Below the pieces are notes generated by a model that had not been told where the DNA came from, searched no databases, and was given only the letters and a program-made list of their open reading frames with translations. From assembly GCA_050185805.1 (NCBI GenBank), contig JBFWZB010000006.1:5818-69817 (forward strand): a stretch of 64,000 nt of DNA. The letters are read 5' to 3'. A program made the position numbers and the translations under genes. Below are positions 1-64,000 of this stretch, piece after piece (within the stretch, counting starts at the first letter, position 1; each line of letters starts with the position of its first letter). The stretch comes from Hyphomonadaceae bacterium (GTDB taxonomy: Bacteria; Pseudomonadota; Alphaproteobacteria; Caulobacterales; Aquidulcibacteraceae).

Positions 1-330
1 GGCGCGGTCATCGTCATCGGCCGCATCGTCGCGGACACATTTGGCGAAGCGGGTCTGTTGCCGTTCGCCGCGACGGCGGGGCTGGCGGACGTCGATGCCG
101 TGGCGCTGGCGGCGGGCAGCTTGGTGCGCGGCGGGCTCGAGGCTGCGACGGGCGCACACGCCGTGCTGGTCGCGGTGGTCGTGAACACTTACTCGAAGGC
201 CGTAATTGCTTTCGTCACCGGGGGTTGGCGCTATGCGGCCTATTACGCCGCGTCGGCGTTGATCGCCACGATCGCGGGGGCCGCGGCGTGGCTCTTGATC
301 AACCCGATGCTTATCCCCGCCTCGTCTTGA
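1..330 (+). CDS. 3' end of MgtC/SapB-type DUF4010 membrane protein (partial, begins before window)
   Basis: Frame open from base 1 (GAVIVIGRIVADTFGEAGLLPFAATAGLADVDAVAL...VVVNTYSKA); GLADVDA and N-x-x-K motifs typical of DUF4010; hydrophobic. Confidence 0.7.
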   Translation, partial: GAVIVIGRIVADTFGEAGLLPFAATAGLADVDAVALAAGSLVRGGLEAATGAHAVLVAVVVNTYSKAVIAFVTGGWRYAAYYAASALIATIAGAAAWLLINPMLIPASS

Positions 331-353
331 CCCGCGGCTTCGGCTAGAAGCGG

Positions 354-905
354 ATGATGCGGTTCCTCATTGTCCTGGCGGCATGTGTGCTGAGCGCGTG
401 CGCGTTCACCTCCGAAGTCGCCTATCTCGACGACAGCGACGCCGTGTTTCCATTCGCCGATGGCGAGACGCGCATTTGGATCGAGGACGGCGAGGCCGAG
501 CGGAGATTGCGTTTCGCACGCGAGGGTGCGGGCTATCGCGTCTTCAACGAGGACGACCCGATGGACGCTCCGCTGCGCGTGATGTTTGCGGCCATTCCCG
601 AAACGCCCGAGGCTGATTATCTGCTGCAGATGCGCTTGCGCGAAGACGAAGAAGGACTGGTCTACGCTTTTATGTGGCGGACCGAGCAGGGCTTCGCTGT
701 CGCCAGTGCGCCGCGCGCCGTGCTGTCGGTTAATGATAAGCTGCATCCGGGCGTCTCTGCCTACTGCGAATGGCGCCAATACGGCGAATGCGCGCTGAAG
801 AGTGCGGAGAGCCTAGCCGGGCTCTATCGCCAATTCGTTTACCCCCGCTACGTCTCTCAAGGCGCCGTGCCGGAGGACATCATCATGCTTGAGCCGCAGC
901 CATGA
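354..905 (+). CDS. hypothetical lipoprotein
   Basis: N-terminal hydrophobic stretch with lipobox LSAC; ATGA overlap with next gene. Confidence 0.65.
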   Translation: MMRFLIVLAACVLSACAFTSEVAYLDDSDAVFPFADGETRIWIEDGEAERRLRFAREGAGYRVFNEDDPMDAPLRVMFAAIPETPEADYLLQMRLREDEEGLVYAFMWRTEQGFAVASAPRAVLSVNDKLHPGVSAYCEWRQYGECALKSAESLAGLYRQFVYPRYVSQGAVPEDIIMLEPQP

Positions 906-1852
906 ACAAAACGCTGCGCGTCGCCGTTCAGATGGACCCGATCGAAAGCATGATCGTCGAGAGGGACACCTCGCTCGCGCTGATGATTGCGGCGCAGGAA
1001 CGCGGGCATGAGGTCTGGTGGTTTACGCCGGGCGACGTTTTCTTCGACGTCGATCATGTCCGCGCGCGCGCCAAACGGGTGCGGGTGCGCCTGACGCCCG
1101 GCGCACACTACGACGCGATGGAGACCGCCGAGCGGCCGCTCGACGATTTCGACGTCGTGCTGATCCGCCAGGATCCGCCGTTCGATATGGGCTACGTCTC
1201 CAACACCTACCTGATGGAGCTGACGCGCGCATTGGTGCTGAACCCGCCGCGCGGCGTGCGCAACATCACCGAAAAGCTGGCGATCCTGAACTTCCCACAG
1301 CTGACGCCGCAGACATGGGTCGGCCGCGATCTCGACGCCTTGGAGGCGTTCGCGCGCCGGTTCGATCAGATTGTGCTCAAGGTCCTGTTCATGATGGGCG
1401 GCGACGGCGTCATCAAATTGCGCGGCGCCGATGTGGATTTCCGCGCGCGCGCCGGGAAATTCATCGAACTCGCGGGACGCGAGCCGGTGATGGCGCAAGA
1501 ATTTTTGCCCAGCGTCGCCGGCGGCGACAAACGCTTGTTCGTACTCGACGGCGAGGTGTTCGGCGCCATCCGCCGGGTGCCGCAGGGCGGCGACTTCCGG
1601 GCCAATCTGCACGTCGGCGGCGTGGCCAAAGCGGCGGAGATCGACGCCAGCGACAGAAAAGTCGGCGCCGCCGTCGCGCCGCTCCTGAAACGAGAAGGCG
1701 TGCTGTTCGCGGGCCTCGACATTATCGACGGGCGGCTGATCGAGATTAACGTCACCTCGCCGACTTTGGTGCAGGAATTGAAGCGCTTCAGCGGCCTCGA
1801 TCTGCCGCAAGCGTTCTGGGAGCGCGCCGAGCAGTTGGCGGCGGCGCGCTAA
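902..1852 (+). CDS. gshB: glutathione synthetase (ATP-grasp), somewhat divergent
   Basis: VAVQMDP, RQDPPFD, GDKR, RANLHVGG, EINVTSPT motifs. Confidence 0.85.
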   Translation: MNKTLRVAVQMDPIESMIVERDTSLALMIAAQERGHEVWWFTPGDVFFDVDHVRARAKRVRVRLTPGAHYDAMETAERPLDDFDVVLIRQDPPFDMGYVSNTYLMELTRALVLNPPRGVRNITEKLAILNFPQLTPQTWVGRDLDALEAFARRFDQIVLKVLFMMGGDGVIKLRGADVDFRARAGKFIELAGREPVMAQEFLPSVAGGDKRLFVLDGEVFGAIRRVPQGGDFRANLHVGGVAKAAEIDASDRKVGAAVAPLLKREGVLFAGLDIIDGRLIEINVTSPTLVQELKRFSGLDLPQAFWERAEQLAAAR

Positions 1853-2421
1853 TTGCCCCGTGCGAGGCGCAGAAACTCCTCACGCGTCCGCGGATCGTCA
1901 CGCACCACGCCCATGAGCCGCGAGGTAACGAGGTTGGAGCCTGGCGTATTCACGCCGCGCATCGTCATACAGGAGTGCTCGGCTTCGATCATCACGCCCA
2001 CGCCCTGCGGCTGCAGGATGTCATTGATGGCCTCCGCGATCTCGGCGGTGAGCTTTTCTTGAATCTGCAGCCGGCGGGAAAAGGCGTTCACGACGCGCGA
2101 CAGCTTGGAGATGCCGACGACGCGGTCGGTCGGCAAGTAGCCCACATGCGCCCGGCCCAGGAACGGCAGCATGTGATGCTCGCAGAAGCTGACCACGCGG
2201 ATGTCGCGCAGCACCACGAGATTGTCGTAGCCGCCGACCTGCTCGAAGGTCTTCTCGAGGTAGTCGCGCGGGTCCTCGTCGTAGCCGCCAAATAATTCGC
2301 GGTACGCTTTCGCCACGCGCGCGGGCGTGTCGGCTAGGCCTTCGCGGTTGGGATCGTCGCCGGCCCATTCGATCAAAACGCGGACGGCGGCTTCGGCTTC
2401 GGCTTGCGTTCGTTTGCTCAT
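1849..2421 (-). CDS. folE: GTP cyclohydrolase I
   Basis: REGLADTPARV, CEHHMLPF, GISKL, LQIQE, HSCMTMRG. Confidence 0.97.
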   Translation of the reverse strand: MSKRTQAEAEAAVRVLIEWAGDDPNREGLADTPARVAKAYRELFGGYDEDPRDYLEKTFEQVGGYDNLVVLRDIRVVSFCEHHMLPFLGRAHVGYLPTDRVVGISKLSRVVNAFSRRLQIQEKLTAEIAEAINDILQPQGVGVMIEAEHSCMTMRGVNTPGSNLVTSRLMGVVRDDPRTREEFLRLARGN

Positions 2422-2455
2422 GGCGCGCGAACGCTAGCTCGTGAAGGCGAACACG

Positions 2456-3319
2456 TCATGATGGCCTGACGAAACGGAGCGTCATGCGGTCGCTTTCGCC
2501 AATGGCGTCATAGGCTGCGCGGTCGAAATCGGCCGCAGGCTCTTGGCCGCTCTCGGCCGAGCGGCGCGTCGGCGGCAGCGTCCAGACGCCGAACGGGTGG
2601 TCGCGATCGTCGCGCGGGTTGGCGTTGATCTCGGAGCGCGCGGCAAGCGTGAGCCCGGCGCGCTCCGCCGCTTCGATCACGTACGCTTCCGGCACATAAC
2701 CGTCGGTTCTGGTCTCCTCAACGTTGGCGCCTTCGGCGGCGCGATGCTGCTCAACTGCGAGCACGCCGCCCGGGCGCAACACGCGTGCGAACTCGCTCAT
2801 GTAGCGGTCGGTCATGCCTGCGTTGCCGGCCCAGCCATGGAAGGCGCGCGCGACGAGAATAAAATCGGCGCTGGCGTCCGGCAGCGCGAGGCCGGAATGC
2901 ATGCCGAAATCCACCGCTGCAACCTCGCCGTAAATCGCGGCGTTGGCATATTCCTGAAGGAAAGAGGCGCGGGCGTTGCGCGCATTTTCGCTGACATTCG
3001 GCGCGCCCAGATCGATATGGCCGGCGATGTAGCGGCCATCGGTGGCGTGCGCGTAGGGTGCTAGAATCTTGGTCCACCACGACCCGCCGCCCGGCTGGAT
3101 CTCGACGATGGTCATGCCCGGGCGCAGACCCCAGAAGCGAAGCGCTTCTTCGGGGTGGCGATATTGATCACGCGCCCGGTCAGTGTCCGGACGCCAGGCG
3201 CCGGCGATTGCAGTGCTGAGCGCTTCGTCGGCGGCCACGTGGCCGGAGTGGGCGCTCTCTTGCGCGACGGCCGCGTTCGTGAGCGCGGCGAAGGCCGCGA
3301 GAGCCAGCAGAAAGCGCAT
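2456..3319 (-). CDS. exported class I SAM-dependent methyltransferase-fold protein (COG4798-like)
   Basis: Start at ATG 3319 (MRFLLALAAFAALTNAAVAQ signal peptide); RDQYRHP, VEIQPGGGSWWT, LRPGGVL, GVWTLPP, IGESDRMTLRF. Confidence 0.8.
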   Translation of the reverse strand: MRFLLALAAFAALTNAAVAQESAHSGHVAADEALSTAIAGAWRPDTDRARDQYRHPEEALRFWGLRPGMTIVEIQPGGGSWWTKILAPYAHATDGRYIAGHIDLGAPNVSENARNARASFLQEYANAAIYGEVAAVDFGMHSGLALPDASADFILVARAFHGWAGNAGMTDRYMSEFARVLRPGGVLAVEQHRAAEGANVEETRTDGYVPEAYVIEAAERAGLTLAARSEINANPRDDRDHPFGVWTLPPTRRSAESGQEPAADFDRAAYDAIGESDRMTLRFVRPS

Positions 3320-3330
3320 GAAAGTTCCCC

Positions 3331-4776
3331 TTAGAAAGATGCTGAGGCGATGATGAGAATGGCGGCGGCGATGTTCAATCCAAAACCGACCGCCAACATG
3401 CGCCGCAAAGTCACAAGGCCCGAAGAATAGGCGATGGCGTTGGGCGCGGTGGCCACCGGCAACATGAAGGCGAAGCTGGCGGCGATGGCGACTGGGAACG
3501 CGATCGGCTGCAGCGGCGTGTTGGTGGCCGCGGCGACGGCGGCGACGATAGGCAGCATCGATGTCAGCGTGGCGACATTGCTGGCGAGTTCCGAGACGAG
3601 GATCGTCACCACCACGAGGATGGCGATCAGTGCGATCATGGAGAGGGCGTCGAGCCCTGCTATTTGCGCGCCGATCCAGGCGGCGAGGCCAGTCGATTCC
3701 ATGGCCGCTGCAAGGGAGAGCCCGCCGCCGAAGAGGATGGCGATGCCCCAGGGTATGCGCTCCGCCGTCGGCCAGTCGATCAGCTTTTCGCCTTCGCCGC
3801 GTCCGGAGGGCACGAGAAACAGCGCCAGTGCGCCGGCGATGGCGATGCTGGTGTCGGTGAGGCCGCCGAGCCCCGGCAGTTCGACGATCAGCGTGCGCGT
3901 CATCCAGGCCAGCGCGACGCAGCCGAACACGAGGCCGATGCGGACTTCCGGCGTGGTGATTTTCCCCAGCGCATTGAGGGCGCTGCGGACGACATCGCCA
4001 ATCGCTTCTGCGCCAGCCTGTTTCGGCCGCGTCAGCAGCGGTAGGCACAACAGCAACCATGCCAACGGCAGCATGAGCAGAATGAGCGGCGCGGCGCGCG
4101 CCATCCAGTCGATGAAGGCGATCGGTTCGCCCGCACGCTCAAAGAAGGCGATGCCGATTAAATTGGTGGGCGAGCCCACCGGCGTGCCGATGCCGCCTAT
4201 GGTGGCCGCGTGCGCAACGCCGAGCGTCAATGCACCGCCCAAGGCGAGATCGGGCTTGCCGTCGCGGGCGAGCGCACGCGCTGCTCCAATCGCGATCGGC
4301 ACGAGCATCAGGGTCGTCGCCGTGTTCGAGATCCACATCGAGATCAGCGCCGAGGCCAGCATGAACGCCGCGACGAGAGCCACGGGGCGTCCGCCAGCGT
4401 GGACCGCGATGGAGAGCGCGATGCGCTCGTGCAGACGCCAGCGTTCGACGCACGCCGCAAGGATGAAGCCGCCGATGAAGAGAAAGACGATGGGATCGGC
4501 GTAAGGCGCGGCGGCCTCGCCCATGCTGGCCGCGCCCGCCAAAGGCAGAACGACGAGCGGCAACAGCGCCGTGGCGGATATTGGGATCGCTTCGGTCACC
4601 CACAGCACCACCATCAAGGCGGCGAGGGCGACGACGCGCCACGCTTCGGGGGATAGGCCCTCCAGCGGTGGCGTGAGCAGCAGCGTCAAGGCGACGCCCG
4701 GGCCCAAAATGAGACCGATCCAGCGGCCGGTGCGGCCGAAGCCCGTCTGTTCGCCGGCGACGGCGCTTTCGGTCAT
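3331..4776 (-). CDS. DASS/SLC13 family sodium-coupled anion (di/tricarboxylate) transporter
   Basis: SMWISNTAT, GTPVGSPTN, ASNVAT, FMLPVATAPNAI; many TM helices. Confidence 0.92.
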   Translation of the reverse strand: MTESAVAGEQTGFGRTGRWIGLILGPGVALTLLLTPPLEGLSPEAWRVVALAALMVVLWVTEAIPISATALLPLVVLPLAGAASMGEAAAPYADPIVFLFIGGFILAACVERWRLHERIALSIAVHAGGRPVALVAAFMLASALISMWISNTATTLMLVPIAIGAARALARDGKPDLALGGALTLGVAHAATIGGIGTPVGSPTNLIGIAFFERAGEPIAFIDWMARAAPLILLMLPLAWLLLCLPLLTRPKQAGAEAIGDVVRSALNALGKITTPEVRIGLVFGCVALAWMTRTLIVELPGLGGLTDTSIAIAGALALFLVPSGRGEGEKLIDWPTAERIPWGIAILFGGGLSLAAAMESTGLAAWIGAQIAGLDALSMIALIAILVVVTILVSELASNVATLTSMLPIVAAVAAATNTPLQPIAFPVAIAASFAFMLPVATAPNAIAYSSGLVTLRRMLAVGFGLNIAAAILIIASASF

Positions 4777-4845
4777 CCCCGCTCCCTTGCGTCCGGATTT
4801 GACACCGGCTTTGGGGCCTCATACCTCAGCGCCTCGCCTTTGGAA

Positions 4846-4932
4846 GCCCCAGTGGCGGAATCGGTAGACGCAGCAGACTCAAAATCTGCCGTTCGCAAGG
4901 ACGTGCCCGTTCGACTCGGGCCTGGGGCACCA
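4846..4932 (+). tRNA. tRNA-Leu (anticodon CAA)
   Basis: GCCCCAG/CTGGGGC acceptor stem, GCAGA-CTCAAAA-TCTGC anticodon arm, long variable arm, GTTCGA T-loop, CCA end. Confidence 0.97.
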
Positions 4933-5012
4933 GACGAAATGGCGCCGAGAGCGGTTAACGGACGCAGGCGCGGGCGCTGACGGCTTGGCCCGGCATGTGC
5001 TACGGCGCGGGC

Positions 5013-5600
5013 ATGCTCTCCGGACTCAAAGAACGCATGATGGGCGCGGCCCGCTCGAAAAACGCCGAGCGGGCGCTTTTCGTGGTTTCATTCGCGGAGA
5101 GTTCGTTCTTCCCGTTGCCGCCCGATTTGATGCTCGGCCCGATGGCGGCGGCAGAACCGTCGAAATGGCTTCGTTACGCCATCATTTGCACAATTGCGTC
5201 CGTGCTCGGCGGGCTCGCCGGCTACGCCATCGGCATGTTCCTGATGGATCAGATCGGGCGCCACATCCTCGACTTCTTCGGCTATTCCGGCGAACGCGAA
5301 TTGGAATTGCGCGCCTTCTACGATCAATGGGGCGCGTGGTTCATTTTCCTCAAGGGCTTGACGCCCATCCCCTACAAGCTGGTGACGATCCTTTCCGGCG
5401 CGCTGCATTTCTCAATCCCGATTTTCATTTTGGCGTCGATCGTCACACGCGGATTGCGTTTCCTCGCGGTGGCGTGGATTTTTCAGAAATTCGGCCAGCA
5501 GATCGCCCCGATTATGGAAAAGCGTATGGGGCTGGTGCTGGTGGTGGTGGCGCTGGTCATCGTCGCGGCGGTGCTGGCGCTGCGCTTCATGCCGCACTGA
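5013..5600 (+). CDS. YqaA/DedA (VTT domain) membrane protein
   Basis: SFAESSFFPLPPD, ASVLGG, TPIPYK, RGLRF. Confidence 0.9.
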   Translation: MLSGLKERMMGAARSKNAERALFVVSFAESSFFPLPPDLMLGPMAAAEPSKWLRYAIICTIASVLGGLAGYAIGMFLMDQIGRHILDFFGYSGERELELRAFYDQWGAWFIFLKGLTPIPYKLVTILSGALHFSIPIFILASIVTRGLRFLAVAWIFQKFGQQIAPIMEKRMGLVLVVVALVIVAAVLALRFMPH

Positions 5601-5640
5601 AGCGGCCGATCGGCGCTGCTTTGCGGTGGCAAATTGAGGT

Positions 5641-6147
5641 ATGGTTGCGCTGATGCTGGCCGTGTTTTCCCGCCTTCGCCCGATCTGGCCTGTGATGACG
5701 CTTCTGGGCTCGGGCGCGCTGCTGGCCGTTGCGCATGCGTTTCAGCGTATCGGCGGACTGGCGCCTTGCGCGCTCTGCCTCGACCAACGTGACTGGCACT
5801 GGGGTGTGGTGGCCGCGTCCGTGATTGGCCTCGCCCTGGTGCGCTTCAAACCCGGGCTGGCGCGGTGGGTGGCGTTTGCGCTCGGCCTCGTGGTGCTCGG
5901 AGCGGCTGGCATGGCCGCTTATCATGTCGGCGTCGAGCAAGGCTGGATCACCGCGACCTGCGAGGCCGATCTCGACATGGGCGACATCCAGGCGTTCGAC
6001 GTAAACGCGACCTTCGTCGCGCCAACGTGCGATACGCCAGCGTGGACTATGTTTGGCGTCTCGATGGCCGGCTATAACGCGATCATCTCCGTGCTCATTG
6101 CGCTGGCCAGTTTCGCCGTTGCGATTGCACCGTCGGAGGAAGCATGA
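5641..6147 (+). CDS. dsbB: disulfide bond formation protein DsbB family
   Basis: PCALCxxQR, YHVGVE, second Cys pair (TC...CD), GVSMAGYN. Confidence 0.85.
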   Translation: MVALMLAVFSRLRPIWPVMTLLGSGALLAVAHAFQRIGGLAPCALCLDQRDWHWGVVAASVIGLALVRFKPGLARWVAFALGLVVLGAAGMAAYHVGVEQGWITATCEADLDMGDIQAFDVNATFVAPTCDTPAWTMFGVSMAGYNAIISVLIALASFAVAIAPSEEA

Positions 6148-6704
6148 GCCGCGTGACGCCGCCGATGCCCGGCGCGGGCGCACGCGCGCGCCTGCTAGAG
6201 GAAATGATCCGCGTCGATCACGCCGGCGAATTTGGCGCTGTGCATATTTATCGCGGCCAACGCGCCGTGTTCGACCGCGTCGGCGCGAAATCGCATGCAG
6301 CGTCCCTCATTGCGGAGATGGAGGCGGGCGAACAGGAACATTTGCGGACGTTCGATCGCCTCATCGCCGAGCGCGGCGTGCGGCCCACGCTGATGGCGCC
6401 GATCTGGCGCGCCGCTGGCTTTGGCCTCGGCGCAGTCACCGCGCTGATGGGCGAGCGCGCTGCACACGCCTGCACCGAAGCGGTCGAGGAAGTGATCGAG
6501 GAGCATTACGCCCGGCAAAGCGATGCGCTTGATGGCGTAGACGAAGAATTGAAGGACGTCGTGGACCGCTTTCGCGCCGACGAAGTCGCGCACAAGGAAA
6601 CCGCGATCGATCAAGGCGCGCGCGAGGCGCCGGGCTATGAGGTGCTCTCCGCAGTCATACGCTTCGGCTGCCGCGCCGCGATTCGGATTTCCGAAAAGAT
6701 TTAG
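6144..6704 (+). CDS. coq7: demethoxyubiquinone hydroxylase (Coq7/CLK-1 di-iron family)
   Basis: IRVDHAGEFGA, EQEH, AVEEVIEEHY, DEVAH. Confidence 0.92.
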   Translation: MSRVTPPMPGAGARARLLEEMIRVDHAGEFGAVHIYRGQRAVFDRVGAKSHAASLIAEMEAGEQEHLRTFDRLIAERGVRPTLMAPIWRAAGFGLGAVTALMGERAAHACTEAVEEVIEEHYARQSDALDGVDEELKDVVDRFRADEVAHKETAIDQGAREAPGYEVLSAVIRFGCRAAIRISEKI

Positions 6705-7594
6705 CCCTCGCCGGGCTTTTCGCCGGCGCTGCGCTCCTGCACGCCAAGCGCGTCCGCAAGCCGCTCCCTCGCGCTGCCGGGCTTCAGCGGCTGCTGCTGG
6801 CTGGCGTGCGGCGCCCATCCGGTGGCCGTGAGAATTTCGAAGGTCGCGCGCACGCGGCCATCGGCGTCACCGAAACGCCGGCGGTAGATTTCGAGCGCCC
6901 GCATCAGCACCGTCCGCGTCAGCGGCGGCGCGCGTTCGGCGAGCGCTGCGGTCTCCCCCATCGCGCGGAGGTCGGAGAGCAAGCGCAGCGGCTCCCCGTA
7001 GCGGACCGTCACCACGTCGCGGTCCGCAGCGGGCAACGCGAAACCGGCGCGCTGCAAGAGCGCGCCAAGGTCGCGCAAATCGGCGAAGGGCGCGACGCGA
7101 AGCGCTGCGCCGCCTCGCACTTCGCTCTCCGCCTCAAGCAAGGCCAAGCGCAATTCATTCAGCGTCTCGCCGCCGAAGAGCGAGGCGAGCAACAGGCCGT
7201 CGGGCTTCAGCGCCGTGCGCAATTGGATCAGCGCGCCTGGCAAATCATTGACCCAGTGCAGCACCAGCGGCGAGACGATGAGATCAAACGCACCCGGTGC
7301 GAACGGCAAGCGCTCGAAATCGACCTCGACGCCCTCGCCGGCGACGTCGGCCTCGCTAAGGTCGCCAATGCGCGTCCCCAGTTCGGGCCGTTTGCTTAGC
7401 GCGGCGCGAAACAGGTCCGGCGCGCCGAGCACGAGCGCGCGCTCAAACCGGCGCGGGATCGCCTCAAGGCGCTCGGCGAGGTCTTCGGCGGCGCGTTGAT
7501 GCAAGAACGCTGCTTCGGCAAAGCCCTGCGCGGCGCGGCGCTTGCGCAACCGTAGCAGGCGTGCATCGAATGGCGCTTGGGGGGCGGTGGCCAT
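6701..7594 (-). CDS. SAM-dependent methyltransferase, BioC/NDUFAF5-like
   Basis: LHWVNDLPG, LKPDGLL, GGETLNELR, LQRAGFALP, DLRAMGE, QQPLKPGSA. Confidence 0.85.
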   Translation of the reverse strand: MATAPQAPFDARLLRLRKRRAAQGFAEAAFLHQRAAEDLAERLEAIPRRFERALVLGAPDLFRAALSKRPELGTRIGDLSEADVAGEGVEVDFERLPFAPGAFDLIVSPLVLHWVNDLPGALIQLRTALKPDGLLLASLFGGETLNELRLALLEAESEVRGGAALRVAPFADLRDLGALLQRAGFALPAADRDVVTVRYGEPLRLLSDLRAMGETAALAERAPPLTRTVLMRALEIYRRRFGDADGRVRATFEILTATGWAPHASQQQPLKPGSARERLADALGVQERSAGEKPGEG

Positions 7595-8354
7595 GAGCCA
7601 ATCCTATCGCGACACACGGGCGTTCCGGAAACGCGGAATTGTCGCGCATTTGTCGGACCTGATCTGGCCGCCGCGTTCGTTGCTTTCCGACGCTATCGTC
7701 GACCGGCCAGGCGTGATCGAAGCAGCGCGCTGGGCGGAACTTATTTTTCTGGCCGGGCCGCGATGCTTCCGCTGCGGATTTCCGTTTCAGGAGGTAACTG
7801 CCCCCGAGGATGTCTGCGCGGCGTGTGCTGGCGCGCCGCCCGCGTATGGTTCGGCGCGGGCGGCGCTCGCTTATGATGATCACGCGCGCCGCTTGGTGCT
7901 CGACCTCAAGCGCGGTGGTCGTCGCGACGGACTGCCGGTATTCGCAGGCTGGATGCTGCAGGCGGGCGCCGATGTGTTGGCGCGAAGCGATATGATCGCC
8001 CCCGCGCCGATGCATTGGACGCGTCTCGCCGTGCGCAGTTTCAACCAAGCCGCCTGGCTGGCGCAGGCGCTTTCACGCGCCAGCGGCAAGCCATGGCGCC
8101 CGGGGGCGCTACAGCGGGTCAAGCGGCGCAAGAGCCAAGCCGGCCTTTCGGCGTCCGAACGCCGCCGGAACGTCGCGGGCGCGATCAAGGCGTGGGGAAA
8201 GTACGAAGGCAAAACGATCCTTGTGGTGGATGATGTCTTCACCACCGGCGCGACTTTGGAGGCCTGCGCCCGTGCATTGAAGAAAGCGGGGGCTGCAGAA
8301 GTGCATGCCCTGACCCTGGCGCGGGTGGTGCGGCCGACCGATATTTCTCTCTGA
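7593..8354 (+). CDS. comF: ComF family protein (zinc ribbon + PRTase domain)
   Basis: CFRCG/CAAC, RSFNQA, VVDDVFTTGAT; start codon uncertain. Confidence 0.88.
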   Translation: MSQSYRDTRAFRKRGIVAHLSDLIWPPRSLLSDAIVDRPGVIEAARWAELIFLAGPRCFRCGFPFQEVTAPEDVCAACAGAPPAYGSARAALAYDDHARRLVLDLKRGGRRDGLPVFAGWMLQAGADVLARSDMIAPAPMHWTRLAVRSFNQAAWLAQALSRASGKPWRPGALQRVKRRKSQAGLSASERRRNVAGAIKAWGKYEGKTILVVDDVFTTGATLEACARALKKAGAAEVHALTLARVVRPTDISL

Positions 8355-8379
8355 CAGCGTGAGTCGAGAACGACAGCCG

Positions 8380-8637
8380 ATGCAGGTGACCATCTATACA
8401 CGAGGCTTTTGCGGTTATTGCACGCGCGCTCTCTCGCTGCTGCGCCGCAAGGGCGTGACGTTCAAGGAAATTGACATCGGCTGCGAGCCTGGCGCCCGAG
8501 AGGAGATGATCCAGCGCAGCATGGGCCGGCGCACGGTGCCGCAGATTTTCATCGGCGACACCCATGTCGGCGGGTGCGATGATTTGCATGCGCTCGAGCG
8601 CGAGGGCAGATTGGACCCGTTGCTGGCGGGAAGCTGA
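8380..8637 (+). CDS. grxC: glutaredoxin 3
   Basis: CGYC, TVPQIFIG, GGCDDL. Confidence 0.95.
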   Translation: MQVTIYTRGFCGYCTRALSLLRRKGVTFKEIDIGCEPGAREEMIQRSMGRRTVPQIFIGDTHVGGCDDLHALEREGRLDPLLAGS

Positions 8638-9467
8638 TGGCGCGGAAACTCAGAGTGGCGGCGGTGCAATTGCGGTCGGGCGTGGAGCCCGCGGCGAACC
8701 GCGCGCATGCGCTCCCCTTCCTGCGCGAAGCGGCGGCCGCCGGCGCGCGTTTCATAGCGACCCCGGAGATGACGACAAAGCTCGACCGCAACCGCGAGCG
8801 GATGCTGGCGTCCGTCGGACCGGAGAAAAACGACCCGGAATTGGCTGCTTGGGGGCGTGTGGCGCAGGAACTGGGTGTTTGGCTGCTGCTGGGCTCGGCG
8901 CCGATCGCCACCGGTGCGGGCAAGGTGTTCAACCGCTCCTTCTTCTTCGATCCGGATGGGCGCGTCGCTGCGCGCTACGACAAGATCAATCTGTTCGACG
9001 TGACGCTCGGCGGCGCCGAGAACTACCGCGAGAGCGACACAGTCGAGGGCGGCGGGAAGGCCATCGTCATTGAAGGGCCGATGGGCGCGAAAATCGGGCT
9101 CACGATCTGTTATGACGTGCGCTTTCCGCAGCTCTATCGCGCGCTGGGCAAAGCGGGTGCGGAAATCATCGCTGTGCCGGCCGCGTTCACTGTGCCCACA
9201 GGGCAAGCGCATTGGGAGGTTTTGCTGCGCGCGCGCGCGATCGAAAACGGTGCGTTCGTGATCGCTCCGGCGCAGGGCGGGCGCCACGAAGACGGCCGCG
9301 CCACTTGGGGACATTCGATGATCGTCGATCCTTGGGGAAAGGTGCTGGCGAAGCTCGATCACGACCAGCCCGGTTTCATCTGCGCCGATCTCGACCTCGA
9401 CCAAGCCAGCGAAGCGCGCGCGAAGATTCCGGCCTGGCAGGGCGGCGCCCGCTTCGACGGGCCGTAG
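8637..9467 (+). CDS. carbon-nitrogen hydrolase (Nit1 / deaminated glutathione amidase-like)
   Basis: TPE, YDKINLFDV, ICYDVRFP, PAAFTVPTG, RARAIEN, GHSMIVDPWG. Confidence 0.92.
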   Translation: MARKLRVAAVQLRSGVEPAANRAHALPFLREAAAAGARFIATPEMTTKLDRNRERMLASVGPEKNDPELAAWGRVAQELGVWLLLGSAPIATGAGKVFNRSFFFDPDGRVAARYDKINLFDVTLGGAENYRESDTVEGGGKAIVIEGPMGAKIGLTICYDVRFPQLYRALGKAGAEIIAVPAAFTVPTGQAHWEVLLRARAIENGAFVIAPAQGGRHEDGRATWGHSMIVDPWGKVLAKLDHDQPGFICADLDLDQASEARAKIPAWQGGARFDGP

Positions 9468-9469
9468 AT

Positions 9470-9898
9470 ATGATCCGCTACGATCTCCGCTGCGCCAACG
9501 GCGACGAATTCGAAGCGTGGTTCGGTTCGATCGCTGAATACGACCGTCAGGCCGGGCAGGGCCTCGTGCAATGCCCGCATTGCGGGGTTGCGAAGGTTGA
9601 GAAGGCGCCGATGGCCCCTTCTGTCGTTACCGGCAAAGCGAAAGACGCGCGCAAGGAGCGCGCTGTGGCCATGGCGATGGCGGCGAAAGTGCGCGAGCAT
9701 ATCCGCGACAATTTCGATTATGTCGGCGACAAGTTCGCCGACGAAGCGCGCAAGATTCACAGTGGCGAGAGCGAGGAGCGCGCCATTTATGGCGAAGCGA
9801 CGCCCGAGGAAGTGAAGGCGCTAACGGAAGAAGGCGTGCCGGCGTCGCCCTTGCCGCCCGAGCTTTCTCCTAATCCGCCGAAGCGCGTGTTGAACTAG
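9470..9898 (+). CDS. DUF1178 family protein
   Basis: MIRYDLRC..FEAWF, CPHCG, KAPMAP, YVGDKFADEARKIH. Confidence 0.9.
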   Translation: MIRYDLRCANGDEFEAWFGSIAEYDRQAGQGLVQCPHCGVAKVEKAPMAPSVVTGKAKDARKERAVAMAMAAKVREHIRDNFDYVGDKFADEARKIHSGESEERAIYGEATPEEVKALTEEGVPASPLPPELSPNPPKRVLN

Positions 9899-9940
9899 CC
9901 TGCCTTGGTTTCGCCGCGAGGCGCGCTCTAGATCGCGGGG

Positions 9941-10306
9941 ATGCGGCGGCAATTTCTGATCGGCCTGTTCGGCCTTGGCCTCAGCGCTTGCGTCTCCAGC
10001 GCAGCGTCCGCGCCGCGGCGTTTCTCCGGCGTTTGGACCTGGAGTTTCGAGACCTCGTCGTTTGCGGCGGATGACGGCGCGGGCCCTTATTGGCTCGAAG
10101 CCGAGGGCGCGGTCTGGCGCGAGATTACTGCGCCGATCGACCGATCAGGACGCGGCCCGTGGGGGCGCACGCGCCTCGTTATCGAAGGCGAAGTGAGCGC
10201 GCCTGGCGCATACGGCCATCTCGGCGCGTACGAACGCCGCCTGCGCGTGACGCGCGTCATCGAAGCCGCGCTTATCGCGGCCGACGGCCCGCCATCAGGT
10301 AGTTGA
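9941..10306 (+). CDS. hypothetical lipoprotein
   Basis: Lipobox LSAC; G.W...FETS and YGHLGAY motifs; 3' end overlaps convergent ubiG. Confidence 0.6.
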   Translation: MRRQFLIGLFGLGLSACVSSAASAPRRFSGVWTWSFETSSFAADDGAGPYWLEAEGAVWREITAPIDRSGRGPWGRTRLVIEGEVSAPGAYGHLGAYERRLRVTRVIEAALIAADGPPSGS

Positions 10307-11006
10307 TCGCGATATCGCGTGAGAGCGTCCAGCCGCGTCCGAGCGGTTCATAGCTGACGCCGATCGGCTCGAACCATTCTATCCCCGGCGCCCCGGCGCG
10401 AATTTCTTCCGGCGTCACCAGCTTGTCGTAATCGTGCGCACCCTCGGGCGCCCATTTCAGGATGCGTTCGGCGCCGATGATGGCGAACGCGCGCGCTTTT
10501 GGCGTGCGGTTGATGGTGGAGAGGATGATCAACCCGCCCGGCCTCACCAAAGCGGCGGCGGCGCGGAGGAAGGCGGGCACGTCCGCGACGTGCTCGATGA
10601 TTTCGAGCGCAGCCACCAGATCGAACGTTGCGCCTGCCTCGGCGAGGGCTTCGGCCGTCGTGCATTCGAAATCGATATTGAGGCCGGCTTGGGCGGCGTA
10701 AGTGCGCGCTGCGCCAATCGCTTCGTTGCTGGCGTCAATGGCGGTAACGCGCGCGCCCATGCGTGCGAGCGGCGCCGAAACCAGGCCGCCGCCGCAGCCG
10801 ATGTCGAGCGCCGCGAGGCCCGCAAGCGGCGTGCGCGCGGTCGCCGCGGGCGGCGCAAGCTCGCGCGTGACAACATCGCGAATATACCGCAGGCGGACCG
10901 GGTTGAGCCGGTGCAGGGCGCCGAACGGCCCCTCCGGATTCCACCATTCGCGCGCCAGTTTGCCGAATTTCTCGATCTCGGCTGGGTCCAGGGTGACGCT
11001 CGGCAT
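10272..11006 (-). CDS. ubiG: ubiquinone biosynthesis O-methyltransferase
   Basis: EIEKF..LA..WW, LHRLNPVR, LDIGCGGG, EIIEHV, STINRT. Confidence 0.95.
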   Translation of the reverse strand: MPSVTLDPAEIEKFGKLAREWWNPEGPFGALHRLNPVRLRYIRDVVTRELAPPAATARTPLAGLAALDIGCGGGLVSAPLARMGARVTAIDASNEAIGAARTYAAQAGLNIDFECTTAEALAEAGATFDLVAALEIIEHVADVPAFLRAAAALVRPGGLIILSTINRTPKARAFAIIGAERILKWAPEGAHDYDKLVTPEEIRAGAPGIEWFEPIGVSYEPLGRGWTLSRDIAINYLMAGRRPR

Positions 11007-11112
11007 AGGCACCACTTCGGGCCGGCGCACGGCGCGGTCAAGTCCGGTAGGCGAAGCGCTGGGGCCATGCTAAGGCCCGGCGGGCCTCGCGTCCGGAGCG
11101 GCTTTCGATCCC

Positions 11113-12372
11113 ATGTCTCGGCTGGTGATGAAGTTCGGCGGCACGTCAGTGGGCGACGTGGAGCGCATCGCGCGCGTCGCTCGCATCGTCGCGGCCGAAG
11201 CCAAGAACGGCCGTGGCATGGCGGTCGTGGTCTCCGCCATGGCGGGCGAAACCGACCGGCTGGTCGGCCTTGCGCGCGCAGCGGGCGGCGGCGAAGGCAA
11301 CCTCGCACCCGGCGGCGCAGGCTTTGACGACGAGTATGACGTTGTCGTTTCCGCCGGAGAGCAAGTCACAACCGGCCTGTTGGCGCTGGCGCTGCGCCGG
11401 CTCGGCTTCCAGGCGCGTTCGTGGCAAAACTGGCAGGCGCCGATCCTCACCGACGCCGCGCATGCAAAAGCTCGCATCACCGACATTTCGGCCGAGGCGT
11501 TGGGCGCTTCTGTCGACGCCGGCGTGATCGCGATCATTCCAGGCTTTCAGGGCGTGAGTGAGAACAACCGTATCACCACGCTGGGGCGCGGCGGTTCGGA
11601 TACGTCAGCGGTCGCGGTGGCGGCGGCGTTGAAGGCCGAACGCTGCGACATCTACACCGACGTCGACGGCGTCTACACAACCGACCCGCGCATCGTGCAG
11701 AAGGCGCGACGGCTCGACAAAATCTCGTACGAGGAAATGCTCGAGATGGCCTCGCTGGGGGCCAAGGTGCTGCAGACGCGCTCGGTCGAACTCGCGTTCG
11801 CGCATCGCGTGCCCGTGCGCGTGCTCTCAAGTTTCGTCGAGCCCGGCGCGGCCAATCCAGGCACAATCGTCTGCTCTGAGGATGAGATCGTGGAACGACA
11901 AGTCGTATCCGGCGTCGCCTATTCGCGCGACGAGGCCAAGATCACGCTGTTCGGCGTCGAGAACGCCATAGGCGCCTCGGCGGAGATATTCGCCCGCCTG
12001 GCCGACGCCAACATCAATGTCGATATGATCGTCCAGACCGACGCGCGCCAGGCCGGGCGCATCAATCTGATTTTCACGTGCCCGGAGCGCGACGCACCAC
12101 GCGCGGCCGAAACGATTCAGGCGGCGCGGGAGAAAATTCAGGTGGACGACATCCAAATCCGCCGCGATGTGGCCAAAGTCTCGGTCATAGGCATCGGCAT
12201 GAAGAGCCAGGTTGGCGTAGCGAAAACCATGTTCGCGGCGCTTGCCCAAAAAGGCGTCAGCATCGAAGCCATCGCCACTTCGGAGATCAAAATCTCCGTT
12301 CTGATCGATGCCGCTTACACCGAATTGGCGGTGCGGGCGCTGCATTCGGCGTATGGTCTCGACGCGATTTGA
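11113..12372 (+). CDS. lysC: aspartate kinase
   Basis: MKFGGTSV, VVVSAM, TTLGRGGSDTS, YTDVDGVYTTDP, two ACT domains. Confidence 0.97.
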   Translation: MSRLVMKFGGTSVGDVERIARVARIVAAEAKNGRGMAVVVSAMAGETDRLVGLARAAGGGEGNLAPGGAGFDDEYDVVVSAGEQVTTGLLALALRRLGFQARSWQNWQAPILTDAAHAKARITDISAEALGASVDAGVIAIIPGFQGVSENNRITTLGRGGSDTSAVAVAAALKAERCDIYTDVDGVYTTDPRIVQKARRLDKISYEEMLEMASLGAKVLQTRSVELAFAHRVPVRVLSSFVEPGAANPGTIVCSEDEIVERQVVSGVAYSRDEAKITLFGVENAIGASAEIFARLADANINVDMIVQTDARQAGRINLIFTCPERDAPRAAETIQAAREKIQVDDIQIRRDVAKVSVIGIGMKSQVGVAKTMFAALAQKGVSIEAIATSEIKISVLIDAAYTELAVRALHSAYGLDAI

Positions 12373-12391
12373 GGGAGGTCTGACAGGAACG

Positions 12392-14656
12392 ATGGTGGGC
12401 CCGGCCGCACACGCCAGCGGTTCGCGCATCCTGCTGCGGAAGCTGCGGGAAATCATGGAGGCTGGCGGTTCGGCGCAAGAGCGCTTGGACCGGCTCGTCA
12501 CCATGATCGGTTCCACTATGGTGGCGGATGTCTGCTCGATTTACCTGAAGCGCGGCGTCTTCCATGAATTGTTCGCCACCGAAGGGCTGAAGCGCGACGC
12601 GGTGCATCGCACGCGCTTGAAGGACGGCGAGGGCCTTGTCGGTTTGGTCGCGGAGACCTCTCGCCCGCTCAACATCGCCGATGCGCCGCATCATGAGCGC
12701 TTCTCCTATCGGCCGGAGACGGGCGAGGATCCCTTCAATTCGTTCCTCGGCGTTCCCATCGTCCGTTCGGAGCGGGTGTTCGGCGTGCTCGTGGTGCAGA
12801 ACCGCGTGCAGCGGAATTACTCCGAAGACGAGGTCGAGGCGCTGCAAACCATCGCCATGGTGTTGGCGGAGATGGTCGCGTCCGGCGCCTTCGGCGATCT
12901 CTCCGGCTTCGATGTCGAGGTGCGGCCAAGCAAACCGGAATGGCTGCAGGGCAAATCCTTTTCCGACGGGCTCGCTATCGGCGTCGCCGTGCTGCACGAA
13001 CCGCATGCGCCGCTGGGCCGGCTCATCGCCGACGATCCGATGCAAGAAGAAACGCGTCTTGACGCCGCTCTGGCTCAGGTGCGCGGTTCGATCGAGCGCA
13101 TGCTCGAAGGCGATCCCGGACGCATTTCGGGCGTGTCGCGCGAAGTGCTTGAGACGTTCCTGATGCTGGCGATGGATTCCGGCTGGGAGAGCAAACTGAA
13201 GAACGGCATTCGCGCCGGCCTTTCCGCGGACGCGGCTGTCGAGCGGTTGCGCGGCGAGCACCGCGCGCATTTCAACAAGGCGCGCGATCCCTATTTGCGC
13301 GAGCGCATGCACGATTTCGAGGACCTCGATAACCGCTTGTTGCGTGCGCTGGCGGGAGTCGACGGCCACCAGACGATGCACATGCCCGACAACGCGGTGT
13401 TGGTGGCGCGCGATCTGGGGCCCGCGGAATTGCTGGATTATGGCGCCGAGCGCCTGAAGGCGGTGGCGCTGGAGGAAGGGTCGAGCGCAGGCCATGCCGC
13501 GATTGTCGCGCGCGCCCTCGGCATTCCCATGGTCGGCGGCCTGCCGGGCTTGCTCTCGCGCATTGAAGCCGGCGATCCGATCATTCTTGACGGCGAACGC
13601 GGTGAAGCGCGGCTCCGTCCCGAGGCGCAGGTCATCGCCGCTTATGAGCAGCGCCTGGCGCTTCGGTCCGCGCGGGCGGCCGCGTTTGCACGGCTAAAAG
13701 ACCAGCCCGCGATCACCAAGGACGGTCGGCAAATTTCGCTGCTGCTCAACGCGGGGCTGGCGCTCGACGTGCACCATCTCGACGACGCCGGCGCTGAAGG
13801 CATCGGACTTTTCCGCACCGAGTTTCAGTTCATGGTGTCGGAAACGCTGCCGCGGCTGGATAGCCAGACCTTGCTCTACAGCGACGTGCTGGACGCCGCC
13901 GGCGAGCGGCCGGTGACGTTCCGGACGCTCGACCTCGGCGGCGACAAGGTGCTCCCCTACGTCACCGCCGAGCGCGAGGAAAATCCTGCGCTGGGCTGGC
14001 GGGCTGTGCGCATCGGTCTCGATCGCCCGGCCTTGTTGCGGTACCAATTGCGGGCGCTCATAAACGCAGCCGCCGGACGCTGGCTGCGGGTGATGTTTCC
14101 GCTCGTCACCACCGTGGCGGAGTTCGAAGCTGCGCGCGCCTTGGTGGATCGTGAGTTGGAATGGGCCGTCGCGCATGGGCGGCGCAAGCCTGAGCAGGTC
14201 GAGGTTGGCGTCATGGTGGAGGCGCCGTCGCTGGCGTGGTCGCTCGCCTCGCTGCGCGGCAAGGCCGACTTCCTCTCCATCGGCACCAACGATCTGATGC
14301 AATATTTCTTCGCCGCCGATCGCGGCAACGCGCGCGTCGCCGATCGTTACGACGTGCTGAGCCCCGCAGCGCTCAGTTTTCTCAAGCGCATCCGCGAAGA
14401 CGCGGACGCAGCGGGCTTGCCGCTGTCGATTTGCGGCGAGGCTGCCGGGCGTCCGCTGGAGTCACTGGCGTTTCTAGCGCTGGGCTTCACGCGGTTGTCG
14501 ATGCCGGCTTCCGGCGTAGGGCCGGTGAAGGCGATGCTGCTTGCGCTCGACGCCAACGCAGCCGAGGCGGCGGTGACACGAATGATTAAGACTTCCGCTG
14601 CTTCGATTCGTGGCGAACTCACAGAATTTGCCTTGGGCAATTCGATACCGCTGTAA
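12392..14656 (+). CDS. ptsP: phosphoenolpyruvate-protein phosphotransferase EI-Ntr (GAF + EI)
   Basis: N-terminal GAF, GHAAIVARA phospho-His, GLFRTEF, ENPALGWR, SIGTNDL, ICGE. Confidence 0.95.
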   Translation: MVGPAAHASGSRILLRKLREIMEAGGSAQERLDRLVTMIGSTMVADVCSIYLKRGVFHELFATEGLKRDAVHRTRLKDGEGLVGLVAETSRPLNIADAPHHERFSYRPETGEDPFNSFLGVPIVRSERVFGVLVVQNRVQRNYSEDEVEALQTIAMVLAEMVASGAFGDLSGFDVEVRPSKPEWLQGKSFSDGLAIGVAVLHEPHAPLGRLIADDPMQEETRLDAALAQVRGSIERMLEGDPGRISGVSREVLETFLMLAMDSGWESKLKNGIRAGLSADAAVERLRGEHRAHFNKARDPYLRERMHDFEDLDNRLLRALAGVDGHQTMHMPDNAVLVARDLGPAELLDYGAERLKAVALEEGSSAGHAAIVARALGIPMVGGLPGLLSRIEAGDPIILDGERGEARLRPEAQVIAAYEQRLALRSARAAAFARLKDQPAITKDGRQISLLLNAGLALDVHHLDDAGAEGIGLFRTEFQFMVSETLPRLDSQTLLYSDVLDAAGERPVTFRTLDLGGDKVLPYVTAEREENPALGWRAVRIGLDRPALLRYQLRALINAAAGRWLRVMFPLVTTVAEFEAARALVDRELEWAVAHGRRKPEQVEVGVMVEAPSLAWSLASLRGKADFLSIGTNDLMQYFFAADRGNARVADRYDVLSPAALSFLKRIREDADAAGLPLSICGEAAGRPLESLAFLALGFTRLSMPASGVGPVKAMLLALDANAAEAAVTRMIKTSAASIRGELTEFALGNSIPL

Positions 14657-14736
14657 AGCGGCGTGCGCGCGCGTTGAGCAAATCCTGATTCGAGAGTACG
14701 CTTCCGATCTGGCGCGAAATTTGCCTTTGTTAAACG

Positions 14737-15597
14737 ATGGTCTCGCAAGGATTGACCAATACTCTGATGCTGCAGCCGCAACCCTCCGACCCGCAGGCGC
14801 CCGCCGAGGCGGTGGATGTCCGCACGCAGCGGCTCAAGCCAGACGCGCCGGCCGTGGATCTCGATCCGGCGTGGCGTGCGGGGCGCAAACTCGCGGAAGC
14901 GCGCCGCCAGCTTGGATTGAGCCTCGAAGAGGTGGCCGACCGCATTCGCGTCCGCCGCGAGTTTCTAGAAGCGCTCGAGGCGATGGATGTGAAGCTGCTG
15001 CCCGGCAAGGCCTACGCTTTGGCCTTCCTGCGCTCCTATGCGCGGGCGCTGGGCATCGATGAGAAGGCCATCATTGATCAGTTTCAGGACGAGTGCGCGC
15101 TCACGCGCGAAGACGTCCATAAGCAAATCCGCAATCCAAGCTCTCGGCCGCAGAAAGAGCGGCCGTGGATTTGGGCCGCTGTCATCCTGGCCGGCGCTAT
15201 TGGCGTGGTCGGCTGGCGCGCCATGGCGCCCGCGCCAGAGCAGGTCGCGCAGACGCAGGGGGCCGGCGCCGAGATCGGCGAAGGCCCTGCCGCTGACCCG
15301 GCTCTGGCTGAAGCCGGCGCACGCGTAGTCGAGGTGCGGGCCGTCACCGAGGGCTGGCTGGAGGCGCGGGGCCCTGACGGAACGGTGTTCCTGTCGCGGA
15401 CCCTTGCTCCGGGCGATGTGTACCGCCCCGACGCTAGCCCTGGCTGGACGCTTCACGCCCGTGATGGCGGCGCGTTCGAATTGTTCGTCAATGGAGCTGC
15501 GGCGGGCCCGCTGGGCGCCCCCGGCATGCCGGTGCTGGGCCGCCCGATCGACGGCATTGAGCCGGTCGCTCACGCCTCGGCAAACGTAGCCGGTTAA
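14737..15597 (+). CDS. rodZ: RodZ-like HTH/TM/DUF4115 cell-shape protein
   Basis: GRKLAEARRQLGLSLEEVA HTH, FLRSYARALG, one TM, periplasmic C-terminal domain; lies between ptsP and ispG. Confidence 0.8.
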   Translation: MVSQGLTNTLMLQPQPSDPQAPAEAVDVRTQRLKPDAPAVDLDPAWRAGRKLAEARRQLGLSLEEVADRIRVRREFLEALEAMDVKLLPGKAYALAFLRSYARALGIDEKAIIDQFQDECALTREDVHKQIRNPSSRPQKERPWIWAAVILAGAIGVVGWRAMAPAPEQVAQTQGAGAEIGEGPAADPALAEAGARVVEVRAVTEGWLEARGPDGTVFLSRTLAPGDVYRPDASPGWTLHARDGGAFELFVNGAAAGPLGAPGMPVLGRPIDGIEPVAHASANVAG

Positions 15598-15665
15598 GCG
15601 CGCGCGGGGGTTCGGGCTGTTAGAGGCGCTCTCGAAGCGCTATCTGACGGGAAAGGACCCCGGAT

Positions 15666-16802
15666 ATGGACGGCGGCGCGGCCGATCTTCACCACATTCG
15701 CCCGTGGCGGCGCATCGAGCGACGCAAGTCGCGGAAAATCCGTGTCGGCTCAGTCGAGGTGGGCGGCGATGCGCCCATCAGCGTGCAATCGATGACCAAC
15801 ACGCCGACCGCGGACGCCGGCGCCACCATCGACCAGATCCGCCGCATGGATGAGGCTGGGGCCGACATCGTCCGCGTTTCATGCCCTGACGAGGACTCCA
15901 CGCGCGCCTTCAGCGCCATCACCCGCGCGGCCAAGGTCCCAATTGTCGCCGACATCCACTTCCACTATCGGCGCGCCATCGAGGCGGCTGCGGCCGGCGC
16001 CGCCTGCCTGCGCATCAATCCCGGCAACATCGGCTCAGCAGCGCGCGTGAAGGAGGTGGTTCAGGCGGCCAAGGATCATGGCTGCGCCATTCGCATCGGC
16101 GTCAATGCCGGTTCGCTCGAACAGCATCTTCTGGAAAAATATGGCGAGCCGTGCCCCGAGGCGATGGTGGAGAGCGCGCTCTTCCACGCTGCTTTGCTCG
16201 AGGAACACGATTTCCGCGATTACAAAATCAGTGTGAAGGCGTCTGACGTGTTCCTAACGGTCGCCGCCTATCAGGCGCTCTCGGAGGCCACCGACGCACC
16301 GCTCCATCTCGGCGTCACCGAAGCGGGCGCGCTGCGTTCGGGCACGGTGAAATCATCGATTGGCCTCGGCTCGCTGCTGTGGGCCGGCATCGGCGATACG
16401 ATTCGCGTTTCGCTCGCCGCCGATCCGGTCGAAGAAGTGAAAGTCGGCCACGATCTGCTGAAATCGTTGGGGTTGCGCCAGCGCGGCGTGAACATCATCG
16501 CCTGCCCATCATGTGCGCGGCAGGGCTTCAACGTCATCGCCACCGTCGATGAATTGGAGCAGCGTTTGGCGCACATCGCGGAGCCGATCACGCTTTCCAT
16601 CATCGGTTGCGTCGTCAACGGACCCGGCGAAGCGCTGATGACCGATATTGGTTTCACCGGCGGCGGAAAAGGCGCCGGGATGGTCTATGTGGCGGGCAAG
16701 GCCGACCATAAGGTCGACAACGCCGTCATGATCGACCATATCGTGGGCTTGGTTGAAGAACGCGCCCAAGCGCTGCGCAGCGCCCGTGAGGCCGCCCAAT
16801 GA
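15666..16802 (+). CDS. ispG: 4-hydroxy-3-methylbut-2-en-1-yl diphosphate synthase
   Basis: [43 protein letters not shown]. Confidence 0.98.
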
Positions 16803-17236
16803 CAAAGCCGATGACGGCGCTGCAGCGCCACATGCAAGACACGTATCAATATCTGTTCGACGCTGCGCACCGTGCGTTGCTGGAAGGCGGTTCGTTCGCC
16901 CCATTCGGCGCCGGCATCCGAAAAACCGGCGAGCAAATTCACACCAACGTCGATCTGCCGATCGACCGCTCGACGCCGCAGGATCACATTTCCGGCCTGA
17001 TCGCCGGTTTCCGCGCCGATGACGAGCAAAACGGATTGATCGCGGCGGGTCTCGTCTTCGATGGGCGTTCGCAGAGCGAAGACGAGAGTGCGGCACTCTG
17101 CTTTCACCTCGAAGGCGCCGACGGGCGCGCGGTTGAAGTCGTTCTGCCCTATCGGCGCATGCCGGGCGGCATCATCGATTTCGCCGATCCGGCGCCGAGC
17201 GAAGTGCAGCCCGAAATCTTCACCCACCTGATGTGA
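16799..17236 (+). CDS. hypothetical protein
   Basis: ATGA-coupled to ispG, normal GC-rich codon use, GSFAPFGA motif. Confidence 0.7.
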
Positions 17237-17245
17237 CCACGCGCC

Positions 17246-18331
17246 ATGCCTGATTTCGCCCGGCTGGAGCGGCGGCTGCAGCAGGCCGTCGAGCGCTTCG
17301 AGCGAGTCGAGGCGCGCTTGGCCGCGTCGTCCGACGGCGCCGAGATCGTCAAGCTCGGACAGGAGCATGCCGAGCTAAAGCCGCTGGTGGAGGCGATTTC
17401 GGCATTGAACGCCGCGCGCGCCGAGATCGCGGGCCTTGAAGCCATGCTGAGGGACGCAGCCGGTGACGCTGAGATCGCCGCCATGGCGCGTGAGGAACTC
17501 GAAGCTGCGCGCGAGCGCATTCCGGACCTCGAACGCGCCGCGCTCCTGCTCCTCGCACCCAAGGACAAGGACGAAAACGCTTCTGCGATCCTCGAAGTCC
17601 GCGCCGGCACAGGCGGGGAGGAAGCTGCATTGTTCGCTGGCGATTTGCTGCGCATGTATCAGCGTTACGCTTCTTCGCGTGGTTGGCGCTTCGAACTGGA
17701 GAGCATTTCCGAGACAGGCCTTGGCGGCGTCAAAGAAGCCGTCGCCACTGTCAGCGGCAATGGCGTGTTCGGGCGGCTGAAATACGAAAGCGGCGTGCAC
17801 CGCGTGCAGCGGGTGCCGGAAACGGAAGCGGGAGGTCGCATTCACACCTCCGCTGCAACGGTCGCGGTGCTGCCGCAGCCGAGCGAAGTCGACGTTCATA
17901 TCGACGACAAGGACATCCGGATCGACACCATGCGCGCCTCAGGCGCAGGCGGTCAGCACGTCAACAAGACCGATTCCGCCGTCCGCATCACGCATTTGCC
18001 GTCCGGCATCGTTGTCATCAGCCAGCTCAAATCGCAGCACCAGAATCGGGCGCAGGCGATGTTGATGTTGCGCACGAAGCTCTATGACGCAGAGCGGGAA
18101 CGCCAAGCATCCGCCCGCGCCGCAGAGCGCAAGGGCCAAGTGGGATCCGGCGACCGCAGCGAGCGGATTCGCACCTACAATTTTCCGCAAGGGCGCGTGA
18201 CCGACCATCGCATCAACCTCACGGTCTATAATTTGCCGGAGGTTATCGACGGCGCCGCGCTCGATCCTGTGTTGGACGCGCTGGCGGCCGAAGAGCAGGC
18301 GCGCCGGCTGGCCGCATTGGAAGAGGAATGA
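17246..18331 (+). CDS. prfA: peptide chain release factor 1
   Basis: GTGGEEA, PET motif, [26 protein letters not shown]. Confidence 0.98.
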
Positions 18332-19176
18332 CGGCGCTGGTGGAATTGTGGAGCGAGGTGCGCAAGCGCCTCGAGGCCGCTGGCGTAGAAACGCCGGTGT
18401 TCGATGCGCGGCTCTTGGTGGAGGCCGGCGCCGGCGTTTCGCGGCTCGATATCGTCACCGACCCGCGCCGCGACATGAGCGAAGCGCAAATCGAGGCGGT
18501 GCGTGCGCTCGCAGCGCGGCGCGAAGCGCGCGAACCGGTAGCGCATATTGTCGGGCTGCGCCATTTCTGGAAGCACGCGTTTCGTGTTTCGCCGGACGTG
18601 CTTATCCCGAGGCCGGAAACTGAATTCCTGGTCGAGACGGCGCTCGAGGCGATCGGCTTTGGAGACTCTGTGCGGGTCTTGGATCTCGGCGTGGGCTCGG
18701 GGGCGATCCTGCTCTCCATCCTCGCCGATCGTCCGCTGGCGAATGGCATTGGCGTCGATGTGAGCGCGGCTGCGCTTTCGGTCGCGCAGCGCAATGCGGA
18801 TGAGATTGGCGTGTCCGATCGCGTTCAGCTGATCGAAGGCGCTTGGAGTGAAGGTAAAGGGATATTTGACGTAATCGTTTCGAACCCACCCTACATTCCC
18901 ACCGATGAGATAGACGCGCTGGCGCCGGAGGTTGTGCGGTATGAGCCGCGCTTGGCGCTCGATGGCGGCGCCGACGGATTAAGCGCGTACCGCGCAATCG
19001 CGCCTTTGGCGAAACCGCGGCTCACCCCGGGCGGGTTGTTGGCCTTCGAGGCCGGTTCGGGGCAGGCGCAGGCCATTGTCGATTTGATGCGGGACGCAGG
19101 GTTGGAGAACGTGCAGACAAAGCTGGACCTCGCCGGGGTCGAGCGGGTTGTGTATGGACGAGCTCCGGGCGGCTAA
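18328..19176 (+). CDS. prmC: release factor glutamine methyltransferase
   Basis: [31 protein letters not shown]. Confidence 0.96.
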
Positions 19177-19476
19177 TCATTGGGGATATGAAAAAACCCT
19201 TGGATCGGCGGCCCTAAGCCATTACCTTGGGGCTCGGAATCGCCGCCCACAGGGTTCGGGGCTGAGCCGGGCGCGCTTCCTGGAGCGGACGCGCCAGACG
19301 CCGCCGCCAAGATTACCTCAGCAAGAGGACGGACAAAGACGCGGTCAGGTCGAGCGCCCATCACGAGGCGTAGAGCCCGATAGGTTCTTTACACAAGCTG
19401 AGTTCGGTTCGCCGCCGCATGCAACGCGGTGACGTCCGGCCTCCGCCAACCACGGAACAAACTAGTGGATTACAAG

Positions 19477-20136
19477 ATGAAGCGTCAGCGGGGCCGTGGT
19501 CGTAAGCCTGGCGGCGGACACCACCAAGGGCATCACAACCAGCCCAACCGCACGCTCGAAAGCAACGGCCCCGACATCAAGGTGCGGGGGCCTGCCGCGC
19601 ACATTTATGAGCGCTATCTGCAACTCGCGCGCGATGCGTCTTCCTCGGGCGACCGCGTGATGGGCGAGAATTATCTCCAACACGCCGAACATTATTTCCG
19701 CATGTTGCGCGCCATGCAGCCGGCCGCGCCGCCGCCGCAACCCGACCGCTTCGCTGGCGGCGAATTTGAAGGCGACGAGGAAGGCCGCGACGTTGAAGCC
19801 GTAGAAGGCGAAGCGGTTGAAGACGCCGAAGGCGGCGAGCAGCCCGAGGCCGCATACGCGCAACAGAACCAGGGCGGGGAGCGTGGCGATGGCGAAGGCC
19901 GGCGCCGCCGCGGCCGCCGTAACCGCTTCCGCCCCGACGGCGAGCGGGATGGCGGCGAAGGCGAGCAGGCCACCGCGCGCGAAGGCGACGAACAACCGCG
20001 CCGCCGCGAGCGCGACGAGGGCGAAGATCAACCCCGCCGTGAGCGCCGTGAAACGCGTGGCGAGCGTGAAGGCGGCGAAAGCCGTGAAGGCTTCGCCGGC
20101 CCTGGCCCTAAGCCGGCTTTCCTCGGCAGCGAATAA
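19477..20136 (+). CDS. DUF4167 domain protein with charged low-complexity C-terminus
   Basis: ESNGPDIKVRG, YLQLARDA, ENYLQHAEHY; start may be GTG 19465. Confidence 0.88.
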   Translation: MKRQRGRGRKPGGGHHQGHHNQPNRTLESNGPDIKVRGPAAHIYERYLQLARDASSSGDRVMGENYLQHAEHYFRMLRAMQPAAPPPQPDRFAGGEFEGDEEGRDVEAVEGEAVEDAEGGEQPEAAYAQQNQGGERGDGEGRRRRGRRNRFRPDGERDGGEGEQATAREGDEQPRRRERDEGEDQPRRERRETRGEREGGESREGFAGPGPKPAFLGSE

Positions 20137-20829
20137 TCAGCGCTTAGACGATTTCGGCGGCGGCGGGGGCGGCGCAGCGAGGCGGCGCTCAAGATAAGCG
20201 CGCGCGTGCTTTTCAACTTCCGGCAAATGGTCTTCGCCGGGGTCGCGCCCGCGATAGAAGTGATCGGCGCCGTCGACGGGCTGGTGATCGACCTTGATGT
20301 TCTTCTGCGTGCGGATGCGCGCCACAACGCGCTCCATGTCGGAGGCGGTGGTGACGCTGTCGCGCGTGCCATAGATGATGATGCCGGAGGCTGGGCATGG
20401 CGCCAGGAACGAGAGATCGTAATGGTTCGCCGGCGGCGACACGGCGAGAAAGCCATCGATCTCCGGGCGACGCATCAGCAATTGCAGGCCGATCCAGGCG
20501 CCGAAGGAATAGCCGCCGACCCAACATTGTTCAGCGTTTGGGTTCATGCTCTGCAAATAGTCGAGCGCGGAGGCGGCGTCGGACAACTCGCCCATGCCGT
20601 TGTCGAACACGCCCTGGCTGCGGCCGATGCCGCGGAAATTGAACCGCAGGACGGCGAAGCCGAAATCCACGAACAATTTATAGAGCTGGACCGTCACGCG
20701 ATCCTGCATCGAACCGCCGGCGCGCGGATGGCCGTGCAGGATGAGGGCGATCGGCGCGCCTTCCCGCGGCGGCTCGGAATAGCGGCCCTCAACACGCCCG
20801 GCCGCGCCGGGAAAAATCACTTCAGGCAT
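20137..20829 (-). CDS. alpha/beta hydrolase
   Basis: HGHP..GG.M, RFNFRG, GYSFG nucleophile elbow, ADHF. Confidence 0.9.
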   Translation of the reverse strand: MPEVIFPGAAGRVEGRYSEPPREGAPIALILHGHPRAGGSMQDRVTVQLYKLFVDFGFAVLRFNFRGIGRSQGVFDNGMGELSDAASALDYLQSMNPNAEQCWVGGYSFGAWIGLQLLMRRPEIDGFLAVSPPANHYDLSFLAPCPASGIIIYGTRDSVTTASDMERVVARIRTQKNIKVDHQPVDGADHFYRGRDPGEDHLPEVEKHARAYLERRLAAPPPPPPKSSKR

Positions 20830-20872
20830 TCAAACGGCCTCGCGCGCCCCACGCGGTTTTGCGCCGCGCTCA

Positions 20873-20905
20873 ATTCTTGACCAAAACACTCAGGTATCCT
20901 AGAAC
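20873..20905 (+). promoter_or_regulatory. type-1 IscR box overlapping a sigma70-like promoter
   Basis: ATTCTTGACCAAAACACTCAGGTAT (20873-20897) resembles the type-1 IscR consensus ATASYYGACTRWWWYAGTCRRSTAT; TTGACC-N17-TAGAAC. Confidence 0.7.
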
Positions 20906-20997
20906 CCAGCCAGCGGCACAGGTGAAGGCCCCGCGTCGAAAGGGGCGCCTTCTAACACGAAATTTGGCGTGCGCGAGGGCCGCGAAAAGGGTGTGCG

Positions 20998-21444
20998 ATG
21001 CGTTTGACCTCTAAGGGCCGCTACGCGGTGATGGCGATGGCTGACTTGGCGCTGCATGGCGGCGCGGAACGCGCCGTTCCCTTGCAGGAGGTGGCCCGGC
21101 GCCAGGAAATTTCGCTGTCCTATCTCGAGCAATTGTTCGCACGCATGCGCAAGGCCGGGCTCGTGGCGGGCGTGCGCGGCCCAGGCGGCGGTTATCGGCT
21201 GGCCCGTCCCGCCCAGGACACGACAATCGCTGAGATTATCGCGGCGGTGAACGAACCGATTAAGGCCACGCGCTGCAAGGAAGGCTCGATAAAATCGTGC
21301 CTCGGCAAAACCGGGCGCTGCATCGCGCACGGGCTCTGGCAGGAAATGGGCGACCGCATCCACAACTTCCTCGCGTCAGTGTCGCTGGACGATGTGCTCA
21401 ATCAGCGCTTCGACGGTGCGAGCGCGCGCGTGGCGGCCGAGTGA
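20998..21444 (+). CDS. iscR: Rrf2 family Fe-S cluster regulator
   Basis: MRLTSKGRYAV, ISLSYLEQLF, RGPGGGY, three Cys plus His (C..C..CIAH). Confidence 0.9.
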   Translation: MRLTSKGRYAVMAMADLALHGGAERAVPLQEVARRQEISLSYLEQLFARMRKAGLVAGVRGPGGGYRLARPAQDTTIAEIIAAVNEPIKATRCKEGSIKSCLGKTGRCIAHGLWQEMGDRIHNFLASVSLDDVLNQRFDGASARVAAE

Positions 21445-21446
21445 GC

Positions 21447-22562
21447 ATGACACGCGCCCTGCATTATTGCGATTACAACGCCGGCGCGCCGGTGCGCGCT
21501 GAGGCGGCTGTCGCGCTCGCGCGGGCGCTGGCGATGGGCGGCAATCCATCCAGCGTCCACACTCCTGGCCGCCGCGCCCGTGCGGCGATCGAAGACGCGC
21601 GTGAAAGCATTGCTGCAACGCTCGACGCGGCTGCGGAAAATGTCGTGTTCACCTCCGGCGCCACCGAAGCGTTGCATCTGGCGCTCTCGATCGCCGGCGC
21701 TGCAAGCATCGTGGTCTCCGCGGTGGAGCATGACGCGCTGCATGAGCAAGCGCTGCGCTTGGGCGCGCTGGTCGCGCCGGTCAGCGCGAATGGTCTGATC
21801 GACCTTGACGCGTTGGATGCGTTGGTCGCGGCGGCGCCCAAGCCGGCGCTGGTGGCGGTGCAGGCGGCGAACAACGAAACCGGCGTCGTTCACCCGATTG
21901 CTGCTGTGGCGAGGCTCTGCCGCGAACATGGCGCGTCGTTGCTTGTCGACGCGGCGCAGGCGTTCGGACGTATGGCGCTCAGCATCGCCGATCTGGACGC
22001 CACCTATCTTGTGGTTTCGAGCCACAAGATAGGCGGCCCTCCTGGCGCCGGCGCTCTCGTGCTTGCGCCTGGCGCCCCCTTTGTGACGACGCGCTTTGGC
22101 GGCGGCCAGGAACGCGGGCGCCGCCCGGGTACGGAGAATATGCCCGCCATCGTTGGTTTTCGCGTCGCCGCCGACATGGCGCTCTCGGCGATGGTGCGAG
22201 AAACTGCGCACGCGGCCGCGTTGCGGGATCGGTTCGAGGCCGGGCTGCCCCAGGACGCCGTGATTTTCGGCGCTGAAGTGCAACGCTTGCCCAACACCAG
22301 CAATTTCGCGCTGCCGGGAATGATTTCGGAAACCGCCGTGATCGCGATGGATTTGGAAGGCGTTGCTGTGAGCTCCGGCGCGGCCTGTTCGTCGGGGAAG
22401 GTACGCGCCAGCCGCGTGCTGACGGCGATGGGCCAAAGCGCGCTGGCGCGCAGCGCCTTGCGCGTGAGTTTCGGTTGGGATTCGCAAGATGCGGACGTTG
22501 ATGCGGCGCTTGCGGCGCTCGGCAAAATCAGCGCCCGACGCGTGCTGGAGGGCGCCGCCTGA
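21447..22562 (+). CDS. cysteine desulfurase (IscS/NifS-like, group I)
   Basis: [36 protein letters not shown]. Confidence 0.9.
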
Positions 22563-24034
22563 TGGCCGCGGTGAAAGAAACCGTCGACGCTGCCCGCGCG
22601 CTGGAAGGCGAAAAATACAAGCACGGCTTCGTCACGGAGCTTGAGCAGGAGCTGGCGCCGCCGGGCCTGAATGAAGACATCGTGCGCTTCATTTCCGCAA
22701 AGAAGGACGAGCCGGAATGGATGCTGGCGTGGCGGCTGGAGGCGTTCCGCCGCTGGCGGACGATGGAAGAGCCGACCTGGGCGCTCGTTCGCTATCCGCC
22801 GATCGATTATCAAGCCGCGCGCTATTACGCAGCCCCGAAGAGCGCAGCGAAGTACAAGAGCTTGGACGAAGTCGATCCGGAAATCTTAGAGACCTACAAG
22901 AAGCTGGGGATTCCGCTCAAGGAACAGGAAGTTCTGCTCGGCGTCGAAGGCGCGCCGAAGGTCGCTGTGGACGCGGTGTTCGACAGCGTCTCCGTCATCA
23001 CCACCTTCAAAGAGGAGCTGAAGAAAGCCGGCGTCATCTTCTCCTCCATCAGCGAAGCCTTGCGCGAGCATCCCGAACTGGTGCGTCAATATCTAGGTTC
23101 GGTGGTGCCGAGCAGCGATAATTTCTTCGCTACTCTGAACAGCGCTGTGTTTTCGGACGGTTCGTTCGTCTATGTGCCGCCGGGCGTGCGCTGCCCGATG
23201 GAGCTTTCGACCTATTTCCGCATGAACGCCGAAGGCACCGGACAGTTCGAACGCACTTTGATCATCGCCGACAAGGGCGCTTACGTTTCCTATCTTGAGG
23301 GTTGCACTGCGCCGATGCGCGACGAGAACCAGCTGCACGCTGCGGTCGTCGAACTGGTCGCGCTTGATGATGCGGAGATCAAATATTCGACGGTGCAGAA
23401 TTGGTGGCCCGGCGATTCCGAGGGCAAGGGCGGCATCTATAATTTCGTGACCAAGCGCGGCGATTGCCGCGGCAAGCGCAGCAAGATTTCCTGGACGCAG
23501 GTGGAGACCGGCTCGGCGATCACTTGGAAGTATCCGAGCTGCATTCTTCGCGGCGATGAGAGCAGCGGAGAGTTCTATTCCATCGCCGTCACCAACGGAC
23601 GCCAGCAGGCCGACACCGGCACGAAGATGATCCACCTGGGCAAGAACACGCGCTCGCGCATCATTTCGAAGGGCATTTCCGCCGGCCGCTCGTCGAACGC
23701 CTATCGCGGGTTGGTCTCCGCGCACGCCAAGGCCAAGGGCGCGCGAAACTTCACGCAATGCGATTCCTTGCTGATCGGACATGAATGCGCGGCGCACACT
23801 GTGCCTTACGTCGAGACGCACACGCCGGATGCGCAGTTCGAACACGAAGCGACGACAACGAAGCTCTCGGAAGATCAGCTCTTCTATCTGCGCGCGCGCG
23901 GCATTCCCGAGGAGGAAGCTGTGGCGCTGCTGGTGAACGGTTTCGTGCGCGAAGTGCTTCAAAAGCTGCCGATGGAGTTTGCGGTGGAAGCGCAGAAACT
24001 GTTGGAAGTGAGCCTCGAAGGGAGCGTGGGATGA
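22562..24034 (+). CDS. sufB: Fe-S cluster assembly protein SufB
   Basis: [39 protein letters not shown]. Confidence 0.98.
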
Positions 24035-24522
24035 TACAGCGCGCCGTTCTGATCGCCGCAATCGCGTTGATGGCGAGTTGCGGTCCGCGCCAAGGCGAGG
24101 CGCCGCCGTCACCGTCCGAAGAGGTAGAGATCGAGAGTGTCGAGCAGACGCCGGCTTTGCCCGCGCCGCCGGCGGTTGATCCAGCGCTGTTGGCTGCGGC
24201 CAACGATGCGTTCACACCCATCGAGCCAACCGAAGTGGGTGTGCATCCTGCGCCGACTATCCAGGAAGCGCTCGCCGGCCTGCTGTCTCCGGAAGCCGAC
24301 GTCGAGGGCGGGGAAGTGTTCCTGAGCACACGCGAAAGCGGTGAGATCGCGGTGGCGGATATCGTCCGCACCGGGCTCGCCGACGATTCGGTTGGCGCGT
24401 CGCATCTGCGCTTCGAATTCCGGCGCGAGCCTGAGGGCTGGTTTCCCACCAACGCCTATCGCCGTACGCAGTGCCGTCGCGGCGAAAACGCGGGTCAGTG
24501 GAGCGCCTCTCTGTGCCCGTGA
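24031..24522 (+). CDS. hypothetical lipoprotein inserted in suf operon
   Basis: ATG 24031 overlaps sufB stop; lipobox MASC; GLADDSV motif; C-terminal CRRG...LCP. Confidence 0.75.
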
Positions 24523-24815
24523 CCGAGCAGACCGAATACTGGTTCGCCCGGCGCTTCCCTTTCGGCGATCGACGCAACGCCATGGCGCCGGTGCATTGGA
24601 AGGGCTGGGCCGTCAGCCTGCTCTTCGTTTGCGTGCTGACCGCGGGCGGCGTGCTCTTCGCGTGGATGGGCGCACGGGGCGAGATCGTGAAGGGCGCCGC
24701 CTCATTCGTGGCGGTGGCGTTCTTCGCCACTGTCTTCTTCATCGGCGCGACCCAACGCAAAGGCGATCTGGTGCGCACGGTGGCGGACTACAAAAAGGAT
24801 CGTCAGAGTGTTTGA
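24519..24815 (+). CDS. small two-TM membrane protein inserted in suf operon
   Basis: GTGA coupling; YWFARR..., PVHWKGW, two hydrophobic helices. Confidence 0.7.
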   Translation: MTEQTEYWFARRFPFGDRRNAMAPVHWKGWAVSLLFVCVLTAGGVLFAWMGARGEIVKGAASFVAVAFFATVFFIGATQRKGDLVRTVADYKKDRQSV

Positions 24816-25554
24816 AGTCGACAATCTATATGTGAGTGTCGGCGGCGCGGAGATTCTGCGCGGAGTTTCCTTGCGCGTTCCTGCCGGTGAAACGCATGCG
24901 CTGATGGGGCCGAATGGCTCCGGCAAGTCGACTTTGGCGTACGCGCTTTCCGGGCGAGAGAGTTATGAGGTGACCGCGGGCGCAGCCCGTCTCGACGGCG
25001 CCGATTTGCTTGCGCTCGCACCTGAGGAACGCGCGTCGAAAGGTTTGTTTCTCTCGTTTCAATATCCGGTCGAGATACCTGGCCTCTCCGCCATTGCGTT
25101 CCTGAAGGCTTCGCTCAATTCCCAGCGCCGGGCGCGTGGCGAAGCGGATCTACCGGCGCCGGCGCTGTTGAAGCTGGTGCGCGAGAAGGCCGAAGCGCTC
25201 AAGATCGATGCCGACATGTTGAAGCGGCCGCTCAATGTCGGATTTTCCGGCGGGGAGAAGAAGCGATTTGAGGCGCTGCAGATGGCTGTGCTTGAGCCTC
25301 GCTTCGCCATTCTGGACGAAACCGATTCCGGACTTGATATAGATGCCCTCAAGATCGTTGCGGAGAATGTGAACGCGCTGCGCGCTCCCGACCGCGGCAT
25401 GTTGGTCATTACCCATTATCAGCGTCTGCTTGACTACATCAGGCCGGACAAAGTGCATGTCCTGGCGCGGGGCCGCATCGTTGCGTCCGGCGGACCTGAA
25501 CTCGCGCTCGAACTTGAGCGTGAAGGCTATGATAAATACCTGAGGGCTGCGTGA
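24808..25554 (+). CDS. sufC: Fe-S cluster assembly ATPase SufC
   Basis: GPNGSGKST, FQYPVEIPG, GFSGGEKKR, LDETDSGLDIDA, ITHYQR. Confidence 0.97.
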   Translation: MFEVDNLYVSVGGAEILRGVSLRVPAGETHALMGPNGSGKSTLAYALSGRESYEVTAGAARLDGADLLALAPEERASKGLFLSFQYPVEIPGLSAIAFLKASLNSQRRARGEADLPAPALLKLVREKAEALKIDADMLKRPLNVGFSGGEKKRFEALQMAVLEPRFAILDETDSGLDIDALKIVAENVNALRAPDRGMLVITHYQRLLDYIRPDKVHVLARGRIVASGGPELALELEREGYDKYLRAA

Positions 25555-26423
25555 GCGCGAGCCCGCTCCCAACGCGCCGCGACGAGGCCTGGAAATATTC
25601 CGACCTGCGCGCGGCCCTGGCCGATGCGCCGGTCCCGCCGATGGCGGGCGAAGGCGGCGTGATCGAGCGGCTGGCGCAGGGCGCTGGCGCGGCGACGGGG
25701 CGAGAGACGTCCGAAGAAGGCGAGGTCTTTGTCGATTATGTCGATGGGGCCGGCTTCGCGCCGACGCACGAGACGGTGCATGTGGGCGCCGGGCGCCGGC
25801 ATCATCGCATTGTACTGCAGACCAATCCCGATGTGCCGCTGACGTCAACGCGCGTGGTTCTGGACGAGGGCGCAACGTTTCGGCAATTCGTTCTCGGCGA
25901 GGGCGGGCGGTTGGCGCGCATCGAAACCACCGTCGAAGCGGGCGCCAACGCGGTTATCGAGTTGAAAGGCGTCTATCTTGCCGCCGCAGGCCGGCACATG
26001 GACCAAACCTCGGTGCTGAAGCTGACGGGTCCGGGGGGGCAGGCGAGGCAATTGATCAAGGGCGTTGCGCGCAAGGGCGGACGCGGCGTGTTTCAGGGCA
26101 AGATCGTAGTCGAGCGCGCGGCGCAGAAAACCGACGCGCGTCAGTATCATCACGGCATGCTGCTGGAGGACGGCGCGGCCATCTACGCAAAGCCGGAGCT
26201 CATGATTTTTGCCGACGACGTGCAGTGCGCGCACGGCAACACTTCAGGCGGCATCGACGCGCAGGCGCTCTTTTACCTTCGCTCGCGCGGATTGCCCGAA
26301 GCGGAAGCGCGAACGTTGCTGGTGGAGGCGTTCCTGCTTGATGCGCTGCCGGATTGGGCGCCGCCGGACGTCCACGAAGAGATCGTTGGCCGCATTCGTG
26401 TTTGGCTGGAGGCGCGGCCATGA
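25551..26423 (+). CDS. sufD: Fe-S cluster assembly protein SufD (short form)
   Basis: PTRRDEAWKYS, VFQGKI, KPELMIFADDVQCAHG, FYLRSRG. Confidence 0.9.
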   Translation: MSASPLPTRRDEAWKYSDLRAALADAPVPPMAGEGGVIERLAQGAGAATGRETSEEGEVFVDYVDGAGFAPTHETVHVGAGRRHHRIVLQTNPDVPLTSTRVVLDEGATFRQFVLGEGGRLARIETTVEAGANAVIELKGVYLAAAGRHMDQTSVLKLTGPGGQARQLIKGVARKGGRGVFQGKIVVERAAQKTDARQYHHGMLLEDGAAIYAKPELMIFADDVQCAHGNTSGGIDAQALFYLRSRGLPEAEARTLLVEAFLLDALPDWAPPDVHEEIVGRIRVWLEARP

Positions 26424-27640
26424 GCGCGGCGGGATTCGACGCCGGCGCGGTGCGGGCGCAATTCCCGATTCTTTCGCGCAGCGTCCACGGCCGGCCGCTC
26501 GTTTATCTCGACAGCGCCGCCAGCGCGCAGAAGCCTGAAGCCGTGATCGAAGCGATGACGGCGGCGATGCGTGGTTCGTACGCAAACGTGCATCGCGGAC
26601 TGCACACGTTGGCGAACGAAACTACGGAGGCGTACGAAGCCGCGCGCGCGGCCTGCGCCCGGCTGATCAACGCCCCCAGCGCCGGCACGATCGTTTTCAC
26701 CAAGAGCGGCACGCAGGCTGTCAACATCGTCGCGGCTGGACTCGACGTGCAGCCTGGCGATGAAATCGTGCTCTCGGTGATGGAGCATCATGCCAACATC
26801 GTGCCGTGGCACTTCCTGCGCGAGCGCAAGGGCGCGGTGCTGCGCTGGCTCGACGTCGATGATGACGGCCGCATCGATTTGCACGCGCTTGACGCTCTGA
26901 TCGGCCCGCGCACGAAAATGGTGGCGATAACGCACATGTCGAATGTGCTGGGCGTGCGTACCGACGCCGCCGCGATCGCGCGTTTGGCGCACGCAAAGGG
27001 TGCGCCGGTGCTGTTCGACGGTTGCCAGGCTGTCGTGCACGGCAGCGTCGACGTACAAGCGATCGGCGCAGATTTTTACGTCTTCACTGGCCACAAGCTT
27101 TACGGGCCGACCGGCGTCGGCGTGCTCTACGGCAAGCCGGAGCGGCTGGCGGCGTTGCCGCCGTTCGAGGGCGGCGGCGAAATGATCGACATCGTCGAGC
27201 AAGGCCGTGTCACCTACAACGAACCGCCACATCGCTTCGAGGCCGGCACGCCGCCAATTCTGGAGGCCATCGCGCTCAAGGCGGCGATCGAATGGCTCGA
27301 AAAGCAGGACCGAGCCGCGCTTGAAGCGCACGAGAATGCATTGCGGGACAGCGCGATGGAGGCGCTGCGCGGATTGAATTGGGTCAAGCTGCATGGTGAG
27401 GCGCCGGACAAGGGCGCTATCGTGGCTTTCTCCGTTGACGGCGCGCACCCACATGACCTGGCGCAAATATTGGATCGCCAAGGCGTCGCCATTCGCGCGG
27501 GGCACCATTGCGCGCAGCCCCTGATGCGCCGGCTTGGCGTGAGCGCCACCGCCCGGGCGAGCTTCGCCTGCTACAACACGTTGGAAGAAGTGGATGTGTT
27601 TCTGGAAGCGCTGCACAAGGCGCGGAAATTGTTGAGCTGA
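26420..27640 (+). CDS. sufS: cysteine desulfurase SufS
   Basis: YLDSAASAQKP, NVHRG, EHHANIVPW, GHKLYGPTG, RAGHHCAQP. Confidence 0.96.
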   Translation: MSAAGFDAGAVRAQFPILSRSVHGRPLVYLDSAASAQKPEAVIEAMTAAMRGSYANVHRGLHTLANETTEAYEAARAACARLINAPSAGTIVFTKSGTQAVNIVAAGLDVQPGDEIVLSVMEHHANIVPWHFLRERKGAVLRWLDVDDDGRIDLHALDALIGPRTKMVAITHMSNVLGVRTDAAAIARLAHAKGAPVLFDGCQAVVHGSVDVQAIGADFYVFTGHKLYGPTGVGVLYGKPERLAALPPFEGGGEMIDIVEQGRVTYNEPPHRFEAGTPPILEAIALKAAIEWLEKQDRAALEAHENALRDSAMEALRGLNWVKLHGEAPDKGAIVAFSVDGAHPHDLAQILDRQGVAIRAGHHCAQPLMRRLGVSATARASFACYNTLEEVDVFLEALHKARKLLS

Positions 27641-27642
27641 GC

Positions 27643-27993
27643 ATGGACGACGCGAGCACAACGCCCTCCGCCTTGCCCAAGGCCGAACTCGACCGGATCA
27701 CCGATGATCTCGTCGTGCAGTTCAAAACCGTGTTCGATCCGGAAATTCCGGTCGACATTTACGAACTCGGCCTGATCTACAAGGTCGATATCGACGACGA
27801 CCGGCACGTCGATATCGAAATGACCCTGACGGCGCCCGGCTGCCCGGTGGCGGGCGAGATGCCAGGCTGGGTCGAGGCCGCTGCGCGCAAAGTCGAGGGC
27901 GTAAAGTCGGTCAGCGTAAACCTGGTCTTCGATCCGCCCTGGACGCCGGCGCGCATGAGCGACGAGGCGAAGCTCGAATTGAATATGCTTTGA
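27643..27993 (+). CDS. sufT: DUF59/PaaD-like Fe-S assembly factor SufT
   Basis: DPEIPVDIYELGLIY, MTLTAPGCP, FDPPW. Confidence 0.9.
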   Translation: MDDASTTPSALPKAELDRITDDLVVQFKTVFDPEIPVDIYELGLIYKVDIDDDRHVDIEMTLTAPGCPVAGEMPGWVEAAARKVEGVKSVSVNLVFDPPWTPARMSDEAKLELNML

Positions 27994-28008
27994 GCCTATA
28001 TTGAGCCC

Positions 28009-28371
28009 ATGACCCGCCGCCCGCGCCCTCAAATTGTCTCACTGACTGACGCCGCCGCTGCGCGCGTGAAAGAGATCATGGCGGCTTCCGGAAAACCCTA
28101 CCTCCGGGTCGGCGTAGTGAATGGGGGCTGCGCCGGCATGGAATACGTCCTCGACTATGCCGACGCCCCAGAGCAACTCGACGAAGTGGTCGAGGAGAAG
28201 GGCGTGCGTATGCTGGTGAAGGCGGACGCCGTCCTGTTTCTCATTGGCTCCGTGGTCGATTATGAAACCTCGCGCCTGGCGTCGAAATTCGTCTTCCGTA
28301 ATCCGAACCAAACCGACGCCTGCGGCTGCGGTGAGAGCGTGACGCTAACCCCGGCTAAGCTCGAGAGCTGA
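28009..28371 (+). CDS. sufA: A-type Fe-S carrier (SufA/IscA/HesB)
   Basis: GGCAGMEY, NPN, CGCGES. Confidence 0.92.
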   Translation: MTRRPRPQIVSLTDAAAARVKEIMAASGKPYLRVGVVNGGCAGMEYVLDYADAPEQLDEVVEEKGVRMLVKADAVLFLIGSVVDYETSRLASKFVFRNPNQTDACGCGESVTLTPAKLES

Positions 28372-28375
28372 CGGC

Positions 28376-28744
28376 GTGAACGCGGATGGCTTCCACGATT
28401 ACGTGAAGGAGCTATTCGCAGGCGTTGGCGCCATCACCATTAAGCGCATGTTTGGCGGCGCCGGCGTCTATGCGCGCGGTGTGATGTTCGGCCTGTTGGC
28501 AGGCGATGTGATCCACATCAAGGTGGACGACGCGCTCAAAGCGGCGCTGCGTGACGAGGGCTCCGGCCCATTCGTTTGGTCGCCCGACAACGGCCCGCGT
28601 GCGGGCGAACAGATCGAAATGGGGTATTGGCGCCTGCCCGAAGCGGCGCTTGACGATCCCGACCTTGCCGCGGATTGGGGGCGCAGGGCGCTAGCAGTGG
28701 CGCTTAAAAAGGCTTCGGCGAAAAAACCAAAGGCGCATCGTTAG
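28376..28744 (+). CDS. TfoX/Sxy N-terminal domain protein
   Basis: KRMFGGAGVY, MFGL, PF...MGYWRLP..ALDD. Confidence 0.88.
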   Translation: MNADGFHDYVKELFAGVGAITIKRMFGGAGVYARGVMFGLLAGDVIHIKVDDALKAALRDEGSGPFVWSPDNGPRAGEQIEMGYWRLPEAALDDPDLAADWGRRALAVALKKASAKKPKAHR

Positions 28745-29007
28745 AAATCCGGCAGGCCGTCTTTATCGGTATCGCGGGCACGGGCGGCCCAATCGTCCGG
28801 CTCGCGCGGCCGAAAGCCGAGAACCAGCGCCAGCGGCGTCTCGCGCCAGTCGGTGTGTCCGATGCCCAACGCGATGATGCTCGAAGGCGCCGCAAAACAC
28901 GCCGTCGCCAGTAAAACATGGAAGCCCTGCGCAGCCTTGATCTCAGCCCACGTGCCGCCTTCGATCCAGATCCGGAGAAGCTCCGCTATGGCTGGCAGGA
29001 AATCCAT
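28741..29007 (-). CDS. small hypothetical membrane protein
   Basis: ATG 29007, one hydrophobic helix, C-terminal DTDKDGLPDF Ca-binding-like motif. Confidence 0.5.
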   Translation of the reverse strand: MDFLPAIAELLRIWIEGGTWAEIKAAQGFHVLLATACFAAPSSIIALGIGHTDWRETPLALVLGFRPREPDDWAARARDTDKDGLPDF

Positions 29008-29030
29008 GCCGAAGCGTAACGCGGAAGCGG

Positions 29031-29819
29031 TTAAGTCCCTTTGAAGGAAGCCGGACGCTTTTGCAGGAATGCGGCGACGCCCTCGGCGAACTCTCCCGAG
29101 CGCCCAGCCTCGCGCTGAGCCGAGCGCTCCGCCTGCAATTGCTCTTCCAGGCTGGCGTCCGCCGAGGCCCATGCGAGCCGGCGGATCATGCCAAGCGCGC
29201 GCGTTGGACCAGCGGCCAATTCATGCGCGATCGCCATGGCGGCCGGCATGAGCTCCGTGTCCGGAACGCAGCGATTGACGAGCCCCCAATCCAGCGCCTT
29301 CGTCGCAGGCAGCTTCTCGCCAAGCAGCATCAATTCCATCGCCTGCGCGCGCGTCAGCATGCGCGGCAGGATGTAAGAGGAGCCTCCGTCCGGCACGAGG
29401 CCGATGCGGCGAAAGGCTTGCAGGAAATAACCGCTCTCGCCGGCGACGATAATGTCGCCCATCAGTGCGAAGGAGCAGCCGATCCCCGCTGCGGCGCCGT
29501 TCACGGCCGTCACCAGCGGGATCGGTAGATCGCGCAGCTTAACGATGAAGGGATTGTAGTTGCGCTCCAGCACAATGCCGAGATCGATCTGACCGGTTTC
29601 GTCGGTAGGCGGCGCGCCTCCGGAAAGATTGGCCCCGGAGGAGAATGCGCGGCCTTCGCCGGTGAGCACCGCGCATCGCGCATCGCGCGATGCTACCGCA
29701 AATGCATCCGCCATCTCTCCGACCATGGCCGGGGTAATGGCGTTCAAAGTCGCCGGATCGGCCAGCGTGATGATGGCGACGTCGCCGTCGCGCTCTAGTT
29801 TGATTTTTTTGTAAGCCAT
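29031..29819 (-). CDS. enoyl-CoA hydratase/isomerase (PaaG-like)
   Basis: AFSSGANL, AVNGAAAG, IGLVPDGG, EGVAAFLQKR. Confidence 0.92.
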   Translation of the reverse strand: MAYKKIKLERDGDVAIITLADPATLNAITPAMVGEMADAFAVASRDARCAVLTGEGRAFSSGANLSGGAPPTDETGQIDLGIVLERNYNPFIVKLRDLPIPLVTAVNGAAAGIGCSFALMGDIIVAGESGYFLQAFRRIGLVPDGGSSYILPRMLTRAQAMELMLLGEKLPATKALDWGLVNRCVPDTELMPAAMAIAHELAAGPTRALGMIRRLAWASADASLEEQLQAERSAQREAGRSGEFAEGVAAFLQKRPASFKGT

Positions 29820-29868
29820 CGCCGCGCTCCTCGGCGGACCTTAGTCGCCGGGGGCGGATTTGAAAACG

Positions 29869-30924
29869 CTACGCTACGTAAAGCACGGGCGTGGCGTCCG
29901 TCGTCACCTGATTGCGGCCATTGCGCTTGGAGGCGTAGAGGCAAGCGTCCGCGCGCTCGACGAAGCCCTGCGGCGTGTCGCTGCTCTGCAGGCGGGCGAC
30001 GCCGATCGACACAGTGACCTGACCCAAATCCTCGTTGGTGGAACGCCGGCGCAGCCGCTTCGTCTGAATTGCGCCGCGCAAGGATTCGGCAATCTGCGTC
30101 GCCGTTCGGATATCGACCCGCGGCATGATCATGCCGAATTCCTCGCCGCCATAGCGCGCGATCAAATGATCCGGGCGGGCGTGCGATTGCAATGCGCTGG
30201 CCAGGAAGCGCAGGATCTGGTCGCCCGTGTGATGGCCCCAGGTGTCGTTAAAGCGCTTGAAGTGGTCGATGTCGCACATCAGCACGCATAACTCGCTGCG
30301 CTGCGCGACCGCTTCGTCGATACGCATGCGAAGCGTTTCATCGAACATGCGCCGGTTGGCGAGGCCGGTGAGGCTGTCAGTCAGCGATTCGACGCGCACC
30401 GATTCCAGGCTGGTGCGGAGCGTGTCGATCTCGCGCGTCGAACGCTGCAATTGATCGGTTAGGCGCTGGTTGTGATTGGCCATGTCCAGCGTCGCGGCGG
30501 CGAGGCTGGCGACAACTTGGCGGATATGGTCGGGCGTCAGATTGCGATTGAGGTCGGTCGCCACGGTTTCCAGCGTGCGGCCGTAATCGTCGCGCTTCTC
30601 TTCGGCCGATTTCAACATGGCGACGACGTTGTTCAAGTCGCGCGCGATCTGCTCGCCGGCCAGCACGATTTGCGCCGAAGCGCGTGCGCCGCTGAAGAAG
30701 CGTTCGAACAGATCGTTGTTGACCTCATCTGTGAACTGAGCGCCGGCGGCGATGTGGCGGTCGATCTCCTGCCGCAGCTGCGTCGCGCGGCCGATGCGAT
30801 AGGCGAGCCAGACCTGATAATTGGCGCCAGTCGGCGGAATCTCGTGCAAGCGCATCAGGTCGAGCGTCTCTTGCGCGACGGTTGGGCCGGTTGGCCCCTG
30901 CATGACGAGATCGTGGTCGGTCAC
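29869..30924 (-). CDS. diguanylate cyclase (GGDEF), DgcB-like architecture
   Basis: DSLTGLANRR, DIDHFKRFNDTWGH, RYGGEEF, N-terminal P.NY.VW helical domain and coiled coil. Confidence 0.92.
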   Translation of the reverse strand: MTDHDLVMQGPTGPTVAQETLDLMRLHEIPPTGANYQVWLAYRIGRATQLRQEIDRHIAAGAQFTDEVNNDLFERFFSGARASAQIVLAGEQIARDLNNVVAMLKSAEEKRDDYGRTLETVATDLNRNLTPDHIRQVVASLAAATLDMANHNQRLTDQLQRSTREIDTLRTSLESVRVESLTDSLTGLANRRMFDETLRMRIDEAVAQRSELCVLMCDIDHFKRFNDTWGHHTGDQILRFLASALQSHARPDHLIARYGGEEFGMIMPRVDIRTATQIAESLRGAIQTKRLRRRSTNEDLGQVTVSIGVARLQSSDTPQGFVERADACLYASKRNGRNQVTTDATPVLYVA

Positions 30925-31085
30925 GTATTTGTCCGTGTGAATCGCCTTACGGGCGGTAAGACGCTACGGGCCAGGAAATGGACGAGAAGTAAACGCCGGC
31001 GCCTAGACACGACGTCTTTGTGGTAGTTCTGATTACAGGCATTACGCCGGTGCGCTAACGAAACGAGCGGCGCGGGAGGAAAAGC

Positions 31086-32537
31086 GTGAACAAGCCAGTC
31101 GATCCAAGCGTGGAAGACGTGAAAGCGCGTATGCGCGAGGTGCTTGATCACCAGAAGCGCGCACAGATGCGCATGGGACCGCCGGACGCCCGTTTACGCA
31201 AGGACAGGCTGACGCGCTGCATCACTCTATTGCTGACGCATCAGGATGAATTGGTGGAGGCGATTCAAGCCGATTTTGGCGCGCGCTCGCGCGACATGAC
31301 GCTGCTGACGGATATCGCTGCCGCAATCGGGCCGTTGAAGCTGGCGCGCGCGGAATTGGACGCATGGATGAAGCCGCGCAAGCGGAAAGTTTCGCCGGCC
31401 ACGCTCGCCGTGCTCGGGGCGCGTGCGGAGGTGCGCTACCAGCCGAAGGGTGTTGTGGGCGTGATGACGCCTTGGAATTTCCCCGTGCAACTCGCCATGG
31501 ATGCAATTGCCGGCGCCTTCGCTGCCGGCAACCGCGTCATGCTCAAGCCGTCGGAGTTTACGCCGGCGACCTCGGCGCTGCTGGCGCAAGTGTTCGATCT
31601 CTATTTCGACGAGGACGAGATCGCCGTCATCCTGGGCGGCGCCGATGTCGGCGCGGCCTTCTCGGCGCTGCCGTTCGATCATCTGATCTTCACCGGCGCG
31701 ACCTCTGTCGGGCGCCACGTCATGCGCGCCGCGGCGGACAATCTGACGCCGGTGACGCTCGAGCTGGGCGGCAAAAGCCCGGTCGTGATCGGGCGTAGTG
31801 CAGATATCGGCAAGACCGCCGCAAGGATCATGGCGGGCAAGGCCATGAATGCGGGCCAAGTTTGCCTTGCGCCGGACTATGTGTTGACGCCGCGCGAAAC
31901 GCTGGAGCCGCTGCTGCAGTCTTCGGAAGCGGCCGTCGCCAAGATGTTTCCCACTATCCGCGACAATGGCGATTACACCGCCATGATCAATCAGCGGCAC
32001 TATGAGCGCGTGCGAGGGCTAATCGATGACGCACGGCAAAAGGGTGCGCGCGTCGTGGAGCTCAATCCGGCGAAAGAGGATTTTACGCAGCAGGAGCACC
32101 GGCGCATTCCGCCCACGCTCATCATCGAGCCAACCGACGACATGAAGGTGATGCAGGAGGAAATTTTCGGCCCCGTCCTGCCGATCAAGACCTACATCAA
32201 TTTCGAAGAGACCGTCGCCGACATCAACGCCCGGCCACGGCCGCTGGCGCTTTATTATTTCGGCGACGACAGCGCCGAGAGCGGCGCGCTGCTCGAGCGG
32301 ACGCATTCGGGCGGCGTGACCATCAATGACGTGATCTTCCATTTCTCGATGGACGATCTGCCCTTCGGCGGTGTCGGCCCGTCAGGCATGGGCGCCTACC
32401 ACGGCCACCGCGGGTTCCTCGAATTCAGCCACGAGAAAGCGGTGCTGCGGCAGACGCCAAGCGAACTCATCGCCATGCTGCGCCCGCCCTATGGCGAAGC
32501 GTTCCGTAAGCAGGTCGCGGCGCGGCTCAAGCCCTAG
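31086..32537 (+). CDS. coniferyl aldehyde dehydrogenase-like ALDH
   Basis: PWNFP, KPSEFTP, LELGGKSP, GQVCLAPDY, EEIFGP, PFGGVG.SGMG. Confidence 0.9.
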   Translation: MNKPVDPSVEDVKARMREVLDHQKRAQMRMGPPDARLRKDRLTRCITLLLTHQDELVEAIQADFGARSRDMTLLTDIAAAIGPLKLARAELDAWMKPRKRKVSPATLAVLGARAEVRYQPKGVVGVMTPWNFPVQLAMDAIAGAFAAGNRVMLKPSEFTPATSALLAQVFDLYFDEDEIAVILGGADVGAAFSALPFDHLIFTGATSVGRHVMRAAADNLTPVTLELGGKSPVVIGRSADIGKTAARIMAGKAMNAGQVCLAPDYVLTPRETLEPLLQSSEAAVAKMFPTIRDNGDYTAMINQRHYERVRGLIDDARQKGARVVELNPAKEDFTQQEHRRIPPTLIIEPTDDMKVMQEEIFGPVLPIKTYINFEETVADINARPRPLALYYFGDDSAESGALLERTHSGGVTINDVIFHFSMDDLPFGGVGPSGMGAYHGHRGFLEFSHEKAVLRQTPSELIAMLRPPYGEAFRKQVAARLKP

Positions 32538-32538
32538 C

Positions 32539-34032
32539 TTACTTGCGCTTCAGGAAAGCGGGCGCGTTGTCGCCGAAGCCCTGCACCGGCGCGCCGCCTT
32601 CACGGCGGTCTTCGCGCGGCGGCCGCTGTTCGCGTGGCGCACGCTGTTCGTTGCGTGGTTCGCGCCATTCCTTGGCTTCGCGCGCGGGTGCGGGCTGAAC
32701 AGGTTCGGTGCTGGCCTCGCCGCGTCCCGGATCGCGCTTCATGTGCCGCTGCCGCTTATCGCCAAGCCGCTTCGAATGCTCGCGCTTCAATTCCTCGGCG
32801 CGGCGCCCGCGCCCGCCGCGATCGCTCGGGTCGCCCAGCGCGGCTTCGGGCAGGCCTTCGATCTGCGCCTTGTCGATCGTTTTGCCAGTGAGCTTCTCAA
32901 TGGCCTCGAGGCTTTTTCTGTCGCTGGGCCCGACCAATGTGAACGCTGCGCCCTGACGGCCCGCGCGGCCGGTCCGGCCGATGCGGTGGACGTAATCGTC
33001 GGGTGTGCGCGGCGGCTCGTAATTGAAGACGTGGCTGACGTCCGGGATGTCGAGACCGCGCGCGGCCACATCGGAAGCCACGAGGAATTGCAGATCGCCG
33101 GAACGGAAGCGGTCGAGAGTCTTCGTGCGCAACGATTGGTCGAGGTCGCCATGAATCGGCGAAGCGTTATAGCCGTGTCGCTTGAGCGATAGAGCAACAA
33201 CGTCGACGTCGCTTTTCCGGTTGCAGAAGATGATGCCGTTCTTCACGTCGTTGGCGTTCATCGTCGCGCGCAGGGCGGCGCGGCGTGTGCGCGGATCGCC
33301 GCCCGGCAGCATGACGACACGCTGGGCGATGGTGCTCGCCGTTGTCGCGGGCTTCGACACTTCAATCCGCAGCGGGTTGTGCAGAAAGGCCTGCGTCAAG
33401 CGCGTGATTTCCGGCGGCATCGTGGCGGAGAAGAAGAGGGTCTGGCGCGTGAACGGCGTCAGCTTGAAGATGCGCTCGATGTCGGGGATGAAGCCCATGT
33501 CGAGCATGCGGTCAGCTTCGTCGACGACCATGACCTGAACGCCGGTGAGCAGGAGCTTACCGCGTTCGAAATGGTCCAGCAGGCGGCCGGGCGTGGCGAT
33601 CAGCACATCGACGCCGCGCGCCAAGAGAGCGTCCTGGTCGCCGAAGGAAACGCCGCCGATCAAGAGCGCTTTGGTCAGCTTCTGATACTTGCCATATTTG
33701 TCGAAGGCCTCGGCGACTTGCGCGGCCAGTTCGCGCGTGGGCTCGAGGATGAGTGTGCGCGGCATGCGCGCGCGGGCGCGACCGGCGGCGAGAATGTCGA
33801 TCATCGGCAGCGTGAAGCTGGCGGTCTTGCCCGTGCCGGTTTGGGCGATGCCGAGAATGTCGCGGCCTTTGAGCACCTCCGGAATGGCGGCGGCCTGGAT
33901 CGGCGTCGGGATGTTGTAGCCGCCTTCCTTCACCGCGCGGAGCGTGGCTTCGGAAAGGCCGAGATCGTCGAAGGTTACGGTTTGGGCTGGCGTAGTTTGG
34001 GCGCCTTCGGGCGCAGTATTTTCAGAGGTCAT
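32539..34032 (-). CDS. DEAD-box RNA helicase (RhlE-like)
   Basis: AQTGTGKT, PTRELA, DEAD, SAT, ARGLD, HRIGRTGR. Confidence 0.95.
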   Translation of the reverse strand: MTSENTAPEGAQTTPAQTVTFDDLGLSEATLRAVKEGGYNIPTPIQAAAIPEVLKGRDILGIAQTGTGKTASFTLPMIDILAAGRARARMPRTLILEPTRELAAQVAEAFDKYGKYQKLTKALLIGGVSFGDQDALLARGVDVLIATPGRLLDHFERGKLLLTGVQVMVVDEADRMLDMGFIPDIERIFKLTPFTRQTLFFSATMPPEITRLTQAFLHNPLRIEVSKPATTASTIAQRVVMLPGGDPRTRRAALRATMNANDVKNGIIFCNRKSDVDVVALSLKRHGYNASPIHGDLDQSLRTKTLDRFRSGDLQFLVASDVAARGLDIPDVSHVFNYEPPRTPDDYVHRIGRTGRAGRQGAAFTLVGPSDRKSLEAIEKLTGKTIDKAQIEGLPEAALGDPSDRGGRGRRAEELKREHSKRLGDKRQRHMKRDPGRGEASTEPVQPAPAREAKEWREPRNEQRAPREQRPPREDRREGGAPVQGFGDNAPAFLKRK

Positions 34033-34186
34033 TCAATCTCACTTGGGGCGTTGCGGCCCTCGCCTCGGACGCGAAGGGACTGCAAGCCGCTTTGGGTTGG
34101 CGCTTCCGGCCGGCGTCATCCGCGGATCGGATGGGGGCGTTCAGCGAGGGCGAGCACGCCCTCGGGCGCGCACAACGGACAGGCCG

Positions 34187-34215
34187 CAAATGGGGGAATT
34201 TGCGCAAAAAGTCAA
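34187..34215 (-). promoter_or_regulatory. putative sigma70 promoter of the DEAD-box helicase gene (about 150-nt leader)
   Basis: Minus strand TTGACT-N17-CATTTG. Confidence 0.35.
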
Positions 34216-34237
34216 TGTTGGCGATGGCGCAATCGGC

Positions 34238-36271
34238 CTAGACGTCGATCTCGTCCGTCACGAACCGCGCGTTCTGCTGGATGTAGTTGAAGCGAAGCTC
34301 CGGCTTCTTGCCCATCAGCGTTTCGACCAGGCCTTCAAATTCGGGAACGCCGTTTTCATCGAGCACGACGCGCGCGAGCGTGCGCGTCGCCGGGTTCATG
34401 GTGGTGTCCTTCAGGTCCGCGGGCATCATCTCGCCCAAGCCCTTGAAGCGTGAAATCTCGACCTTGCGGTTTTTGAAGGCGCCCGCGAGCAACTCGTTCT
34501 TGTGCGCGTCATCGCGCGCATAGACGCTCTCTTTGCCAGCGGTGAGCCGATAGAGCGGCGGCATGGCGAGATACAAGCGTCCGGCGCGGATGAGGGCCGG
34601 CATCTGCTTGTGGAAATAGGTGATCAGCAACGAGGCGATGTGGGCGCCATCGACATCGGCGTCGGTCATGATGATCACACGCTCATAGCGCAGATCGTCG
34701 ACGTTGAACTTTGGCCCCATCTTCACGCCGAGCGCGAGCGCCAGATCGTTCAGCTCGGCGTTGCCGGCCATTTTGTCGCCGGTGGCGGAGGCGACGTTCA
34801 GGATCTTGCCGCGAAGCGGCAAGATGGCCTGGGTTTCGCGGTTGCGCGCCTGTTTGGCGGAGCCGCCGGCGCTGTCGCCCTCGACCAGGAAGATCTCCGT
34901 GCCCGTGGCGTCCGAGCGTGAGCAATCCGCGAGCTTGCCCGGCAAACGCAATTTGCGCGTCGCGGTCTGGCGCGAGACTTCCTTTTCCTTGCGCCGGCGC
35001 AGGCGATCCTCAGCTTGCGTAATCACCCATTCGAGCAATTTCTGCGCGTCGGCTGGCCGTGCCGCGAGCCAGTGGTCGAACGGATCGCGCACGGCTTGTT
35101 CGACAATTTTCTGCGCCTCAGTGGAGACGAGCCGGCCCTTGGTTTGGCCTTCGAATTGCGGGTCGCGGATGAACACGGAGACGAGCCCCGCCACCGTGTT
35201 CATGGTGTCTTCGGGCGTGATCAGATTGGCTTTGCGTTCGCCCTTCAGTTCAGCGTAGGCGCGCAAGCCCTTCGCCAAGGCTGCGCGCAAGCCTGCTTCG
35301 TGAAAGCCGCCATCGGGCGTGTAGATGGTATTGCAATAGGAGCGGACGAAGCCGTCGGCTTCGCCGAAGCCGTCAGCGATCCACGCGACTGCCCATTCGG
35401 TTCGCCCATGCGGGCCGTTCTTTTCGCTGCGGCCGAAAAAGGGCTCGCTCACGACGGCGCGCTTATCCTTGATCAGGGTGGTGAGGAAGTCCTGCAGCCC
35501 GTTCGGGAAATGCAGCACAGCCTCGGACGGCGTGTCGTCTTTGATGCGCGACGGATCACACTTCCAGCGGATTTGAACGCCGCGTTGCAGATAGGCCTTC
35601 GAGCGCGCCATCTGGAAAAGGCGCGCGGGCTTGAATGCTGCGCCCTCGCCGAAGATTTGCGCGTCAGGATGAAAGCGCACGCTGGTGCCGCGGCGATTGT
35701 GCGCTTGCCCCGCATCGACCAGCTTGGAGGTCGGCACGCCGCGCGAGAAGGTTTGGCGATAGAGCTTGCGATCGCGCGCCACTTCAACTTCGACGCGGTC
35801 CGACAGCGCATTCACGACCGAGACGCCGACGCCGTGGAGGCCGCCGGACGTGTGATAAACTTTGTCAGAGAATTTCCCGCCTGCGTGCAGCACCGTCATG
35901 ATGATTTCAAGCGCGGACTTCTTCGGGAATTTTGGGTGCGGATCGATCGGCATGCCGCGGCCATTGTCGGTGACGCGCAGCGTGCCATCGGCTTCGAGTT
36001 CGACTTCGATGCGGTCGGCGAAGCCGGCCACGGCTTCGTCCATCGAATTGTCGAGCACTTCGGCGAAGAGGTGATGCAACGCGCGTTCGTCGATGCCGCC
36101 GATATACATGCCAGGGCGCTTGCGGACCGGTTCAAGCCCTTCGAGAACCTCGATGTCCTTGGCTGTGTAGGAGCCGCCGGCTGACGGCGCAGGCCCGGTG
36201 TCGCCGAACAGGCCTTCGTCCCACAATTCCTCGGTCTTGCCCGTTTTGGGCTTCTTCTGCGCTTGCGCCAT
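34238..36271 (-). CDS. parE: DNA topoisomerase IV subunit B
   Basis: EVLDNSMDE, GGLHGVG, EGDSAGG, PLRGKILN, DADVDGAHI; lacks the GyrB insert. Confidence 0.95.
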   Translation of the reverse strand: MAQAQKKPKTGKTEELWDEGLFGDTGPAPSAGGSYTAKDIEVLEGLEPVRKRPGMYIGGIDERALHHLFAEVLDNSMDEAVAGFADRIEVELEADGTLRVTDNGRGMPIDPHPKFPKKSALEIIMTVLHAGGKFSDKVYHTSGGLHGVGVSVVNALSDRVEVEVARDRKLYRQTFSRGVPTSKLVDAGQAHNRRGTSVRFHPDAQIFGEGAAFKPARLFQMARSKAYLQRGVQIRWKCDPSRIKDDTPSEAVLHFPNGLQDFLTTLIKDKRAVVSEPFFGRSEKNGPHGRTEWAVAWIADGFGEADGFVRSYCNTIYTPDGGFHEAGLRAALAKGLRAYAELKGERKANLITPEDTMNTVAGLVSVFIRDPQFEGQTKGRLVSTEAQKIVEQAVRDPFDHWLAARPADAQKLLEWVITQAEDRLRRRKEKEVSRQTATRKLRLPGKLADCSRSDATGTEIFLVEGDSAGGSAKQARNRETQAILPLRGKILNVASATGDKMAGNAELNDLALALGVKMGPKFNVDDLRYERVIIMTDADVDGAHIASLLITYFHKQMPALIRAGRLYLAMPPLYRLTAGKESVYARDDAHKNELLAGAFKNRKVEISRFKGLGEMMPADLKDTTMNPATRTLARVVLDENGVPEFEGLVETLMGKKPELRFNYIQQNARFVTDEIDV

Positions 36272-36499
36272 GAGCGACCTTTAAGGTGTTTCGCCTCGGC
36301 CGAACAAGGCCGCACACCCGCACACGCTGCAAGGGTTCGGGTATCGCAAGGGTAAACGGCGCCAAACCCTAACGATGCAGTAACTCACGAGATTTCCTCG
36401 GAAAAAACACAGCTGACGAGGAAACCCGCGGCGGGGACGGTCGTTTGGCAGGCCGTAGCAGGCATGGCGTTGGGGAACGCATGCATAGGAGATTTCAGA

Positions 36500-37036
36500 A
36501 TGAAGATGTTTGCTTATGGCGTGGCCGCGGCCGCTCTGATGGCGCTGGCTGCGCCGGCCCACGCGCAGGCTGGCCGTGAAGGCGCGTATGTTGGCCTTGG
36601 CGCGTCACATTACAGCGTGGACGAAGTGGACGTCGTCGGCGCGACCGGCCGCTTGGGCTATCGTTTCCACCCGAATTTCGGCGTTGAAGGCGAAGCCTCG
36701 TTCGGCATCGACGGCGATGAGGCCGACATTCTCGGCACGCCCGTGGATATCGATCTCGAGAACCAGTACGGCGCCTACGCGGTCGGCTTCCTGCCGGTGA
36801 CGAGCAATCTCGAAGTGCTGGGGCGCGTCGGCTGGGCGTCGATCGACGCGGAAGGTTCGTTCGGCGGCTTCACCGCGGGCGCCAGCGATGACGGGCTCGG
36901 CCTCGGCGTAGGCGCGCAATATCACGTCAACGATCGCTTCGCGATCCGCGGCGACTACACGCGCCTTTCCGCCGACGGCAACGACGACATTGACGGAGTC
37001 GACACGTTCGGCCTGACGGGCATTGTCTCGTTCTAA
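36500..37036 (+). CDS. outer-membrane 8-stranded beta-barrel (porin family)
   Basis: AGGAG RBS, signal peptide AHA, alternating beta strands, C-terminal Phe. Confidence 0.88.
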   Translation: MKMFAYGVAAAALMALAAPAHAQAGREGAYVGLGASHYSVDEVDVVGATGRLGYRFHPNFGVEGEASFGIDGDEADILGTPVDIDLENQYGAYAVGFLPVTSNLEVLGRVGWASIDAEGSFGGFTAGASDDGLGLGVGAQYHVNDRFAIRGDYTRLSADGNDDIDGVDTFGLTGIVSF

Positions 37037-37060
37037 GCGGCGGAGCTTAGTGAAGAAGCG

Positions 37061-37095
37061 TTGGGCCGGAGCGAGACTCCGGCCCAATTCTTTTT
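37061..37095 (+). terminator. intrinsic terminator hairpin
   Basis: TTGGGCCGGAG-CGAGA-CTCCGGCCCAA followed by TTCTTTTT between convergent genes. Confidence 0.8.
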
Positions 37096-37099
37096 GCCG

Positions 37100-37702
37100 T
37101 CAAAACGGCCACCACCAGCGTTCGAGATCGTCGCGGCAGCGCGAAAGCTGGCCGGCGTACGTGTCGCGATAGCGCTGCACGCGATCGGCCGAGGCGAGCA
37201 GGGTTGAATTGCCTTCGTATGTGCCGCGGCGATAGCCGCCACGGCCTTCGTGATAAGCGAGGTAGTGGCCGCGCGCATTGGCGTAAGGCACGCCCAATTC
37301 GCGGTGGGTGAGGTTCGCATACCAGGAGACGAAATCGGCGGCGTCGCTGAACTCGTTGCGATCGGCGCCGTCGTCGCCGCGGGCGCGCTCATATTCTTGC
37401 CACGTCGTGTTGAGCGCCTGCGCGTAGCCGCGCGCGGAGGAGGCGCGCGGACCGGGAAAGACGAACAATATGCGCCCGCGCGGCGGCCGCGCGTTGTGCC
37501 GGAAGCCGCTCTCCTGTCGGATGATGGCCAATTGCAGTTCCGGCGGCGCGCCCCATCGATCTTCGGCGCGCTTCACCGAGCGCCACCAGCCGTCCTGGGT
37601 TTCGAACATTTCGCAAGCGTCGCCGGGATCGTCGGGGAGATCATTGGTGACGCATCCGGCCAGCGCGACGGCGCCGCCGAGGATGAGGGCGCGGCGATGC
37701 AT
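37100..37702 (-). CDS. SLT-like transglycosylase lipoprotein
   Basis: Lipobox LAGC; IRQESGF, SSARGYAQA, YLAYHEG. Confidence 0.85.
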   Translation of the reverse strand: MHRRALILGGAVALAGCVTNDLPDDPGDACEMFETQDGWWRSVKRAEDRWGAPPELQLAIIRQESGFRHNARPPRGRILFVFPGPRASSARGYAQALNTTWQEYERARGDDGADRNEFSDAADFVSWYANLTHRELGVPYANARGHYLAYHEGRGGYRRGTYEGNSTLLASADRVQRYRDTYAGQLSRCRDDLERWWWPF

Positions 37703-37752
37703 GGCTCCGCCCTTAAGCTGCGTCGCGCGCCGCGCCAATGGCGCGCGTCAGC

Positions 37753-37777
37753 GGAACCGGGAGAGCGCCGCTCCGTT
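37753..37777 (+). promoter_or_regulatory. EcfG/SigT general-stress promoter
   Basis: GGAAC-N16-CGTT ending 22 bp upstream of a general stress protein start. Confidence 0.75.
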
Positions 37778-37799
37778 CAGATTGAAACGGAGACGCAAC

Positions 37800-38291
37800 A
37801 TGCCCACCCAAACCGAGGTTGAAGAGAAGTTCTGGAAGGCCCTCAAATCCGACCGCACGATCATGCTGGGCCTGGCCGGAGACGGCCACGCGCAGCCCAT
37901 GACCGCTCAATTGGACGGCGACGAGGCCAGTGGACCGCTCTGGATTTTCTCAGCGTCGGACGTCGATCTCGTGCGCTCGATCGGCGCCGGCGCGCGAGGC
38001 GCCGCGCAATTCGCCGATAAAGGGCACAACCTCTTCGCCTCCGTCCATGGTGATCTCTCTGTCAGCACCGACATGGCGTTGATCGAGCGTCTCTGGAACC
38101 CGTTCGTTGCGGCTTGGTACGAAGGCGGCAAGGACGATCCAAAACTCCGCCTCATCCGCTTCGACGCCGCCGAGGCGCAAATCTGGTTGAATGAGAACAG
38201 CCTCTTTTCGGGCGTCAAGCTGCTCTTGGGCGCCGATCCCAAGGAAGAATACAAGGACAACGTGGCCGACATCGAGCTTCGCTCGACTTGA
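37800..38291 (+). CDS. pyridoxamine 5'-phosphate oxidase-like general stress protein
   Basis: HAQPMTA, LWIF, LWNPFVAAWYEGGKDDP. Confidence 0.88.
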   Translation: MPTQTEVEEKFWKALKSDRTIMLGLAGDGHAQPMTAQLDGDEASGPLWIFSASDVDLVRSIGAGARGAAQFADKGHNLFASVHGDLSVSTDMALIERLWNPFVAAWYEGGKDDPKLRLIRFDAAEAQIWLNENSLFSGVKLLLGADPKEEYKDNVADIELRST

Positions 38292-38302
38292 GCTGCGGCA
38301 AC

Positions 38303-38335
38303 AAAAAAGCGCCGGAGCTTGGGCTCCGGCGCTTT
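38303..38335. terminator. bidirectional intrinsic terminator
   Basis: AAAAAAGCGCCGGAGC-TTGG-GCTCCGGCGCTTT between convergent genes. Confidence 0.85.
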
Positions 38336-38355
38336 CCTATGCACAGGCCTCGCGA

Positions 38356-39759
38356 TCAGGCTTTGTAATACATATCGAACTCGACCGGGTGCGGATGGGT
38401 TTCGAAGCGGTCGAGTTCCTCTTTCTTCAGATCAATGTAGGCGTCGATCAGATCATCAGTCATGACGCCGCCCTTCATCAGGAAGTCGCGGTCGCGATCG
38501 AGCGCTGTCAGGGCTTCGCGCAAGCTGGCCGAGACGGTCGGCACGTCCTTCAATTCTTCCGGCGGCAGGTCGTAGAGGTTCTTGTCCAGCGGATCGCCGG
38601 GATGAATTTTCTTTTCGATGCCGTCGAGGCCGGCCATCAGCAGCGCGACGTAAGTGAGATACATGTTGCCGGCCGGATCGGGAAAGCGGACCTCCACGCG
38701 CTTGGCTTTGGCGCCTGAGCCGTGCGGAATGCGGCACGAGGCCGAGCGGTTCCGCGCGGAATAAGCCAACAGCACCGGGGCCTCGTAGCCGGGCACCAAG
38801 CGCTTGTAGGAATTGGTTGTGGAGTTGGCGAACGCGTTGATCGCTTTCGCGTGTTTGATGACGCCGCCGATATAATAAAGGCAAGTTTCGGATAGATCGG
38901 CGTAGCGATCGCCGGCGAACAGATTGCTGTCTTTCTTCCAGATCGACATGTGCACGTGCATGCCCGATCCGTTGTCCTTGAAATACGGCTTCGGCATGAA
39001 CGTCGCCGACTTGCCGTAGGACGCGGCGACCTGGTGAATGATGTACTTATAGAGGTTCATATTGTCGGCCATACGCGTCAGCGTATTGAACTTGAGGCCG
39101 AGTTCGTGCTGCGCGGGCGCGACTTCGTGGTGATGCTTTTCGGGCTTGAGGCCGAGATCGCCCATGATCTGCAGCATCTCGCCGCGCATGTCCTGCAAGC
39201 TGTCGACGGGCGGCACTGGGAAGTATCCGCCTTTCGGGCCCGGACGGTGGCCGAGATTGCCGCCCTCGTAGCTCTTGCCCGTGTTGGCCGGCAATTCGGT
39301 TGAATCGAACGAATAGCCCGTATTCCAAGGATCGGTTGACCACCGCACATCGTCGAACACGAAGAACTCGGCTTCTGGTCCGAAATACGCTGTGTCGCCG
39401 GCGCCTGAGGATTTCACATACGCTTCCGCCTTCTTGGCGATGCCGCGCGGGCAGCGCGTGTAGGGCTGCAACGTGCCGGGCTCGAGGATGTCGCAAAACA
39501 TCGCCAGCGTGGTCTGCTGGTAGAACGGGTCGATGTGCGCGCCTTCGGGGTCAGGGCGCATGACCATGTCGGACTCGTTGATCGCCTTCCAGCCAGCGAT
39601 GGAGGAGCCGTCAAACATCGTGCCTTCGGTGAAGATGTCCTTGTCGATCATCGACACGTCGAAAGTGACGTGCTGCATCTTGCCGCGCAGATCGTTGAAG
39701 CGGAGATCGACGTACTGGACCTCTTTGTCCTTAATCAGTTTCAGAATTTCGTCCGACAT
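38356..39759 (-). CDS. glnA: glutamine synthetase type I
   Basis: [34 protein letters not shown] adenylylation site. Confidence 0.98.
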
Positions 39760-39810
39760 GAAGACCTCCCCGAGAGTTTCTGCGCGGGCCGCGCGATTCG
39801 CGCCCGGAAA

Positions 39811-40173
<363 letters not shown>

Positions 40174-40305
40174 TCACATCTGGCGCGTCTATAGACTGAC
40201 CCGGCGAGTCGGGAAGGCGGGGCGCGACAGGCGCGCTGCAGCTTGGCGGGGGCGCCTGATCGGGAGGCGCCGGGCGCCCGGAAAAGCGGCGCGAAGGAGC
40301 ACGGC

Positions 40306-40875
40306 ATGCGGCGCGTTTGGCTGATCCGGCACGCGGAGCCGACGGCGGGATGGGGCGAAGCCGCCGATCCAGGCCTTTCCGTCCGCGGTCAGACGCAGGC
40401 CGCGGCCTGCGCCGCAGCGATGCAGAACGTGGGCGTCTTCAATATCATTTCGTCGCCGATGCGGCGCTGCCGCGAGACGGCGGCGCCTCTGGCCGCGCTC
40501 CAAGCGCTCGGGCTCACGATCGATCCGCGCGTCAGCGAAGTTGCGGCGCCGTCCGGGACGGAGGATCGCGCTGGGTGGTTGCGGCGCACCTTTCCTTGGC
40601 GGGGCGACGTGGCGCCGACGATCTGGCCGCAGCTTTCGCCTGAGCTTTGGGCTTGGCGGGCCAACGTGCTGTCCGCTTTTGCCGATCTCGACGGCGACGT
40701 CGCCGTGTTCACGCATTTCATCGCCATCAACACGATCGCCGGCGCAGCGCTTGGCAGGCCGGAGACCATCGTGTGCAGACCCGCGCATGCTTCAATAACC
40801 GAACTCGCGATCGAAGGCGGCGCGTTGCGCTTGATTGCACACGGCGCGCAAATGCAGGGGGACGACGTTCGGTGA
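40306..40875 (+). CDS. histidine phosphatase family protein
   Basis: LIRHA, SSPMRRCRETA, VFTH. Confidence 0.85.
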   Translation: MRRVWLIRHAEPTAGWGEAADPGLSVRGQTQAAACAAAMQNVGVFNIISSPMRRCRETAAPLAALQALGLTIDPRVSEVAAPSGTEDRAGWLRRTFPWRGDVAPTIWPQLSPELWAWRANVLSAFADLDGDVAVFTHFIAINTIAGAALGRPETIVCRPAHASITELAIEGGALRLIAHGAQMQGDDVR

Positions 40876-42353
40876 ACGAGATCATCACAATCGCGCAGAT
40901 GCGCGCCATTGACGAAGGCGCGGCGGCGGCCGGTGTTCCGACATCGACCTTAATGGAGAATGCTGGGCGCGCTGTGGCCGACGCCGCATGCGCGCGCTTC
41001 CAGCAGCGTCCCGTGATCGTTGCGTGCGGGCCTGGGAATAATGGCGGTGATGGCTGGGTCGCTGCACGCCTCTTGCGCGTGCGGGGCTGGGACGTGCGCG
41101 TGCTGTCTCTGGTCCCACGCGAAGCGTTGCGCGGCGACGCTGCGGCGATGGCGCAGGCTTGGGATGGGCCGGTGGGCGCGCCCAGCGACGATCTGAACGA
41201 CGCCTTGGTGATCGACGCGCTTTTCGGCGCTGGCCTCGCGCGTCCGCTGGAGGGTGACGCCGCCCGGCTGGCGCAAATCATGTCGCAATCGCCGGAACGC
41301 GTCGTTGCGGTGGACGTGCCGAGCGGCCTGCATGGCGACACCGGCGCGCCGCTGGGCGAGGCGTGTGTGCGCGCGGCACTTACCGTGACGTTCGTGCGCA
41401 AGAAGGCTGCGCACGTGCTGATGCCGGGGAGACATCTCTGCGGCGCCGTGATCGTCGCAGACATCGGCGCTCCGGAAGATGTCGTCGCTGCGCAGGGCGT
41501 CACGCTCTACGAGAATGGTCCAGGCTTATGGGGTGCGTCGTTTCCCTGGCCGGATGCGGAAACCCACAAACACGCACGCGGACATGTCATGGTGGCGAGC
41601 GGCGGGCGCATGCGCACGGGCGCTGCGCGGTTGGCCGCACGCGGCGCGTTGCGCGCGGGCGCCGGCTTGGTGACGGTGCTTTCGCCGCTGCGCGCTATTG
41701 CCGAGAACGCCGCCCAGCTCACCGCCATCATGCTCGATGCAGCGACATCGCCGGGACACTATTCCGAGGCGGCGTTGAAGGCCGACGCGATGGTGATTGG
41801 TCCTGCGTTTGGGTTGGAAGAACGCCATCGTGAACGCCTGCATGCCGCCCGCAGCACGCAAAAGCGGCGCCCGATCGTGTTCGACGCCGACGCCATCACG
41901 CTGCTTGCGCCGATCAAGCGCGGTCAATTGCAGCCGCGCGACGTCATCACGCCCCACGTCGGCGAGTTCAAGCGCGCCTTCCCGAACCTGCTGAGCAACA
42001 GCAACCATCGCATCGAGGCCGCGCGCGCAGCGGCGGCCGCCTGCGGGGCGACGGTGCTGCTGAAAGGGCCCGATACCGTGATCGCCGCCGCTGATGGGCG
42101 CGCGGCCGTGAATACGACCGGCGCGCCGTCGCTCGCCACGGCCGGCAGCGGCGACGTGCTGGCCGGTTTCGTTGCGGCTCTGATCGCCCAAGGCATGCCC
42201 TCGTTCGAGGCCGCCGCTGCGGCGGCATGGCTGCACGGGCGCACCGCCGAAGCATACGGGCGGGGGTTGATTGCGGAGGACATTCCGGAGATTTTTCCGG
42301 CTGTCCTCAACGCTTTGGCGAAAAATGCGGGCAAGGCGGGCGCCGATTCCTAG
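40872..42353 (+). CDS. nnr: bifunctional NAD(P)H-hydrate epimerase/dehydratase
   Basis: LMENAG, GPGNNGGDG, DALFGAG, TPHVGEF, LATAGSGDVLAG. Confidence 0.93.
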   Translation: MNEIITIAQMRAIDEGAAAAGVPTSTLMENAGRAVADAACARFQQRPVIVACGPGNNGGDGWVAARLLRVRGWDVRVLSLVPREALRGDAAAMAQAWDGPVGAPSDDLNDALVIDALFGAGLARPLEGDAARLAQIMSQSPERVVAVDVPSGLHGDTGAPLGEACVRAALTVTFVRKKAAHVLMPGRHLCGAVIVADIGAPEDVVAAQGVTLYENGPGLWGASFPWPDAETHKHARGHVMVASGGRMRTGAARLAARGALRAGAGLVTVLSPLRAIAENAAQLTAIMLDAATSPGHYSEAALKADAMVIGPAFGLEERHRERLHAARSTQKRRPIVFDADAITLLAPIKRGQLQPRDVITPHVGEFKRAFPNLLSNSNHRIEAARAAAAACGATVLLKGPDTVIAAADGRAAVNTTGAPSLATAGSGDVLAGFVAALIAQGMPSFEAAAAAAWLHGRTAEAYGRGLIAEDIPEIFPAVLNALAKNAGKAGADS

Positions 42354-42428
42354 GCTGCCCTGTTTTGATCCTGGTTTCTGCGTTAACAGAGAAGCCGGGA
42401 CGCACGTCATCCGGATAAGGGGTCGGCA

Positions 42429-43112
42429 ATGGTTTGGTGGTGGTGGATCATACCTGGCGTCGTCGGCGTCATCGGGCTCGCCATCGTGCTTTCAGGCCTC
42501 GGCTGGATGTTCCGCGGGCGCCCCTTCAAGGGCGGGCGCGGCGTGCTTGGTGGCGCAATCTTCCTGGGCACGGCGGGGCTCGTGAGCCTGCTTGGCCTCA
42601 ACATCCAGACCTATCATCGTTTGACCTACGAACGCCCGGTCGCGACCATCGAACTGACGCAGCGCGGCCCACAATTGTTCGACGCTGTCGTCACCGAGCC
42701 GCCGACTGACGACAATCCCGAAGGTCAGCGCCGCGATTTCGAAGTGCATGGCGATGAATGGCGCATCGAAGCGCGCGTGCTGAAGTGGAAGCCCTGGGCC
42801 AATGTGCTCGGGCTCGATTCCCAATATCGGCTGGATCGCTTCTCAGGCCGCTACACCGACACTCAGCAGGAGCTGACGGCGGAGCGCAGCGCCTATGATA
42901 TCCGTCCGGCGCGGCAATCCGGCATCGACCTCTGGCCGCTGGCGCGGGATTTCAGCGAATATGCGCCGCTGGTTGATACGCTCTATGGTTCAGGCGCTTA
43001 CATGCCGATGGCGGACGGCGCCCGCTACGAGGTGCGGATCACCCAGAACGGCCTCATAGCGCGCCCGACCAACGAGGCCGCCGCCGAGGCTTCGTCGAGC
43101 GGCTGGCAATAG
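42429..43112 (+). CDS. hypothetical membrane protein (2 TM + soluble domain)
   Basis: TYHRLT.E, GDEW..EAR.LKW, YGSGAYMPMADGA conserved-looking motifs. Confidence 0.75.
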   Translation: MVWWWWIIPGVVGVIGLAIVLSGLGWMFRGRPFKGGRGVLGGAIFLGTAGLVSLLGLNIQTYHRLTYERPVATIELTQRGPQLFDAVVTEPPTDDNPEGQRRDFEVHGDEWRIEARVLKWKPWANVLGLDSQYRLDRFSGRYTDTQQELTAERSAYDIRPARQSGIDLWPLARDFSEYAPLVDTLYGSGAYMPMADGARYEVRITQNGLIARPTNEAAAEASSSGWQ

Positions 43113-43156
43113 GGCGGTGGACGACGCCCGCGGCGGCGCCTAAACCGGCCCCTCCA

Positions 43157-43241
43157 GCGGACGTGGCGGAACTGGCAGACGCACTGGATTTAGGTTCCAG
43201 CGCCGCAAGGCGTGCGGGTTCGACTCCCGCCGTCCGCACCA
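43157..43241 (+). tRNA. tRNA-Leu (anticodon TAG)
   Basis: GCGGACG/CGTCCGC acceptor stem, CTGGA-TTTAGGT-TCCAG anticodon arm, variable arm, CCA; upstream of tig. Confidence 0.97.
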
Positions 43242-43353
43242 GCTTTTGGACGCGTGGACACCCGGATTTCCGCGTGTCATAAGCCCGGCTTTCCTGAATA
43301 CCCGCCGCGGCAAAGGACTTGCAGCGCCCCGGCGCATGTCGAGAGCCCGTCCA

Positions 43354-44754
43354 ATGCAATTCACCGAACGCCGTTCCGAAGGCCTCCTGCGCGTCTATGA
43401 CGTGGTGGTGCCGCGGGCGGAGCTGGAGCAGCGCCTCAACGCCAAGATCGAAGAGGTGCGTCCACGCGTTCGTCTGAACGGTTTCCGCCCGGGCAAAGTC
43501 CCCGCCAGCCACATCCGCAAGATGTACGGCCCCTCGATGATGCAAGACATCATCAACGAGACGGTGCAGCGTTCAACGCGTGAATCGCTCGAGAAGGCGC
43601 AGGCGCGCCCCGCCTCCGAGCCGACGCTCGATCTCAAGAGCGACATGTCGAAAGTCGCCGCCGGCGAAGCCGATTTGCAGTTTGAGGTCTCGCTCGAAGT
43701 GATGCCGGATTTCGAGCCGGCTGACCTCAAGTCGATCGCGATCACGCGTCCGGTGGCGCCGGTGAGCGACGAACAGGTCGATGAGGCGCTGGGCGAATTG
43801 GCCCGCGCGCAGAAGGTCTACGAAGAGAAGAAGGGTGCAGCCGCCGAGGATGATCAGGTGGTGCTCGATTTCGTCGGCAAGATTGACGGCGAAGCCTTCG
43901 ACGGCGGCACGGCGAATGACGCGCAAGTCGTCATCGGCGCCAAGCAATTCATCCCCGGTTTCGAGGAAGGTTTGGTTGGCGTGAAGGCTGGTGACGAGCG
44001 CGTGCTCGACGTTGCTTTCCCGGAGGATTATCCGGTCGCGTCGCTCAAGGGAAAAGCCGCGAAGTTTGAAACCAAGATCAAGCAGGTGAAGGCGCCTAAG
44101 GCGGGCGAGCCGGACGATGCATGGGCGACCAATTTGGGTTTTGAGAGCCTTGCCGCGCTGAAGGGCGCGCTACGTCAACGCATCGAAAACGATCACAGCA
44201 CGCAATCGCGCGCCAAGGCTAAGCGGGCGCTGTTCGATGTGCTCGACGAAAAGCACAGCTTCGACCTGCCGCCGCGCATGCTCGAAGCGGAATTCAACCA
44301 GATCTGGCGCCAGATCGAAGCCGACAAAAAAGCCGGCAGGCTCGATCCGACGGACGAAGGCAAGAGCGACGAAGAACTCAAAACCGAGTATCGCCGCATC
44401 GCCGAGCGCCGTGTGCGCCTGGGCCTGCTGCTTGCCGAGATCGGCCGCCGCCACAAGGTTGAGGTGTCCGATCAAGAGGTGGCCAATGCGGTCGCCGCGC
44501 AGGCGCGGAACTTTCCGGGCCAGGAGCGCCAAATATTCGAGGCTTATCAGCGCAATCCAAACCTGCTCGCGCAGGTGCGCGCGCCGATCTATGAGGAAAA
44601 AGTCGTGGATTACGTGCTGGAGCTGGTCAAGGTGACCAACACGGACGTAAACCGCGACGAGCTCTTCGCCGATGACGACGACTTGCCGGCCGCTAAAGAG
44701 GAAGCGCCGAAGCCCCGGAAGCCCAAGCAGACCAAAGCCAAAGCCGAGGAATAG
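43354..44754 (+). CDS. tig: trigger factor
   Basis: GFRPGKVP, FKBP domain (DFVGK..F.GG, FIPGFEE), AERRVRLGL. Confidence 0.96.
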   Translation: MQFTERRSEGLLRVYDVVVPRAELEQRLNAKIEEVRPRVRLNGFRPGKVPASHIRKMYGPSMMQDIINETVQRSTRESLEKAQARPASEPTLDLKSDMSKVAAGEADLQFEVSLEVMPDFEPADLKSIAITRPVAPVSDEQVDEALGELARAQKVYEEKKGAAAEDDQVVLDFVGKIDGEAFDGGTANDAQVVIGAKQFIPGFEEGLVGVKAGDERVLDVAFPEDYPVASLKGKAAKFETKIKQVKAPKAGEPDDAWATNLGFESLAALKGALRQRIENDHSTQSRAKAKRALFDVLDEKHSFDLPPRMLEAEFNQIWRQIEADKKAGRLDPTDEGKSDEELKTEYRRIAERRVRLGLLLAEIGRRHKVEVSDQEVANAVAAQARNFPGQERQIFEAYQRNPNLLAQVRAPIYEEKVVDYVLELVKVTNTDVNRDELFADDDDLPAAKEEAPKPRKPKQTKAKAEE

Positions 44755-44849
44755 GCGGGCCGCAGAGCCAGGGCTTGCGGGCTGGCGCGAGCCGTCAAAT
44801 ATGAAGCCCGCGGCGGCAAGCGATTCCGTCCGCTTTCCGAAAGGCCCTT

Positions 44850-45494
44850 ATGTCCTCGTTCGATCCCATCGCCCGCTACGCCCAGCTCGTTCCCATGGTG
44901 GTCGAGCAGACGAGCCGGGGCGAGCGCGCCTTCGACATCTTCTCGCGCCTGCTCAAGGAGCGGATCATCTTCGTCACAGGCGGGGTGGAAGACGGCATGG
45001 CCAGCCTTGTGACGGCCCAGCTGCTGTTCTTGGAATCGGAGAACCCGAAGCGGGAAATCTCCATGTATATCAACAGCCCGGGCGGTATCGTGACCTCCGG
45101 TTTGGCGATTTACGACACCATGCAATACATCCGCAGCCCGGTCTCGACCGTCTGTATCGGCCAAGCCGCGTCCATGGGATCGCTGCTTTTGGCGGCAGGT
45201 GAGAAGGGTTTGCGCATCTGCCTTCCCAATGCGCGGGTCATGGTCCACCAGCCCTCGGGCGGCTTCCGCGGCCAGGCCTCCGACATCGAGCGTCACGCCG
45301 AGGACATTATCGCGACCAAGCGCCGGCTGAACGAAATCTATGTTAAACATACCGGCCAACCCTATGAACGGGTTGAGAAAACTCTCGATCGGGATCATTT
45401 CATGACGGCCGAGGAGGCGCGGGCGTTCGGGATCGTCGACCGGGTCTATGAGAAACGGGAATTGACCGAGGCCGGCCCGTCTTTGGGCGCCTGA
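44850..45494 (+). CDS. clpP: ATP-dependent Clp protease proteolytic subunit
   Basis: DIFSRLL, YINSPGG, AASMG, MVHQP, DRD. Confidence 0.98.
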
Positions 45495-45585
45495 GGCCCT
45501 AGAGCCGCTGCGGCCGCTCGCTTGCGGCCCCGGCCTTGCTATGATGAGTTTATGTGTCCCGGGGGACGCCGGGCTGGTGAACGCT

Positions 45586-45612
45586 TTGGAAAGGGATAAC
45601 CCCGCACCATCT
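45586..45612 (+). promoter_or_regulatory. possible RpoH (sigma32) promoter of clpX
   Basis: TTG-N18-CCATCT upstream of clpX; weak motif. Confidence 0.3.
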
Positions 45613-45696
45613 TGAGGTTAGCGGGGGCGAGAGGGAGGCCATCAGGCCGCCCTGATCTCTCATCAAAGTTGGCGCCCGTCCGAACAAGGAAGGCGA

Positions 45697-46965
45697 ATGA
45701 GCAAAGGCACAGCCGGCGGAGAGTCCAAGAACACTCTCTACTGCTCTTTCTGTGGGAAGAGCCAGCACGAGGTGCGCAAGCTCATTGCGGGCCCGACCGT
45801 GTTCATCTGCGATGAATGCGTCGAGCTCTGCATGGACATTATCCGCGAGGAGCACAAAACCTCCCTGGTCAAGTCCAAGGAAGGGGTGCCGAGCCCGCGC
45901 GAGATCAAGGACGTGCTCGACGATTATGTCGTCGGTCAAGATCACGCCAAGCGCGTGCTCTCTGTCGCGGTCCACAACCATTACAAGCGGCTGAACCACG
46001 CTGCGAAGAACAACGACGTCGAGCTGGCGAAATCGAACATCCTGCTGATCGGGCCGACCGGCTGCGGCAAGACGCTGCTGGCCCAAACGCTCGCGCGCAT
46101 CATCGACGTGCCGTTCACGATGGCGGACGCCACGACGTTGACCGAAGCCGGCTATGTCGGCGAGGACGTCGAAAACATCATTCTCAAGCTGTTGCAGGCC
46201 GCCGATTACAATGTCGAGCGCGCGCAGCGCGGCATCGTCTATATCGACGAGGTCGATAAGATTTCCCGCAAGAGCGATAATCCATCGATTACCCGCGACG
46301 TTTCGGGCGAGGGCGTGCAGCAAGCGCTCTTGAAGATCATGGAAGGCACCGTGGCGTCGGTGCCGCCGCAAGGCGGTCGCAAGCATCCGCAGCAGGAATT
46401 CCTGCAGGTCGACACCACCAACATCCTGTTCATCTGCGGCGGCGCTTTCGCCGGGCTGGACAAGATCATTTCCGCGCGCGGCAAAGGCTCGGCGATGGGG
46501 TTCGGGGCCACGGTGCGCGACCCGGAAGACCGCCGCACCGGCGAAATCCTCCGCGAAATCGAGCCTGACGATCTGCTGAAGTTCGGGCTCATCCCGGAAT
46601 TCGTCGGCCGCCTGCCTGTGCTGGCGACTTTGGAAGATCTCGACGAGCCGGCGCTGGTCACCATTCTGACCGAGCCGAAGAACGCGCTCGTCAAGCAATA
46701 TCAGCGCATGTTCGAGATGGAGAACGTCCGTCTCTCGTTCCCGGACGAAGCGCTTCGCGCCATCGCCCGCAAGGCCATCGCTCGCAAAACCGGGGCCCGC
46801 GGCCTCCGCTCGATCCTCGAAGCCATCCTGCTCGACACAATGTTCGAGTTGCCCTCGATGCGCGGCGTGGAGGAAGTGGTTGTCTCGGCTGATGTCGTCG
46901 AAGGCCGAGCCAAGCCGCTGCAAATCTACTCGGAACGCCGCAACGGCCAAGAATCCGCCGGCTGA
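45697..46965 (+). CDS. clpX: Clp protease ATP-binding subunit ClpX
   Basis: CSFC...CDEC zinc finger, [18 protein letters not shown] loop. Confidence 0.98.
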
Positions 46966-47065
46966 ATGCTGGCCTAACGGCAAATGTAAATCATTCCGAA
47001 ACCGCGTATATTTGCGCGGGAACTTGCTTGCTTTTGTGCATCCACACGCTAGCTCGTCGGCGACA

Positions 47066-47094
47066 CTTGAAGCCGTGAGCGAACACCCACACAT
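47066..47094 (+). promoter_or_regulatory. possible RpoH (sigma32) promoter of lon
   Basis: CTTGAA-N14-CCCACACAT upstream of lon; imperfect. Confidence 0.35.
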
Positions 47095-47173
47095 TTTCTC
47101 TCGTTAAGGCTGCTGCGCGGACGGACGGACTTTCCCGAACCCGGAGAGCGCCTGCAGACCCAAGGAGACTTTC

Positions 47174-49573
<2,400 letters not shown>

Positions 49574-49713
49574 GTTCCGTCGTATGCGTGGGCCAACAGC
49601 GCTTGCGTATACGAAATAAATGAAGAAGCCTGGGGACGCCCGTTGGCTGGCTTTTGACAAGCCGTGCTCGCGGGCGTCCTTATGCTTTCATCAGAATCGA
49701 TGAGGGGCCCCTA

Positions 49714-49983
49714 ATGAACAAAGCAGAACTGGTCGCGGACGTGGCCGAGCGCATCAGCGATTCAAAGATGAAGGCCGAAGAGGCCGTCGATGCGGTTTTC
49801 GAGGCGGTCAAGGACGCGCTGAAGCGTGGCGATGAAGTCCGGTTGCCGGCGTTCGGTGTGTTCGATGTGAAAGCGACGGCGGCGCGCACTGCGCGCAATC
49901 CGCAGACCGGCGAAGAGGTCAAGGTGCCCGCCGGCAAAAAGGCGCGCTTCAAGCCGGGGAAGGCGCTTAAAGACGCGCTCTAA
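49714..49983 (+). CDS. hup: HU DNA-binding protein
   Basis: MNKAELV, AFGVF, ARNPQTG, FKPGKALKD. Confidence 0.95.
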   Translation: MNKAELVADVAERISDSKMKAEEAVDAVFEAVKDALKRGDEVRLPAFGVFDVKATAARTARNPQTGEEVKVPAGKKARFKPGKALKDAL

Positions 49984-49987
49984 AGCC

Positions 49988-50022
49988 AAAGAGGGCGGGC
50001 CCGCAGGGGCGCCGCCCTTTTC
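49988..50022 (+). terminator. intrinsic terminator after HU
   Basis: AAAGAGGGCGG...CCGCCCTTTTT hairpin plus T-tract. Confidence 0.65.
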
Positions 50023-50052
50023 ATTTGCGGCGCCGCCGTGTAGCCAAGCCGC

Positions 50053-50358
50053 ATGCTCGCAAAGATTTACCGGCCTACCAAGAACGCCATGCAATCAGGC
50101 AGGGCGAACACGCGCCGCTGGGTGCTGGAATTCGAGCCCGCGCTCGCCCCGAGTTCGGATGCGCTGATGGGCTGGACCAGTTCGGCTGATCCCTCGGGCC
50201 AGGTGCGGCTCAAGTTTGACTCCAAGGAGCAGGCGATCGCATTCGCGCGGAGCAACGCGATCCCACATCAAGTGATCGAGCCTGAAGAGGCCAAGCGCAT
50301 CCCCAAAGCCTACGGCGACAATTTTGCGTTTCGGCGGCGCGAGCCGTGGTCGCACTGA
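50053..50358 (+). CDS. ETC complex I subunit (NDUFS4/NuoS4-like)
   Basis: IYRP.KNAMQSG, LMGWTSS.D, L.F.SKE.A, YGDNF. Confidence 0.92.
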   Translation: MLAKIYRPTKNAMQSGRANTRRWVLEFEPALAPSSDALMGWTSSADPSGQVRLKFDSKEQAIAFARSNAIPHQVIEPEEAKRIPKAYGDNFAFRRREPWSH

Positions 50359-50403
50359 CCCCGCCGTCCAGTCGTCGCGCTGCAGCGTTAAGCATGTGAC
50401 GCT

Positions 50404-51246
50404 ATGATCGACGCCATTGACGCGGCCAACACTGAAGCGGCGATTGATCTCCTGGCGGAAGGCTTCCCGCTGCGCAGCCGTGATTTTTGGGCCGATTGCG
50501 TAGAGCGGATACGCACACTCGGCGGCAATGAAGCCGCGGGCGTACCGCTTGGCTTCATCATGCGCGACAAGGGCGCCCCGGTCGGCGTCGTGCTGATCAT
50601 CGGCGCGACGCGGCCACAACCCGGCGGGGGCGTATCGAAGCGGGTCAATTTCTCGGCCTGGTGTATGAAGCCGGCTCACCGCTGGAAGGCGCCGCTGATG
50701 ATCCGCAAGGTCGCCAAGCTGCCGGTGGACCTGGTGACGGACCTCACAGCGTCCCGCGAAGTTGCGCGTATTCTCCCGACCTTCGGCTTCCAGCCCATCA
50801 CGGCGGGCATTTCGATCCTGCCGACGCCGGCCGGCATGCTGATCCCGGGTCCGCCGGCCCAGCTGCGCGCGCTTGATGAAAACGCGCCCGGCGATCCCGC
50901 GATTGCGCGCATGCTGCTCGCCCATGCCCGATTTGGCTGCATTCCCATGCTGCTGAGCGCCGCCGCCGCCGCCACGCCAATCATGTTTAAGATGACGCGG
51001 TTGCGCGGAATGAGGGCCGCGCGCGTCATTTATTGCGGCGACAAAGCCATGCTGCGCCGTCATGTCGGCGCGGTGTCTGCGTTTGTGCTCAGCCGCGGCG
51101 CGCTTTTGCTGTTGCTTGACTTGCCGCTGGACGGCGGCGCGCCGGGCTTTCACCGGCCCGGGCGCAGCGTAAAATTCGCCATCGGCGCTATCGATCCGGC
51201 TAGCATCGATTATGCAGGGTCTGAGCTTGCCGTGTTCGATTTGTGA
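50404..51246 (+). CDS. putative GNAT-fold acyltransferase
   Basis: GF.....G..VG, NFSAWCMKPAHR (motif A-like), TDLTA...ILPTFGF (motif B-like); first gene of the ACP operon. Confidence 0.55.
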   Translation: MIDAIDAANTEAAIDLLAEGFPLRSRDFWADCVERIRTLGGNEAAGVPLGFIMRDKGAPVGVVLIIGATRPQPGGGVSKRVNFSAWCMKPAHRWKAPLMIRKVAKLPVDLVTDLTASREVARILPTFGFQPITAGISILPTPAGMLIPGPPAQLRALDENAPGDPAIARMLLAHARFGCIPMLLSAAAAATPIMFKMTRLRGMRAARVIYCGDKAMLRRHVGAVSAFVLSRGALLLLLDLPLDGGAPGFHRPGRSVKFAIGAIDPASIDYAGSELAVFDL

Positions 51247-51282
51247 AGTCAGAAAGCGGCGCGCTGTGGGAGGGGAATTGTA

Positions 51283-51555
51283 ATGCAGGCCGCCGAAGCA
51301 GAAGCCTTGGCCGCGATTAGGGGATTTCTGGAGGCAGCCAGTCTGCTCCCGCCGGATGGCTCGGTTACGCCGGATACGGCCCTGCTTGAGGGCGGCGCGA
51401 TCGACTCGCTCGGCATCCTGCAATTAACCGCTCACCTCGAAGACACGCTTGGTCTGCAATTCTCCGACGAAGATTTCCTGCCGGAGAATTTTGAAACCGT
51501 CGGCAGCCTGATGCGGTTTGCTGCGCGCCAGATCGAGGCGCGGGCGACGGCGTGA
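51283..51555 (+). CDS. stand-alone acyl/aminoacyl carrier protein
   Basis: G.IDSLG phosphopantetheine site; F.PENFETV..L tail as in DltC-like carriers. Confidence 0.9.
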   Translation: MQAAEAEALAAIRGFLEAASLLPPDGSVTPDTALLEGGAIDSLGILQLTAHLEDTLGLQFSDEDFLPENFETVGSLMRFAARQIEARATA

Positions 51556-53060
51556 TGTTGCTGCACCATCTGCTGGCCGCCCACGCGGGCAAGGACAAGA
51601 CGGCGATCGTCGATCGCAGCCGGCGCATGACCTACGCCGAATTCGCCGCAGCGGTGGAAGCGCAGGCCGCCCAGCTTGTCGCCGCCGGGGTGCAGCGCGG
51701 TGATCGCGTCGCAATTCTGCTGCCGAAGAGCATCGAGGAATGTGTCGCCATCTTCGCCGCCAGCCGCGCCGGTGCTGCGTTCGTCCCGATCAATGCCGAC
51801 CTGAAGCCGCCGCAAGTGCGTCACATCGTCGAGGATTGTGAGGCGCGCGCGCTGGTCAGCGCCGGCCCGCAACTTCACCAATTGGCAGACGCGCTGGCGA
51901 ACGTCTCGTTTCCCCTCACCATTGTCGATACCGGCGCGCCCATGCCGGAAGCGCCGCCGGCGCCGCCGTCCCCCTGCATCGGCGAGGACTTGGCCGCCAT
52001 TCTCTACACCTCCGGTTCGACCGGCCGCCCGAAAGGCGTGATGCTCAGCCACCGCAATCTGCTGGCGGGCGCGCGCATCGTGCGCACTTACCTCGGCATC
52101 GGCCCGGCCGAACGGATTTTGTCGATCCTGCCGTTCAGCTTCGATTACGGATTGAATCAGCTCACCACCGTGGTGGAGCAGGGCGCGACCATCGTGCTGT
52201 TCAGCTTTAAGTTCGGCGACGAAGTCGTGCGCGCTTTGGCCGAGCACGAGATCACCGGGTTGGCCGGCGTGCCGACACTGTGGGCCATTCTCACGCGCGC
52301 GGCGCCGAGCCTGGCCAAGACGCAATTGCCACATTTGCGCTACATCACAAATTCCGGCGGCGCCGTGCCGTCGAAAACCGTGGCGCGGCTGCAAGAGCTG
52401 CTGCCGACGACGCAGATCTTCCTGATGTACGGACTGACCGAGGCATTTCGGTCCACCTATTTGCCGCCGGATCAGGTCGGCGTGCGGCCGACTTCGATCG
52501 GCAAAGCGATCCCCGAATGTGAGGTGTTTCCCCTCACCGCTGATGGCCGCCGCGCCAAGCCGGGCGAACCGGGCATCCTCGTCCATCGCGGCCCGACGGT
52601 GTCGATGGGCTATTGGCGCCGCGAGGCCGAAACGGCTGCAGTGCTGCGCCGCAATCCGTTCACCAGCGCCCTCGAGGGCGGCGATGTCGTTTGCTGGTCT
52701 GGCGATCTCGTGACGCAGGATGAAGAGGGCTATCTTTATTTCGTCGCTCGCGAAGACGCGATGATCAAATCGGCCGGCTATCGCATCAGTCCGACCGAGG
52801 TCGAGGAAGTGCTGATGTCGACGGGCGCCTTCAAGCTTGTCGCCGTGATTGGCATTCCCGATGAATGGGTCGGCCAAAAGGTGCATGCTGTCGCCGTGGC
52901 GCTGCAGCCGGACGTCGATACGCGTGCGGTGCTGGCGCAGGTGTCGGCGCAATTGCCGTCGCACATGGTCCCCGCGCGTATCGAATTGGTCGAAACCATG
53001 CCGACGACGCCCAACGGCAAAGTCGATTATCCGAAGCTCAAGGCGGAGCGCAGCAAGTGA
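51552..53060 (+). CDS. AMP-forming adenylation enzyme (exosortase A-associated acyl-CoA ligase-like family)
   Basis: YTSGSTGRPKG, LPFSFDYG, MYGLTEAFRST, GD, GYRISPTEVE, PNGK. Confidence 0.9.
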   Translation: MMLLHHLLAAHAGKDKTAIVDRSRRMTYAEFAAAVEAQAAQLVAAGVQRGDRVAILLPKSIEECVAIFAASRAGAAFVPINADLKPPQVRHIVEDCEARALVSAGPQLHQLADALANVSFPLTIVDTGAPMPEAPPAPPSPCIGEDLAAILYTSGSTGRPKGVMLSHRNLLAGARIVRTYLGIGPAERILSILPFSFDYGLNQLTTVVEQGATIVLFSFKFGDEVVRALAEHEITGLAGVPTLWAILTRAAPSLAKTQLPHLRYITNSGGAVPSKTVARLQELLPTTQIFLMYGLTEAFRSTYLPPDQVGVRPTSIGKAIPECEVFPLTADGRRAKPGEPGILVHRGPTVSMGYWRREAETAAVLRRNPFTSALEGGDVVCWSGDLVTQDEEGYLYFVAREDAMIKSAGYRISPTEVEEVLMSTGAFKLVAVIGIPDEWVGQKVHAVAVALQPDVDTRAVLAQVSAQLPSHMVPARIELVETMPTTPNGKVDYPKLKAERSK

Positions 53061-54376
53061 GCGCGCAGCCAGCGCCCGGTGCGCTCGCCGCGTGGCTGAT
53101 GAGGCGCTACTACACCGCCGAGCAGGGCGAACTCAGCATCGGCGGCGTGCGCGTGTCTACGCTGGCGGACGCCTACGGCACGCCGCTCTATGTGTTCGAT
53201 GCGGCGCTGATGCGGCGCCGCTATCGTGAATTGAGCGCGGCGGTGCAGGGCTTCGCCGAAGTCTATTATTCGGTGAAGGCCAATCCCAACGTCGAAGTGG
53301 CGCGCATTTTCGTGGACGAAGGCGCAGGGCTCGAAGTGGCCTCCGGGCGTGAATTCCTCACGGCGCGCGCGGCAGGCTGTTCGGCTGAGCGCATTCTGTT
53401 TGCGGGCCCGGCGAAAGGCGAGGCCGAGCTCGCTTTGGTGGTCGAACAAGGCATCGGCGAAATTCACCTGGAGAGTTACGAGGAGATCGCCCTCGTCGGC
53501 GCCATCGCACGCCAGCGCGGTGTGCGCGTCAAGGCGTCGGTTCGGGTCAATCCTATCGCCGCCGCTCAGGGCGGTGCGATGCGCATGGGCGGAAAGCCGG
53601 CTGCGTTCGGGTTCGACGAAGAAGACTTGGCGCATGTCGTCGATGCGATCGGGCAAGAGCCCGGGATCGAACTGATTGGCGTTCATCTTTTCGCGGGCAC
53701 TCAAATCCTCGATGCCAATGTGCTGCTGACGCAATGGGCGCATGGCCTCGATGTCGCGGCGCGGCTGTCGGAAATGATTGGCGCGCCGTTGCACACGATC
53801 GATCTCGGCGGCGGCCTTGGCATTCCCTATCACGACGGCGATGCAAGCCTCGATTTGTCCGCCGTCGCCGCTGGTGCGCCGGCGCTGATACACGCCAAGA
53901 GCGCGCATGCCGGCATTCGCGACGCGCGCGTCATCCTCGAACCGGGGCGATTTCTGGTGGGCGAGAGCGGGCTTTACCTGATGCGCGTGCGCTCGGTGAA
54001 GCGGTCACGCGGTCAGCGCTTTGTTCTCGCTGACGGCGGCATGCATCACCATCTCGCCGCTTCGGGCAATCTCGGCCAGGTGGTGAAGCGTGATTACCCC
54101 ATCGTCGCCACCGCGCGATTGAGCGACGCGCCTGAAGACGCGGCCACATTGGTCGGTCCGCTCTGTACCCCGCTTGACACGCTAGGGCGCAAGGCCCTGC
54201 TGCCGGCGATGCAAGCCGGAGATTTGGTGGCGGTGCTGCAATCCGGCGCCTACGGGCTCACCGCCAGTCCACATGGCTTCCTCGGTCATCCTACGCCTGC
54301 CGAAGTCTTGGTCGACGGCGCCGCGCACCGGCTTATCCGCGCCGCGGGGCGCATGGACTTGTCCACGGTGGGTTGA
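53057..54376 (+). CDS. fold-type III PLP-dependent decarboxylase, BtrK-like
   Basis: YSVKANP (PLP Lys), RMGGKP..FG, HLFAGTQ, DLGGG, EPGRF, GPLCTPLD, GAYG; GTGA-coupled. Confidence 0.88.
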   Translation: MSAQPAPGALAAWLMRRYYTAEQGELSIGGVRVSTLADAYGTPLYVFDAALMRRRYRELSAAVQGFAEVYYSVKANPNVEVARIFVDEGAGLEVASGREFLTARAAGCSAERILFAGPAKGEAELALVVEQGIGEIHLESYEEIALVGAIARQRGVRVKASVRVNPIAAAQGGAMRMGGKPAAFGFDEEDLAHVVDAIGQEPGIELIGVHLFAGTQILDANVLLTQWAHGLDVAARLSEMIGAPLHTIDLGGGLGIPYHDGDASLDLSAVAAGAPALIHAKSAHAGIRDARVILEPGRFLVGESGLYLMRVRSVKRSRGQRFVLADGGMHHHLAASGNLGQVVKRDYPIVATARLSDAPEDAATLVGPLCTPLDTLGRKALLPAMQAGDLVAVLQSGAYGLTASPHGFLGHPTPAEVLVDGAAHRLIRAAGRMDLSTVG

Positions 54377-54427
54377 GCAGCGGCGGCGGGACATTGATGG
54401 CGCGCCATGTTAGACGCGCTGCCGCGC

Positions 54428-54504
54428 GCGCCCTTAGCTCAACTGGATAGAGCACCCGCCTTCTAAGCGGGCGGTTGCAGGTTCGAATCCTGCAGGGCGC
54501 GCCA
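54428..54504 (+). tRNA. tRNA-Arg (anticodon TCT)
   Basis: GCGCCCT/AGGGCGC acceptor stem, CCCGC-CTTCTAA-GCGGG anticodon arm, GTTCGAATC, CCA. Confidence 0.97.
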
Positions 54505-54533
54505 CCGGCGCGCCGCGTCGAGGTGAGACGTCT

Positions 54534-56351
54534 TTACAGCGGCGCTGAGAACGCTCGGCCACTCGGCCGATTGAGGATGAAGCCCTCGACCTCATAGATC
54601 CTTGCACCCATCGTTCCGAGCGGAATGCTCCACACGCGCACCCGAGACCAATCACCGTTCGGCGACACATCCTCCACCGGGACGTTTCGTGAAATTTCGC
54701 CTTCGTTGAGGAAATTTGCGTGGTCGACGACGATGATGCGCGGCGAAACGATTTGCGTGACGACTGAGAGGTGGCCTCTGTCGGCGTAGCGTAGGACCAT
54801 GACGCCGCCTACGCCGGGCGCACGGCTGCGCTCGTAGCGCCCCTCCGCTTGCGTCCACCAGGTGTTGGCGTTTCCGTAGAGTTCGATGCCCGTTTCGTTG
54901 CGAGCGAACGGAACCGTCTGCAAGCGCGCTCTGCGGTTCGACACGTATGCATTGGCCTGAAAGTCTGAAGGGGCGCCATCGAGTGCGGCGCCTCGGTTCT
55001 CCTGCGGCTCGCGAAGCGCGCGCACAACACGGAGGCCGGTAAAAAAGCGCGTGTTGTCGGTGTCATCGGTGGAGACATCATGCTGGGACGCCGAGCGAAG
55101 GAGGGCCCCGTCGAGCAGCCATGCGCCCCCTGCGACGCCGGCGGCTTGACAACCGCCAGCTTCCCCGGGCTCACAGGTCCACTCCTGCACATTGCCGTGC
55201 ATGTCGAAGAGGCCAAATGCGTTGCCAGGAAAGCTGCCGACCGGCGCCGGGCCTTGCGGTGGCGGACGCGTCGAAGCGCCGAGATAGGCGTTGTCCCACT
55301 TGTATTGCGCATCGCGTGGGGTGATGCGGTGGGTTCCCGCGAAGGCCGAAGTAGAGCCGGCGCGGGCGGCGTATTCCCACTCCGCCGCGGTCGGCAGGCG
55401 ATAGGTCTCACCGGTTCGGCGGCTAAGCCAATTGACGTAAGCGAGCGCGTTGTCGAGGCGGACGCCTGAGATTGGCGCCGATTGTTGAGTGGCGCCCGCC
55501 AACGGCTCGCAAGCTTCGTCTGCCACGCATGCATTCCATTCGCCGACGGTGACTTCGAACCGACCTATTGCGAATGGCGCCACCGGCTCCAATCGACGCG
55601 TCCGCCGAGAGGGTTCGCGGCCGATTTCGAGTAAAGGGGCGCCGCGGAAGAAATGTCCGCCCGTGAGCGGCACGATCTCAGGGCAAACGTCGCAATCGCG
55701 AAGCACCGCGCCACGTTCGCCACGCATAGCCTCAGGAACGTGCAGCGGAAGCACTTGCGCCGCGGCGAGCAACGACGCCTGCGCAAGGGGCCGGCCGTAC
55801 GGCGTCCATAGAGAATTGAGCAGGGCTTGGGAGATCGCGCGATCTTCCATTACGGCGCCAGACCAAGCGCTTGAGACGGGGGTAGCGCGAACCCGTCCCG
55901 CGCTGTCGGCGGTCACCAGCGATTGCCCGCCATCGATGAAGGCGAGGTGTTCGATTTGCCCAGTGTGCCCGCCGACGACGCCGACAAGCTCTTCGCCGCG
56001 ATAGATCAGCACGGCGCCGTTTCCGTCCGCGATTGCGCGAAGGCCGCCGCTGGAGACAGCGCCTTGGTGCGGCGCTGGAGCGCCGGTTTCAGCGAGGCGG
56101 GCCTCATCAAGCAGCGCGATCTGGGCAAGGGCGTAAATCAGGAGCGCTGCGGCGCCGACTAGACCGGCCAACCAAAGCAGCGGCCGCGTGAGACGGCGCA
56201 TGACCGAACGCCGCGCCTTGGGCGGCGCGTCCTCCGGCTTGCGGGCCCGGCGGCGAAATCGGGCTTCGTCGAGGCGGTTGCGTAGCGCCGCTCGCGCCGC
56301 CGCACCGCTCTGGCGCGGCTGCTCCCGTTGCGGCCCGACCTCAAAGACCAC
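54534..56351 (-). CDS. membrane-anchored protein: TM + about 2 WD40-like blades + FGE-sulfatase(SUMF1)-like domain + inactive CHAP domain
   Basis: GHTGQIEHLAF...LVTADSAGRV; RDCDVCPE, EVTVGEW, RLPTAAEWEYAARAG, NAFGLFDMHGNVQEW; LQTVPFAR...WW.QA.GRY...GH.SVV...HAN...DVS..DWS.VRVW. Confidence 0.85.
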   Translation of the reverse strand: MVFEVGPQREQPRQSGAAARAALRNRLDEARFRRRARKPEDAPPKARRSVMRRLTRPLLWLAGLVGAAALLIYALAQIALLDEARLAETGAPAPHQGAVSSGGLRAIADGNGAVLIYRGEELVGVVGGHTGQIEHLAFIDGGQSLVTADSAGRVRATPVSSAWSGAVMEDRAISQALLNSLWTPYGRPLAQASLLAAAQVLPLHVPEAMRGERGAVLRDCDVCPEIVPLTGGHFFRGAPLLEIGREPSRRTRRLEPVAPFAIGRFEVTVGEWNACVADEACEPLAGATQQSAPISGVRLDNALAYVNWLSRRTGETYRLPTAAEWEYAARAGSTSAFAGTHRITPRDAQYKWDNAYLGASTRPPPQGPAPVGSFPGNAFGLFDMHGNVQEWTCEPGEAGGCQAAGVAGGAWLLDGALLRSASQHDVSTDDTDNTRFFTGLRVVRALREPQENRGAALDGAPSDFQANAYVSNRRARLQTVPFARNETGIELYGNANTWWTQAEGRYERSRAPGVGGVMVLRYADRGHLSVVTQIVSPRIIVVDHANFLNEGEISRNVPVEDVSPNGDWSRVRVWSIPLGTMGARIYEVEGFILNRPSGRAFSAPL

Positions 56352-56435
56352 GCTTCGCTCCCGCCGCTGACGCGAACCCCTTCCACAATCTTAACGACTT
56401 GATAGGCTCCGCCCAGCGGAAAGTCGGGAGGGGGC

Positions 56436-57773
56436 TTGTCCTACGTTTTCATCAGCCACGCGAGCCCTGACAAGCCGCGCATAAGGCCTGTCGTCGATGC
56501 CTTAATGGCCGCGGGCTTCAAGATCTGGCTCGATAATCCAGCCGCAACCGGTTACCGCGCTGAGGAAATTAGAAAATTCTACCGCATCCGGGCAGGCGGC
56601 AGGTGGGAAGATGAGATCGACGACGCGTTGCGCGGCGCAGCGTGCGTTTTGGTCTGCTGGTCATCCAAAGCGGTGACGGAGAAAGCGCTCAAGCTTAAGG
56701 AGCGCAGCGTTTGGTTCAACGAGGCCTATTACGCCAAGACGGCGGGCACGATGCTGGCCTGCCTCGTCGAGCCGATAAACCCGGCTGAGTTGCCAGGCAC
56801 GCTTTCGGCGCAGCAATTGCCCGATCTGTCGCCAGAGCAGGATCGCGCCCGCTGGGACAGCATCATGGTCAGCGTGATCGACGACGTCCGCCGCAAGCTG
56901 CAACAGCAATTCGAATTGCGGCAGCGCACGCAGTCCACGCGTGATGTGTTTGCGCCGTATCTCGCTGATCGCAGCGCGCAAGAAACGCTCGTGCATGAAT
57001 CGCTAGGCGGGATGCTTTCCGGCGGTGGCGTCAAGCCACTCTTCGTCACGGGGCCCGACAACGAGCGGTTGGACGAATTTCTGACGCGCCTTCGCATGAC
57101 TAGCGCCGAGGTGCTGCCGGATTCAAGCGTGTGGGAGGATTGCGAGGTCGAGTGGCCGGTCGGCGTGCACGCGCGGGTGTTCGCGCAACACTATCGGCGT
57201 AACCTCGCGCGCGCTTTGAAGCTCCAGGGCGAAGCCGAGGACAGCGCCATCGCCGCCGATCTGGAGCGCCGCGGCCGGCCAATCGCGCTCGTACACCGTA
57301 TGCTCGCAAAAGAATGGGGTCCCGACGAGGGCAAGCGCGTGCTTGCCTGGTTGGAATTCTGGGGCGGCGTGGCGCGCGTCAGCGCAAAGGTGAAAGCAAT
57401 TCCGCTCCTGCAACTGAAAATGCCCTCGGCGCGGCCGGGCTGGAAGCGGTGCCCGCCGGGTGCTTCGGGCGGCCGCGTCGGCAATCGCGGCATCTGGCGC
57501 AGTGTCGAGAGTGTTGCCAAGCGAGCTACACGGCAGAACCTGCTGAGCTTCACCCCATTGCCGGTCTTGTCGCCCATCAGTCATGGCGACGCCGACCGTT
57601 GGCTTAATCGGCTCTATCGCGAGCCGGGCGCAGAGCGCACACGTATCGAAGAAACGATGGATGCGATCTATCGGAAGGGACGCGCCAAACGTCACGGCTT
57701 GGCGCACAAGGACTTCGCAGCGTTGGTGACGCCGCTGTTCGAAGGTGCGGGACGGCAAGGGGGACAAACTTGA
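56436..57773 (+). CDS. TIR domain + inactive STAND (iSTAND)-like protein
   Basis: TTG start with GGGAGG RBS; VFISHA..D, IWLD, W..EI..AL, VCWS, WFNE (TIR_2-like); C-terminal PYLADR..Q, V.GP..E..DEF..RL, VEWP, L.PI...D...W. Confidence 0.8.
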   Translation: MSYVFISHASPDKPRIRPVVDALMAAGFKIWLDNPAATGYRAEEIRKFYRIRAGGRWEDEIDDALRGAACVLVCWSSKAVTEKALKLKERSVWFNEAYYAKTAGTMLACLVEPINPAELPGTLSAQQLPDLSPEQDRARWDSIMVSVIDDVRRKLQQQFELRQRTQSTRDVFAPYLADRSAQETLVHESLGGMLSGGGVKPLFVTGPDNERLDEFLTRLRMTSAEVLPDSSVWEDCEVEWPVGVHARVFAQHYRRNLARALKLQGEAEDSAIAADLERRGRPIALVHRMLAKEWGPDEGKRVLAWLEFWGGVARVSAKVKAIPLLQLKMPSARPGWKRCPPGASGGRVGNRGIWRSVESVAKRATRQNLLSFTPLPVLSPISHGDADRWLNRLYREPGAERTRIEETMDAIYRKGRAKRHGLAHKDFAALVTPLFEGAGRQGGQT

Positions 57774-58783
57774 GCGCCTATCCATATTTTGCGCGCGGAC
57801 TTTCCGGCGCCGCCTCAACACGGGCGGAAGAGATTCCGACGCTCGATCGAAGTCAGGTGGAAGCGCCTGAAGCTTACCTGCCGCATCCCGATCTTTCGCA
57901 TGCGGTGAATGTGGCGCTGATCACGGGCATGCCGCTCTTGCTGACGGGCGAGCCCGGGACGGGCAAGACGCAATTGGCTTACGCGCTGGCGCATGAGCTC
58001 AATTGCCACGTGCTGAAATTCGAAACCAAATCCACCAGTCAGGCGCGCGATCTGTTCTACACATACGATGCGCTGTCAGCGTTCAAGGTGCGCGACGCCG
58101 CCGATCCGCGTCAGTTCATCCAGTATCAAGCGCTGGGGCAGGCGATCCTTGAGGCGTTTCCCGGCGACAACCCTCGCTTGGCCCGCTTGTTGCCGGCTGG
58201 CGCCCCGCATGCTGGGCCCCGCCGTGCGGTAGTGCTGATCGACGAGATCGACAAGGCGCCGCGGGATTTTCCCAACGATCTCCTCAATGAAATCGACAGA
58301 TTGTTCTTCCGCGTTCCGGAATTGCAGAACGCTGGCTCCCCGGGGGCGGAGCCCAATGAAGAAGGAGTAGCGCAAAGATATCGGCCGATCGTCATCCTGA
58401 CGTCCAATTCCGAAAAAGGTCTGCCCGACCCGTTCCTGCGGCGTTGCGTCTATTTCGACATACCGTTCCCCACCAGCGAAGAGCTCGCCAACATCGTTGC
58501 GGCGCGCGTCGCGGGTGTGCGGTCGACCGATCCGCTCGTCGGGGACGCGCTCGACCTGTTCCAGAAACTCAGAGGTGGAGACCGCTCGCTATCGCTGAAG
58601 AAGAAGCCTTCCACGGCGGAGCTGCTGAACTGGATTCAGATGCTGCTCCACCGTGGCGTCAATCCGGGACAGCGGCTTGTGACGCAAAAGCCGCTGGTGC
58701 TGCAGACGCTGTCGACCTTGGTCAAAAACAGCGACGATCGCCGTGAGGCGACGGCATTCATTCAGGATCGCTGGGGCGCTTGA
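57770..58783 (+). CDS. MoxR-family AAA+ ATPase
   Basis: PLLLTGEPGTGKT, DLFYTYDAL, VVLIDEIDKAPRDFPNDLL, TSNSEKGLPDPFLRRC, KKPSTAELLNW. Confidence 0.93.
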   Translation: MSAYPYFARGLSGAASTRAEEIPTLDRSQVEAPEAYLPHPDLSHAVNVALITGMPLLLTGEPGTGKTQLAYALAHELNCHVLKFETKSTSQARDLFYTYDALSAFKVRDAADPRQFIQYQALGQAILEAFPGDNPRLARLLPAGAPHAGPRRAVVLIDEIDKAPRDFPNDLLNEIDRLFFRVPELQNAGSPGAEPNEEGVAQRYRPIVILTSNSEKGLPDPFLRRCVYFDIPFPTSEELANIVAARVAGVRSTDPLVGDALDLFQKLRGGDRSLSLKKKPSTAELLNWIQMLLHRGVNPGQRLVTQKPLVLQTLSTLVKNSDDRREATAFIQDRWGA

Positions 58784-58789
58784 CGCAAC

Positions 58790-61700
58790 ATGCCGGAGGC
58801 GTTTGACAGCCAAGAGGCGGACCTCGGCGACCAGATCTTTGGTGTGTTCGACGAGGCCGGCGGAAGCCTGAAGTCCGCCGGGCTTCTGGATCAGCTGCGC
58901 GCCGCGGGATTGCAGATCGGCGCGCGGGAGCACAACGCCGTTGGCGTGTTAGTGGCGGCGCTGCTTGGCCAGAGTTCGCCGCCGCCGAAGCTGCAAAGTT
59001 TGCACGCGCAGATCGCCCCGCTGGTGGCGCGCACCCCGCAGGAACGGGAAACGTTCTCGCGCGTCTTCAACGCGTTCGCGGGCGTTGATACAGGGTCCGC
59101 GCGCGCGGCGGGTGTTTCCTCCGACGCGCTGCTGGCCGGCGACGCTCGCCGCGGCCGATTTGCGCGCCTTCTGGCGGCGCGCAGCACGCGTATCGCCGCG
59201 GTGGTTTTGGGCGCGACCACGCTCATCGCCGCCTTGGCCTTCCTGTTGTTGCGCACGCCGCCCCAAGAACTGACGAGTGATGCGCCACAACAGGCCGTGC
59301 CTGCGCCCGCTGCGATCTCGGTTCAGGCAGAAGCATCGACAAGTGAGGGGGCGCTGGCCCCTGCGGCTTCGGCGAGCGTGAGCAAAGTAGCGCGCATCGC
59401 GCGCACCTATGCGGGTGCGCCTACGCTGGCGGAGCTTGCCGAAGGGTTAGCCGCGGAATCGCCGATCGAATGGGACGCCAGCGCTTATGAAGCGCGCTTG
59501 CACGAGCTTACGGGATTGCCGCGCCATCAGCCGCTCGCGCTGTACGAGACGGCCGGTTCACGCCCCAACAGCGCTGCGGTGTGGGCGCGGCTCGCGCGCG
59601 CCATCGACCGCGTAGAAACGCCGGGACGGGAATCGTCCTATGCGGCCTATCTTAATGCAACCGCGCCGATATTGGGCGATGACCCAGCGGACCCGCCAGG
59701 TGGAAGCGCCTGGTCCAGTGCTGCGGCGCCGGCCAGACGTCTCGAAGCAGCCATTGCGCAACGACTGGGAGCCACGGAGGCGTTGCCTACGGAGCGCAAC
59801 GAAGCCATAGCGCGCGTCCGCTCAATCATGCGCGAGCATATCGACGCGCACATTATCGAGCGGACTCTTGCGAGCGCTACAGATCCGCGCATTCGGCGTG
59901 TATTCCCCGAACCATTGTACGCAAGCCACGCTGACATTGAGCGGGAGCGCGCTATTCCGCCGATCACGCCCTGGATCGTCGCTAGCGCGCCGTTGCTGAG
60001 TTTGGGGGTTTGGCTGTTGGCTGGGTTGGCGCGGCGCAAGGCGTTTCTGCGCCGACGGCGGCCGGAAACTTCGCCTTTGCACACCGATCTTGTCACCGAT
60101 GCGGTGAGCTTGGCGCGCGACAGCGAGGTCGAGTACCTTCGCATCGGCAGGCGGTTGCAGCGCCGAACCGCGCGTGAGTCCGATCGGCTCGATATCGAGC
60201 GAACCGTCGCTGCGACGATTGCGGGAGGCGGCCATCTGGTGCGGCCGGTCATGGCGCGCACCCGCGCTTTGCCGGAATACCTGGTGCTGATCGAGCGTCG
60301 GGGAGCCAACGATCAAGATTATGCGCGGATGCGGGCGATGCTACAGCGCCTGCGCGATATGATTTCTATCGAAGTGTTCTCCTATCAGAGCGAGCCGTCG
60401 CTGCTTGAGCCGGACGGCGGGGGCCGCGCGGTGGCGATAGAGCGGCTGATGGCTGCTTTTCCGAATCATCGCTTGATCGTGTTGGGGACCGGCGCGGGGT
60501 TTCTCGACCCGATTCACAAGAAGCCGCTCCCTGGCGCAGAGCGGCTGACGCACTGGGAGCGGCGGGCGCTGCTAACCCCGCTGCCGCTTTCGGAATGGGC
60601 GCGCGAGGAATATTTGCTGGCGAGGGAGCTGGCGATGCCTGTTGGGCGCGCCACTCCCGAAGGATTGTCGCATCTCGCCGAGCTGTTGGGACTTGAGGGC
60701 CGAGGGGAAGAGGAAAATCTCGATCCCGCGGGCGATGGATTAGCGCGGCCTTTGCCGGAAGCGTTCCGTTTGCACCCGCAGCGTTACCTCTACAACGCGC
60801 CCCCGGACGACCACTCGATCGCGCAGGTGCTGCAAGACCTGCGTAATTATCTGGACCCTGCGGGTTTCGATTGGTTGACCGCGCTCGCAGTCTATCCGGC
60901 GACGCAATGGGATTTGACGCTCTATCTGGGCCTGACCCTGAAAGCGCCGCACGGCGTCGAAGGGCGGCTGGAGCCGCTCTACAGCGAACGGCGCATCGGG
61001 GCGCTGACGCAGCTGCCCTGGCTACGCGAGGGTTGGCTGCCGGATTGGCTGCGCCGGGCGCTAATTGGTGCGATGACGCCGATGCGCCGGCGCGAAGTGC
61101 GCGCAACCTTGGCGCGCCTGTTCAATGCCGCCGATGTCGCCGACAAGGCGCTGCCGGACCTAAACATTCGCATGCAGATCGCCCACGAGGCGCTGACGAA
61201 AACGGCGCCCGACAGCGTCTTCGACGATGAGGTGCTGCTCGATTTCATGGCGCGGGGCCGGGTTGAGGATTTCGAGCTACCCGAGAACGCTCTGCTTGAG
61301 CGCATCATGCCGCGCGAATGGCGCAAGCGGATCGGTTGGCCGGAACTGGCAGGCGCTGCAGTCGCGGCGATCTACGCTGCGGCGGCGTTCATCATGGCGC
61401 CCAAGCCTGCTGACGGGGGTTGGTCAGGCCATTCATGGCTGCCGTTGCTGACGCTAGGGGGCTTGGCCGCGCTTGGCCTAGCGGCGCTGCATGGGCGCGA
61501 CGTCTATCGCAGAGGCCGCGCGCTTTTGGAGCGCGCGGCGATTTATGCGGTGGCGATTGCGCTTACGGCGCTGTTCATTGCGGCGATGCCTTCGGTTGAG
61601 GGATTTGTACTTGCGCGTGCGCCGGAATTGGCCGCGTTCTATCCGTCGGGCCTAGCGCTCCAGAGCATCTTCGCGCTTGCCGCTCTCGGCTTAGCGAGGA

Positions 61701-62887
61701 AGGTCGCGGAAACGGCTGGTGTCTTCGTTCCGCGAGGTGAAACGGGGCCGGGGCGGCGGTTTGCGCTGCGCTTGCTTGAGGCGCTGGCGGTGGCGGTGGC
61801 GGCCAATGCGATCATGATCGTTGTCGCCGTAAATGCCGGATTGGACTTGGCGGCAGCGCAAGCAAATACATGGTTGGCGGCGGTTTATGTCTGCATTCTC
61901 TGCGTACTATTGTTTGCAGCGGGCGTCGTTGCTGCGCGCTTCGCGCCGGAGCGTTTGGCGCCGCCGCGCGATGCGCAGCAACAGGCGCGCGTCTGGCGAT
62001 GGGCGTCGCCGCTGGCGGTAGCGGCGGCGCCGCTTGCCATTGCCGGTCTCCTCTACACGGCGTTGAACGCCACCCACGTTGTGCTGCCGGATGGTGGGAG
62101 CTTGCGCGTGCGCGACGCCGACATCGTCGCCACCACGCAGAGGGGCGATTTTTTCGCCACAGGGGGCGCCGATGGATTGGTTCGCGTTTTCGCCAGCTCG
62201 AAATTGCGTCGGCCGCTCGTTGCGGAAGCGCTCGGCGGCGGCGCGATCACGTCGCTCGTGTTTCAGGAGCAGACGGCGGGGCAGCCGAGCTTAGGCGTTG
62301 TCTCTTACGATGGCGCCGTGGAGATGATCGACGCTCGAACCGGCGCCCGGACACTGCTCGCGCGCGTCCATAGCGTGTCGACGCCGCCACTCTTGGCGCT
62401 CGATTCTGCCGGCGGTTGGTTGATTGCGTTCGAGGACGCATTGGGCGTGCAGCAAGTTGTCGATCAAGCCGGCGCCACGGCGGTGGGCGGTCCTGCGGCG
62501 ATCACGGCGCTTCAAGCAATTGGGCCAGGATTATACGCGGTGGGAACATTGGCCGGCGACATTGACTTACTTCGCTCCGGCGCGGACGGATTGCAGTGGG
62601 ATACGCCGGTCGAACAACGGACGGACCCTGATCTCTCCGCCTATGCGGGCGTCTGGGCGCGGGACGACGCCGCATGCAGCGACGGCGCCGTGACAATACG
62701 TGCAGAAAATGGCGCACTCGTCGTTCAGGCCGCTGATCTCACGTCGGTCGAAACGCCGATCCGATACGACGGCGACTGGCTCGAGACGGTGTCACAGAGC
62801 GTCGTGCGTGGATATCGGCTGGAGGGGCCCAGGCTTCGCTTCCGTGACAGCGCGGGACGAGAGACGGAGCTCGTCCGATGCGCTTAG
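58790..62887 (+). CDS. MoxR-associated vWA-like polytopic membrane protein with C-terminal partial WD40 propeller
   Basis: LRAAGLQIG N-terminus, LDIERTVAATI, PEYLVLIE, ALLTP.P..W..EE, WL.ALAVYP...WDLT, LPWLREG; about 9 TM; about 4 WD40-like blades; terminal two-Cys beta domain. Confidence 0.8.
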   Translation: MPEAFDSQEADLGDQIFGVFDEAGGSLKSAGLLDQLRAAGLQIGAREHNAVGVLVAALLGQSSPPPKLQSLHAQIAPLVARTPQERETFSRVFNAFAGVDTGSARAAGVSSDALLAGDARRGRFARLLAARSTRIAAVVLGATTLIAALAFLLLRTPPQELTSDAPQQAVPAPAAISVQAEASTSEGALAPAASASVSKVARIARTYAGAPTLAELAEGLAAESPIEWDASAYEARLHELTGLPRHQPLALYETAGSRPNSAAVWARLARAIDRVETPGRESSYAAYLNATAPILGDDPADPPGGSAWSSAAAPARRLEAAIAQRLGATEALPTERNEAIARVRSIMREHIDAHIIERTLASATDPRIRRVFPEPLYASHADIERERAIPPITPWIVASAPLLSLGVWLLAGLARRKAFLRRRRPETSPLHTDLVTDAVSLARDSEVEYLRIGRRLQRRTARESDRLDIERTVAATIAGGGHLVRPVMARTRALPEYLVLIERRGANDQDYARMRAMLQRLRDMISIEVFSYQSEPSLLEPDGGGRAVAIERLMAAFPNHRLIVLGTGAGFLDPIHKKPLPGAERLTHWERRALLTPLPLSEWAREEYLLARELAMPVGRATPEGLSHLAELLGLEGRGEEENLDPAGDGLARPLPEAFRLHPQRYLYNAPPDDHSIAQVLQDLRNYLDPAGFDWLTALAVYPATQWDLTLYLGLTLKAPHGVEGRLEPLYSERRIGALTQLPWLREGWLPDWLRRALIGAMTPMRRREVRATLARLFNAADVADKALPDLNIRMQIAHEALTKTAPDSVFDDEVLLDFMARGRVEDFELPENALLERIMPREWRKRIGWPELAGAAVAAIYAAAAFIMAPKPADGGWSGHSWLPLLTLGGLAALGLAALHGRDVYRRGRALLERAAIYAVAIALTALFIAAMPSVEGFVLARAPELAAFYPSGLALQSIFALAALGLARKVAETAGVFVPRGETGPGRRFALRLLEALAVAVAANAIMIVVAVNAGLDLAAAQANTWLAAVYVCILCVLLFAAGVVAARFAPERLAPPRDAQQQARVWRWASPLAVAAAPLAIAGLLYTALNATHVVLPDGGSLRVRDADIVATTQRGDFFATGGADGLVRVFASSKLRRPLVAEALGGGAITSLVFQEQTAGQPSLGVVSYDGAVEMIDARTGARTLLARVHSVSTPPLLALDSAGGWLIAFEDALGVQQVVDQAGATAVGGPAAITALQAIGPGLYAVGTLAGDIDLLRSGADGLQWDTPVEQRTDPDLSAYAGVWARDDAACSDGAVTIRAENGALVVQAADLTSVETPIRYDGDWLETVSQSVVRGYRLEGPRLRFRDSAGRETELVRCA

Positions 62888-64000
62888 TCTTCGGAGGTGC
62901 GTTTCTCGCGCTCGTCGCGTTTTCTGTTCTAGCTGCTGCGCAACAGCAGCCTACAGCACCGCCTCGTGCCGAGGGCTCAGGCATTTTGCCCGAGGCACTC
63001 CGGGCGTCTCGCGACCGCTTGACCACCGAACTGGAGGCGCGCGAACGCGAGTTCGGCGCGGCGCTGGAGACTCTCCGCACCCAGGCGGATGCGCTGGCGA
63101 GGCGGCCAGCGGCGCCGCAATCATCCGCCTTTTATGGCGGGCATTATGGCGCCGTGCGCTCGATGTCGCGGAACGAGCAAGGGCAGCTACAAGTGCTGAT
63201 GGTCGACGGGACAATTATTGGAGGCGAGGCGCGCGAAGGAAGGCTTGAGCTGCGCACGCCAGTGCGGCGCGAAGCGGACTTGGCGCTTGGCGCGCCTGTT
63301 GCTTGGCGGCGTGCGCAAGCAACGCCGATGCCGAGCGAGCCACCACCAGCAGTGACAAATGTCGCGCCGCCCGCGGAAGAGCAGCCCGCTACGCGCCTTG
63401 CCTCGACGCCCGCGCCGGCGGATCCGATCGGTGTAAGCGTGGGGCCTGCGTTGGCGCAGATCGGGGATCGCAGTTTTGAAGGCAGCTATGCTGTCTTTGC
63501 GCGCGGCATGGAGGCGGGGGTTTTCACGTTCAATTTCAGTCAAAGCGGCGACAACTATCAGATTGGGGCGGAACGGCGTTCAACGGGCTTGGCCGCGACG
63601 CTCCTCAACCGCAGCCAGGATTACACTTACTCGGTGCAAGGAACGGTGGCCGCTGAGAATGGCTTGCAGCCCAGCGCCTATCAGCACCAAGGCGGGCGCC
63701 GCCGCGAAGATCGGCCCAATGGGCGCTTGGTGCGGGCCACCTTTAGCGCCGATGACGTGACCACGACGTCGGAACCGGCCGGGATGGGCATGGGCGAACC
63801 GCCCGCCACTGCGCAACAGAGGCGCAACGTTATCGATCAACTGACCGCCATCGCAACTCTCATCACTGCGTCCGGCGATCCGTGCAGCCGGACGCTTCGT
63901 GTTTATATGGATGGACGTTCGCGCTTCGATTTCGTGCTGACGCCCAACGGGCGTGTTAACGTCAGCACATCGGCTTATCGTGGAGAAGCGTTGCGCTGCA
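62878..64000 (+). CDS. exported protein: signal peptide + coiled coil + single WD40-like blade + Pro-rich linker + DUF3108-like domain (partial, runs off window)
   Basis: ATG 62878 overlaps upstream stop; stop-free to the window end: MRLVFGGAFLALVAFSVLAAAQ...GGHYGAVRSMS...SYAVFARG...LQPSAY...IDQLTA...CSRTLRVYMDGRSRFDF...GEALRC; not in ORF track. Confidence 0.8.
   Translation, partial: MRLVFGGAFLALVAFSVLAAAQQQPTAPPRAEGSGILPEALRASRDRLTTELEAREREFGAALETLRTQADALARRPAAPQSSAFYGGHYGAVRSMSRNEQGQLQVLMVDGTIIGGEAREGRLELRTPVRREADLALGAPVAWRRAQATPMPSEPPPAVTNVAPPAEEQPATRLASTPAPADPIGVSVGPALAQIGDRSFEGSYAVFARGMEAGVFTFNFSQSGDNYQIGAERRSTGLAATLLNRSQDYTYSVQGTVAAENGLQPSAYQHQGGRRREDRPNGRLVRATFSADDVTTTSEPAGMGMGEPPATAQQRRNVIDQLTAIATLITASGDPCSRTLRVYMDGRSRFDFVLTPNGRVNVSTSAYRGEALRC

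What the first reader, a model, noticed from the sequence alone, without database searches (positions are those of the whole stretch)
54534..64000. Candidate split beta-propeller: 4+2+1 WD40-like blades on three envelope proteins
Seen, counted by eye: the vWA protein has about 4 blades (FATGGADGLVRVF; AITSLVF..VSYDGAVEMID; LLALDSAGGWLIAF; AITALQA..VGTLAGDIDLL). The divergent FGE/CHAP protein has about 2 (AVSSGGLRAIADGNGAVLIY; GHTGQIEHLAF..VTADSAGRVR, about 56070-55885). The downstream exported protein has 1 (GHYGAVRSMSRNEQGQLQVLMVDGTII, about 63136-63220). All three segments are predicted periplasmic and none looks like a full ring. Known: WD40 propellers usually close with 7 blades. Inference: the three chains complete one propeller in trans, docking exchangeable bait domains (FGE-like, dead CHAP, DUF3108-like) onto the membrane vWA, so that disturbing them triggers MoxR-dependent TIR activation. 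I know of no description of this arrangement.
Basis: inference. Interest (0 to 1): 0.85.

Follow-up and report, generated by a model that had tools for sequence, protein, structure and literature searches.

The report
Candidate three-protein split WD40 propeller
A membrane-spanning TIR/MoxR/vWA bacterial immune-type system carries WD40 propeller blades spread over three periplasmic proteins (4+1+2); this layout is conserved in related loci, so the blades are probably the socket that plugs exchangeable sensor domains into the signalling machine, but ring closure is not shown.

Summary
The large membrane protein (58790-62887) folds with four WD40 blades plus a small beta-barrel (AlphaFold pLDDT 88). 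The divergent FGE/CHAP protein has about two WD40-like blades after its membrane helix (profile matches). The single "blade" of the downstream exported protein is homologous to a fifth blade that sits in cis after blade 4 in related proteins (hhalign 96%; it is the only match in the whole genome).

A five-blade cis relative is modelled as an open arc that superposes on 7-bladed propellers. All 14 related loci with the 4-blade module and readable upstream DNA carry the divergent two-blade partner. The partner's other domains vary (FGE, CHAP, TIR, trypsin, WD40).

The system is a membrane variant of the iSTAND-type MoxR-vWA ternary systems of Kaur et al. 2020. That paper had already suggested propeller-propeller association for another subtype.

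Closure into one 7-blade ring is still inferred. The one complex prediction gave no answer, homo-oligomeric closure is not excluded, and a few loci do not sum to seven. I put about 0.4 on one three-chain ring and more on the blades being the docking interface.

The scan's earlier notes on this locus all come from this same window.

The parts
54534..56351 (-). P0001: membrane-anchored partner, made of a TM helix, about 2 WD40-like blades, a helical linker, an FGE-sulfatase domain and a CHAP-like domain. The database gene call starts at the internal ATG (residue 51, about 56201).
   Evidence: FGE-sulfatase E 1.5e-32 (residues 223-444); CHAP E 1.7e-7 (residues 478-546).
56115..56183 (-). P0001 TM helix (residues about 57-79), N-in by the positive-inside rule.
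   Evidence: hydropathy (2.27); the orientation is inferred.
55872..56063 (-). P0001 two WD40-like blades (residues about 97-160).
   Evidence: hhalign against the vWA-family blades 85%, E 6.4e-6. The profile retrieves WD40 proteins. Conserved in orthologues P0155, P0157, P0159, P0160.
55686..55871 (-). P0001 conserved helical linker (motif LWxPxGxP...AQVLPLHxPE) between the blades and the FGE domain. It is diagnostic of the partner family.
   Evidence: The linker HMM hits only partner proteins and none of the roughly 150 vWA homologues.
55020..55685 (-). P0001 FGE-sulfatase (C-type-lectin-like) domain.
54714..54920 (-). P0001 CHAP-like domain.
   Evidence: The catalytic residues were not checked here.
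56436..57773 (+). P0002: TIR (residues 4-135) plus an iSTAND-like core. Predicted cytoplasmic effector or signal generator.
   Evidence: TIR_2 E 4.3e-14; iSTAND E 0.025, below the cutoff. The positional orthologues in L007, L009 and L011 carry unmarked precomputed PF19995 hits.
57770..58783 (+). P0003: MoxR-type AAA+ ATPase with Walker A GEPGTGKT and Walker B DEID.
58790..62887 (+). P0004: 1365-aa polytopic membrane protein (9 predicted TM helices, N-in, C-out) with a cytoplasmic divergent CoxE-like vWA region and a periplasmic C-terminus.
60077..60949 (+). P0004 conserved cytoplasmic core (residues about 430-720), vWA-like, with the MIDAS motif replaced.
   Evidence: VWA_CoxE E 0.026 here. 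8 of 22 family members score <=0.01. No PDB sequence match.
61346..62065 (+). P0004 seven-helix TM bundle (residues 853-1092) that places the C-terminus in the periplasm.
   Evidence: plus a positive-inside reading. One helix (about 955-975) is below the hydropathy threshold.
62123..62602 (+). P0004 four WD40 blades (residues 1112-1271), modelled as an open arc.
62648..62878 (+). P0004 C-terminal 8-strand small beta-barrel with a Cys pair (residues 1287-1363). Found only in P0004 and P0006.
   Evidence: The Atlas leads (lipocalin-like, staphostatin-like) are all below 0.9.
62878..64000 (+). P0005: exported protein. Its ATG overlaps the stop of P0004 by 10 nt. Full length is 435 aa, ending at window-equivalent 64185.
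63139..63318 (+). P0005 blade-5 module (residues 88-147) ending in the conserved LALGxxVxW tail.
63484..64000 (+). P0005 DUF3108 domain (residues 203-416), cut by the window end.

Best explanation
This is a five-gene, envelope-spanning variant of the iSTAND-type MoxR-vWA ternary conflict system.

Cytoplasmic side: TIR-iSTAND (P0002), the MoxR AAA+ ATPase (P0003), and the vWA-like core of P0004.

Periplasmic side: the C-terminus of P0004 is an incomplete WD40 propeller of four blades. The fifth blade of the same propeller has been split off by gene fission. It is now on the translationally coupled, Sec-exported DUF3108 protein P0005. The divergently transcribed membrane protein P0001 brings two more WD40 blades, fused through a conserved helical linker to FGE-sulfatase and CHAP-like domains.

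Most likely the blade fragments are the hetero-oligomerisation interface. The simplest arrangement is that they close one seven-bladed ring (4+1+2) lying next to the membrane. This would tie variable periplasmic sensor or effector domains to the vWA transducer. A change in the periplasm (ligand binding by, or damage to, the docked domains) would then pass through the TM bundle to the vWA/MoxR pair, which controls the TIR-iSTAND effector.

Shown: gene content, blade counts, homology of the P0005 module to a cis blade 5, open-arc models, and conserved linkage of the partner gene.

Inferred: physical ring closure, topology, direction of signalling, and TIR NADase output.
For: Blade counts:
- Four blades in P0004.
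- Five 4-stranded blades in the cis homologue P0012 (pLDDT 87.4, pTM 0.84).
- That five-blade model superposes on 7-bladed WD40s at Z 19-20, rmsd 2.7-3.0 A over 217-232 residues. It is therefore an open arc, not a closed 5-ring.

Blade 5:
- The P0005 module is homologous to cis blade 5.
- It is the only hit in the genome.
- The closest fused relative, P0007, has it directly after blade 4.
- In P0009, P0010 and P0011 it follows an inserted whole propeller.
- P0005 and P0004 overlap by 10 nt. The sister locus L004 has the same overlap and the same split.

The two-blade partner:
- It is divergently transcribed in 14 of 14 loci with the 4-blade module and readable upstream DNA.
- In the genome sample it was present in 7 of 7 loci with the module and 1 of 50 without.
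- Only the blades and linker are conserved. The attached domains vary.
- L100, with about 6-7 cis blades by eye, has no partner.

Conserved but low-confidence ends: the segment N-terminal to blade 1 and the LALGPAVxW tail after blade 5 are conserved yet modelled with low confidence. This is what edge strands that pair in trans would look like, but that reading is inference.

Literature: iSTAND systems with TM segments and cell-wall-associated domains, and propeller-propeller association proposed for another subtype (PMC7159879, sections 20 and 22). Sec13 is closed in trans by one blade (PMC2922654). Surface propeller sensors feed MoxR-vWA signalling in Actinobacteria (bioRxiv 10.64898/2026.09.08.750141).
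Against: - No structural or co-folding evidence for the hetero-complex was obtained.
- No protein was found with the partner's two blades fused in cis to the 4+1 arc. The fusion/fission evidence therefore covers blade 5 only.
- The sum is not always seven. L053 has about three divergent blades, no blade-5 module and a two-blade partner. L048 and L051 show no blade-5 profile hit. The L044 partner carries further WD repeats.
- The blade-5 module has no detectable sequence similarity to the other blades. It is a blade only in the AlphaFold model of a homologue.
- The P0001 blades were not modelled.
- The four-blade arc fits designed half-propellers that homodimerise equally well (Ika4, Z 15.4).
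- The co-occurrence comes from one alphaproteobacterial clade, so the loci are not independent.
Confidence: 0.4

Rival explanations
1. Partial hetero-assembly. P0004 and P0005 rebuild the five-blade arc, as in the cis relatives. The two blades of P0001 do not insert into that arc. They either bind another surface of P0004 (for example the 154-391 periplasmic loop or the barrel) or only hold the P0001 domains near the membrane. The ring stays open or is closed by something else.
For: Fusion/fission evidence exists only for blade 5. The cis five-blade unit is modelled confidently on its own (pTM 0.84). Loci such as L053, L048 and L051 do not add up to seven.
Against: A two-blade WD40 fragment is not expected to be stable alone (general knowledge of propeller folds). 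The partner is strictly linked to the blade-bearing vWA clade. The five-blade arc has 7-fold curvature with a two-blade gap.
Confidence: 0.25
2. Homo-oligomeric closure. The four- or five-blade arcs of P0004 pair with each other (4+4 = 8, or a 5+5 assembly), and the two-blade fragments of P0001 self-assemble as trimers or tetramers. The blades would then serve to multimerise each component, in line with the superstructure theme of these systems.
For: The four-blade model fits the designed Ika4 half-propeller (Z 15.4, rmsd 2.3 A over 140 residues). Both models fit 6r60, an assembly of two 5-blade fragments. MoxR ATPases work as oligomers and Kaur et al. stress multimeric assemblies.
Against: It does not explain why blade 5 is kept, in cis or in trans, in most of these loci. 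It does not explain why the two-blade partner is linked only to this clade. A membrane-tethered 4+4 ring would need two nine-helix TM bundles side by side, which is possible but adds constraints (inference).
Confidence: 0.15
3. No obligatory assembly. The blade fragments are remnants or independent open beta-sheet binding surfaces, and the conserved synteny reflects only a shared function (co-regulated sensor and effector genes).
For: No complex evidence was obtained. The L005 partner is frameshifted and L053 is reduced, which suggests decay is tolerated.
Against: Blade and linker sequences are conserved while neighbouring domains are swapped. The models are high-confidence regular blades. Open propeller arcs expose edge strands and are normally capped.
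Confidence: 0.15

Closest known systems
iSTAND-type MoxR-vWA ternary conflict systems (Kaur, Burroughs, Iyer, Aravind, eLife 2020; PMC7159879, section 20)
   Same: TIR fused to an iSTAND-like core, a MoxR AAA+ ATPase without the VMAP-type extensions, and a CoxE-like vWA protein with N-terminal TM segments. The vWA protein has a variable C-terminal region with TM-preceded cell-wall-associated domains. FGE/FGS is the commonest associated domain. Found in Proteobacteria.
   Different: Here the vWA protein has a nine-helix topology with a periplasmic incomplete WD40 arc. The FGE domain sits on a separate, divergently transcribed membrane protein that carries its own two blades. One blade is on a third, exported protein. 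As far as I read the paper, it does not describe this conserved fourth (and fifth) component or the split.
Beta-propeller-containing MoxR-vWA ternary systems (same paper, section 22)
   Same: [quoted passage not shown] The authors suggest the two associate through these regions.
   Different: That subtype has no conventional effector and often a GXXXTAKS P-loop. Here the P-loop is GEPGTGKT, a TIR-iSTAND effector is present, and the propeller is periplasmic, after a TM bundle.
Sec13-Sec31, Sec13-Nup145C, Sec13-Sec16 and Seh1-Nup85 (PMC2922654; PDB 2pm6 and 3f3f appear among the fold matches)
   Same: An open WD40 propeller that is closed in trans by a blade from a partner chain, with velcro-type strand sharing.
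   Different: These are eukaryotic, cytoplasmic or nuclear, two chains, 6+1. Here the proposal is three chains, 4+1+2, in the bacterial periplasm, and it is unverified.
Oligomeric propeller fragments (designed Ika4/Ika8; 5-blade WRAP fragments, PDB 6g6q and 6r60)
   Same: Fragments of 2 to 5 WD40-like blades that cannot close alone and assemble into rings.
   Different: These are designed or identical-blade homo-oligomers. Here the fragments are natural, non-identical and encoded by three linked genes.
Esr threat-sensing pathway of Actinobacteria (bioRxiv 10.64898/2026.09.08.750141)
   Same: A surface WD40 propeller sensor feeding a MoxR-vWA pair to trigger a defence response. This is experimental support for extracytoplasmic sensing by such modules.
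   Different: Monoderm host, filamentous Ig-repeat sensor, kinase/FHA output. No TIR and no split propeller.

Membership tests
iSTAND MoxR-vWA ternary system | Third component with an inactive STAND core, often with an N-terminal TIR | tested here: inconclusive
   TIR_2 is clear (E 4.3e-14). iSTAND PF19995 scores E 0.025, 15.4 bits against a cutoff of 24 in P0002. The positional orthologues in L007, L009 and L011 carry unmarked precomputed PF19995 hits.
iSTAND MoxR-vWA ternary system | MoxR-clade AAA+ ATPase encoded next to the vWA gene | tested here: met
   AAA E 1.4e-10, AAA_5 E 4.6e-10, intact Walker A and B. The gene overlaps P0002 and sits 7 nt upstream of P0004. Assignment to the MoxR clade rests on context; the helix-2 insert was not checked.
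iSTAND MoxR-vWA ternary system | vWA domain protein (CoxE-like, with a 4-helix N-terminal domain) | tested here: inconclusive
   VWA_CoxE matches only the N-terminal part (E 0.026). 8 of 22 family members score <=0.01, best 3.3e-4. The PDB profile search found nothing. The MIDAS DxSxS position reads E-R-R-G-A. The fold of this region was not modelled.
Beta-propeller MoxR-vWA ternary system (subtype 4) | MoxR with the variant P-loop GXXXTAKS and no conventional effector | tested here: not met
   The P-loop is GEPGTGKT. A TIR effector gene is present.
WD40 beta-propeller repeats | Four-stranded antiparallel blades arranged radially | tested here: met
   P0004: four blades, pLDDT about 90, Z 15-17 to WD40 propellers. 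Homologue P0006 hits Beta-prop_THOC3 at E 6.3e-6. The P0001 blades are supported by profiles only.
WD40 beta-propeller repeats | Closed ring within one chain | tested here: not met
   There are 4 blades in P0004, about 2 in P0001 and 1 in P0005. The five-blade cis homologue is modelled as an arc that fits five blades of 7-bladed rings.
Propeller completed in trans (Sec13-like) | Partner chain supplies the missing blade(s) and closes the ring | not testable with these tools
   This needs a confident hetero-complex model or an experiment. The indirect support is blade 5 being fused or split among relatives, and the conserved two-blade partner.

The most novel reading that the evidence does not exclude
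A single seven-bladed WD40 propeller is assembled in the periplasm from three separately encoded chains: four blades on a polytopic vWA transducer, one on a Sec-exported protein, and two on a membrane-anchored partner. It acts as a modular socket. Lineages swap the domains hung on the two-blade and one-blade plugs (FGE lectin-like, CHAP, DUF3108, OmpA, trypsin, TIR). Occupancy or distortion of the ring is the signal that the MoxR/vWA pair converts into TIR-iSTAND activation.
Probability: 0.35. Interest if true: 0.85.

Novelty: new variant of a known kind. Interest (0 to 1): 0.62.

Why it matters
How MoxR-vWA ternary systems sense anything is unknown. Kaur et al. inferred their role from domain architecture alone.

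This clade offers a concrete, testable physical model. An incomplete periplasmic propeller on the transducer would be completed by blade-bearing plugs that carry the variable sensor or effector domains.

If true, it would be the first prokaryotic propeller completed in trans, and the first built from three chains. It would explain how envelope events are coupled across the membrane to a cytoplasmic TIR effector. It would also give a simple rule for finding the cognate sensors of such systems: look for orphan one- or two-blade WD40 fragments next to arcs.

If false, the conserved two-blade plus linker module still marks a previously unlisted fourth component of a membrane iSTAND subfamily.

Tried and rejected
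- Complex prediction with three chains (P0004 C-terminus, P0005 module, P0001 N-terminus as the partner): verdict 'no answer', score 0.00, controls not run, partner fold uncertain. This is neither support nor evidence against binding.
- Word-index searches with the P0004 C-terminus and the P0001 N-terminus found only the query itself. The exhaustive representative search was needed to find the family.
- No homologue of P0004 in 60 relatives of the same genus or order, so the locus is accessory.
- The blade profile A1 against 400 genomes of the class gave only generic WD40 hits.
- The PDB sequence-profile search with the vWA-like core found nothing meaningful.
- Pfam on the C-terminal barrel, the N-terminal domain and the 154-391 loop of P0004 found nothing. 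The Atlas feature search for the barrel gave only sub-0.9 leads.
- hhalign of the blade-5 module against the four-blade profile found no similarity.
- The single-blade HMM detects the P0001 blades only weakly (E 0.45).
- The search for related loci with the partner alignment failed because no stretch was conserved enough. With P0001 alone it found no relatives. So I could not test whether two-blade partners occur away from vWA genes.
- I searched about 150 vWA homologues for a cis fusion of the partner's blades and linker and found none.
- I considered a closed 4- or 5-bladed propeller and rejected it, because the models superpose over their whole length on 7/8-bladed rings.
Full report
**Genes**

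The region holds five linked genes.
- P0001, 54534-56351, minus strand, 605 aa. The database gene call starts at the internal Met 51.
- P0002, 56436-57773, plus strand.
- P0003, 57770-58783.
- P0004, 58790-62887, 1365 aa.
- P0005, from 62878, running off the window.

The window is G000:C6:5818-69817. In the contig beyond it, P0005 is 435 aa long (window-equivalent end 64185). It is followed by a convergent Cys/Met PLP enzyme, a rhodanese and other housekeeping genes, so the operon ends there and no more blades follow. The stop of P0004 (TAG, 62885-62887) overlaps the ATG of P0005 (62878) by 10 nt, with a GGAG just upstream.

**What the proteins are**

Pfam results:
- P0001: FGE-sulfatase (E 1.5e-32) and CHAP (E 1.7e-7).
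- P0002: TIR_2 (E 4.3e-14) and a sub-threshold iSTAND match (E 0.025).
- P0003: AAA and AAA_5, with intact Walker motifs.
- P0004: nothing over the whole protein.
- P0005: DUF3108.

Hydropathy, read with the positive-inside rule, gives P0004 nine TM helices. The N-terminal domain and the 415-852 core are cytoplasmic. The 154-391 loop and the C-terminus from residue 1093 are periplasmic. P0001 has one N-in TM helix. P0005 has a signal peptide. This topology is inferred.

The 415-852 core matches only the N-terminal part of VWA_CoxE (E 0.026). 8 of 22 family members score <=0.01, and there is no PDB sequence match. It is therefore a divergent vWA-like domain without a MIDAS motif.

The set of TIR-iSTAND, MoxR and a TM-bearing CoxE-like vWA protein with cell-wall-associated domains is the iSTAND ternary system of Kaur et al. 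2020 (PMC7159879, section 20).

**The family**

Word-index searches found only the query itself. No relative in the same genus or order has the gene. The exhaustive search found 2,938 homologues of P0004. Most share only the cytoplasmic core. About 16 of the top 150 also share the segment after the last TM helix.

**Blades of P0004**

AlphaFold2 on P0004:1093-1365 with these homologues gives pLDDT 87.8. The model has four blades of four strands (residues 1112-1271), a short helix, and an eight-strand barrel (residues 1287-1363).

The four blades superpose on four consecutive blades of 7/8-bladed WD40 propellers:
- Apaf-1: Z 17.1, rmsd 2.5 A over 158 residues.
- The designed half-propeller Ika4: Z 15.4.

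The barrel has no family match, only lipocalin-like or staphostatin-like leads below 0.9.

**The P0005 blade is a split-off blade 5**

In P0007, P0012, P0013, P0014, P0016, P0017, P0020, P0024 and P0027, a conserved module of about 65 residues follows blade 4 directly. It has the pattern GRARxL ... A.GDDG.vL ... LaLGPAVxW.

P0005 residues 88-147, and the equivalent stretch of its orthologue P0156, align to this module:
- hhalign of the two trans copies against eight cis copies: 95.9%, E 6.5e-9.
- An HMM built only from cis copies hits P0005 at E 6.8e-7 among the locus ORFs.
- The same HMM has exactly one hit in the whole genome, at this place (E 3.2e-6).

AlphaFold2 on the cis homologue P0012:1060-1325 gives pLDDT 87.4 and pTM 0.84. 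It shows five 4-stranded blades, with the module as blade 5. The LALGPAV tail has low confidence.

By sequence profile the module does not resemble the other blades.

In P0009, P0010 and P0011 a whole extra WD40 propeller is inserted between blade 4 and the module. In P0004 and P0006 the insertion is the barrel, followed by a gene boundary and a signal peptide. The closest fused relative, P0007, is 51% identical. The split is therefore most likely a derived gene fission, seen in two loci: this window and L004.

**Geometry**

The five-blade model aligns over almost its whole length to 7-bladed WD40 propellers, at Z 19-20 and rmsd 2.7-3.0 A over 217-232 residues. Examples are U3-55K, WDR61 and a Thermomonospora WD40 domain. 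It also aligns to Sec13 and to a 5-blade fragment assembly (6r60). A closed five-fold ring could not do this. The model is an open arc with room for about two more blades. I had no coordinates to measure the gap directly.

**Blades of P0001 and the partner family**

After the TM helix, P0001 has about 64 residues that align to strand B of blade 1 through strand C of blade 2 of the vWA family (hhalign 85%, E 6.4e-6). A conserved helical linker and then the FGE domain follow. Pfam WD40 is sub-threshold (E 0.18). A profile of five orthologues retrieves many genuine WD40 proteins and a set of FGE or TIR+FGE proteins.

The same module (TM helix, two blades, linker) is encoded divergently, upstream of the TIR gene, in every related locus whose upstream DNA is readable:
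- L004 (P0155).
- L007 (P0157).
- L009 (P0160, with an N-terminal TIR).
- L011 (P0159, TIR plus multiple TM helices plus FGE).
- L005 (frameshifted, with a TM-rich tail instead of FGE).
- L042 (an 819-aa trypsin protein, with an unannotated N-terminal region I did not examine).
- L043 (an N-terminal cytoplasmic region I did not examine, then TM helix, two blades and FGE).
- L044 (followed by more WD repeats).

I also took a second sample of 80 loci from species-representative genomes, found through the cytoplasmic core. It overlaps the first set (L047, L050 and L051 are L042, L011 and L005). Among loci with at least 5.5 kb upstream, 7 of 7 with the blade module had the partner. Only 1 of 50 without the module had it. 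That one, L053, has about three divergent blades by eye.

In all, 14 of 14 distinct loci with the module and readable upstream DNA carry the partner. These loci belong to one alphaproteobacterial clade (Hyphomonadaceae, Rhizomicrobium, Filomicrobium and others). The counts are not independent, so they describe a clade-wide trait, not a statistical association.

The linker occurs only in partner proteins. It is never in cis in the roughly 150 vWA homologues held.

L100, a betaproteobacterial relative with about 6-7 cis blades by eye, has no partner.

**Interpretation**

The conserved parts are 4 blades, blade 5 (in cis or in trans) and 2 partner blades. Everything hung on them varies: caspase, S11, M23, amidase, OmpA, FGE, CHAP, DUF3108, trypsin, TIR. 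This is the pattern expected of a docking interface.

5 + 2 = 7 makes a single ring the simplest model. Both N-terminal membrane anchors would then lie on the same face of the ring, because all blades in a propeller share one orientation. This last point is inference.

Precedents exist:
- Sec13 is an open six-blade propeller closed in trans by one blade of Sec31, Nup145C or Sec16 (PMC2922654).
- Kaur et al. noted a roughly 4-blade propeller on the vWA of a different ternary subtype and proposed association with a propeller in the third component.
- Surface propeller sensors upstream of MoxR-vWA have experimental support in Actinobacteria.

**Limits**

- Ring closure is not demonstrated.
- Homo-oligomeric closure is a real alternative, because the arcs fit Ika4-type and 6r60-type assemblies.
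- Some loci break the arithmetic: L053; L048 and L051, which have no blade-5 hit; and the L044 partner, which has extra repeats.
- The signalling direction, the 'bait' idea and TIR NADase output are extrapolations from the literature and were not tested here.

**Verdict**

- Observation: confirmed.
- Interpretation: partly supported.
- Classification: a new variant of the iSTAND MoxR-vWA ternary systems, with a conserved and previously unlisted two-blade partner and a fissioned fifth blade.
- Probability that the three chains form one seven-blade ring: about 0.35-0.4.
- Probability that the blades mediate hetero-association of at least P0004 and P0005: about 0.65.

Noticed in passing
window 62648-62878 (P0004 residues 1287-1363): A small eight-strand beta-barrel with a Cys pair lies between blade 4 and the gene boundary. 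It is present only in P0004 and its sister P0006. It has no Pfam match. The Atlas feature leads (DUF3876, lipocalin-like, staphostatin-like) are all below 0.9.
   Followed up: partly
L011:3168-5330 (-), L009:3-935 (-): In these related loci the two-blade partner itself carries an N-terminal cytoplasmic TIR domain (TIR, TM, two blades, FGE). The partner can therefore be a second transmembrane TIR signaller, not only a periplasmic accessory.
   Followed up: partly
L005:4319-5505 (-): The partner gene of the P0021 locus is split over two reading frames between its two blades (frameshift or assembly error). It ends in TM-rich sequence instead of an FGE domain.
   Followed up: partly
L055:2-1303 (-): There is a weak blade-5-like hit (E 2e-4) on the gene downstream of the two-blade partner, on the partner's strand. 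The vWA gene is cut by the contig end, so it is unclear whether blade 5 has moved to another gene here.
   Followed up: no
L053:8756-12880 (+): This vWA homologue has only about three divergent blades, then a proline-rich linker and an unassigned beta-rich domain. The two-blade FGE partner is still present. It is an exception to the 4+1+2 pattern.
   Followed up: partly
I saw the CHAP match (E 1.7e-7) but did not check the catalytic residues. The sister locus L004 lacks the CHAP domain altogether.
   Followed up: no
window 51552-54376: An AMP-binding enzyme and a fold-III PLP decarboxylase lie just upstream of the system. They are part of a separate cassette noted earlier by the scan.
   Followed up: no
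G000:C57 about 10358-11719 (+): This is the only other WD40-repeat protein detected in the genome with the blade profiles. It is an 810-aa open frame with several generic WD repeats and is unlinked to this locus.
   Followed up: no
L002:6120-7841 (-) (window-equivalent about 70300-72020, outside the window): A 573-aa frame combines a Glycos_transf_2 match (residues 11-100) with DNA photolyase and FAD-binding domains. This is either an unusual fusion or an over-extended ORF start.
   Followed up: no
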